Translations under genes and position numbers: made by a program
The notes under the pieces: model-generated
Seen by the model: the letters and a program-made list of their open reading frames with translations, nothing else
The model's database searches: none
What the model was told of the DNA's origin: nothing
Part shown: positions 1 through 64,000 of the stretch, piece after piece
How the letters are laid out: every line of letters starts with the position of its first letter
How positions within the stretch are numbered: the first letter of the stretch is position 1
Assembly: GCA_002104945.1 (NCBI GenBank)
Contig: MCFH01000007.1
Location: 744,001 to 808,000 of the forward strand
From: Piromyces finnis finn
Taxonomy: Eukaryota > Fungi > Neocallimastigomycota
Length of the DNA stretch: 64,000 nt
Direction: 5' to 3'

Positions 1-80
1 TAAATAAGCATTATTGATTTAAAAAAAATTTATTTTTTTTTCTGAATGCTTTTTTTATTTATCAAGAAATTAAAACTTAC

Positions 81-446
81 TTGGCAATATCAACCCAATC
101 TTCTGGTTTCTTGTCTTCTGGATCATCAATTTCCTTTGGTGGATTAACAGATGGCTTGAAGCTTTCAAGAAGGTTACCAGTAGTAGCAGTCTTGTTGTTG
201 ATTTTAATTTCAAAGGTATTATCTGGACGAACAATTAAAGTGTATAAGACAGTAGTCTTTTCAATCTTAGCTTGTGGTGGGGTTTCTAAGTGTTTTTCTT
301 CATATTCACCAGTAATTGGGTTCTTGTGGCGGAAAATGAAGTGAACTCTGTTAGTACTACCACATCTATCTGGACCGAACACTTTTTTTTTTTTATAAAA
401 TTTCAAATTTTTAAATGATTATATAATTAATATTTGTTATACATTT

Positions 447-488
<42 letters not shown>

Positions 489-1367
489 AGATAAAAGATG
501 AAATTATATTGAATAGTTACTAATAACGTATGGAGTCTTATCATTGTAGTTCTTTGGATCGTATTCTTCATCTTGCTTCTTAATTAATTTTAAGTAAGCA
601 CCACCGCATTCTAAGTTGTTTTGTAATTTAACTTCATATCTTTAATGAAAAAAATATATTATTATAAATTATTAGTAATTAATTATAAAACAATAATCAT
701 TACATAATTATTACTATTTTATTTTATACATACTGAACAACAAGAGTTTTTCCTTCATTGTCAATAACTTCTGGGAATTTGGCAGAAATAGCCTTTAATT
801 AATAACAAATTATAAATTAATAAAAGTGGTAAAAAGTTTTTCATATAAATAAATATAAATATTTACATGGTGAGCAGCGGCAGATTTAACAACAAGACCC
901 TTGTCACCAATAATGTTCTTGTAAACAGATGGTTCTTCAACAGCCCATTTACCGTTATATTGTAAAAGATTTTCATCATTTTCGCTTTCAGAAATCTTCT
1001 TTGAGTGAGATACTTCCCAGCGTGAATCCCAGGAAGAAGTGAATTGTTCAATGAATGGAGCCTTAATTTCAGTTGGCTGTAGAAGATCATATTATTATTT
1101 TCATATTTTACAATAAAAATATAAATAAAAATAATATAGCACATATTTTTTTTATCTTTAGTATAAATTATTTAATTTTAATTTTAATTTTAATGTTTCT
1201 ATTATACAAATAATAGAACATATTTTTATTATTATAATAAATGAAACATTTTTTTTTATTTTTACCTTAAAAGTTACAACATTCTTGGAAGCATCTTCTT
1301 CAGCAAGAGCTGGAACAAGTAAAGATGCAAGAATACAGAAAACCTTTGTAAAAACTCTTTGCTTCAT
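81..1367 (-). CDS. CANX: Calnexin, 5' portion; continues beyond the left edge of the window; at least 5 exons visible
   Basis: Spliced reading: signal peptide [22 protein letters not shown] (exon 1367-1266); exon 1076-867 ...[11 protein letters not shown]...[11 protein letters not shown]; [38 protein letters not shown]; [30 protein letters not shown]; and the start of the P-domain [24 protein letters not shown] is typical of calnexin rather than calreticulin. Introns are canonical GT-AG. Confidence 0.95.
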
Positions 1368-3273
1368 TTTATAGTAAATTTATTTTATTTATTCTATTAT
1401 CATAATAATATAAAAATAACATTTTATTAATTAATAAAACATTGTATTTATTAATTTCTTTTTTTTTTTTTTAAAAAAAATGCAATAAAATAATTTTCAG
1501 AAAAATAATATTGCAATTATAATAATTCATAATTTAACCATAATGTCCCATATGTTAATATATCAAATATTATTATTATTATTATTATTTAATTTTTATT
1601 AACTCTTTGTATACGTGTATTTTTTTCGTTACTTTAATTCCTGTGTGCCAAATAAATACTTTACAAAAATAAATAAAAAGTTTTGATACTTTTTTTTATT
1701 TTCCTTCAAGTTATTTGCTTAAAATACTATTATTTATTATTTTCGTAAAAGTTTTCTTTTATTTTTTTTTACTTTACTTTAACTACATTGTTTATTGATG
1801 CCATCTAATTTTACTACTCAATAATAAAATGTCGTGTATTTTTTTTTTTTTTTTTAAAATAAAAGACATTTAAAAATAGCATTGATAAAAAGCATAGTAT
1901 ATAACAAATATGAATAGGTTTATTGAAAGATAGATATAATTATTTTTACCTTTTATTTTTTTTATTTTATTTTATTTATTTTTTAATTGATTTTTATTTA
2001 ATAGATTTATATATATATAAAAAAATAAATATTTTGTTTATTAAGAATAAAAAAGAAAAAAAAAAAAAAATAGAAAATCTCTAAAAACTCTTTAAATAAT
2101 TTTAATTCATTTTGGTGGATGAATAATTAAATTAAAAAAATTTAATCCAATAAAAAAAATAAATCAAATAAATACAAAATATTTATTTTTTTTTATTTTA
2201 TTTTATTTTTTTTTTTTTATTAATAAATATTATAAAAAATAAAAGTATTTATTTTTTTATTTTATTTTATTTTTTATTTTTTTTTATTTATTTATTTTTT
2301 TTTTATTTTTATTATTAAATATTAGAAAAATATTTATTTTTATTTTATTTTATTTATTTATTTATTTATTTATTTTTTTTTATTATAAAAAATAAAAAAG
2401 AAAAAATATCTATTTAATTTTTAATTAATTTAATTTTATTTTTTTAATTAAATAAAATTTAATAAACAAACTTTTTTTGTAAATATTTAAAAAAAAACAA
2501 AAAAGTAATAGTGTGAAAATGAATTAATATCTTTTCACAATTTATAAAATATAAAATAGTATTTTAATAGTAAATACAATTTTTTTTTTAATTTGAAAAG
2601 TAAAACAAAGGCTGATGGAATAGAGTTTTATTAATCCATATATATATATATAAATGAAATTCAAAATCCCTGTATTATTAAATTAAAATAATAGTCTTTA
2701 TTTTACAATAAAAAAAACTCTAATACACTAGTTGTTTCATAAAATAATTTAAGAAAATCTTCTTTTTTTTATAATACCCACTATCGTTATTAAGATTTAT
2801 TATTTTTCATTTTAATTGCCTTTTTTTTTTTTTTTTAACTTTTCTTTATAAAAAAATAAATATTTATAAAACCAATAATAAATTGACATTTAAAAAATAT
2901 TTTAAAATTTGTACATTTTTTTTTTTTTTTGTATTTTCTAGTTTTTTCTATAGGCAAAAATTATTTATTAAATAATAATGAAAATAAAAAAAGCAGTTAT
3001 TTAAAGTAAAATATTGCAATTTAAATAATATAATGTATGGAATATATTCAGTTTAATGCCTTTCTTTTCTCTTTCTATTTATAATTGTTTTATTTTATTT
3101 ATTATTTTTTATTAATTATCAAATTAACTACTAACAAAAATTCATTTTCAAATTTTTTAAAATAAAGGAAAAATTAAATAAACTTTATATTCTATTCTAT
3201 TAATTAAAAATTATTATTTTTTTTTTAAAAAAAAAAAAAGATTTCTTTTAATATAAAAGAAAATGAAATAAAA

Positions 3274-6200
3274 TTAAAGCCAGATACGAGCACAGACAGC
3301 ATTCATCTTATTACAAATTTCATTAACTTCTTCAGACCAAGGTTGATTCCAACATTCTCTAGCTTTAGCATAACATTCATTAGATATATCGGTCTTACAA
3401 GTCCAGTCAGATACACCACAAGAATTCCAATCCTTGGCAAAGAAATCTTCATATTGATTAACTTTTTCTTCCCTATTTTTTTTTTTTTTAAAAAATAATA
3501 ATATAAAATTATTAATTATTTCATTCCATTTATATAAAAAATTGAAAAAAAATATTATTAAATAAAATTATAGATAAAATAAAATAAAATAAAATCATAT
3601 ATAATAAAGATTTATAAACGAAAAAAAAAACAAAGTACAACAAAAAAAAAATAATTCATCTATTGATACTCTACTTGACATAAGTCCAAATTTTAGCACA
3701 AATAACATTCATTTCATTACAAAGGTCACCACTCTCTGGCCATGGAACCTTAATCCAACATTGATTAACTTCGGCATAACATTGATCTGATTTCAATTGC
3801 TTACATTCGTATTCAACATTACCACAACTGTACCAGTCTGTAGCAAAGAAGTCATCAAACCAATGACGATAAACTGTACTATCACCTGTAGCTGGTGGTG
3901 TAGTTGGTTGTGTAGCTGGTTGAGTAGTTGGTTGTGGAGCAGCAGTAGTAGTTGCTTTGGTTGTAGTAGTAGAGGTGGCAGGGGATGAAATAAAAGCAGG
4001 ATTCCATTTAAGAGGTGGACTTAAAGTAATGGATTCTTCATTAGCACCAACCTTAACCCAAACGGTTAATGGATCATTACCAAGTTGTTCAAATTTATAT
4101 TCGGATTGTCTAACAACATCGTCAGGAACGGTAATTGGAAGGACACAATCATGTTCGCTTGGATTATTAATGAGAATTTCGGTGGCATAACCATCTTTAA
4201 CTAAAATCTTATAACTGGCATGACATTGCTCAGCATTGTATCTATCAATACTTAATTGATTCAAATCATCTAACTTTAAAGAAACTAATGGCCAATCAGC
4301 ATATTTAGTGTATTCATTAACAACAGCTTCTACCCAACGTTGTAATAAACTTTGATGTTCGTTACTGTCATCACTTCTCATGTTAGCTTGATGGAATTGG
4401 TGAGCTTCATGTCTTAAAAGCATAATTAATCTTAAGGCACGAGTACTTTCACGTTGTAAAATTTGTTCCCAGGTAGAATCACTGCCAAAATAGGAATGGT
4501 ACATGTAATTGTAAATGTAGGTATCTTCTTCTGGAGTACTGGCATAGAAGTAAATTTCGGTAGGAGAACGTGGAATAATTGGGAAGTTTTCAACATGACT
4601 AGATCCTTTGGTTGTAATGAAAGGAAGGTATGGATTACTATTATTAGTAATATCTGCACGAGAAATATCACCAGTAGCGGAAACAATACCATATTCTCTG
4701 AAAATTTCTAAAGCATCTCCACTATGTAAACCAGATATTTGTGGGGTAATAATAGATCTACCTGACCACCATTCTTCATTAATAAGATCTAATTTTTTAG
4801 CCATTTCAATATTAACACGAATTTCATTATCAACATCACTTCTAGAAGCATTATCCAAGTTTTCATGGGTAAAGGTGTGTGAACACCAAAAGAATTTAGA
4901 ACGGTTTTCCTTATTTTTAAAGTATTGGAAAAGATCATCTTGAGCAAGATATTCATCTGTCCAATTTGGAACGTAATGTTCAACCGGCCAATTATTCATA
5001 CCTTCGCCCATTGGCTTAACATAATCAAGGGTAACATAACGATTACCATCTACTTGAAGTTGATCTCCAACCGGTAATAAACCATTACCATTAATAGCTA
5101 AATCGACATTGAAGGAAGAACCAGCTGGCATTTTCTTAAGAATTTCATCCTTGAACTTAAGATAGTCGTCTAAATCAGCTTTAGAAATACGGAAAGATTC
5201 ACTTCCAAGGGTAATTCCAGATTCATAGGAACTTTCGGTGGAAACACAATTGGTGGAAATGAAAACATCATCAATATGTGGACTGAAAGTAACTCTTCTA
5301 ATACCATTGTAAATAGAACGTGTACCCCAATGAATCCATAAATGATTTAATACAATAGTATCGAGCGACCAAGAAGCAGTTGGAAGGAAGAAACTTAATC
5401 TTTCACGACCATCTTCTAATTTTGCATAGATAGCACCAACAGTTCTTTCTTTAATTTTTTCACAAGCTTCAAAATAAAAGACTGGAGTAGCAATATCTGG
5501 ATTAGTAATGGTGACTGGAGTATGATAGAAATTGTTACTATTAAATTTTTATTCATTTATTTATGTTAAGAATGCGTGTAATTTTTTTAATAAAAAGATA
5601 GAGAATTCATATTAAAAATATATTTATTGTGATAAATATATATATTTAAAAAGAAAATTAATTAGTTATACTTTTTTTTTTTTTAAATTTTATAATAATA
5701 ATAAAAAAATTTTTTTTTCGAAATTTAATTCTTCACTATAAAAAAAACATCTACATAAAACATTATATCATTTCTATTCACTATTCACACGTCAGTATGA
5801 GTATGACTAAGTATATATGTTTTTATTTGAATATAAATATAGAAAAATATGGAAAAATAAAAAAAAAATTTTTTTTTTATCTTACTTTGTAGCAATTGGA
5901 GCATCCTTTTTAATACCAGCTCTTTTATAAATTTCATTAGCTATTTCATTATCTGCACCAACAATTTTTTGAATATAAGTATTACCCCAGGTAGAAGCAT
6001 CATAAATTGAAGTACCGGTAATAGATTCAGGAGTATCACTAAAAGTGACACGTCTTACATTAAAGGTTTGTTCATAAGCATCAAGGTAAGCCCATTGTTC
6101 ATCTGAAAGGGAAGAAGTAAACGTTTTATCAGCAGTTTCAGAGGATAGTTTACCAGAGATAAGGATAACTAAATAATATTTTGGATTTCCTTCTTCATCA

Positions 6201-6412
6201 TAAAGAGATAAATTACCAGTTAAAATATGATCTGTATTATTAATGATAAAGGCATCAAAAGGAATTCCATAGGATTCTAAACCATAAATAGTATTTTGGA
6301 AAGTTTCATCTTCCTGAGTATGTAATACTAATGCTTTTAATCCAATAGTATAAGAATAAACGGATGCAATACAAAGTAATGCAAATGTCAACAGTGAACT
6401 GAATATTTTCAT
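3274..6412 (-). CDS. Secreted Agd3-like (CE18) polysaccharide deacetylase with Thr/Pro linker and two tandem C-terminal 6-Cys modules; exons 6412-5886, 5537-3675, 3472-3274
   Basis: Signal peptide MKIFSSLLTFALLCIASVYS. N-terminal 'KALVL...YGIPF...RRV' region resembles the Agd3 N-terminal domain. Motifs RRVTFSPHIDDVFIST, NGNG, WCSHTFTHENLDNA, PQISGLHSGDAL, LRHEAHQFHQANMR, WVEAVVNEY..WPLVSL and EQLGNDPLTVWV follow the order I recall for Aspergillus Agd3. Both introns are phase-consistent (phase 2). Confidence 0.88.
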
Positions 6413-7254
6413 TTTATATATATAAATAAATGTTTTTTATTTTAATTATCACGAACAATAATTTCTAAACTGTAAAATAAATGAATAAATTCTATAGGGT
6501 ATTATTATTTTTATATAGGTATAATTTATTATTTATATATATTTAATAAATTATAATAAATAAAAAAGAAATGATAGTTTACTTTTTTTTTTTTCTTTCT
6601 TTCTTTTTGTATTAAGAACTTTTGTCTTCCTTTATATATCATATAATATATTTAATAATCTTATTTTATTTTAATAATAAATAAAATTTTATATTTTAAA
6701 AAAAGGTATTTTAGTTGTCAAGATAAATTATTGTATTTAAGAATTTTATTTAATAATAAAAAAAAAAAAAAGAAAAATTTATGATCATCTTTATGTTAAA
6801 ATTAGAAAGTTTTTAGATTCTCTCTATTCACATCGAATTATTATTTATTAAAAGGTATTAATAAAAATTACAAAGTTATTAATAAATAAGACTATTTCAT
6901 TAATAAAATTTAATCGAGAATTATAAATATATGAAATATAAAATAAAATTATTAAAATATATATGTATATATATATAATTATAGAGGAATATCCAAAAAG
7001 ACTAAAAAAAAAAGTAGTTTGTATATTAACTTTTAAAAATAATCATATCAATAACAATAAAACAAATAAAAATTTATTATGTATTATTATTATTCATATA
7101 TTATTACAATAATATAATATAATGTGAAATTTTTTTTTTAAAAAAATAAAAAAAAAAAAAAGAAACCAAAGAGAATTAATATAAAGTTTAAGTAATTCAA
7201 AGTATCCCTTTTAAAAAAAATATGGTTAAAATATAATATTTTTAAAATTATTAA

Positions 7255-7293
7255 TCGGTAAAGTACGAATAATTAATGAACCGACCTACCAAT
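7255..7293. promoter_or_regulatory. Candidate element in the divergent promoter between the two Agd3-like genes (TCGGT-N20-ACCGA inverted repeat plus CCAAT)
   Basis: A locally GC-richer patch near the middle of the 1.6-kb intergenic region: tcggt at 7255-7259, accga at 7280-7284, ccaat at 7289-7293. Function is untested. Confidence 0.2.
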
Positions 7294-7323
7294 CCCACTT
7301 TAATTAATTATTAATTTAAAATT

Positions 7324-7370
<47 letters not shown>

Positions 7371-8019
7371 TAAAAAGAAAAACCAGAAATAGTTTAATAA
7401 TTATAAATTAGTGATGAAAAGTATAACTATATTATAAAGATGTAAATTTTATTGAATATATAAATGTTTAATCCATAACCTTTAATATTTTTTTTAATTT
7501 TAGTTGAAAACATTAAATTAAAAAAGTTTCCCAAAGTAAATTCTTTATAAAGTTTAAAAAATTCATTTCAAGACAATCCTATATATATTTAATCATCATT
7601 AAGTCATTATAATGAATGATATAATTACCTTTAATAATCTTTATTATAAAGAGGAGATGAGATAAAAAAAATTATTTATTAAATAAAACTTCATATATCA
7701 TTATTCATTAAATAATAAAAAAAAAACTTTAATTGATAATAAAAAAAAGAAAAAGAATTAAAAAAAAAGTATCATTTATATAATTAACAATTAAAAGTTG
7801 ATTATTTATTATATAATAACAATTTAGTATTTTTTTATATTGAATTCATTTTAAAGTTTTTTTTTATTCATATTTTTTTTAACAAGAAAAATTTTTTTTT
7901 TTTTGTTTATCTTTTTTCTTTTTGGACTATACCTTTTTTCACCTAGTCATACTATATACATCGACTAAAATAAAATAAAATAAAATTATATATAGAAGAA
8001 ACAAAATTTTTTAAAAAAA

Positions 8020-11000
8020 ATGTTTAATAAACTGTTTAATATGAAGCTTTTAAAAAAAGTTTCATTGTTAGGATCCTTAATTTTAATAAATCCTCCCAGA
8101 TGTTATGGGCAAGATGTCATAAAAATAGGAATGAGAGCTTTAGTTTTATCAACAGAAAAACCAGAAACAGTTTTATCCTCTTTAGCATCCTATGGTATTC
8201 AATATGATAATTTAATATATAATTGTGAAAATCCATTAGAAGGAGAATTATACCTTCTTGATGAAACCACCAAAGATCCAAAATATAACATGATTATTTT
8301 AGCAAGTGGTGCAATGAAGACCAATTGTTATGGATCTGTGGTAAGTGCATTAAGTGATGATCATTGGAAAGCTTTAAGAAATTATGAAAGTAAATATAAT
8401 ATTAGAAGAGTAACTCTTAATGCATCACCAGAAGATGCTTCAGAAATCGGGGTTCAAGCGTATAATGATAAAATTGAAAAGAAATCATTATTACCTATTT
8501 ACGCTTCAAAAAACAAATTTACCAATCATTTATTTAATAATGCAGGAATTCTTGAAACTGCTCCATTTAATACTCTTGGGTAATTATTAAAATTATTTAA
8601 AAAAAAAAAAAGATTTTATTTTTCATATTATATTTTATCTCTTTATATATATAGTAATATTAATTTACCCTTGACCATTTTTTTCTTCTCTTTTTTTTTT
8701 TTTTTTCTTTGGTATATTAATAATGAATTTAATATAATCATTATCATTAATAACACGTCTATGTGGTCAAAAAAAAAAAAACAATAAAAAATTGGTTTTA
8801 ATATATTAATATGGAATGATGGAATTATTATAAATAATGCTTTGACATTTTAGAATTCGTCATGATTTTGCAAAAATTAACAATTCAACTATTTCAGCAC
8901 CAGTATTAAGCTACAATATTAAGAGCAAAAAAGATGGAGAAGCCATTGCAGCTGTTTACTCAAAATTGGAAGATGGTAATGAAAGATTAACTTTCTTTTT
9001 ATCTAGCAATGGAAGTATGTACTTTTTAAAATATATATAAAAAAATAGTATCATCACAAATAATATACCTATACATATACATTATGAATAATGAATTTAA
9101 AAAAAAAAAAGTGAATTAATAATTTTTTTATAATTTTTTTTTCTACTAAATGATTAAATAATTATTTTATTAAGGAAATCCAACCAGTTTAATTATTAAT
9201 CACCTTTGGATTCCATGGGTATCAAAGTATATATATTCTGGTTTTAGAAGAATTTACCTTTCCCAACACATTGATGATATATTTACATCTGAAAAATTAA
9301 TTCCAGTTTCTGATAAATTTTATAACGTAAATACATAAAATATACTATATATATTTTTTATAATAATATTGGATTAGTATTATATAATAGTATTACAGTA
9401 ATAGTATACATTATATATAGACATTTTTTAAAAATTTTTATAGTAATTATTATTATTATTTTATTTTTATTAAATCTTATTTTATATATATATATATTTA
9501 TTTTTTTTTTAAATAGAAAAATAAATTTTATAAGAATACTGTTGCCGATTTTGATAATCTTGTTCGTTATCAAAATGAAATTTTGACTAAGATGCCAGCT
9601 GGATCAAGTTATCATTTAGAATTAGTTTTCAATGGTAATGGTATTCTTGATGATTCTAGGTAATTTTTTTTTTTTTACATTTTCTATCTACCTTTTTTTA
9701 CTTTTATTATTATACTTGATAACTTTGATTTAATTAACCTAAATCCCCTCCCCCTTTTCTTTATATTAGTTATAATTTAGATATTGAAGAAGATGAAGGA
9801 GTTTCCAATAATTTCATTAAACCAAAAGGTACAGGTGTATGTAAATGGCCTGAATATCCATACCCAGCAACTTGGTTAGAATCTGAATTAGATAAAAATA
9901 GTTTATTTAACTTCTTTAAGGAAAAATATGCCCATGAAAACTTTTATTGGGCCTCTCATGGATTTACGCATCAATCTTTAAATAATGCCACCTTCACTGA
10001 TGTTGCTAATCAAATTGAAGTTAATAAAAAAATGGCACTTCACCTTGGTATATCTGATAAAGGTATTTTTTCTAGACATGTCATCATTCCACCACACAGT
10101 TCTGGTTTACATAATGGAGATGCTATTGATGCCTTTATCAAAAATAATATTGAAGTAGCTTTTGGTAATATTCATCGTGAAGATATTACAAATGATGAAA
10201 GTAATGAAAAGGCAGCCTATATGGCATGGAGAACAACATTAGAATCTAGTAATGTTGATAATTATCCTGTTATTCCACGTATCCCAACCATGCTTTTCCG
10301 TCAATGTTCCACTCCATCTGAAAATACCGTTAAATACAATAAAATGTTTGAAGGGACTGGTTTGATTGCCTCCTTTGACGAAATTTTAAATAGAGATACA
10401 CAACAAGCTTTACTTTCCCTTTTCCAACTACGTCACTACCCCTTCCAATTCCATCAAGCCAACCTTCGTAGTGCTGATCTTCCAAATCAAAAGAGTCTAG
10501 TGGAACAATGGACAGAAAAATTGGTTGAAAAGTACAATCAATATGTTAAATGGCCAATTGTTTCTGTTAAATCGGATGATATTAGAACCTCCTTCCTTGA
10601 ACGCGAAAAGTTTGAAAATTGTGACTTGACCCAACAATTAATTTACAATGGTACTCATATCATTGCTGTTTCCTTAACCGCTACAAACAAATCCTGTAGA
10701 ATTCCAATTGCTTTACCAAATGGTATAAGTATAGTTGAAAATGATCTTTTCCTTCTTAAAGATATTCTTACCGTAGAACAAGTTAATGAATCCGATCCAA
10801 TTACTCTTTGGGTTCATCTAAATAATAATTCTGTAGCCTTAAATTTTGAACCAGCCATTCCATGGGGTGAATATAAAGTTAATACAAGATACGGAACATT
10901 AGCCAAGAAGTCTACTACCACCGAAGACGATTATTATTTCGATAAGGAAAGTAAAACTAAAGGAAATTATACCGCACATGATATTATTACCAATGTCATC

Positions 11001-11231
11001 ACAAATATCTTAAAATTCAATTTGGAATCCAATAAATTAAGGAATGAACTTGGCTATACCTCTGAACAATTAAGAAATGTTAAAGCCTTAAATGAATTAG
11101 AAAAATCACGTTTGTATGCTGAAGGTTCTGGTAAAATTCAAGAAAGACGTAAAAAGGATAAGACCATTAAAAAGTATTTAAAAGATAATAAAGATGCCTT
11201 TTACAAAGCTATTGAATATAATTTTGAATAA
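8020..11231 (+). CDS. Second secreted Agd3-like (CE18) deacetylase with a charged C-terminal tail; exons about 8020-8579, 8854-9014, 9175-9326, 9535-9659, 9770-11231
   Basis: Spliced reading gives MRALVL...SYGIQYD...RRVTL, KLEDGNERLTFF, NHLWIPW...GFRRIYLSQHIDDIF, MPAGSSYHLELVFNGNG, FYWASHGFTHQSLNNATF, PPHSSGLHNGDAI, LRHYPFQFHQANLRSAD and DPITLWV. This is colinear with the minus-strand paralog. Confidence 0.87.
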
Positions 11232-11497
11232 AAAAAGATAATTTTTTTTTTGTCAAGGCTTTGAAAAAGTAGAAAGTATTAATTTTTTTTTACTCTATTA
11301 TTATTTAACCTTTAGAAGATTTTAATATATTTTATATATCTAAAAAAAAAATATAAAGATTATTATATAGTATAAATTTAAATTTATTTTGCATATTAAA
11401 TGTTGGAGTTTTTATAAAATTAAAAAAAAAAAAAAAAAAAACTTAATAAAATTTAAAAAAAAAAAAAAAAAGATACTAGTAGCATTTCATTCATTTA

Positions 11498-11688
<191 letters not shown>

Positions 11689-14600
11689 ATATCTAGAAAA
11701 AAAATTTTTTTTCTATTAGTGGCAAGTATTATCCTATTTAATTCATGCATTTAAGATTTTTATCAAAAAGAAAAAAAACTGGCAAAACATAATTTTAACT
11801 AGCATCGATTACAATATTTAAAGTGAGATAATCTTTAATAATAAATGAAGAGTAGATAATAGTTTTATTAATAAAACATCTTAACATTTTTATGATTTAA
11901 TAGTTTATTGCTAATAATACTAATAATCTAATAAAAGAAATAAATAAAGTAACAGTTTTTTATAGTTAATATTTGGAAAATAGTATCTTTTTCTTTAATT
12001 ATATTAAAATGATTAAAAAAAAAAAAAGTTGTATGTATGTATTGTATGTATATACCTACCATACATCCATATACTTACAATATATATAATATTATTAGTT
12101 GCCTTTTATAGCTAAATTTACTCTTAATAAAAAAAACTCAAAGTTTTTTCTACATATTCCATAAATATTATATAAATTACTTTTACCTCTTTTCCAAAAG
12201 GTTCTATAAATACTTGATAAAATAAGAATATAACGTCAAATTAATGACATTTTTAATGTTTACCTATTGAATTTAAAATTGGAAATAACAAATTCTTATC
12301 CTATTAGTCACCTTTTTTTTTTAAAAAAATTTTATGTCATATGTCATGATTACTAAATTAAAAATTACAGGCATGGCATTATGCATAATTTCTTCCTTTC
12401 TTTCTTCCTTTCTTTCATATAGCATTACATTAAAGGAAGTCGAAAAGAACATTTTACCCCATCACCTACCTCTACCGTTTAAAATGTTTTTATTTGTATA
12501 TTAATAATTAAAAAACATGTTTTTCCTCTTTGTGTTAATTAATCTATTTATTTTCCTTGGTTTCAAATTTTAATTATTATTATTTTTATAATTTTGTGAC
12601 ACTAAAAAATATTAAAAAATTATTAAATAACCTGATTTTATTTCATTTCTATTGGTTAATATTTCTTAGTTATTAAAGTTTGTATTACAATGTTTTTTAT
12701 TTATTTTTATTTAAATTAATTTAAATAATTATCACCTTATTTGGAAAAAATAATAATTTATTAATAATCCTCATGAAAAGCAAAGACAACAAGAACATCT
12801 CTGAACAATAGCAACAAGGAAAGAAATGCTTCTTTTTTTTCTATAATAAATTGTTGTGTTGCTGCTGTAGAAACCCTTATTAAAGAAAAAGTTGGTAAAA
12901 TCATCAAGTTATTATAGTAGACCTTTTTTTTTTAAAAAAACTTGAATCTTGTTACACCAATACTACCAAATATTATATTATTTTTTATTTGTTGTTCTCT
13001 CACCCCTTTACCTACATTTAATAGAAATTTTAATTCTATTTTATAGTTGAAACAAAAAGAATTATATATTCCTTTTATTTTACTTTTTATTTTCACATTC
13101 TACTATTTGGCCTCATTTTTAGCCTAACCATTCTTTTTTTTTATGTTTTTGATAAAAAAAGAAATTTTTTAAAAATCGTGTATTTAATATATTAACAATC
13201 TATTTAATAATATATATTCTATATAGTTTTGACCTATCAAGAATTGAATAGAATATATTAAAATATATACTAATATATGATCTAATATATTAACAGTATA
13301 TTAAAATTATATATGAATTTAATTTTTCTATTTGGTAACAAACTAATCCATTGAATAATATATGTTTTAATATATATTTCAATATATTCTAATATATATC
13401 CAATTCAATTACATTAGAGAAAGTTTTTCATAAAAATTCCTTTATTTGTTCAATTTCATTTAAATTGATAATTTAAAATAATATATTCAGAGTATATTGT
13501 AATATATGTAAATAATCAATGGTATGATAATTTTACAGATAAAAAAAAGGTGATCAAAAAATGTTTATAAAAAAAAATTAATAAATTTTTAATCTATTTA
13601 AAAGAACAAATAAAATTTCTTGACACTGGCAGCAGCAGCAACCAAAAAATTATTTTTTTAGCTTTATTTCCAGGCAAGGCATGTTGCCAACAGAAAAAAT
13701 AGAAATAAACCTATGTTTCTTAAGAGAAATTTTGAAAAACTAACTAAGCACTTTGTATAACTTGTTGAATTAAATTTGGAGTAAATTGTAGTGCATTATT
13801 CGTGATTTCTTCTTTCCTTACCAAAACCTTTTTGTTGTTGTGGACACCATTCAATATAAAATTTTGATATAGTTTAATATATAGTTAATTTATCATAGAG
13901 TACTATTTGTCATAGATTGTATTATATTTTATATTAATTGAAATTTCATTGTGACATTTATTAAAAATAAAAAAAAAAGGCAAGAAACCTCAAAAGTAAA
14001 AAAAAAAAAAAAGTTTGTTTCTACTAATAAAGAAAAAAAAAAAAAAAAGTTGACTTTAAAAGTGGTGATGGTGTTGTTGCCTTGAATTTGACCAATTTCT
14101 TTATTTTCAATTGCCAAGATGAATTGAACGTGATTTTTCAATTTTTTTCAATTTTTTTTTTTCAATTTTTAATAATAAATAAACTTGAAAAATATTATTT
14201 AAATAATAAATAATTTTTTTTTTTAATTAAAATTTTTTCTTTAAATATAAAAAAAAACAAAAAAAAAACAGTTTTTTTTTATAAAAAATAAATTATTATT
14301 TTTTATATTTAAATAATTAAAATCTTTTTTTTTTTTTTTTACACTTTCTCTAAATGACAACTTTTCATTTCTTTTTTAAGTAAGAAATAGTTGGAAAAAA
14401 ATAGTATTAAAAAATAGTCATAAAAGTTTATATAAAATTGGATTATATAAAAAAGAAATTTCACCAACAAACCACAACCACGACAAGTTTAGTGTCAACT
14501 AACCATAGCCATTTTCACCTTTGGAAAATTTTAAAATGAATAATTATTAAATCTAATTTCAATAAGATAAAATATATATATATTTATATTTTTCATTGCT

Positions 14601-15168
14601 TTTTTTTTTATTTAATAAGCGTTTATTTATAATATACTAATTCAATCTTTTCTTGAATAAAAAAAAATATTTTTTAAAAATAAAATTTCACCAATACAGT
14701 ATAACTTGGGTTAATGAAGAATACAACGATTAAGAATAACAATATTATTATTATTATATATAAATAAAACTATTTTTGTTATAACTTTGTATTTTCAGTT
14801 TAATTTTATTTAATTATTTGGGAAAAAAAAAAAAAGTCAAACAATTTGGTTATTTTACTTTATAGTACCAACGAAATCCATTCAAATTCTGGTTTACTTC
14901 TTTAGTTTTTTTTTTTATGTGAAAAAAAAAACTTTTTTAAAATAATATAAATTTCATTTATAATATTAATTGCTATATATAATTCAAATAAAACAATAAT
15001 ATTTTCAACACAATAACACAATATCAATAAATTTATACTTTTTTTTTATATTATTTCTTTTTTAAAATAATGATATATAAAAGTATTTAAAAATAAAAAG
15101 ATAGTGTAGTATTAGAACCCTTTTTTTTATAAGAAGAAAAAGGAAAAGAATATAGTAAAAAATAAAAA

Positions 15169-18100
15169 ATGTTTGAAATAAAAATTCCATTTCCTGAAGT
15201 AATGGACTCATTAATAATATTATATAATAAAATTCAATTCAACTGTTCAATTGATTTTATAATACTATTGGTCATCATATTCTTTAGATTTTATTCTCCA
15301 CTTTATCAAAAAATAAAATCTATAATAACAGATTCCTATGGTATTGAAATTGATAATAGACAAAATACCACAACTAAAAAATGGATAAAGAATAATAATA
15401 TTAATAATAATACCAAAAGTATAAAAAAATTGAAAAATGTCACAATAGTGCTTTGTGATAACAGCATAGTTTTATTTTTAATGATTTCAATAAAATATCT
15501 TATATCTTGTATAAAACAAGGATTTATAAATGATACCATAATATCAATATATCAAATGCTATCTTCATTTTTTATTCTCTCCATAAAATTTTTAAAATAT
15601 TTTATAATAAATGGTATATCCCTTTTCCTTTTTCAAACTGCTTATGTCATTACCTTCTCCTTATTCAAAATAGGACAGTCAAAAAAAGTTCATCAAAACT
15701 CTCTCTTCAAAATTTTCATTCTTCTACTGTTATCATTAAATTGTCAACAGTCATCGTTGAGTTCCGGTTTAAATAATAATAACACAAATTGTATTATTCC
15801 AAAAAAGAACCATAATTTTTTATCATCTTCTATTGATGAAATTCTATTTTTAACAACAGTGACAACAACAACATGGATGTATCATTTAAAACAATACAAC
15901 CCATTTACAAATATTTTAACGATACCAAAAGTTTATGCACAAGAAATCATAAACAATGAAATTCAAAATACAAATGAAGAACCTAGCGTGATTTATGAAA
16001 CCTTTTCAAAAAAAGATATTGGTAAATAGTTTGGTTTCAATAAAAAAAAATATTCATGAAAAATAAACAGAATATTGTACAACTAATATAATATTAAAAA
16101 TAATAGTGATAGTGGTATTGGTAATGATAATAATAATAGTTAATAGTTGTAACAATAACAGAAGTAGTAGTAGTAGTAATAATAATAATAGTTAATAGTT
16201 GTAACAATAACAGAAGTAGTAGTAGTAGTAATAATAATAGTAGTAATAGTAGTAGTAGCAGTGATGATAATAGTTGTAACAATAATAAAAGTAGTAGTAG
16301 TAATAGAAGAAGTAGTAGTGATGATAATAGTTGTAACAATAATAATAGTAATAATAATAGTAGTAATAAAAGTAATTATAATAGTAATAATAATAGTAGT
16401 GGTAGTAACAATAACAAAAGAAGTAGTAGTGATGATAAAAAAAATAGCCACGAAGAAATAAAAAATGTTTCTATAATTAGTATAATTATAATAATAATAG
16501 AATAAACAATTTTACATATAAATTTTAACAAAATGTTTTTTTTTTATATACATACATTAATATATACTTTTATATATATATATATATTTATAGTATTATC
16601 CATTCAATCTCAATGTTTAGAAAGAAATAGAATATTTTTATCTGAACAGGAAGATCAAATTAAATTTGAAATGTTATTAAGTCAGCCTCCAAATTCAAAT
16701 ATTAATGTGACTTTTATTAATGATCAACCGGATTTATTTACAGTTGAACCAAAAAGTATACTATATAAAAGTGCCTATTCTTCTGTTACCACCAAAAATA
16801 ATACCGTCATTAATATAGTTGATAATCATTATAATCTCATTCAGTATTTTAACATAAAAACATTCAAGAATAATGGAAGCGCAAAATTAATGTTTAATAT
16901 AAATACCGATTTAAATAAGGTGTATGAATATGAAAATAACAAGGTTGTGGAGGAACAAACTAGTAATAATAATAATAGTTTAAACCGATTAATTATTGAT
17001 AAATCTGTTAGTAAGCCACTGGAAGTGAAAGCAACATCATCAAATGTTGGAACAATGAATACCTTTTTAATTTTATGGATTGTCCTTTTTATGTTTAGTA
17101 TAGGATTATCTCTTTCAGGAAATACGATTAAGGGTTTATATTCATGGAAAAGGTTAAAACCTTTCATTTGTGGTTACGTGTGTCAATTAATTATTAATCC
17201 ATTAGTTGCTTTCATTCTCACCAAAATATTTAAACTCTCAGAATACATATCTCTTGGAGTCATCATTGTTGCTGCTAGTCCTGGTTCTTTTATCGCCCCT
17301 GTATTTACATATTACTTGGGAGGAGATAGAGCTTTAGCCGTAGGACTTTGTTTAATTGCTACTATTTTTGGTAGTTTTACTTTTCCATTTACCATATGGC
17401 TCTTTTGTATTGTATTAAAAATTAAAATTGAAACTTACATTCCTATCTGGGAAACTTTTTCTTTATCGGCAACACAAATTATACCATTGGGCATCGGTTG
17501 TGTCATTCTTCATTTTAAACCAAATTGGGCTTCTAAACTAAGAAAAGGTTGTCCTCTCTGGGCTATTGCTATCATCCTAACAAGTTTAATTACCTCTATA
17601 AAAAATTATGGACAGATCTTCATTAATAGTTGGAAAGCCTATTCTATGCCAATTATTTTGGGTTTAATTAGTTACATTATAGGGTTTGTGGTTCCTAGGG
17701 TGTTTGGAATGAATAACCAACAAGTTCGAGCCATATGTTTTAACACAGGATTACAAAATTCTCCATTAGCTTTAACCGTAATTCAGGTTTTAGGTATGCC
17801 AAGTTGTGGTCAATTAATGTCCCTTGTTCCTCTTCACCATTCTCTTTGGACCGTGGTAGAAGGTGTGATCATCGCCATTGCTATGTTCTTTTTATTCCCA
17901 ACGGACGTGAAAGCAATCGAAGAAAACTCCGAATTTCCAATAATGCTTACAACTAGAAATGAAGAAGAAAATAAAGCCATTCTACAAGACGACTACAGTG
18001 AAAACTACTCTAGTAATATGTCCATGATGGAAGACAATGTGTTGGATATTTCAGATATTAATATACACCAACATTTAACATACGATACTAATCCTGCAAC

Positions 18101-20039
18101 ACCAACCTCAATGAAGCAACCTACCTATAAATATTGTTCTGGTTCCCCCACAACAAATCATTCAACCCTTTCTATTCCTCGTCAATCAAATTCCCCAAAT
18201 TTGACCGGATCACCAACCATGAATATCATTAGAAAGGATAGTGTTAAAAGCGGTCAGTCCACCGTAGCCCAGAATTCACTACGTGATACAAATGGCATTA
18301 CCATGAAAAGAAATAGTAATCTTTCCAATATTACCATTCTTTCCTATGGAAATAATAACAAACTTTCACCAATATTGAAAATCACCCCTACAACGCATCA
18401 AAGAAAAAGTAGTACAACGTCTACCATTAAATTTAAGCAAATTCCTACATCCTCTCTCCACACGAAAACACCAATTTCTCAAGCAAGTAGTAGTAATACA
18501 AATTCAGAGTTAGGCCTAGAAATAATTGGTCTTCCACCTCACGATCCTTCTTCTAATACTAATACGGACATTAAAATTAAAAAGGATCGTCAAAAAGATC
18601 ACAACCCTGTCAATTCTACTAAAGAATGTGAAAGTCAAATTCCATCCAAGGGAATTCAAAATAAAAATAAAAGAAGATCAAGTTCACCTACCCTTCCAAG
18701 TACACCCTACCAAAACCAAAATAATAATAAAAATGTATTATTGAAAGGGGAAACTAGAAATACAGTAAAAAAGGAAAATGAAAGCCCCGCTAAAGAAATT
18801 GAAATTGAAAATGAAAATCAAGAAGAAATGCCTATGCATTCGACAAATAAAAAGAAGGAAGAAAAAATATTAAATAATAATATAATGGAAAAAGACAAAG
18901 ACGGTCATAACAAAGATCAACAAAAACCTCCCAAAACTTCTTTAACCCATCATTCTCCAATCTATTTATCACAAGTTATGAATAAGTATTTACCTTTGGT
19001 ATTTAAGAAATCAACACCCGACGTTTCAAATTCTCCTTCTCCTCCTCCTCCTTCTTCGCAAAACACTTTACCCTTAAATTCAACACTGTCTTCCAATACC
19101 TCATCCTCCATGAATCCTACTTTATCCAATGCATTAAAACCTACCTTGACCAACTCTAGTTCAAAGAATACATCAAGCCCGACATTACCAAATCCTACTC
19201 TATCAATACCCACTTTATCCATTGCATTAAATTCTACTACACCAACACCCACTTTACCAAGTTCATCAAATCCTACTTTACCAACATCCACTCTACCAAA
19301 TTCATCAAATCCTACTACACCAACATCCACTTTACCAAATTCATCAAATCCTAATTTACTAAACCCTACTATATCAAATCCTACTACACCAAATTCTACC
19401 CCATTAAATTCTTCAACTCCAAATTATAATAATAAAGGTCATTCTTCCTTAAATTCACCTAACCTGGATCCTAAAGCTTGTTTAAATACAGATAATGATA
19501 ATGTCAATTTAAATTCAAATTCTTTTCCAAGCCATACTTTTAAAAGTAATATTGTTAATTATTACTTAGGGGAACCAGAGTTAGATAATAATAAGACACT
19601 ACATGGACAAATGAATCCATTAGATCAATTAAATAAAAATAACTTCACCAACAACCATGTAGATCAGCAGAGCCTTATAGATTTTGATACCCAACCCGTG
19701 AAACTATTCAATATAATTAGTTCACCGAGTTTTTCTGCTAATACAAATAGTACAAATCATACAAACCATACTCTTCTCACCAATCATAATAGTATTCAAA
19801 GTCTGAAAAAGAAAAAGAATAGAGTTTATCGTACAGATACCATTCAAACATTTGAAACCGCCAACTCTAATCAATTTAATTCGTTTGTATACGGTGATGG
19901 TAGTGTAAAAAGTATTAAGGAAGATGATCTTGTTGAAGAAAGTGACGGAGAAGATGTTGATGATGATGATGAAATGTTTAAAGAATGTTCCTTTGAATTT
20001 CAAACCAAAGGATTTGAAGGTTTAGGTAAACCTAACTAA
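15169..20039 (+). CDS. SLC10/BASS (bile acid:Na+ symporter, SBF) family transporter with a long N-terminal extension and a low-complexity Ser/Pro/Asn C-terminal tail; join(15169..16021,16594..20039); start codon uncertain
   Basis: The two ORFs join through a phase-1 intron (G|GTAAAT at 16022, TTTATAG| at 16593). SBF-type transmembrane core: MFSIGLSL...FICGYVCQLIINPLVAF...LGVIIVAASPG...YYLGGDRALAV...IPLGIGC...IGFVVPRVF...RAICFNTGLQNSPLAL. Confidence 0.85.
16130..16440. repeat. Intronic compound minisatellite (TAGTTGTAACAATAA cores interspersed with GTA/ATA triplets)
   Basis: The core tagttgtaacaataa recurs four times (about 16144, 16195, 16271, 16329), including a near-perfect ~51-bp tandem duplication. 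It lies inside the SLC10 intron. Confidence 0.85.
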
Positions 20040-20253
20040 GGGAAGTATTAGCTTTTTATAAAAAAAAAGAAATAAAAAAAACCCCTACATTATAATAATA
20101 TTTTATAAATCAATATCTTTTTTTTTTCTTAATAATTAAATTATTATGAATATTCATAAAAAATAAGCTTTTAAATCTTTTTTTTTTTTTTTTTTTTTTT
20201 TTAATCATAATTATCATTATTATATTAAATATATTTTAATCAAAGAAGCAAAA

Positions 20254-20254
<1 letters not shown>

Positions 20255-20313
<59 letters not shown>
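20255..20313. repeat. (AAT)n microsatellite followed by (TTTA)n
   Basis: Direct reading of the sequence. Confidence 0.9.
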
Positions 20314-20314
<1 letters not shown>

Positions 20315-21060
20315 TTTATTTATTTATTTATTTATTTAAATATCATACCAACTATTTTATTATCATTTATCTTTTTATTACAAAATATCTTATAATATTT
20401 ATACATTCTTTTATTAAGAAAAAAAAATAAAATAAAATAAAATAAAAAAAAGATTATATTTTAATTTTTTGTAAATTTTAAAATTTTATTTGGCTACAAA
20501 AATTAATTAGGAATAAGAATAATACGTATGTGTGTTACTATTTTATTAATTGTTTAAAAAAAAAAAGGGTATACATATGTCTTTTCATGTTGAAGATATA
20601 TTCATAACTATTTATATATATATAACTATTTTTTTACTTTCTGATAGCAACAAAAGTTGTTGGTATGATTTGTGTAACCTAAAAAATGATATATCTTTTA
20701 TTATTCAATTTTAATAATAATATTTCTTTTTTTTTTTTTATTTCTTTTTGAAAAGAAATGACTCATATACTCATATCAAAAATTGTCTATAGTAGTAAGT
20801 AATAATAATAAATGTACCAATGTATATAAAGTTTCCTATAATTATGAAAACTTAAAATAGTAATGATCGTTGCTATTTTTACAATATATAAATATATAAA
20901 TGTATCATACCACCATAAAAAAAAAATTTTTTTAAATATATATATTAAAAAAAGAAAAAAAATAGGTTTAAAAAAAAAAATAAATTCTTTTTCAACATTT
21001 AAAAATTTATATTATAGAAATTTATTTTTTTTTTTTATCTGCTTAGAATAATAATTTGTC

Positions 21061-22088
21061 ATGGCTGAAAGTGATAAACCGGTCACTTTTTATAACCCAA
21101 AAACACAACACGAATATAAAGCTGTTTATTGGTAAAAATAATAATGAAATAATTTTAAAATAGCTTAAAAAATATATATATTTAAATAGCTTTAAAAAAA
21201 AAAAAAAAAAATCTTAAAATTAAAAAGTGATATAATATTAATAAACCTTTTATATTTATTTTATTTTTATATAATAATAATATTATATTATTATTATTAT
21301 TATTACTTCCCCGTTATAAATAAAATATAATAAATATATATATATTTTTGAAATTTCAATTTATCCATATTATTAGTACAGATGTTGTAGAATTTTGTCC
21401 ATACGAAGGACATGAAGATTTATTTGTTATTGGAACTTATGAAGTTTTGGAATCAGGAGGAAATGTTATTTCTGAAGCCGTTGACACTTTAGATAATGAT
21501 AGTAATGAAGATGATGATTCCATTGATATTGGAGACATTGACGACGACGATGATGATAATTCCATTAAACGTACTGGTAGACTTTTATTCCAAAGTTTAG
21601 AAGCTGTCAGGGACGATAAAGGAAAAAAGAAAATTAAAGTGTAACTACTATTTTTTTTTATATAATAATTATTTAAAAAGAGAAATTAAATAATACCAAT
21701 TGTAAAATTTGGAGAAATTTCATAAAATTTATTATAGGTTAACAATTACAAAATAAAAATTATTTTTAATTATCAAATGAATTTTATTTTGTTTGTTAAT
21801 ATAATTATTAACAATATTATAAAAGAAAAGTTAACGGTCACTCACACTCCCCTCACTACTTTTTATTATAATATATATATATATACACCTTTTATATATC
21901 TATTTATATTTATATATGTCACACACTTAAAGTCATAATATTACTAGTTTAAGTACCCCAGCCATTTTCGATTTAAAATGGTCTCATAAAAAAATTAACG
22001 ACTATGGTTATTTGGGTATGGCTGATGCTATAGGAAATGTTACCGTTTATAAATTAGTTTCCAACGGAAAAAGTGTACTTGTGATAAC

Positions 22089-22129
<41 letters not shown>

Positions 22130-23361
22130 CATTAATTTATAAATCATCAAGCAACAATATAATTTACAATAATTTGAAAGAATGATAAAAATAATATTAG
22201 CATAAATAGCTTATATTATAAAAGGATTTTTCATAATAATGGTTTTTATTTATTTATTTATTTATTTATTTATATATTATCTATAGTATGACTTTGAAAA
22301 GGTTGCAAATACAGATAATACAACAAATGAACTTTGCTGTTCTCTCGATTGGTCTAACCGTATTAGTAACACCAATAATATTGTTGTTAGTCGTAGTAAT
22401 GGTTACATTTCTTTATATAACTTTAATAATAGCGAAATATCTCAACTCGAACATTGGAAAGGACATGATTTTGAAGCTTGGTGTGCTGCCTTTGATCAAT
22501 GGAATACAAATGTTATTTATTCCGGTGCCGATGATTGTCTCTTTAAAGGTTGGGATACCAGAATTGGTACTTCCACACCAACTTTTGTAAATAAAAAGTA
22601 TGTGTTGGGTAAAAATACATATATATAATTATTATACATAAATATTTTAGTATCCATAATATTAAATATCATTTTTAAAAATTATTACTAATAAAAAAAA
22701 AAAAAAAAAGACATGAAGCTGGTGTTTGTACTATTCAAGTAAATCCACATAATGAAAATATTATGGCCACTGGAAGGTATAGAAATGAAAATTATAAATC
22801 ATAGTGACTTATTTATTATCTATCTATATATATTATGAAAAAAATTAATAATAATAATGAATATAATATTTATCCCAAATTTTTTTATCCTTTTTATCCT
22901 TTCTATAATTATTATTTCCTTTTTTCTTCATTGTAAAAAAAAAGTTATGATTCTTATCTTAATATTTGGGATAAACGTAATATGGTTAAACCATTAATTC
23001 ATCATTGTACTGAAGGAGGTGTATGGAAGGTTAAATGGCATCCAAAATTAGAAAAGAAAAGTTATATTGCATCTGCTTGTATGTATAATGGTTTCCATAT
23101 CTATGATATTAATTTGAAATCAGGTAAAAAATATAATTTGCTTTAAAAAAAAAATAATTAATGAATACATATAAATAATTAACACTATCTTCTTGTTTCT
23201 TTTATGTAGCTGGTGATGAAGCTATCACAGAAATTTGCCATTACGATAAACATGAATCCATTGCTTATGGTATAGATTGGTGTCAATATACAAATGATGT
23301 TTGTTCAAATCAAATCATGGGTACTTGTTCATTTTATGATCACTTATTCCACATTTGGTAA
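21061..23361 (+). CDS. DPH7: Diphthine methyl ester hydrolase (WD40, DPH7/WDR85/RRT2), multi-exon
   Basis: Spliced segments: TDVVEFCPYEGHEDLFVIGTYE...RTGRL; PAIFDLKWS; LCCSLDWSN; VSRSNG; WKGHDFEAWCAAFDQWNTNVIYSGADDCLFKGWDTR; HEAGVCTI; ATGSYD; GGVWKVKWHP; ACMYNGFHI; HESIAYGIDW; TCSFYDHLFHIW*. All are characteristic of DPH7. Confidence 0.93.
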
Positions 23362-23636
23362 GTTTAGAATTGGGAACCCAACTAAAATAAATCATAGTTT
23401 TAATTTTTTTTTTTTTTTTTTTAAAAAAAATAAATAGGGAAATGGAACCAATCAAGGTTTAAAAACACCTACCTACAAGCTAAACGTATCTAAATCTATT
23501 TAAATATATATGTATATCGATAGTTTATTACAAGGATTTGTAATATTAAAAAAAAAGGATATATATAATTTACAATTATTCTTATAAAAAAAAAAAATTA
23601 ATAAATTCATAAATATATCAATTAATATTAAAATAA

Positions 23637-23675
<39 letters not shown>

Positions 23676-24036
23676 AAGACTTTTTTATTTTATTTTTATA
23701 ATATTATAATGATTCACTTTTTTTTTTTTTTTTGTTATCCTTAGTATTATCATTTGTTTCTGTTTTTGTTTTTGTTTTTATTTCTTCTTCTTTTTTATAA
23801 TTCAATAATTTTTTAAAATAACATTGTCTTTTGATCCATTTTTTTTTTATGTAGTATATATATGTGAATAGTATTTTTATACAAAAAAAAAAAAAAAAAA
23901 AAAATTCATTTCCTTAATAATAATTTAAAAATCCATAATAAACCATCTTAAAAAAAAAGAGAGTAAATATATAATTAAAAAAAAAATAAAAATAAAATAT
24001 TGTAATAGAAATATATATTACTAAAAAGTAAAAAAA

Positions 24037-24066
<30 letters not shown>

Positions 24067-24112
<46 letters not shown>

Positions 24113-24114
24113 GG
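24067..24114. repeat. (GTT)n microsatellite adjoining a poly-T tract
   Basis: Direct reading of the sequence. Confidence 0.9.
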
Positions 24115-24611
24115 TTTGCGTTTTTTCGTTTTTACTTGCAAGTAGGGTTGCCAATTCTAAAAATTATTAAAAATATTTAAAAAAAAAAAAAAAAAAGTCT
24201 TTGAATTCAATTTATAGAATATTTTTAATTTTTATATAGACATCACTTAAAAAAAAAGTTTTAAAAAACATAAAATTGATTTTATCATTGAACGTATAAT
24301 TTTTTCTTTATTATTTTTATTTTTTATTATTTATTTTTTTTTTTTTTTTTTTTTACTTTTTTATTTTTGCTAATAGTATTACTTCTTTTCTTATTAGTAA
24401 AATACTATAATAACTGATTATTTTTACATTCTTGTTTCTTAAAATGAAAGGAATAACAATTAAAAAATTAAAAATAAAATATTCAATTTTGAACTTATTT
24501 TAAATTGGTTTAATTCTTGTTTCTTTTCAATTGCATTTTTTTTTTTTTTTATTATTTTATTTTATTATTTTTTTTTTATATAATTATTATTTCATTTATC
24601 TTTTATTGAAT

Positions 24612-37755: not shown

Positions 37756-39305
37756 AGAATATTAATGAAAATTTCAGAAAATATGTAAATTCATTGTCTA
37801 ATTTAGCAGACATATTTATTAATGATGCTTACAGTCTATCTCATAATGAATATACGTAAATATTGCATTTTACATTAATTTTATAAATACTCCATTAATA
37901 TTATAATATATTTACAATCATTTTTATTATATTTATTATAATTCATCTTTTTTTTGCAATTACTATAAAAATAGCTCACTTGTTGGTTTAACAATACCAA
38001 CTAGAGTCTCTGGATTATTATTAAAACGAGAATTGGATGTAATATCATTAACAATGGATAATCCAAAAGGGCCATTTGTTGCAATCATTGGAGGGTAAAT
38101 TTTAGTATGAAAAATAAAAATGAAGTTTTACATTTTATTAATTAATGATAAAAATATTCTATTAATGCGTATTTACTATTTATATTATTTTAAACCTATT
38201 TTTGCCACAGACTTGATATTAATGAAAATTGCGAGTTAATGTATAATTTATTAGAAAAAGTTAATATTCTTATTATAATTGGTAATTTGGCCTTTGTTTT
38301 CAAATATGTTTTAAATAATATAAAGGTACAAGAATAAGGAATTAAAAGATAAATATAATATAGTATAAAATTATTTCATATATAAAAAAAAGCAATAATA
38401 AATTTTAATGTAATAATAATTAATATATTAAAATATTATTATTATAGATTGGTTGCTCAGAATTTGATGAAAATTTAGTCGATTTTGTTAATAACATTAT
38501 AGAAAAAGCAAGAAAATATAAAGTAGAACTTTTCTTCCCAATTGATTATATTATTGCAAATAAATTAAGTAAAGATTCAAAAGTTGGAATAACAAATGAT
38601 AATCATGGAATACCAGGTACTAAAATTGATCTAAAAACAATAAGAACTTACAAAATGAAAAAATAATATTAAATAAATTAAATACTATATTTTTATTTTC
38701 TAATAGACGGTTGGACAGGTGTTGATATTGGACCAAAAAGTAATGTTATTTTTAATAAAATAATACTTTCAGCAAAAACCATATTTTGGATTGGGTAGGT
38801 TTTTTAATTTATATATATATATATATATATATATACGAATATTATTAAAAAAAATGATGAAAATATGATTAAAATATAATTAATAAATTCATTTAGAGTG
38901 GCAGGTTATCATGAAATTGATAAATTTTCAAAAGGAACAAAGCATCTTATTGAATCAATTGCTGAATCTACACTTCAAGGAGCTATATCTATAGCAGCAG
39001 GAAAAGATACTGTAAAAGCAATCGCAAAATATAAAGCTCAAAATAAAATATGGTAATTATCTCTTAAAATTATAAATTTAAAAATCACTATATATTTGTT
39101 ATTTAATTATTATTTTATTTTATTTTATTTTATAGTCATATCTCAACTGGAAATTCAAAAACATTCGAGGTAAAAAAAAATCATATATTATTAGATTATA
39201 AATAGATATAAATATTTAAAAAATAAAATTAATTCAAAATTTGTTTAACAGTACTTAGATTGTAATATGCTTCCAGGTGTAATAGCTTTATCAAACAAAA
39301 TTTAA
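37107..39305 (+). CDS. Phosphoglycerate kinase-like protein with degenerate catalytic motifs (probable pseudoenzyme); 10 exons
   Basis: Full-length colinear PGK: KLSIKDVNIENKRVLIRVDYNIP, SHL, FIPNCVG, LLENLKFHPEE, LADIFINDA, GLLLKREL, PFVAIIGG, PIDY, DGWTGVDIGPKS, AKTIFW, FSKGT, HISTG, LPGVIALS. All 9 introns are phase-consistent and I found no internal stop. Confidence 0.92.
37667..37753. repeat. (TTTA)n intronic microsatellite
   Basis: Direct reading; lies inside intron 2 of the PGK-like gene. Confidence 0.92.
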
Positions 39306-39436
39306 ATATTATTTCTAATAGTTATTGGATTTATTATATTTTATAAAAATTGTAGTATCACTATTTACTATTATCGAATTTCTTTTCATTTTTTCCTTTA
39401 ATCAGTTATTTTTTGACACTCCTTTAATTATAGATA

Positions 39437-39467
<31 letters not shown>

Positions 39468-40115
39468 GATAAAGCTATAAGAAATACCCAAAAAAGACTT
39501 AAACTTTATTTTATATAAAAAAATGTCAATTAATATTTTCATTTAATATATTTATCAAATAAATGATTAAAATCATAATAAAAAAAAAGGTAAATAAATA
39601 ATTCTATTTATGTTACCTTTAAAAAAATATTATTAAATAAATTAAAAGAATACTAGTGTTATAGGGGATAATAAGAATTTTCTGTGCATAGAAAGTCATC
39701 TGTGCATAAAAATGGTTCAAAGCTTTTATTTAATTAATATAAGATTTTTATCTTTTAAGTTTTTAATTTTATAAATTATTTTGTTAATTTAAGTTTATAA
39801 AACTAAATTAAGCATTAAAAATTAAAATCTTCAATTAAAATTATTTTTTTTCCTAATTATTATTTAAATTTACAATTTAATCACCATTGAAATTAAGGGT
39901 TTTATGTATATATATTTAATACAATAAAATAATGAATAGAATATTTAATTTATTGCTAAACTTTAAAACTTGTTAAAATACACTTATATAAATAGTTATT
40001 TTATATAGAAAGAGAAAAGATATTATGACAAATGTTTAGTTATTTCTTTTTTAAAATAAATAAATCTAATAGATATATAATAATATATGATATAATGTAA
40101 CAATAAAGTTATAAA

Positions 40116-41960
40116 ATGTATTCAAAATTATCAGTAAAAATAAAGTATATAAAAAAAATTTTTATATTTGGGTTTTTTTTCATTTCAATATTACTTATAA
40201 TTTTAGGTATGTTTTTTACTTAAAATAAAAGTACTTATTAAGAAAAAAACAATATTTATATGATTTTATTTTTAAAATATAAAAAATAAATATTGATATA
40301 ATATATAGGACATAAACCACTTCATAATTCAAAAATTAATAAAAGAGAAGAAAGCACTAATGTTAAAAATAAATTAATATCATATTTCAAAAATGAATTA
40401 CACAATTTATTTTCTTTAACGAGAGATAATTTAATAGTAAATGATGATGAATTTGATATAAATAAACTTAATTTAACAGTGAAAACTTTTACATATTCGT
40501 TAGACGAATATCGATCATATAATGAAACAAACAAAAATATAAAAAAGAAAAGGAAAAGATCTGATGAAACAATTACTATCAGAGGATTGTTTCAGACATC
40601 AGCACCTGGAATTGCAGATACAAATATTGAAAAAGACTTATTATTGAAATTGTTATATGAATGGGCACCAAAAAATTTAGAAAACTATGATAATATATCA
40701 TTTGAATTAACTTTTGTAAATGCATCAAAACAAACAACAGATTATGAAAAAATGGTATCCCAACAGCTTAATGGAAAAAATAGTAAATATGATTTTTATA
40801 TGATTGATTCAGTATGGACCGGAAGGTACGGTGAACATTTAATTGATCTTCAAGGAAAAGTTAGTGCAGAATCTGTTAATAAATTTGCGAAAGTCAATTT
40901 AGATTCATGTAAATATGAAAATAAATTAACAGCACTGGTATATATTATATCATAATTATTCATATATAATATTAAAAATCATATGTAATATTCACATTTT
41001 CAATTTCTATATTATTCATTTTTAATTCAAAAGCCATTATACTCTGATTATGGTGTGCTATTATATAGAAAAGATTTATTAGAAAAGTATAATCAAAATA
41101 TTCCAGAAACATGGGATCAATTAGAATATATAGCAGAGTATATTTTAGAAAAAGAAGGAGGTGACCTTGAAGGATTTGCTGGGCAATTTAAAGGTAATTC
41201 AACTTAAAATATATATTATACAGTTTCAAAAATGTATATTCATTATTTATTAAAAATAAAATAAAAATAAAAATATGTATATGCTATAAAGCTTATGAAG
41301 GATTAACATGCAATATTTATGAATGGATATATTCATTCAGAGATGAGGTTAACACTAAATTAAATTACTTTAATGATGATTTTGCATTAAAAGCATTGAA
41401 AAAATTAATATCGTTATTGAATAAATCTATTATATCAAGTAAATATAAGATAATAATAAATTTTTTTAGTTTAATTAATAATACTCTTATCATTAAATAC
41501 TTTACTTTTTTATTTCAACATTATCATAAAAAAAATAAAATAAAAAATATACTAGCTGAAGCATTGATTTATGAAGAATCAACATCATTAGAAAAATGGG
41601 AAAAAGGAAAGGTATTATTTATGAGAAATTGGCCAAATGCTTTACAATCTACCGAAGAAATGTTTAATTCCACCGGTGTTAAGTTTCCATTTGGAATGGC
41701 AAGACTTCCTGGAAGAAAGGTAGGATTATCAGCTGCAACACTTGGAGGATGGAATTTAGGAGTCTCAAAATACTCAAATAACCCTTTTATTGCTGCAAGA
41801 GTAGTTGAATTTTTAACCGGAGAATATAGTCAAAAACAAAGGGCATTAAAATTTAGCGTATTGCCAACTATTACAAATTTATATTCAGGTATATAAATAA
41901 ATTATAATATAAAAACATATTATTTTATTATTTTATTCCATTAAAAAATTAATATTAATG

Positions 41961-42013
<53 letters not shown>

Positions 42014-44770
42014 CAGATAAAGATATATGTAATGTTATTATGTGTGAAATATATAAAGACATTCAAGCTATTAATAGACCATCAAATGAAGAAAACTATT
42101 TAGATCTTTCACAGGTAATTTATGAAACAATTCATAAAGCATTAGAAAATACTATTTCTGCTGAAGATGCTATTAAAACAATTAAAAAATATACAAATAG
42201 TACGTTATTACAATTAAATTTTATTTAGTTGTCTATAATTATTTACTTTCATAATTATATAATTAAAATAATTTCCTTTTGACCATTATAATATTATAAT
42301 ATATCAAAGCTGAATACATTCACAGTAATTATCCTTCTACTATTCTAATCCTTGGATGTACAATTTTATTACAAATAATAATTCTTGTAATAGCATGTGT
42401 TATATTAAAATATAGAAAGTTAAAATTTATTCAACGGTCAAATCCAATTTATATGTTTATTATACTTTTTGGATTGTGTTTACAATGTTTTACTATTTAT
42501 AGTTATGTTGGTAAACCAAACGACAATATATGTACATTAAGAGCATGGATAACAAATATACCATTAACTATAATTATTATGGCGATTTTTACTCAGGTAT
42601 ATTTATTTATAAATAATGTTCTTTTTTTTTCGAAAAAAAAATATTAAGTATAATAATACTAACTTTTTATCTATTATATTTAATAACTTTTAAAAGTCTT
42701 TTAGAATTTATGTTATTCTAAATAATGATAAATTTAAAAAATTAGAAATTCTTTTGAAAAATAAATTTTTATTATTATTAATATTCTTCTTTGTTGCTTT
42801 AGTTTCATTATTACTATCTATTGGACAAATACTAGACCCCGTTGTACAGCAAACAAAAACAATAAAAATTGACTCAAATGAGGTAGAGAAATATTATATA
42901 TGTACATCAAAAGATAATATAACAAGTGCTGTATATTTCATATTGGTTATCATAGATGGTATTATTATCTTTACAGGTATTTATATATCAAAAGAAATTA
43001 AATCAGTAGCATCAGAATTCTATGAAAGTGTACACATTACATATGCTCTTTATTGTAAGTGTTATTTTATAATTCTTTTTCTTTGATATAAGACACTAAT
43101 AAATATATATACACATATATTAACTAGGTATTCTGACTACCCATGTAATATTATATTTGTTAACATTCACATTTTTATCAAATGTGTATACAGTATTTTA
43201 TATTAAATCTTCTCTAATTCTATTGTGCGTATTATTCGTAACTGTTTTAATCTTTTTCCCGAAAATGAGCTCTCTTTATCTATATAGAAAACGTCAAAAA
43301 AAGAAAAAGATGATGAAAAATAAATCAATGTGGAAAAATAATGAAAATTCTGACTATGATATCATAAGTGCAGATATTATTGGTAGCAATATATCAAAAA
43401 AAAGTAAAAACAGTAAAAATAAAAATCCTAAAACTCTGAGTATTTATAAATCTGAAAATAATATCAATGAAGAAGAAGATGATGATGACATAAAATCAAC
43501 CACATCTTCTTGTTTCACAAACTATTCGCCAGATACATTAAATACAATAAAAGGTGTATTGTTAGTACGGAATTCAAATAATGTTTCATCATTAAAAAAT
43601 AAAAGTTTTGAACATTGCAAAGTTGTACTTATAATGGATGCAAAAATTTTATCAATAGAATTATTACTTGACTCTGATGCCAGCGAAAAAATACAAAAAT
43701 TATATGATAAAGAAGTTAATAATAGTAATAATATATATAAAAGTATTGATCACCATTACATACACTCAGTATTAAGAGACAAAAGACAAATTATATCTAT
43801 GCTTAATATATCGCTATGTCGAGATACTAATATAATTAAAGAGCATATTATTAGGTTCGTTGTAGAAGATCTAACATGGTATGAATTTTTAATTGAAGAC
43901 GATAACGAATTTAGAAGATGGATGGATTCAATGGAGAGTGTACTTAAGCAAAATTTGAATGACTTTTTCGGAATCGAATTTGTACCAAAGCCAATTGAAG
44001 ACTATTCCACGGATGAAAAAGATGATAATATTTCTGTTAATAACGTATTAAATCAGTATACTTCAACCTCAAGTATTAATAATATTAAATTGTCAACATC
44101 TTTCTATACCAATATGGATGCTAATAATCTATACAAATTTACTAAGAAGAAGTTATCTATAAATTTAGAAAATATTAAAAACGAAAACATTGATAATATA
44201 AATAAATATAAATATGTCATGGAACACAGTATAAATTCATTTTCGCCAAGTGACTTCTCATACACAGATAATAAATTAAAAGGTAATCAAAGTGATTTCT
44301 CGTGTGTTTCAGTTATTAAGCCAAGTAATAAAAGTGTAAAAAGTAAAAGAAACAAAAATAAAAGTATAGATAATATCTCTTTTGAATTAAGTGGAAATCA
44401 TATATCAAATAGAAGAGGAAGTTCTGTATCAATGGATACTACTTTTAGCTACGCGAAAAGAGATATATATTCAAATAAGGAATCAAAAAAACAAAATAAT
44501 GAAATAAGTACAACTAATAAATTACTCAAAAATTATAATAACTTCTCGAATTACAATAATAAAAGTATTGGAAGTATGCCTAATTACAACGAATCTATAA
44601 ATAATACACATGAAAGAAAAAGAAACAATAGTTTAGGTGAATTACATTATAGTAATGAGAGAATAAACCTTAATAATAATATAGACAATGGTTCAATATC
44701 GGTTCCAAATATTGAAATAAATTATATTACTGCAAATAATAGCAAAAATACTAACAACAACAACAGCAGC

Positions 44771-44813
<43 letters not shown>

Positions 44814-44911
44814 GTAATTCTTTGAAAAATAATTACAATATATCCGCCGAAAATGATTATATTATTCAAATTCAAAATAATAATAATAGCAATACTAAAT
44901 TTTCTAAATAA
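40116..44911 (+). CDS. Class C (7tm_3, GABA-B-like) GPCR with an N-terminal bacterial-type ABC sugar-binding domain and a C-terminal PH-like domain; copy 1
   Basis: Hydrophobic leader MYSKLSVKIKYIKKIFIFGFFFISILLIILG. SBP motifs: YDFYMIDSVWTGRY, LPLYSDYGVLLYRKDLLEKYNQNIPETWDQL, GFAGQFKAYEGLTCN, FMRNWP, TLGGWNLGVSKYSNN. 7TM motifs: KYRKLKFIQRSNP, CTLRAW, DP...YYIC, KSVASEFYES, LIFFPK. PH-like segment ending FLIEDDNEFRRWMDSMESVL. Confidence 0.88.
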
Positions 44912-45223
44912 TGAATCCATACTTAAAAAATAGATAATTATATTTTGAAAAGAAATATTATCATAACATCTATTTGTATAATTTTTTATTATTTTTTCTA
45001 TTTGTTAATTTGCATCTTCAAATTAAAATAAAATAATTAAATGTAAAAAAAAAAATAATAATAATAAATATTTGAAAAAATATTATATATTGAATAAAGT
45101 TCAAAATCTTGCTTATTAAAGTGTGAACATATTAAAATATAAAAAAGGAAAAATATATATTTAAAATAATGATTTATAGTATTAGCTTTTTGTTAATATT
45201 AGTTCTATTATTATAATGTAATA

Positions 45224-48200
45224 ATGGGAAAATATACCATAATAAATAAAAACTATAGTCTTGTTATATATATAAAAATAATAATATTATTATTCATAGT
45301 AATTATTAGTATACCTTTTTTACTTGGTAAAACAACCTTTTTAATAATCTATTAAATATAATTGAATAAAAATTAATTATAAATTTAAAATAATAATATT
45401 TTATGTATATATAAAAGATTTTCCTTATATAAAAGATAAATATAACAATAATAATAATGTAATAAGCGGAAAATATAAAAAATCATTAGATGAAAATAAT
45501 ATATTGTATAAAACTAATAATACAAGTAAAAGTGGATATGAATTTAAGGAAAGCATTGAATACATTTATTTGGATTCAAATAAATTAGATTTAATAATTA
45601 AAAGTTATACATATTTATTAGACAATTTTAGATCAAATAGTCAATCAACCAAGCATAGCAACAATAATATTTCTATTAGAGGATTATTTGATAACTCACT
45701 ACCAGGAATTATAGAATCACTATCTGAAAGTGGAATATTCGAAAGCGCATTAAAAGAATGGGCATCTGGAATTCTTGATGGATATGAAAGTATCACATTC
45801 GAGTTAGCACATATTTATACTTTGAAAAAAAATGTTGATTATGAAAAAATATTATCTCAACAACTTAAAATAAAAAATAGTAAATTTGATTACTTTATGC
45901 TAGATTGTGTATGGACAGGAAAATATGGAAATCATTTTATTGATCTTCAAAAAAAAATAAATCCAAATACAGTCAAAGTTCACTCTCCAGTTAGCTTAAA
46001 TACCTGTAAATATAATTTAAAATTAAAAGCATTGGTGAATATTAAAACATTGAATAGATTGTATAAATATAAATTTTTATTTATATATCTATATAATTAA
46101 TATAATTAATATATTTTGTATCAAAGCCATTATATTCAGATTATGGGATTATGCTATATAGAAAAGATTTACTGGAGAAATATAATAAAACTGTTCCTAA
46201 TACATGGAGTGAATTAGAATCAACAGCAACATACATTATGAAAATGGAAGAAACCTTAGGAAATAAAGAATTAGAAGGTTTTGCAGGGCAATTTAAATGT
46301 AATTTTAATAAAAAGTAAAATTTTTATATATATTTTTATATTTTAACAATAATAAATATCTTTTTATAATGAAAAGCCTATGAAGGCTTAACATGCAACA
46401 TATATGAATGGATATATTCATTCAGAGATAAATATGATTCAACCCTTGATTATTTTAATGATCATTCTTCCTTGACAGCGTTAAAAAAGCTTATATCTTT
46501 TTTTAGTAAATCCATTATATCACGTAATAATATAAAACTTTTTTTAAAAACTAATTTTATAGGTATATAATTTTTTACTATGGAATATATTAAATTGTTG
46601 AATAAATTTTTTTATAGATGAAGCGTTAATATACGATGAACCAACTTCCTTAGATAAATGGAAAAAAGGAAATGTATTATTTCTTAGAAATTGGCCAAAT
46701 AGTGTTCGAAGTACAGAAGAATCATTTAAAAATTCTGAAATAAATTTTTCTTTTGGAGTAACAAAACTTCCTGGTAGAATACCTGATTTATCTGCATCAA
46801 CACTTGGAGGATGGAATGTAGGTGTTTCTAAATACTCAAAAAATACTCTTCTTTCATCAAAATTCATCGAACTTATGTCTGGAGAAAAAGTTCAAAAAAA
46901 ATTAATAATTGATTTAGGCCTACTTCCAACGATTAAAACCCTATATTATGGTAAAATAAAAAAAATGAATAATACATAATAATTTCTTTTTTCAATTTAA
47001 ATTTTATTAAATAAAATATTTTCGATTTTAAAAATAAAGATAAAGAAGTATGCAATGTTATTATGTGTGATGTCTATAAAGATCTTCAAGGAATCAATAG
47101 ACCCTCAGATGATGAAAATTATTTAGAATATTCAAAAATCATTTACGAAACGATATTTAACTCATTGCGTAATTCTATAACACCAGAAATGGCAATTAAT
47201 ACAATAAAGAAATATACTAATGGTATACTTATATTAGCATATTATATATTACACTGATAATTATTTATAAATCATATATTAATATCTCTTTTTTTTTATA
47301 TTTATAATACTAACATGCTCTACAGTTAAATATATTAACGTTTCAAAACCAATTACAATTACGATGATTGGATGTACAATAATATGTCAAGGATTAATGT
47401 TTATTATTGCATATAATTTAATAAAATATAGAAAACTGAAATGTATCTATAAATCAAATTTAGTATCATTAATAGCACTTCTTATAGGTTTACTTTTTTA
47501 TTCCTCCACAGTTTATTACTTTATTGGTGATTTAAAAGAAAATAAATGTTCAATAACTTTATGGATAATGAATCTATCAATGATATTCATTACATCAATT
47601 TTATTGATTAGGGTATTTTAATATTAAATTTAGAATGAATGACTAATTGCTTCTATAAATATTATTTATATATCATATATTAACAATTATTAAATTTATT
47701 ATAATTAATGTTTTATTAAAAAAAAGTCTCTAAGAATTTGTATTATATTAAATTACTGTAGAATCAAGTTTGTCAATATCTTAATTAAAAAAAAAGTATT
47801 AATATTTATATTCGTCAGTATTATCATTATTATTGTATTGTTACTTTCATTGGCTCAAATTATTGATCCAATAGAAAGAAAAACAAGAATAATTAGACTT
47901 GATGATATTGAAATTGAAAGGTTTTATGTCTGTGAGAACAAAAACAAATATTCATTAATTATATATGGAATTATTGCTATAATTAGTTTCATTATAAATC
48001 TTAGCGGATGGTATATATCGAAAAAAATTAAATCTGTAGCATTAAATTTTTATGAAAGCATAAATATTGATAAACCTTTTATTGGTAAAAAATAAAAAAT
48101 CACTATTATTATGATATGATAATTAACCAAAAAATATATAATAGTTTAACTTATGATAATTTTACTATTTTTTTTTTTTTAATATTTCTTTCCATTTAGG

Positions 48201-49329
48201 TTTCCTTTTAACATACATAATTCTTATACTTTCACAATTCACATACATATCAAATATATATTTACTATTTTGTTTAAAAACACTGATAATATTAGCTAAC
48301 ACAATCTATGTTACCATTATAATCTATTATCAAAAAATATCTTCAGTTTATTTATATATAAAAAATCAAAAAAAAAAGAAAAAGAGAGTTATCCTTAAAA
48401 TCAATAACAATAGTAGAAGTAATATAAATTTTATAAATGCAGAAATTCGGAGTGATAATTATTTATCAAAAAATCAAAACTACATCAATAGATCTATAAT
48501 AAATAGTACAGTAATAAATATGAATGGCATAGTCGCAGATACAACTTCAAGTATAATTTCATGTTTTTCTAATTATGCTGAAGATACTACAAATATTCTT
48601 AAAGGTATTATATATGCAAAACATTCCACTACTATTAATGAACTGGTAAAAAGAAATTTTTTCCAATGTGAAATTGAATTGATAAAAGATGTTAAATTTA
48701 TGGCTATAAGAACAATTCAAAATACATATACTGCCGAGAATAAAATGGCATCTGAATTTAGCATAAATAAGAAAAAAATTGTATCATTATTAAATATGGC
48801 TCTCTGTAAGGAATATAATATGAAAAATAATCATAATATTCGATTCACTATCCAAGGTTCGTTATGGTTTGAATTATTATTTGAGAATGATGAAGAGTAC
48901 AAACATTGGAATGAAACTCTACAAAATATTGAAAAACAAAATATAAGTAGTATTTATGAAATGAATGATGAATCAGAAACAAAAGAAGATTATTCTCAAT
49001 ATATACTAAATAATGATAATGCTATTTCAGAAATATTAAATGAATATAATTATTATTATTATTATAATATTGAAGATAATAATAATGAAAATCAAAAAAA
49101 TGATGGTAACAACAACGATATTAATAATAATGATAATAATAATAATAATAAAACCATTAAAATAAAAAACACAAATATTTCAACATCATTCTACATAAAT
49201 AAAGATGTAAATAATTTATATAAGGAAACAAAAAAGAAACTAAACATAACATTTGACAATCTCCAGATGAAAAATAATGATAATAATAGTAAACAATCGT
49301 ATATCTTGAGTCATTTATTAGTTCATTAA
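45224..49329 (+). CDS. Tandem paralog: sugar-binding domain/class C GPCR/PH-like domain; copy 2
   Basis: Leader MGKYT...IILLFIVIISIPFLLG. SBP motifs: FDYFMLDCVWTGKYG, PLYSDYGIMLYRKDLLEKY, GFAGQF, YEGLTCNIYEWIYSF, FLRNWP, TLGGWNVGVSKYSKN. 7TM motifs: KYRKLKCIYKSN, DPIERK...FYVC, KSVALNFYES. PH-like segment ending FENDEEYKHWNETLQNI. Exon layout parallels copy 1. Confidence 0.86.
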
Positions 49330-49798
49330 ATTGAAACAGTCATCATTAAATAAATAATAAAATGGCAATATAAATTAATCATTATTCATTAATATAATTC
49401 AATTATAAAATTTTGTTATATAATTAAAATAACTAAAAAAAATAAAAAATATAAAGAAACACTATCAATAACAATTGCTTTGATAAATTAATAATAATAA
49501 AGATATTAATAAAAAAAAAAAAATAAAATAAAATAAAAAATAATAATAATTACTATAAATATAAATATATATATTAAAAATAAGGTTTAAAAAAAATATT
49601 ACTAATTAGTCAATATTTATTATATTCAATTAAATATTAAATTAATTTTACGATATTTTAATTTATTATGTTTTAAAAAGTCTTTATTATTACTTATAGG
49701 TTGCATATATACAAAATATTTTTATCAGTATGTACATGAATATGGTTAATCCTATATACTATATATTATAAATATTAACACATAAAGTGTTACAATAA

Positions 49799-52191
49799 TT
49801 AATTATTATCACTACTACTGTCATCATCATCGCCAAATACATCATTATAATAATCATCATCGTCATCATCTAAGTAGTTATAAAAAAAAAAAAAAAATTA
49901 TTTAGTTAATCTGACAGATATATATTACTAATTACAGTTATAAAATATTTTTAAAGGAGTACCTATATCATTACTATTCTCAACACTGCTATTATTAACT
50001 GATAAATTCTTCATTAATTCCTTTATACTTTTATTTATACTTTCAGCTGTTGTACTTGCTGATTGTTCAGTTTCATTATCTTCTTCACTCTCTTCATAAT
50101 CACTTTCTATATCATCCACATTTTCATTATTATTGTTATCTTCCATTAATTTTTGTACTTTTCTTCTTAATTCTTCTCTTATTTTATCTAGTTTTTGTCT
50201 CGTATACCAACCATCTCTATCCTTTAATAAAATAAAATTTTAATAATATTCTATATTTATATATTAATATTTATTAAATAACGCTATTATTACATTAAAT
50301 TCTTTAAGAAGACCCTTTTTAGTATGAACCATTTTTTTTAATTTTGCATCAGACAAATCACAAAGTTGATATATAATATTTCCACTAAATGTTTTTCCAT
50401 TAAAAATATGAGATATTATATTTCTTTTTGGTTTACTATTTATAAATATTAAAAAAAAAAAAAAAAAAAAAAAATGTTAATATGATTATTTGATATAAAA
50501 ATAATTAAAGCGTATTTAATACATCATTGATATATACTTTTCTTTTGGTGTATTTCGTCCTAATGAAATATTTAAAAATAATTTTGATGATTCTGATTCA
50601 TTAATATTATGACGTTTTGCTCTATTTAATGGTCTTGGACCTTTGATATTACGTATATCCATTGTTTGATAAATTCTAAACTCATCACTTATTCTTGGAT
50701 CAACACCATATTTAATCCAACAATCTCTGAATGCCCCATGAACTACTGTATATGAAACCAAAGGTAAAAGTTGTTTTATTCTTTTAATACTATCTTCTGA
50801 TAAATTGTTTACTAATGCAATCCTACTCCATACTGGTCTTTTATCAAATAATTCTGATATTTCATTAACATAGGTACTAGAAATATATTTTGAATGAGCT
50901 GTTGCGGCAGCTGGAGGTTTTGTTGGGATTTGACAATTTGGATCAGATAAATCCACTGTTGCAATAATTAATTTTGTTTTTTTAGATCTATTAATTAATT
51001 TCAAAACAGGCTATATATAGATTTTATATAAATACAATTATTAAAAATATTTAAATAAATTTATATTATTATCAATATTTAAGTTTTTTCTTTTTTTTTT
51101 TTTATAAAGTATGGTTATTATAATCATATTATTTTTCTTTATCACTCTTTATAATATGTATATAAAATACCTCTTCGTCCTTCTTCTTAACAAATACTTT
51201 AACAACTGAAGTTAATTGAAGATATCTAATTAATTTTTAAAATTGTTAATATTATAATGAAATGTTAGTAAAAAAAAAAAAAAAAAAAAAAAGTAAGAAT
51301 ATTGTATAATATTAAATTATAAATTCTTTGTATTAATCATTACCCATAATTTTGTGGCCACTCAATACTAGTAAATACAGGTGCCGGTATATTACATAAT
51401 TCATTTTTATTATTATCTGTTATATTTTTATAGCTTTCCAATTTATCAACTATAACAATACATTTATAAATAATAAAGATATTTAATTTTAAATATATTG
51501 ATATTATATACATATAATTAAGCAGTATTATTAAAATGTTATTTAAATAAAATAATGTAATTACCATCTAAATCTTTTATTGCTTTTGCTAATTTTGGCA
51601 TATCATAAGAGAATTTTGGAATTATTTGATAATCAGACATTCCTATTAAAATTACATTTATCGATATTAATAATTTTTTTGAGAAATATAATAAAAAATA
51701 TAAATACTGAATTTTTGTTTAATTAACATAAATTTAAGAAAAAAAAAGTTATTATTTTAATACCTCTAAAACGTCCAACTTTCGTTACAACTCCAACAAT
51801 TTTATATGAAATTTCCCATGGACCAGGTTTCTCCCCTGGTTTCTTTGCCTTCTTTCTTCTTCTTGTAATTTTTAACAAAGGATTAACTGTTTTCATAATT
51901 TCACCATTAATTGGATGACAAAATGGGCTTGTGGGTCTATAACGCAATTCTAAAACACTTGAATCTTTAAATGCCTAAATGTATTAAACATTGGAATTTA
52001 TTGAGTTTAAATATATTAGAGAAAACCTCTTTATAAATTAATACTAAAAATTACTTGACAAATTGATTCCATTCCACCAAGCATTTTATAAACTTTATTA
52101 ATATCTTTAACATAGCCAGGAAATTCTATTGAACAATATTCCTTTAAAGGAAAAGGATAAATTTGTGCCTCTTTATATTTTAATCCATTCT

Positions 52192-52195
<4 letters not shown>
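49799..52195 (-). CDS. TFC1: RNA polymerase III transcription factor IIIC subunit tau95 (Tfc1/GTF3C5), multi-exon
   Basis: CSIEFPGYVKDINKVYKMLGG; LRYRPTSPFCHPINGE; KIVGVVTKVGRFRGMSDYQ; PAPVFTSIEWPQNY; ELFDKRPVWSRIAL; LPLVSY...GAFRDCWIKYGVDPR; YQTMDIR; IIYQLCDL; DGWY; acidic C-terminus. Confidence 0.92.
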
Positions 52196-52222
<27 letters not shown>

Positions 52223-52224
52223 AT

Positions 52225-52257
<33 letters not shown>

Positions 52258-52546
52258 TTATATTTATACTTTAAAATTTTAATTAATGATTTAAAAAAAA
52301 ATAGTATATTTATTTTCAATTATAAATATAATATTGTTGAAGTATGCTATTATAATGACAATAAAAAAATTAAAGCATAATGTAATATTCAAAATTTGAT
52401 ATTTTAAAAAATTTTAATATCTAAATTAATCTTTACATATGAATAAATATTTCTCTCTCTTATTGGTTGATTTGATATTAATATTAAATATATATAAAAT
52501 ATAATGGCATATTGATATAAACTTAATACTATAATTAAAAAAAAAT

Positions 52547-53436
52547 ATGGATAAAAGTAAAGGTATATGAATTGAATATATAAAATAAAAATAAGTATTT
52601 TATAAAGTCATTAAATAAATTAACAATAAAATATAATATAAATATTAATTAGAAGATATTTTAAAAAATAATATAAATATTGAAGAAATTGAAAAAAATA
52701 AGCAAATTGAAAAAGAGTCAATGGAAGAAACTAAAAACAATAATGAAAATAATAATGAAATTGAAATAAATAATAATGATATTATAACCAATAATGACAC
52801 AAACAATAATGATGATAATAATAATATAGAGGACAGTATTTTTGATGATGATTTTTCATTTAAAAGTAAAGAAAGTAACGATAATTCAGATATTGAAAAT
52901 GAAATGGATGACCCTTATTCAGGGTATATGCCATTAAATGGATATTGTTTATTAGACGATGACGAAGAAAATGAAGATTGTAATAATATAGATGAAGAGA
53001 AAGAAAAGGTAAACATGCATACATTTTTCAGAATAATATAGATATAAATAAAAATTAAAATTATTTTTATAATTCATTATTATAATAATTATGTATTATT
53101 AAATTCCCTTTTTATATATTAATTGCTGTTAATGTTATCATCTTAAAAATTTCTATAATGATATTATAAATTGTAAAAGGCATTAAAAAAAAATAAATTA
53201 GTCATTGAAGCTACAAAAGATAGTAAAATATCAGAAGGTATAATAATAATATAATAAAAAATTTATTTTATATATCCTTTTTTATTAATATAATAATTTA
53301 TTAAAAATAATTAGACGATTTAAATATAATAAATTCTGTTATGTCAAAAATTAGTATACCAGAAAGCTCTATACCAGAATGGGCTAAAAAAATACCTGAA
53401 GAGTTATGGATGCCCGAAGTTATTAATAAAGAATAA
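52547..53436 (+). CDS. MEA1: Male-enhanced antigen 1 (MEA1)-like acidic protein; 4 exons
   Basis: Acidic protein with GYMPLN (compare GYSYQPLN in human MEA1) and a C-terminal IINSVMSKISIPESSIPEWAKKIPEELW, matching the MEA1 'M..vslP...iP.WA..i....W' motif. Confidence 0.75.
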
Positions 53437-53559
53437 TTAAAACAACTATTGTACTTAAATAATCTCTGTAATATGTAAAAAGTCTACTAATAATAAAATA
53501 AGCAAAAAAAAATATATTAATAATTTCATTCAAAAATGTTAAACTTCCAAACAAAATAT

Positions 53560-54140
53560 AGTTCTAAAATAAATTTAGTAATGAGCTAAATGATTAACTA
53601 CAATAAAAAACTAACCATAGTCTTAATAACAACATTATCCTAATGTGTTAAACTCTCATAACCCTTATCTTTTAATAACGCATTACTTAATTCATAAACA
53701 CCTTTTTTAATCTCTACAAATAAATTTTAATTCTAAAAACCAGCAACTTTTCTAATATCTTCATTTATATATATATAGTTTTCAATAATATTCATTTATA
53801 TATATTTCCACTTTTCCACTAAACAATGCATTTTAAATTATATACCCCACTTATTATCAAAATTATTCTTCTAAATTTCATCTAATATTTTATATTTTTT
53901 CTTTAATTACATTTCAAATGAAATTTTAGCATTATTTGAATTTCCCTTTATTTTCCTGTATTTTAATTAATAATTTCTGATATTCTGACTTTCGTTCCAT
54001 TTTTAAATTTACTTCTTTTAAAAATATTTATACACTAATACTATCTTCATAACACAAAATTAATACACAAAACACTGTAAATGTTTGCATAATATTTGTC
54101 ATAAGAATCTTCCCATTTAAGTTTGAAAACAAAATTTAAT
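53560..54140 (-). pseudogene. Possible decayed coding relic (retroelement-like fragment)
   Basis: Coding-like composition with strand asymmetry between convergent 3' ends. Fragmentary frames (KWEDSYDKYY, MERKSEYQKLLIKIQENKG, FVEIKKGVYELSNALLKDKGY) are broken by many stops and frameshifts. The family cannot be assigned. Confidence 0.22.
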
Positions 54141-54184
54141 ATATTTAAATTTTATTACTGCATAGTATTTTGCAATTAAGAAAA

Positions 54185-54787
54185 TTATTCTTCACGAACA
54201 ATTTGGGAAGCGATTAAATCTAAGCTCTTGCGACCGTTTTGAGTAATACGACGACCACTACAGTATTTGAAATATAAAAACTGTTATTATCTTGCAACAT
54301 GATTTTATTTTTAAAATACGTAATTTAAATATATTATAATTACCCGTTGTTGTCCTTTTCAAGAAGATCCATCTTTTCTAAACCTTGGACGATCTTTCTT
54401 AAAATGTTACCGGAAGCATCAGCGTGGTGGGATGGACGAGTACCACGGTTACAAGTGCTACCATGCTTCTTACGGAGAGCACCAATACCAACACCTTGGC
54501 GGAGGTAGATATGGCGAGCGATGGAAGCTTTTAAAAAAAATAATATTAATTATTTATTATTAATAATTAAAAATTGTTTATAACTGAATTATGTTGTATT
54601 TTTATGATAACTTACCGGCACGGATGTAGTACCAATCTTGGTCGTATGGAGCAAGTTCCTTGAAAGTGGCGGTTTTAACAAGGTCAACCCATTTTGGGAC
54701 ATCTAACTTACCAGTCTTTTTGAGGTAGGCAGCGTAGGCCTTAACGAAAACGTGTGGGTTAACGTCTTTGACAGTTGTTCCAGCCAT
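54185..54787 (-). CDS. RPS19: 40S ribosomal protein S19 (eS19); exons 54787-54616, 54529-54343, about 54258-54185
   Basis: [57 protein letters not shown] | [23 protein letters not shown]...[22 protein letters not shown]...DNNG | [23 protein letters not shown]. Confidence 0.98.
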
Positions 54788-55076
54788 ATCTTTATAATAT
54801 AAATATTATGAAATTTTAATTATATTAATAACAGTTCAAGTTTATAAATAATCATTTAATCATTAAATACAATTAGCATTAAATCATATCCATTTTAATG
54901 GCATATATTTTATGTTCAACAACAGCCATACATAATAAAATAGCATATATGATTTTAATATTAGGACAACAAAAGCCAGAACATTTATTAATTCAAAATT
55001 AAAAACCCAAAATTATAAAATAATTCATCCATCATTTAATTAATATTAATCATAAAATAATTCATTCATCAATTAC

Positions 55077-55108
55077 CTAATATAATTTATGCTTGCAAAA
55101 GAAAAGAG
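55077..55108 (-). promoter_or_regulatory. Putative non-coding first exon of RPS19 starting with an oligopyrimidine (TOP-like) tract CTCTTTTCTTTT
   Basis: The minus strand reads ctcttttcttttgcaagcataaattatattag|GTAATT (donor at 55076). An acceptor AG sits at 54791-54790, 2 nt before the ATG. Confidence 0.5.
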
Positions 55109-58100
55109 TGTTAAAAATTTTTGAAATATTGGTCCAATTAGTCATTTAAAGTGTATGTGGCTTAAAATGATTCTATTGGAAGATAAATTTTTATCCAATC
55201 TAGTTTTAATATTTTATTACATGTAATGTAGATTTACATATAAATGTACATTTAATATAAGTATAAAAAAATTAAAGGGTTATATTATAAATAATTTATA
55301 AAAACTATTTTTATTTTATATATTATTAAAAAGTAATTCTTAAAAAAAAAAAAATGTTTGAATAGAAATAAAAATCAAATTATAAGAGAATATAAATGAT
55401 TTAATTCAATTTATTACCAAATTATTACAAAGATACTTTTAAATACAATGTTTTATCAATTTCATTAATTTTAATTCATTTTATTAATAATCATAACAAG
55501 ACTACTAGATTATAATTAACTTTAAATGATCCTAAAAAAATTGTGATTAAATAAAAGAAAAATCTATATATAATAGTAATCTTAATAATTTAAATATCAA
55601 TATATGTAAAATAAATAATATATTTTGTTTTTTAGTATTCCTTTTTAAGTTGTAAATACATTATTATTTTTAGCATTAAATATTGAAGAATCTAATTGTT
55701 TTTTTTTTTTCAATTTGCAATATAGTTTAAAAATTTTGATTACTTAAAAAGATGTTAAAATACCGTAAATTCTATTTTTAGTTTTTCCCGAAATCTTATT
55801 AAAATTATAAATATTGGTGTTATTTAGTAAATTCTAAAGTATTTCTTTGGTATATTTAATTGTTTAAAAGCATTAGTATAGTTAAATAGGCAATTTTATA
55901 TATATATATATAAAATAAAAAGATATATAAAACATTTCTAAAACATTCATTAATTATTATCTTTATTTCCTTCAAGTCTTATAATAATTTAAAAAAAAAA
56001 AAAATTATATATTACATACATTTTTCATATTAGTTTTTATTTAATTGTATAATTTATACATAGTAAATTTTATATAAAATAAAATTAAAATACTGTCAAA
56101 ATTTTAATTAAAAACAAAATAAAAAAAAAAAAAGAATCAAATATTATTTGTGTATTTGTGTATTTGTGTTATATATTATTAAAAAATATAAACATACTTT
56201 TGTAATGAAAATAAATTGACCTAAAGTATTATTAATGTTTTATAATTATTTATATTTATTTATGTTATTTGTCGAAAAGAAAGCATGTATAATAAGTTTT
56301 AATTAATAATTTGTTGAGCTAATAACTAAAAAAAATTTAATGCTTTTTTATGAATTAACAAAAAATATTAAGGAAAAAAAGAAATTGAAAGAAAATTATC
56401 AAATCAATTTTTTTTTTGTTTTATAGTATTTTAAGTGTTGTTTATGCAATTAAAAATTGTTATTATTATATATATTTCTTTTTAATAATTAAAAATAATC
56501 TATTTTTTTATGAACAATAGTAAAAAAAAAAAGTATCATAATATGTCATTATAAAAAAAACTAAATAATTCTTAATGTAAATCGATTGACGATTTTAAAT
56601 ATGTTAATAATGTTTATATATATATATTACTATTTTAAATCGTAATTTTTATAAAATAACGTTTTATCTTTATATACATGTAAAAAAAAGATTGTCATTT
56701 AATATAATCTTAATAATAGTAAAATTAGAATCATTCATTCAATTTTTAATTGAAATATTATTAAAAAGTTTAAAATGGCATTATATAAAGAAATAATTAG
56801 CAAATATATTATAATTATTTAATAGGATTGATATGAATGCTTCAACAACTAATAAAATATAATAATATTATTATAATAAAATAAAAACAATAGCAGTAAC
56901 TCTATATATTTTTGTTATCAAGATTATTTAAAATCATTCCTAACTAAAAAAAAAAAAACTTTTTCACAATACCAACAACAACTATTTCCAAAAAAAATAA
57001 AGGTTAAGTTTGATTTAAAAAAAAAAAAAAAAAAAACACCTTTATTTTTGATATTAAATAAGGTTTTAATTAATTCCAAAAATGTTTAATTAATTAGTAT
57101 AATTTAGGAAATGATTTATTAAAAATTAATTAGTTTTTTGTATATTAAATTGATGTAATAATATAATATATGATATATTTAATTAGATAATATATTATTG
57201 TAATCCTCATAAATATAAAGCGTAATAGATATTAAACTTTTCTGTATTATTTTTCCACAAAAAATAATTTTTTTTTTTTAAATAACAGTATTTTAAAATC
57301 AATGTTAAATAGAATAAAAAGAATATATAATATCATTATTTAATTTTACATTATATTATTTAATTCTAAAATATTTAATAATCAATATACTTGTAATAAA
57401 TGTAATATAATATAATTAATAAAAAAACAATAACTTATTTTTTCTTTAACTTTCAATAAAAACTTTTATCCTTTTATTATTGGTCCATAAAATTAATATT
57501 AATTTTGATCTAATAACATTTAAATTAATAAAAGTTTTCTAATAATATTAAAAATACTATAAATTGAAATATTTATACTTTATTTTTCTCTTTCTTTTTT
57601 TTTTTACGCTTTTAATATTTATAAATTCTCTAGAGATATATGAAGTAGTAAAATAAATGATACTGAAATAATTACTTATATATTAATATTAAAAAAAAAA
57701 AAAAGGAAAAACGAAATGAACTATAAATTATAAAAAATTAAAAAATACAATAAATAAAAATACGAAGAATTTTAATACAAATGTATTTACTTGAAAATTT
57801 GATGTTTTATATATATACTAGAATAATGTAATACAATAAAATAGATTATATAGGAAATATTTATTTAAAAATAATCGTTTGAAAATTAAAAAATATTAAA
57901 GTCAAATTTTTTATATATGTATATATTAAATAATATATATGTAAAATAATAAAAAACGATAAATAATAAAGTAATATAATGCCAATACTAATATAAAAAA
58001 ATATTATACTTGAATAAAAGTAAAAAAAGAAAGATTAGTAATTAATATTTTATTATTAAATAATAAATAATAATAAGATTTCTATAGCTCAATAGAAGAT

Positions 58101-59202
58101 ATTATATTTTATATTTTATTAATCTTTTAATATTTATAATAAATAGAAAAGTTATATTTATTTATAATTTATAGTTATTTATTTATTTTTTTGAAAAATA
58201 AAACTTTAATAATATAAAACAAAACAAATTATTTTATTTAACAACAACGTTCTAGTAATATTTATCAATATATTGAGTTAAGATTTTGTTTAGTACAATA
58301 ATAGTATTAAATTAAAAAAAATTAATAATTTCAATTTTAATGTTTTATAAATATTTGGTAGAAATCAAGGTATAGAATACACCTCATAAATTATATTTAT
58401 TAATATTAAATATAAATACTTAATATTTTATAATATTTAAATTTTTTATGCTGTAAATATAGTACTACGAATATTTATTTTTTTTAAAAAAGGGAATTAA
58501 TACTGTTTAAAAAAATATCTTTCTACTCTGCTGCAAGAGAAAAAGGTAAACAAAATTGATTTTATTATTAATAATATAGTATTCGATATCTTAGTTATCA
58601 ATTATTGAATAAATCATGATTTTTTTTAAATAATGGAAACCATAAACAATAGTAACACTACACTAAAAAAAAAAAAGATTGGATATTAAATAATTAAATA
58701 ATAATAAGAAATTAATTGATTATTATTAAATTATTAAATGGAAAATGGATTGAATAATAGTAACAATTAAAATAAAAAATAAAAATAGTAAAAATAACAA
58801 TAATAATTATTATTTTTCTTCCTTTATCTCTACCTCATTTTTAAATAACAAAAAATTAATGAAAATGAAAATTAATTAATAAATCATCAAAAAAATTAAA
58901 GTTTCATTTAAATTAATATTTATATATTTTGATATAAAATTCATTGGTGGATAATATATGACTTGTTGAAATCAATATAATATTAATTAATAAATAAGAC
59001 TTTATTAAAAAAAATAAAAACATAAATGGTAATCCATTAAAACAATAATAATACTATTTAATATGGAAAAGGAATAATTATATATTTAAATTCAACCTTT
59101 CAAAAACCTTATTTATATAAAAATATTATATAAAGAAAAAAAAATCTCTTTTTTTTTTACCTAAAAAAAGTTAAAAGATAGTGGTATCTTTAACTATTTA
59201 TT

Positions 59203-59236
<34 letters not shown>

Positions 59237-60260
59237 ACAAAAAAAAAAAAAATTATATATATTATATTATATTATATTATTTATTATATATGTTAATTTA
59301 CATTATTATACAACTCACTTCATTGTACATATAAAACAGAAGTAGTATATACAACATTATTATCATAATATACTTTTATCTTGTAATTACTGTAGCATAA
59401 ACCTTAAATTTATTATTTAAAATATAGTAAAAAAAAAAAAATACAGCTTCTACATCCATTTTTTTGAATAAAATTATCATATTTTCCTAATTGTTATCCA
59501 GATATACATATACATAGAAGTATTAATAATAAAATAATATAAAAAATTATATAATTATCAAAAAAAAAAAAAAAAAGGTACTACTTTACATCCTTTAAGT
59601 TTTTCAAATAATAGTAATAATAATAATAATGATACTAAAAATTTCCTCTCAACATTTAATTTATTTTTTGTATATAGAAAATTTTGTTATATTTGTCTGA
59701 AAATAATTTCAGTCATATTTAATTTTGTATTCTCATATAATAAGTAAGTAAAAATTATATAAAATATATAAATAATAAATAATAACTTTTTAATAAAAAA
59801 TAAATCATATATATATATACAATATACTTTATATTGAATAGACTGAATAAAAGAAGAAAAAAAAGTATAAGAGAAAATATTTATATTTTAATAATATTAT
59901 TTTTTATTATTGAAAATAAAAAAGGATAGTATCTAATAATTAGTATAATACACCAAGTATTTATAATTAATTAGATACATATAAAATTATAAAATAATCT
60001 TTGATTATATTTAAATTAACACTATATTTATTAAAAAGAAATTTTTTAAAAAAAAAAAAAACTATGAAAAAATAATTTATAGTTTTTTAGTATTTTTGTT
60101 TAAAATAATAATTTATTAAGTAAAAATTAAGTAATATTTTTATTACTTTAAATATTTGGAAAGAAAAAAAAAAGAATATTTTTATTCTTACTATAATATA
60201 TATAATTTAACACTTTAAATTATATATATAAAAGTTTTGTTTATAAATTTATTAAAGCAA

Positions 60261-63200
60261 ATGATAAAGAATTTATCTTTTAGTCAAAATCAGGAAATCT
60301 GTTCCAAAAATTGGGATAGTAATAATGTATCAGAATATCTAAAAGAAAGTAGTTTCGATCTAAACTCTGAAGATAGGATAAAAATAAAAAATAATACTTC
60401 TCATGAAATTGAAAAAAAATGTTTACAAGAGAGTATTAAAAAAAAGGAAATTTTAAATAAAAATTTTAATTCTAATAATAGGTTAAAGAAAAAAAAAAGT
60501 GAAACATCTTCAATAATTATACCATCTTCTGCTCCAACTAGTTCACCTATCGATATCATTGCTAAAAATAAAAAGAGTAAAAATTTATCAAAATCAAATA
60601 TAATAATGAAAAATATTTCTAATAACTATGGAATGAAAAATTTTGATAATAAAAATTTTAGTTGTAGTGTTGATGATATTTATAAAATCGAACCAAAATC
60701 AGAGTTTAAAGCAAAAACTCAGCTTTTAAAATCTTTAGTTGAAACTATTGAAGATGACACAGAAGATACATGTTATGACATTGAATACAGTGAAAGAAGT
60801 TTTATTGATAATTTATCTATTTGTAAGTCAACTTCAAATGGTATTGTTTCGGAATCACTAAATGCACCATCTGTTTCAGAAATTACTGTTACCCCAGCAG
60901 TAGTTTCCATTATTAATACTAAATCTGAAATAAATGATTTAAAGCAAGATTTGGAACGTTACTCAAAAAATACTATCAATGAAAATAAAAATAATAAAAG
61001 TAAATTTTTCAGTAAAAAATTCTTTAGTCGTTTTAAATCTTTTGGATGGTTCGATTCTCAAAAACGTAATAATAAAAAATCTAGTCTTTCACAGTCATCA
61101 ACTATTAATTACTCAGTTACCATAAGTAATTTGGAAGAAATTAGTACCAACAGTAGTAGTAATAGTATAAAAGACCAAACTGATAACGAAAAAAGTGAAA
61201 TCACTCTTGTATCTTCTCGAAACTGTAATTTTGAATTCACTGCTTTAAATAGCGATTCACTTAGCTCAAAAGATAGTGATATTTCAAAAACTTTCATCAT
61301 TAATAATTCTTCAAAATTATCAAATGAAAAATTAAATGAAAAAGAAAACAATGAAAAATGTGTTTTGAACAATAATATACTATCAAATGATTCAAAAATT
61401 TCCAATGAATTTAACGATAATGACGAAGATAAAAATAAAGAAACTATTATTTCAGAAACCAAATTTAAATCCAACAAAAATAATTTATTTTTACAAAATA
61501 ATTCTGATGATTCATCATTGTTTTCAAGTTCTTCATTAAACGATAACGCTGTATCTCTCAGTGATATACCTATTACTGTTAGTAATGATGATAATGATTA
61601 TAATCTAAAAGAAAATGTTGATGCTCTAGATAAAATAGAGAATTTTGATGAAGCTCAAATTTTAAGTACAAGTAGTCCAAAATTTGAAGTAGAAAGCGAA
61701 AACAAATTAAAAAACAATATTGGTGATGATATTACTGATGATTTAAACGTAATTTCTAATATTCCAATGAACATGGATGAAATAGAGTATATCGAAGAAA
61801 AAATTGAAGAAAATTTGGAAAATGAAATCTCATCAACTTCATCAAATATGACATCCCCTTCCAACATAGGAATCTTAGAATATGAAACAGAAAGTGAAGT
61901 GGATGCCATTCAAAAAATGAGTAATTACGATTCTGATATTGAAGTTGAAATTATAGCCATTTCATCTCCATCTGAAGATAATGAAAATAGTTTTAATGAT
62001 GACAGTATTAATCCACCATCAAATTCTAAAGGAAATAATAATTTTATTAATGAAAGTAAAACTGACAATATCGAAATTAACCATTTAGATTTTGAATCAA
62101 TAAAAGTTGATGCTGAAACCAATAACACTCTTTCTAACGATACTCAAAATTATTTATATCGTATGAACAATTCAATGATAACTCAAATAGATGGAAAGGA
62201 AAATGAATCGGAAAATTTCCTATATAATCTTACCAACAATAAATTAGATGAAAATTTACAAAAAAACAATATTATTGATGATACAAATGATTTAATCAAA
62301 AATGATAAAGATTTGTATCTTAATAGCACTGGCTTATTATCGTCGTCTTTATCAAATGATAAAGTCATTTTAAGCAATAAGCAAACACTTTACAACGATA
62401 ATGGCCTAAACGATAACAATAATAATAATAATAATAATAAAATAAATACTGAATTACCTATATCAAATATTATACCACTTTCAATTAACAATACTAATTT
62501 ATCAACTACTACTACAAATATAAATTTATCACATGACAATACATTAAATACCAATATAGACATACCAGAAACATCTACATTTACTTTATCAAGTAAAACC
62601 TCTAATATTACACCATCCCCAACCTTAAATAAAATATTACCAATAAATAACAATGATAATAATTATTTATTATCAGAATCACCATCAAGTATTAGCATAC
62701 CTATTGATGACGACAATAAAAATAATTCATTATTAAATAATGAAAATACTGAATCAACAACAATTCAATCAGAATTTATTGATAGCAAAAAGAATGAAAA
62801 GAGTTTGTTAATCCCAAAAGAAAAGGATACAGATATAAATAATACTGATAACCCTAATTACATAAATTTAAAACAAAACCTTTATGATGATGTTGATATA
62901 AAAAATTACCAATGTTCTTCTGAACAATCAACTGACATCGTAATAGATAGTTTAAATGAAAGTATGAATGACGAATTTAAAACTACTACCACCTTGGAAA
63001 AAGAAGAAACTTTAATAAGTAAAGAAAATCCAATTGGAGTTGCAGAATCATCTTCCAAAAACGATACTAATTCGGAAATTTCTAAAGAGAGTACTATTTC
63101 TAACGAAAATATAGATGAAGATGATAATAACAATGATACAAAAAATGAAATAAAAAAAGAAGAGGTGGAAAAATGCAAGGATATGAATAAAACAGGTATA

Positions 63201-64000
63201 ATTGGAAATATGGAACAATATGATAAAAATAGTAATAACAATATCGATATGATTAGTGATGAAAGCATCAAAAAGAAAAATCATTTGAAATCTGTTTTAA
63301 AAAGTCATAATCGTCACTCCTTCCCTCAGTGTGGAACACCTTTTGAAATGTCACTTCTTACTCATATTCCATTAAATCAAATCGGGGATAAAGAAAATAA
63401 AATTTCAATACCAGGTGTTGAAACAATTGTTGTACGCCAAAGAAGAAAGTCAGTTAATTTTGATAGAAATGCTTTTGAAAAAGTTTGCTATTTTACCTCA
63501 ACAGAAAAGCCAAAAGATATTCATTCCCGTGACGTTCAAATTAAGGAAGATGAACAATCGTCCAATTCTATCCAAACTTTATTGAATACTGAAGTTCAAA
63601 AATTATTATCCGATGAAGTTACAGGAAAAGGTGAATATAGTAACTTTTCTGTTGGTAATAAAGATACAAGCGAAATTAACGAAAATACTACTGACAAAAC
63701 AGCAAAAGCAATAAAAACAACTACTGAACCTGAAACTATAGTCAATCTAGATATATCATCAGATTGCAAAGAGAAGATATCAAAAGAATCATTAACTTCT
63801 CTTAACTCTTTAACCTCCATTTCCGATTCAATTTCCATTTCAAAAGATTCCCAATCCTCAGAATCCAATACCCTTTCTATTACTATCAAAGCAGAAGTTG
63901 AACAACAAATTAAGAATAATTGTCTTTTAAAAGATTCATCTTTAAAGCTTAATGACCCGTCAGCTTCATGGTCACCCATTCCAAGAAATGTTATTCATTT
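60261..64000 (+). CDS. Very large low-complexity (N/S/D/E) protein, open to the window edge; probable PP1 glycogen-targeting subunit (Gac1/Gip2/PPP1R3-like)
   Basis: Reads as one uninterrupted frame from ATG 60261 to 64000 (over 1240 aa). It is absent from the ORF track because there is no stop in the window. It contains KSVLK (63288-63302), then FPQCGTP and RRKSVNFDRNAFEKVCYFTSTEKPKDI (about 63441-63525), resembling fungal PP1-targeting subunits (K.aL...PgTP...K.VHFD..LE.V..F...rP). A CBM21 domain is expected downstream but is not visible here. Confidence 0.65.
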   Translation, partial: MIKNLSFSQNQEICSKNWDSNNVSEYLKESSFDLNSEDRIKIKNNTSHEIEKKCLQESIKKKEILNKNFNSNNRLKKKKSETSSIIIPSSAPTSSPIDIIAKNKKSKNLSKSNIIMKNISNNYGMKNFDNKNFSCSVDDIYKIEPKSEFKAKTQLLKSLVETIEDDTEDTCYDIEYSERSFIDNLSICKSTSNGIVSESLNAPSVSEITVTPAVVSIINTKSEINDLKQDLERYSKNTINENKNNKSKFFSKKFFSRFKSFGWFDSQKRNNKKSSLSQSSTINYSVTISNLEEISTNSSSNSIKDQTDNEKSEITLVSSRNCNFEFTALNSDSLSSKDSDISKTFIINNSSKLSNEKLNEKENNEKCVLNNNILSNDSKISNEFNDNDEDKNKETIISETKFKSNKNNLFLQNNSDDSSLFSSSSLNDNAVSLSDIPITVSNDDNDYNLKENVDALDKIENFDEAQILSTSSPKFEVESENKLKNNIGDDITDDLNVISNIPMNMDEIEYIEEKIEENLENEISSTSSNMTSPSNIGILEYETESEVDAIQKMSNYDSDIEVEIIAISSPSEDNENSFNDDSINPPSNSKGNNNFINESKTDNIEINHLDFESIKVDAETNNTLSNDTQNYLYRMNNSMITQIDGKENESENFLYNLTNNKLDENLQKNNIIDDTNDLIKNDKDLYLNSTGLLSSSLSNDKVILSNKQTLYNDNGLNDNNNNNNNNKINTELPISNIIPLSINNTNLSTTTTNINLSHDNTLNTNIDIPETSTFTLSSKTSNITPSPTLNKILPINNNDNNYLLSESPSSISIPIDDDNKNNSLLNNENTESTTIQSEFIDSKKNEKSLLIPKEKDTDINNTDNPNYINLKQNLYDDVDIKNYQCSSEQSTDIVIDSLNESMNDEFKTTTTLEKEETLISKENPIGVAESSSKNDTNSEISKESTISNENIDEDDNNNDTKNEIKKEEVEKCKDMNKTGIIGNMEQYDKNSNNNIDMISDESIKKKNHLKSVLKSHNRHSFPQCGTPFEMSLLTHIPLNQIGDKENKISIPGVETIVVRQRRKSVNFDRNAFEKVCYFTSTEKPKDIHSRDVQIKEDEQSSNSIQTLLNTEVQKLLSDEVTGKGEYSNFSVGNKDTSEINENTTDKTAKAIKTTTEPETIVNLDISSDCKEKISKESLTSLNSLTSISDSISISKDSQSSESNTLSITIKAEVEQQIKNNCLLKDSSLKLNDPSASWSPIPRNVIH

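Follow-up and report, generated by a model that had tools for sequence, protein, structure and literature searches.

The window analyzed here, a 64,000-nucleotide stretch of the genome of Piromyces finnis, a rumen species and, as the original prediction had it, an anaerobic gut fungus, carries at positions 3274-11231 two intron-containing genes that are transcribed divergently: gene A on the minus strand (862 aa) and gene B on the plus strand (825 aa), whose products are 34-37% identical. The original prediction of two divergent paralogs sharing a 1.6-kb intergenic region was confirmed by gene models in which every intron is GT-AG and which leave 1607 bp between the genes. The features of the locus are as follows:

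77..406, minus strand: calnexin gene (one exon); Pfam Calreticulin, E 1.6e-43
3274..3472, minus strand: gene A exon 3; 6-Cys module copy 2 and stop codon, missing from the public model
3675..5537, minus strand: gene A exon 2; remainder of CBM87, CE18 catalytic domain, Agd3 C-terminal domain, Thr/Pro-rich linker, 6-Cys module copy 1; Pfam Agd3_CE, E 2e-79, and Agd3_C, E 1.9e-08
5886..6412, minus strand: gene A exon 1; signal-peptide-like N-terminus and start of CBM87; Pfam CBM87_Agd3, E 6.7e-21
6413..8019, no strand: divergent intergenic spacer between the two start codons, 1607 bp, 13% G+C
6620..6633, minus strand: spacer block 2, some 220 bp upstream of the start codon of gene A; its 14 nt are the same in Anaeromyces
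7516..7533, minus strand: spacer block 1, some 490 bp upstream of the start codon of gene B; its 18 nt are the same in Anaeromyces
8020..8579, plus strand: gene B exon 1; signal-peptide-like N-terminus and start of CBM87; Pfam CBM87_Agd3, E 1e-17
8854..9014, plus strand: gene B exon 2; GT-AG boundaries and open frame in the five-exon model
9175..9326, plus strand: gene B exon 3; carries CM1 (QHIDD); own-genome Pfam match at C200:753508-753657, profile positions 15-64
9517..9659, plus strand: gene B exon 4 of the five-exon model
9770..11231, plus strand: gene B exon 5; covers CM2-CM4 of CE18 and the Agd3 C-terminal domain, plus a conserved charged tail roughly 120 aa long
15169-16029: ORF of 286 aa with no family assigned, between gene B and the transporter gene
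16533..20039, plus strand: SBF/SLC10-type transporter gene; Pfam SBF, E 2.3e-26

The NCBI P. finnis proteins agree with the gene models of A and B, the public model of gene A (797 aa) having lost the last exon because a TAG stop at 3671-3673 overlaps the splice donor GTAGAG. The intron concerned (3674-3473, GTAGAG...ATAG) is in frame, and exon 3 shares 80% identity with the final 65 residues of an 861-aa ortholog, P0003, which is encoded without introns on a 2.9-kb contig (L044). The left boundary of 3274 given in the original prediction was thus correct, as it equals the end of this exon. Exon 1 of gene A ends in a phase 2 donor (GTAAGA) and is 100% identical to BCR36DRAFT_280357; the first intron of gene B is likewise phase 2, and the two introns are positioned no more than one codon apart. 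For gene B, the length of 825 aa is that of both BCR36DRAFT_580921 (NCBI) and P0201, and exon 5 shares 60% identity with the Anaeromyces ortholog P0068 over its full length, tail included. Orthologs of both genes were found on intronless contigs of transcript size. Protein searches were performed with single exons or with the database proteins P0001 and P0201; joined coding sequences served only to check frame and length.

Domain architecture, catalytic residues, and age of the pair

A Pfam scan of the exons returned CBM87_Agd3, Agd3_CE, and Agd3_C for both genes, with E-values between 2e-79 and 6e-06 that all passed the curated cut-offs; the ORF at 10032-11228 within gene B exon 5 accounts for Agd3_CE (2.5e-45) and Agd3_C (6e-06). 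The domains occur in the order PF25116, PF25115, PF25117 in A and B, as they do in P0001 and P0201, so that the predicted Agd3-like CE18 identity is borne out by the full three-domain Agd3 architecture. PF25115 (Agd3_CE) scored 267.7 bits in A and, from the last exon only, 155.5 bits in B, against a cut-off of 27.6, and a scan of the whole genome with this profile gave 298 bits (A) and 228 bits (B). Searched by phmmer, the Agd3 crystal structure entry (PDB 6NWZ) matched with E-values of 1.5e-74 (A) and 7.4e-44 (B).

In Agd3, catalysis involves the base D377, the metal triad D378, H510, and H514, together with R613 and the acid H668 (PMC7229062). All six residues are kept in gene A in the phmmer alignment to 6NWZ; in gene B, H510, H514, R613, and H668 align in exon 5, while D377 and D378 are provided by the HIDD of exon 3. 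Accordingly, the motifs that had been read from the letters (HIDD, HTFTH or HGFTH, and FHQAN) are present in both genes, CM2 of gene B reading HGFTHQ in place of HTFTHE. As for the signal peptides that had been predicted for both proteins, the N-termini resemble signal peptides when the translations are judged by eye. We regard it as confirmed that A and B truly belong to the CE18/CBM87 Agd3 type and that their catalytic motifs are intact, and their products are predicted to be secreted, metal-dependent de-N-acetylases.

The position of M666 departs from this conservation. This residue, conserved but non-catalytic, neighbors the catalytic His H668, and its alanine mutant in Agd3 is inactive. 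Both A and B have Gln here, as do 34 of 39 CE18 sequences from anaerobic fungi, whereas the other CM1-CM4 residues of gene A are kept; in the gene B clade, Piromyces has Gln and Anaeromyces has Lys. The Met-to-Gln change marks the main anaerobic-fungus lineage and is a new detail, and the active site may thus be tuned to another substrate.

Compared with Aspergillus fumigatus Agd3 (6NWZ), to which they are 30-33% identical across about 500 residues, A and B have the same three domains, CM1-CM4, six catalytic residues, and a secretory N-terminus. They differ in the Gln at M666, in lying outside any galactosaminogalactan (GAG) cluster, and in their appendages: gene A has a Thr/Pro linker and two 6-Cys helical-hairpin modules, and gene B its charged tail, which contains no known domain and is unique to the B clade. 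The second 6-Cys module (exon 3) is 47% identical to the first; the module had no match in a Pfam scan or, at E ≤ 0.001, in a Foldseek search of the PDB, and it also occurs in four other proteins, all without a Pfam domain. Neither A nor B carries a dockerin or CBM1.

The pair is old. The order calnexin-A-B is also found in Piromyces sp. E2 and Anaeromyces robustus, and the SBF/SLC10 transporter is a neighbor in Piromyces sp. E2 as well. In phylogenetic trees, the A and B clades each have a support of 100 and form the deepest split within the main anaerobic-fungus CE18 clade (support 99), which is placed within eukaryotes, among fungal sequences. The stem of the B clade is long (0.8-1.1 changes per site), and the clade has been kept in at least three genomes. 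The comparison with bacterial and ascomycete CE18 that had been suggested thus set the pair's clade among fungi, apart from seven bacterial sequences, a small sample from a motif-pattern scan, which formed a separate clade (support 99). A recent bacterial transfer was rejected: the best 120 matches included no bacterial protein, the introns are GT-AG, and, in this small sample, the bacterial clade is separate. A and B are an old head-to-head paralog pair that has stayed beside calnexin in more than one genus of anaerobic gut fungi.

The spacer has kept its length (1603 bp in A. robustus). Comparing P. finnis with Anaeromyces, the Piromyces sp. E2 assembly having a run of N there, a shared-k-mer test against shuffles detected two conserved blocks, the first of which was also recovered by alignment; each lies nearer to one gene of the pair. 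The 14-mer core of block 1 is single-copy in the genome.

Pathway genes dispersed over the genome

Calreticulin and SBF matches in Pfam substantiated the description of the flanks as a calnexin and an SLC10 transporter rather than GAG synthesis genes. No GT4, GH114, GH135, or epimerase gene adjoins the pair, which has no pathway gene within 100 kb. Agd3 homologs in "anaerobic herbivore symbiotes" have been reported before (Bamford 2020; PMC7229062), abundant GH114 in anaerobic gut fungi has led to speculation on GAG (Gruninger 2018), and GH114 is among the most abundantly expressed CAZyme families of these fungi, with no role assigned (PMC6054980). A search of the accessible literature turned up no biochemical evidence that anaerobic fungi contain GalN or GalNAc polymers.

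Within the P. finnis genome, the Agd3_CE profile gave 23 matches that correspond to about 16 CE18 genes (at least 16), the number that is listed for the species by MycoCosm/CAZy (16; Table 2 of a 2025 review, PMC12586995). GH114 (PF03537) gave 25 matches (best 250.7 bits), representing at least 24 genes. Some CE18 and GH114 paralogs are fused to dockerins (PF02013), CBM1, or CBM18. In addition, there are three genes for giant Gtb3/PelF-like synthases of about 2900 aa each:

C200:1152675-1161434: Gtb3/PelF-like synthase gene, on the contig of the pair
C200:1202303-1211224: Gtb3/PelF-like synthase gene, on the contig of the pair
C146:about 674617-683513: Gtb3/PelF-like synthase gene

The first two, which are some 400-450 kb from A and B, were scanned with Pfam and contain DUF3492 and GT4. 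All three loci are 32-33% identical to the Gtb3 of the A. flavus GAG cluster, in an alignment that extends over the multi-pass membrane region. In the six closest matches, one of which is named (Neocallimastix lanati, 92%), identity over the catalytic C-terminal 760 aa is 91-98%. Orthologs of the synthase are found in many chytrids, identity being 48-57% to the chytrid type versus 33-36% to Aspergillus. One GalE, a candidate Uge3-type UDP-Glc/GlcNAc 4-epimerase, was found on contig C188 (TIGR01179, 348.5 bits).

GH135/Sph3 is required for GAG in Aspergillus. Neither a PF12138 search of the P. finnis genome nor a search with an A. flavus Sph3 exon, both run without a positive control, gave a match. 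The genome-wide pathway search that had been suggested was thus positive for Gtb3/PelF-like synthases (three) and GH114 (at least 24); for Uge3 it gave one candidate, the GalE, and it did not find Sph3 (GH135).

The novelty that the original prediction saw in a pair without a GAG cluster did not survive this search, as A and B are two of about 16 CE18 genes and synthases, GH114, and GalE are encoded elsewhere in the genome; on the prediction's own terms, what is left is cluster dispersal. The pair lacks a local cluster because the pathway genes are scattered. Local or loose clustering was rejected, the closest GH114 gene being 110 kb away and the closest synthase about 400 kb. Elsewhere, the tightest CE18-GH114 spacings are 18 kb on C168 and 27 kb on C199; two pairs within 30 kb, with about 0.4 expected by chance, are about what chance allows. 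As for regulation, the 14-mer of spacer block 2 has four copies in the genome versus three for the reversed control. One of the other three copies is found some 485 bp upstream of a Gtb3-like gene, and the 14-mer is absent upstream of the remaining CE18, GH114, and synthase loci examined. As a regulatory motif common to the pair and a synthase, it is a weak lead that chance might explain, and it is the one specific link of A and B to the synthases that we found.

Relative to the Aspergillus GAG cluster (uge3, sph3, ega3, agd3, gtb3), P. finnis has three homologs of Gtb3, about 16 of Agd3, at least 24 of Ega3 (GH114), and one GalE-type gene; unlike in that cluster, the genes are dispersed, Sph3/GH135 was not found, and the deacetylases and hydrolases are massively expanded, the A. 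flavus GAG cluster having a single copy of agd3. The chytrids Dinochytrium kinnereticum and Phlyctochytrium planicorne share with P. finnis both the CE18 family and the synthase lineage (51-52% identity in the synthase). In these chytrids, however, CE18 and synthase genes are adjacent, about 2-5 kb apart, with an epimerase also nearby in Dinochytrium, whereas they are unlinked in P. finnis; unlike the P. finnis pair, chytrid CE18 keeps Met at the M666 position and is closer to ascomycete Agd3 in trees. Bacterial Pel involves the chemistry that is predicted for the P. finnis pair, the partial de-N-acetylation of an alpha-1,4-GalNAc polymer. The fungal synthase has the PelF-type DUF3492 and GT4 module of the bacterial Pel machinery (PMC13254593), which also includes PelG; the deacetylase families differ, bacterial PelA belonging to CE21 and B. 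cereus PelA-DA to CE26.

Candidate substrates of the CE18 pair

The original prediction had offered two targets, an endogenous amino-sugar exopolysaccharide or a foreign Pel-like polymer. The former stands as the best reading, and the latter as a weaker rival. We think it somewhat more probable than its negation that A and B act on a GAG/Pel-like polymer that the fungus makes with its own synthases and that is rich in alpha-1,4-GalNAc. GalE would provide UDP-sugars to the giant Gtb3/PelF-like synthases, which would assemble the polymer; secreted A and B, with their CBM87 substrate cleft, would partly deacetylate it and so render it cationic and adhesive; and the numerous GH114 (Ega3-like) hydrolases would trim it. 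Several observations count against this reading: the literature search for GalN or GalNAc polymers in anaerobic fungi had no result, Sph3 was not found, M666 is Gln, the numbers of CE18 (16) and GH114 genes (at least 24) seem far to exceed the needs of one self-made polymer, and the pair is tied specifically to the synthases by the one 14-mer only.

The expansion of both families is what would be expected if the targets were instead foreign gut polymers (bacterial Pel-type or other GalNAc/GlcNAc exopolysaccharides), such that competitors' biofilm on fiber is loosened or re-charged. This reading, which we consider unlikely, would also suit the lineage-specific change at M666, the abundant expression of GH114 with no known role (PMC6054980), and the dockerins (PF02013) or CBM1 on some paralogs, which would place them on plant fiber, the site of bacterial biofilm; A and B themselves, however, carry neither module. 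Further, the retention of three intact Gtb3-like synthases, with 91-98% identity over the C-terminal 760 aa in the closest anaerobic-fungus matches, argues for an important self-made polymer, and chytrid CE18 genes cluster with the same synthase type. Deacetylation, moreover, is expected to make a competitor's Pel more adhesive, not less, as is established for Pel and GAG.

The Gln beside the catalytic acid across the main clade could also reflect a CE18 specificity that has moved off alpha-1,4-GalNAc toward another endogenous amino-sugar polymer (chitin to chitosan, or a GlcNAc glycan), as could the chitin-binding CBM18 on some paralogs, the long branch of gene B, and the Sph3 searches without a match. 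Deacetylation of chitin is established for CE4 enzymes. We judge a shift of this kind decidedly unlikely, as the CBM87 cleft domain is kept and the same genome encodes GH114 and Gtb3-like partners, signature genes of GalNAc polymers; in addition, the sole characterized CE18 activity is specific for alpha-1,4-GalNAc (PMC7229062). It is very improbable that gene B has become a binding or structural protein, its enzymatic role lost or changed, and that gene A alone is a deacetylase. The long stem of the B clade, HGFTHQ in CM2, the Gln or Lys at M666, and the clade-specific tail would fit such a change; against it, all six catalytic and metal-binding residues are present in both B orthologs, and the clade occurs in three or more genomes and on transcript-sized contigs.

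A proposed ancestral polymer system

Returning to the endogenous GAG/Pel-like polymer, we propose a history for it, tentatively and with rather less than even confidence, in which zoosporic fungi inherited the alpha-1,4-GalNAc system and gut fungi dispersed and expanded it, A and B being its oldest core. A giant PelG-PelF-type synthase, a CE18 deacetylase, and GH114 would date from a fungal ancestor or earlier. In Neocallimastigomycota, the cluster would have been broken up, and deacetylases and hydrolases would have expanded with the Met-to-Gln change and with dockerin, CBM, or 6-Cys targeting modules, the outcome being a tunable glue and release system that attaches rhizoids to plant fiber.

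The pair itself is an ordinary member of a cataloged family; of more interest are the picture across the genome and two minor corrections, concerning (i) the truncated public model of gene A and (ii) the lineage-specific active-site substitution. The presence of synthase, deacetylase, and hydrolase genes together points to a far greater age of such polymers in fungi than is implied by the work in Aspergillus. As anaerobic gut fungi colonize plant fiber by means of tightly adhering rhizoids, the scattered gene set offers a testable candidate for the glue, a GAG/Pel-like cationic polymer.

Gene models and family assignment of the divergent pair

The Pfam domains CBM87_Agd3, Agd3_CE and Agd3_C were present in both gene A (minus strand) and gene B (plus strand), well above curated cut-offs. 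The Agd3 of Aspergillus fumigatus (6NWZ) was the sole solved-structure match for each, with E 1.5e-74 for A and, for B, whose last exon served as query, E 7.4e-44; all database searches used single exons or database proteins as queries. The residues assigned roles in Agd3, namely base D377, metal triad D378/H510/H514, base-coordinating R613 and acid H668 (PMC7229062), are all kept in A and B. The original observation of a divergent pair and its assignment to the Agd3-like (CE18) family were both borne out. The genes lie in an extremely AT-rich region (G+C of ~13% in spacers and 30-35% in exons), are transcribed divergently, and carry short GT-AG introns.

Features of genes A and B (window coordinates)
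6412-5886, minus strand: gene A exon 1
5537-3675, minus strand: gene A exon 2
3472-3274, minus strand: gene A exon 3, in frame, second copy of the six-cysteine module
3277-3471 and 3674-3880, minus strand: six-cysteine module copies in gene A
8020-8579, 8854-9014, 9175-9326, 9517-9659 and 9770-11231, plus strand: gene B exons

In the public annotation, gene A is modelled as the 797-aa protein BCR36DRAFT_280357, which ends at a TAG (3671-3673) sharing bases with a GTAGAG splice donor; a 202-bp intron and then the in-frame exon 3 follow, giving a protein of 862 aa. Exon 3 shares 80% identity with the final 65 residues of P0003, an 861-aa orthologue whose 2.9-kb contig we take to be a transcript, because its ORF is uninterrupted. 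We therefore consider the public model truncated, and the extension of gene A to 3274, as first proposed, holds. At 825 aa, the gene B product matches the Piromyces finnis protein BCR36DRAFT_580921 in length. A and B are 34-37% identical, their first introns are both phase 2 and lie at most one codon apart in the alignment, and their N-termini, judged from the translations, look like signal peptides. A 286-aa ORF without a Pfam match (15169-16029, plus strand) separates gene B from the SBF transporter gene.

At its C-terminus, gene A carries a Thr/Pro linker followed by a module of ~60 aa, present twice, in which six Cys are invariant and Trp residues are conserved. This module had no match in a Pfam search; the genome encodes it at least 30 times (on contigs C178, C124, C156, C35 and others), and four of its other carriers are proteins without Pfam domains. 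AlphaFold modelled it with high confidence (pLDDT 89) as a helical hairpin, for which Foldseek returned no significant match in the PDB; since the six Cys are invariant, the hairpin is probably stapled by disulfides. At the C-terminus of gene B is a charged tail (~120 aa) that is kept in Anaeromyces and in which a Pfam search found no known domain. Dockerins (PF02013), CBM1 or CBM18 occur on paralogues in the phylum, and A and B are without them.

History of the pair

The arrangement is shared with other anaerobic gut fungi: Anaeromyces robustus has, in order, the B orthologue, a 1.6-kb spacer, the A orthologue and calnexin, and Piromyces sp. E2 repeats this gene order and adds the SBF transporter at the B end. 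In two maximum-likelihood trees, the A clade (support 100) spans Piromyces, Orpinomyces and Anaeromyces, and the stem of the B clade (support 100) is long, at 0.8-1.1 changes per site. Within the main anaerobic-fungus clade (support 99), B branches as sister to all remaining members; the clade as a whole is placed among chytrid and ascomycete sequences. The tree and synteny results therefore indicate an old duplication whose two copies have stayed head-to-head.

A small bacterial sample drawn by a motif-pattern scan, seven CE18 sequences from Bdellovibrionota and Acidobacteriota, forms a separate clade (support 99), and this, with the placement of the pair, speaks against a recent bacterial import. 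Among MAGs of Bdellovibrionota and Acidobacteriota (L055-L062), those of predatory Bdellovibrionota (Bacteriovoracaceae, Silvanigrellaceae) encode full-length CE18 homologues, 24-31% identical, whose catalytic motifs CM2 and CM4 are fungal-like.

Dispersed pathway genes

The pair is not special within the P. finnis genome. Scanned in six frames, its complete assembly (56.46 Mb in 232 contigs) gave 23 Agd3_CE matches, equal to ~16 genes; a 2025 review tabulated 16 CE18 and 19 CBM87 from MycoCosm for this species (PMC12586995), and Bamford et al. 2020 (PMC7229062) listed Agd3 homologues in "anaerobic herbivore symbiotes" and Gonapodya. The CE18 array on contig C113 is a very divergent clade (stem 1.1-1.5 changes per site) that retains Met at the M666 position (A. 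fumigatus Agd3 numbering) and has FHEGN, not FHQAN, as its CM4. GH114 (Ega3-like) gave 25 matches at no fewer than 24 loci; Gruninger et al. 2018 (PMC6054980) placed GH114 among the most abundant expressed families and speculated on galactosaminogalactan (GAG). Both the presence of CE18 and the abundance of GH114 in anaerobic gut fungi are thus previously published.

CE18, GH114 and synthase loci elsewhere in the P. finnis assembly (G000)
G000:C113:138-20352: four-gene CE18 tandem array (L002, L004, L005, L006), three near-identical
G000:C178:783351-815117: dense GH114 (Ega3-like) array, ~ten genes within 32 kb
G000:C200:1152675-1161434: Gtb3/PelF-like gene L038, intronless
G000:C200:1202303-1211224: Gtb3/PelF-like gene L039, intronless
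Contig 146: third Gtb3-like giant gene

The three giant genes were found with Gtb3 from the retrieved A. flavus GAG cluster (gtb3, agd3, ega3, sph3) as query. Two lie on the contig of the pair, ~400 and ~450 kb downstream and 50 kb apart, and encode 2919 and 2973 aa; their multi-pass membrane region matches too, and the C-terminal end carries a PelF-type DUF3492 and GT4. Over the C-terminal 760 residues, the six closest matches reach 91-98% identity (the named one, Neocallimastix lanati, 92%), an unusually strong conservation; identity is 48-57% to many chytrids and 33-36% to Aspergillus Gtb3, with further relatives in ichthyosporeans and Corallochytrium. The genome has one GalE; searches of the assembly with the Pfam profile and an A. 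flavus exon, neither positively controlled, gave no match to GH135/Sph3. The pair has no GAG cluster around it because the pathway genes are dispersed, and with synthases, GH114 and GalE elsewhere in the genome, the novelty originally seen in their absence nearby shrinks to a dispersal of the cluster.

In the chytrids Dinochytrium kinnereticum (L046) and Phlyctochytrium planicorne (L047), a CE18 gene adjoins a P. finnis-type giant synthase gene (DUF3492 + GT4) at 2-5 kb, and Dinochytrium has an epimerase-family gene ~8 kb away. That the two genes adjoin is the best evidence so far for CE18 and this synthase working together in zoosporic fungi; in the literature we found no description of a GAG-type mini-cluster outside Dikarya.

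The spacer of the pair measures 1607 bp, versus 1603 bp in Anaeromyces. Two blocks are conserved between them in colinear order, one an 18-mer situated ~490 bp ahead of B, the other a 14-mer situated ~220 bp ahead of A; outside these blocks the spacer, at 87-90% A+T, gives no alignment. The 14-mer, AAAGGAAGACAAAA (6620-6633, minus strand), precedes gene A in both P. finnis and A. robustus, and recurs in sense orientation ~485 bp upstream of one Gtb3-like gene (G000:C200:1152229-1152242, plus strand). It has four copies in the genome versus three for its reversed form used as control, and may be either a common cis element or a product of chance.

Proposed role of the pair

We lean, with modest confidence, towards A and B being working Agd3-type de-N-acetylases that mature an endogenous GAG/Pel-like polymer. 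The Gtb3-like synthases would make this polymer, A and B would de-N-acetylate and thereby mature it, and the GH114 enzymes would trim it, all from dispersed genes; enzyme activity, substrate and adhesive role of the pair are what we infer. Our literature search found no report of galactosamine polymers in anaerobic gut fungi. As an alternative, the pair may act on foreign Pel-like polymers, which we think unlikely in a genome that carries synthase-like genes of its own. Specificity might also have shifted, linked to a Met-to-Gln change: the M666 alanine mutant of Agd3 is inactive (PMC7229062), and in a 69-sequence alignment this position, Gln in both A and B, holds Gln in 34 of the 39 sequences from Neocallimastigomycota and Met in 18 of 19 chytrid and all ten ascomycete sequences. 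We regard such a shift as unlikely. That gene B, on its long stem, is non-catalytic seems very improbable for a protein with the same catalytic set as A.

The finding, then, is a well-conserved pair added to a known family. The pair raises a wider and testable question: do gut fungi and chytrids produce a glue resembling GAG?

Follow-up and report, generated by a model that had tools for sequence, protein, structure and literature searches.

A conserved and highly divergent domain, predicted to adopt a PH fold, in the tail of a solute-binding class C receptor of Piromyces finnis

The genome of Piromyces finnis amounts to 56.5 Mb in 232 contigs with a G+C content of about 20%, and the window considered here, i.e., the whole stretch of 64,000 nucleotides that was analysed, encodes proteins sharing 88-90% identity with a hypothetical protein of Piromyces sp. 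E2. On its forward strand lie two tandem intron-bearing genes, each coding for a solute-binding domain of bacterial type followed by a class C seven-helix domain, namely:

about 40116-44911, forward strand: receptor gene copy 1
about 45300-49329, forward strand: receptor gene copy 2

The extracellular and membrane parts of copy 1 can be delineated as follows, TM standing for transmembrane helix and SBP for solute-binding protein:

40116-40214, forward strand: approximate first exon, with the probable start and a signal-like hydrophobic helix (open segment with an ATG, hydropathy peak 2.92)
40302-42225, forward strand: exons of the extracellular type II SBP domain (approximate span, introns included; SBP_bac_8 and SBP_bac_1 matches)
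42348-43258, forward strand: seven-helix class C membrane domain, TM1-TM7, in three exons (7tm_3 matches and hydropathy peaks)
43055-43127, forward strand: putative last intron, 73 nt, GT..AG, phase 1, within TM6 (from consensus splice sites)
43202-43258, forward strand: TM7 (hydropathy 2.62), sharing exon and frame with the tail

In Pfam, the exon at 41396-41893 matched SBP_bac_8 and SBP_bac_1 at E 2e-4, and the orthologous gene models of copy 1 bear PF01547; the receptor exhibited these type II signals only, with neither an ANF/Venus-flytrap (type I) domain nor a nine-Cys domain, as described earlier for gut fungi. As for the membrane domain, 7tm_3 scored 37.6 bits on the exon at 42754-43083, for a cut-off of 33.5, and 29.9 bits on another exon, while hydropathy gave seven helices after the N-terminal signal-like helix once TM6 was joined across the intron. 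With 7tm_3 above its cut-off and seven membrane helices, copy 1 is thus a class C GPCR. Since the intron at 43055-43127 splits TM6, the last exon would extend over 43128-44911; this intron has a strong GT donor consensus, and the unspliced frame meets a stop at 43084-43086.

Behind TM7, the receptor carries a long tail, which by topology would be cytoplasmic and in which the following elements can be recognised:

43283-43324, forward strand: juxtamembrane Lys/Arg-rich stretch, present in all six loci described below
43325-43504, forward strand: low-complexity linker (Asn/Ser/Lys, then an acidic run), weakly conserved between lineages
43505-43546, forward strand: conserved cap at the N-terminal end of the domain, including a conserved Cys (alignments)
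43547-43966, forward strand: predicted PH-fold domain (full-length homology to the modelled copy 2 domain, language-model features)
43547-43666, forward strand: predicted strands 1-3 of the domain
43664-43780, forward strand: long loop linking strands 3 and 4, specific to the lineage and exceeding that of copy 2 by about 20 residues (six-sequence alignment)
43781-43897, forward strand: predicted strands 4-7 of the domain
43898-43951, forward strand: predicted C-terminal helix of the domain
43919-43921, forward strand: invariant Trp of the C-terminal helix
44093-44155 and 44201-44236, forward strand: two short conserved motifs downstream of the domain, shared by both copies and the second genus
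44501-44560, forward strand: third conserved tail motif (copy 1 versus the second genus)
44852-44875, forward strand: conserved C-terminal motif, then the stop codon at 44909-44911

The conserved module of this tail spans about 43505-43966 and sits some 95 residues past TM7. A PH-like domain had been proposed at this place in the initial annotation, and the residues quoted in its favour are indeed encoded at 43547-43945, within the open reading frame (ORF) 43157-44911 of the forward strand and in frame with TM7 and the basic stretch; they correspond to the first strand (43547-43570), the second strand (43607-43639), the strand past the long loop (43787-43819) and the last two strands together with the helix (43847-43945). 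The start then given, 43480, falls 67 bases ahead of the first strand and one base out of frame, which leaves the claim unaffected, and the Trp of the last helix, then called invariant, is present in the six sequences available. Further downstream, the motifs at 44093-44236 retain 15-18 identities out of 30 per alignment window among the two copies and the second genus. Altogether, four tail motifs (44093-44155, 44201-44236, 44501-44560 and 44852-44875) are kept between genera amid Asn-rich low-complexity sequence that is otherwise unalignable, and they may be docking or sorting signals. The corresponding region of copy 2 (48160-49329) ends at 49329, inside the second conserved motif; a full-length tail was considered for this copy and rejected, no homology being found past 49329.

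Six loci, from two lineages of gut fungi, were found to contain the module, at each of them in frame after TM7 of a receptor combining SBP and class C 7TM domains. These loci, traced via two database matches and their contigs, comprise copy 1 and copy 2 of the present genome, the orthologues of both copies in Piromyces sp. E2, a copy 1 of Piromyces-like type from a metagenome and a single-copy gene present in two assemblies of the second lineage, which, given the accession GCA_002104975.1, is presumably Neocallimastix. Between lineages, as well as between paralogues, tblastn returned E values of 1e-21 to 1e-29, the identity between lineages being 30-41% over the whole module. When copy 1 of this genome was compared with that of Piromyces sp. 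E2, dN/dS was 0.056 for the module, 0.18 for the linker and 0.22 for the remaining tail, whereas the copy 2 domain appeared more relaxed at 0.28, all these ratios being rough as dS is near saturation. Copy 2 also evolves faster, as its domain and the orthologous one of Piromyces sp. E2 share 57% identity, whereas the value for copy 1 is 87%. Judged from the sequences, the stretch is a real conserved domain under strong purifying selection, which is more than chance would leave.

Whether this domain truly belongs to the receptor depends on the continuity of the gene, since the tail ORF could alternatively form a gene of its own or continue the receptor gene without being translated, in which case there would be no 7TM-PH protein. 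Public gene models can be read in that sense, as Piromyces sp. E2 is annotated with three models over the locus (L037:7047-11575), i.e., an SBP model of 266 aa, a 7tm_3 model of 127 aa and a tail model of 524 aa, and the second genus (L038:3916-11509 and L039:3429-11428) with a receptor model of 641 aa and a separate tail model of 199 aa, with doubtful introns. However, the model of 641 aa ends after TM3 and cannot be a complete receptor, the tail models start at internal Met codons located just past or within TM7, the gap of 246 bases between TM7 and the domain offers no promoter-sized space, and the frame remains open from TM7 through the domain in six loci out of six despite many indels in the linker. 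A separate or untranslated tail therefore appears highly improbable, and the order SBP, seven helices and PH-like domain put forward at first stands as far as a single uninterrupted frame from TM7 through the domain, observed at six loci, can establish it, on sequence grounds. Because the receptor is cut into two or three public models, the fusion went unnoticed; with locus models fragmented in at least two related assemblies, namely Piromyces sp. E2 and the second genus, surveys of protein architecture would miss this protein.

The nature of the domain is not apparent from sequence comparison. Searching Pfam with copy 1 and with the whole last exon returned no relevant family, and no catalytic-domain match was obtained in the tail. 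Among the six members, the best score for the Pfam PH family was 16.8 bits (E 0.01), for copy 2 of Piromyces sp. E2, which is below the PF00169 gathering threshold of 25.1; this sub-threshold match covers profile positions 37-102 and a match to PH_2 at E 0.043 covers positions 56-104, both in the correct C-terminal register. Aligning the family with ten PH domains of this genome by hhalign yielded no more than 23 columns, located about the last strand and the helix (P 0.046), and the family HMM showed no enrichment among 612 ORF pieces taken from the PH loci of the genome, one true PH domain reaching rank 3 at E 0.42. A sequence-profile search of the PDB returned nothing other than an irrelevant phosphatase at E 0.38. 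Protein-language-model features placed both paralogues, about 30% identical to each other, on PH clusters at 0.90, all the family-bearing neighbours belonging to the PH clan, which by the calibration of the tool is only moderate evidence.

The structure was predicted for copy 2, which has the shortest variable loop, from a shallow alignment of six sequences from four lineages, the modelled sequence being:

48574-48960, forward strand: predicted PH-fold domain of copy 2 (AlphaFold2 pLDDT 76.6, pTM 0.71)

The model displays seven strands (residues 8-18, 30-37, 42-47, 68-71, 75-77, 88-93 and 97-102) and a C-terminal helix (106-121), i.e., the seven-strand antiparallel beta-sandwich capped by a C-terminal helix by which a PH fold is recognised; its core blocks reach a pLDDT of 85-91, whereas a 15-residue loop and both ends fall below 50, the loop between strands 3 and 4 being of low confidence. 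Compared with the PDB by Foldseek, all best 50 matches were PH domains, with ASAP1 first (E 1.4e-4) and target-normalised TM scores of 0.6-0.7. Against 48,161 representative chains, VIA-align gave a best Z of 12.5 for the PH domain of ArhGAP9 (rmsd 2.9 over 101 residues) and 144 chains at Z >= 8, the matches listed being PH or PH-like domains; canonical PH domains headed the list at Z 10-12.5, and EVH1 (Homer), PTB (IRS-1) and Ran-binding domains followed at Z 9.5-9.8. In a shape search of the ESM Atlas, nine rows out of ten were PH-containing proteins and the remaining one had no family.

Such a fold could nonetheless be an artefact of prediction, the segment being conserved with some other fold or only partly ordered. 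The shallowness of the six-sequence alignment, the non-significance of every sequence-level PH test and the poorly predicted loop and ends of the copy 2 model would be in keeping with this explanation, as would the AlphaFold2 model of copy 1, which was built from four sequences and with a pLDDT of 41.5 is unusable. Against it, the five copy 2 models all have a mean pLDDT of 65-77 with the well-predicted core mentioned above, two independent aligners and three libraries place PH on top, the Z of 12.5 exceeds the values of 7-8 usually obtained when a model has no true match, and the sequence-only language-model features of two paralogues as distant as these both indicate PH. On balance, an artefact seems improbable, and the predicted model is assigned to the PH fold with high confidence; for copy 1, the fold would be transferred by homology from copy 2. 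The PH reading of the initial annotation is therefore borne out by the predicted structure of copy 2 and its structural neighbours, all PH at the top of the Foldseek list, while sequence methods lend it no significance and the direct modelling of copy 1 failed.

Compared with canonical PH domains (PF00169; e.g., ArhGAP9, ArhGAP27, ASAP1 and DAPP1), the module shares a predicted seven-strand sandwich, a C-terminal amphipathic helix and the conserved Trp, but differs by an identity of 6-18%, a Pfam score below the cut-off, the lack of the basic motif of strand 2 and a strand 3-4 loop that is long and variable; moreover, the former occur in soluble signalling proteins and the latter in a receptor tail. 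This divergence bears on function. As judged from the alignment and the predicted strands, not from coordinates, the phosphoinositide-binding motif K-Xn-(K/R)-X-R is represented by the conserved basic residue that terminates strand 1, whereas the two positions at the start of strand 2 are non-basic in the six sequences, one of them being an invariant Cys. A classical phosphoinositide-binding PH domain, targeting or clustering the receptor on membrane rich in PIP2 or PIP3, would agree with the presence of lipid-bound PH domains among the top structural neighbours (ArhGAP9, ASAP1, DAPP1, Akt and TAPP1) and with the conservation of Lys/Arg where strand 1 ends, in the loop between strands 1 and 2, in strand 3 and ahead of strand 4. 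Against this stand the altered strand 2 positions and the net charge of the domain, which varies from -3 to +10 between lineages; besides, most PH domains do not bind phosphoinositides specifically. The canonical lipid motif being absent, a classical lipid pocket is unlikely, and so is the corresponding explanation as a whole, though a weak basic patch on the domain is possible.

Another explanation would see in the module a peptide-binding member of the PH-like superfold, of PTB, EVH1 or Ran-binding type, possibly acting as an autoinhibitory clamp on a motif of its own tail. The Z of 9.5-9.8 obtained for such domains fits this scheme, as do the conserved Tyr-containing motifs located 50-100 residues downstream of the domain, but canonical PH domains score higher and stand atop every list, and PTB, WH1 and Ran_BP1 gave no Pfam signal in the domain; it is thus regarded as distinctly unlikely. 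The preferred reading is that 43505-43966 encodes a real, conserved and highly divergent PH-fold domain in the tail of an SBP-class C receptor, acting as a receptor-tethered docking module, which we consider likely as a whole, the docking role itself being our best guess. Under this docking reading, the basic juxtamembrane stretch would keep the domain near the inner leaflet of the membrane. In the absence of the canonical phosphoinositide motif, a protein partner is thought more likely; candidates would be G-beta-gamma, a small GTPase or a motif of the receptor's own tail, or else the conserved Lys/Arg at the open end of the barrel might make weak contact with acidic lipids. Movement of the seven helices driven by the ligand would then change what the receptor recruits. 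The genome has G-alpha and G-gamma genes, so that G-beta-gamma is a conceivable partner.

The tails of GPCRs are usually seen as disordered strings of phosphorylation and docking sites, and PH domains are brought to receptors in trans, GRK2 being an example. The PH domain of GRK2, which appears among the structural matches (7pwd, Z 9.8), is likewise a PH domain that acts at an activated GPCR, but there it is part of a soluble kinase, recruited in trans, and has G-beta-gamma and PIP2 as ligands, whereas the predicted domain would here reside in cis on the receptor. In the GPCR-bigrams of oomycetes and other protists, namely GPCR-PIPK, -INPP, -AC, -PDE and -TKL, the accessory domain is catalytic by definition (PMC6033456, PMC5784254). 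Bigrams and the present receptor have in common a seven-helix receptor with a folded signalling domain at its cytoplasmic C-terminus, but the predicted fold here is a non-catalytic interaction fold behind a class C 7TM domain, which places the protein outside the bigrams as defined. GPR155/LYCHOS, with seven helices and a C-terminal DEP domain, and the 7TM-RGS proteins of plants and fungi come close by their non-catalytic or regulatory cytoplasmic domain behind seven helices, and differ by the fold, DEP or RGS, and by the class of receptor. The literature on GPCR-bigrams, GPCR evolution and choanoflagellate GPCRs describes fusions with PIPK, INPP, AC, PDE, TKL, DEP and RGS domains and none with PH.

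In the gut fungi themselves, Seppala et al. 2016 (PMC5168858) reported 32 class C receptors for Piromyces, of which roughly one in two has a type II SBP domain, i.e., the same extracellular SBP and 7tm_3 combination as here. Neither that paper nor the text of its supplements mentions a cytoplasmic domain on SBP-class C receptors, and PH-like annotation in the supplements is tied to Ran-binding proteins only (PMC5168858). As had been claimed at the outset, GPCRs with an integral PH domain were not found described in any paper, which applies to the published literature as distinct from database-level architectures such as those of InterPro. If true, a PH fold in cis would be a new entry among the few GPCRs with folded cytoplasmic modules, i.e., PIPK and other bigrams, DEP and RGS, and would offer a tractable handle on signalling by the large and uncharacterised carbohydrate-type class C family of biomass-degrading gut fungi. 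It may even be, though this is tentative and on the doubtful side, that the receptor is the first GPCR with a built-in PH fold, hidden by split gene models, in which docking in cis to the membrane or to G-beta-gamma short-circuits sugar sensing to inner-leaflet signalling or polarity.

The distribution of the module is narrow. At least 70 loci of the genome match 7tm_3 and PF00169 has 39 matches, but the module occurs only twice, in the two receptor genes of the window. Other GPCRs of this genome with a PH domain were sought and rejected, as every 7tm_3 locus is more than 10 kb away from the nearest PF00169 match. A HMMER search of 1.84 billion representative proteins with the family profile retrieved its own kin only, namely the Piromyces sp. 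E2 protein and one tail fragment; a word-based protein search returned two close Piromyces proteins only, and no match when the ORF of the second genus served as query. No relative of the domain was confirmed by a scan of JGI metagenomes. Within the present genome, as far as sequence matches can tell, the architecture is confined to one syntenic receptor group, which is single-copy in the second genus and a tandem duplicate in Piromyces. The two genera share the gene order, in which the one or two receptor genes follow a PGK-like gene and precede Tau95 (minus strand) and then ribosomal S19e; in the window, the flanking genes lie at 37107-39305 and 50516-51004 (minus strand). At the copy 2 locus of Piromyces sp. 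E2 (L037:14200-18250), the stretch from TM7 to the domain is flanked by two long runs of N, i.e., assembly gaps, which make the full gene unreadable there.
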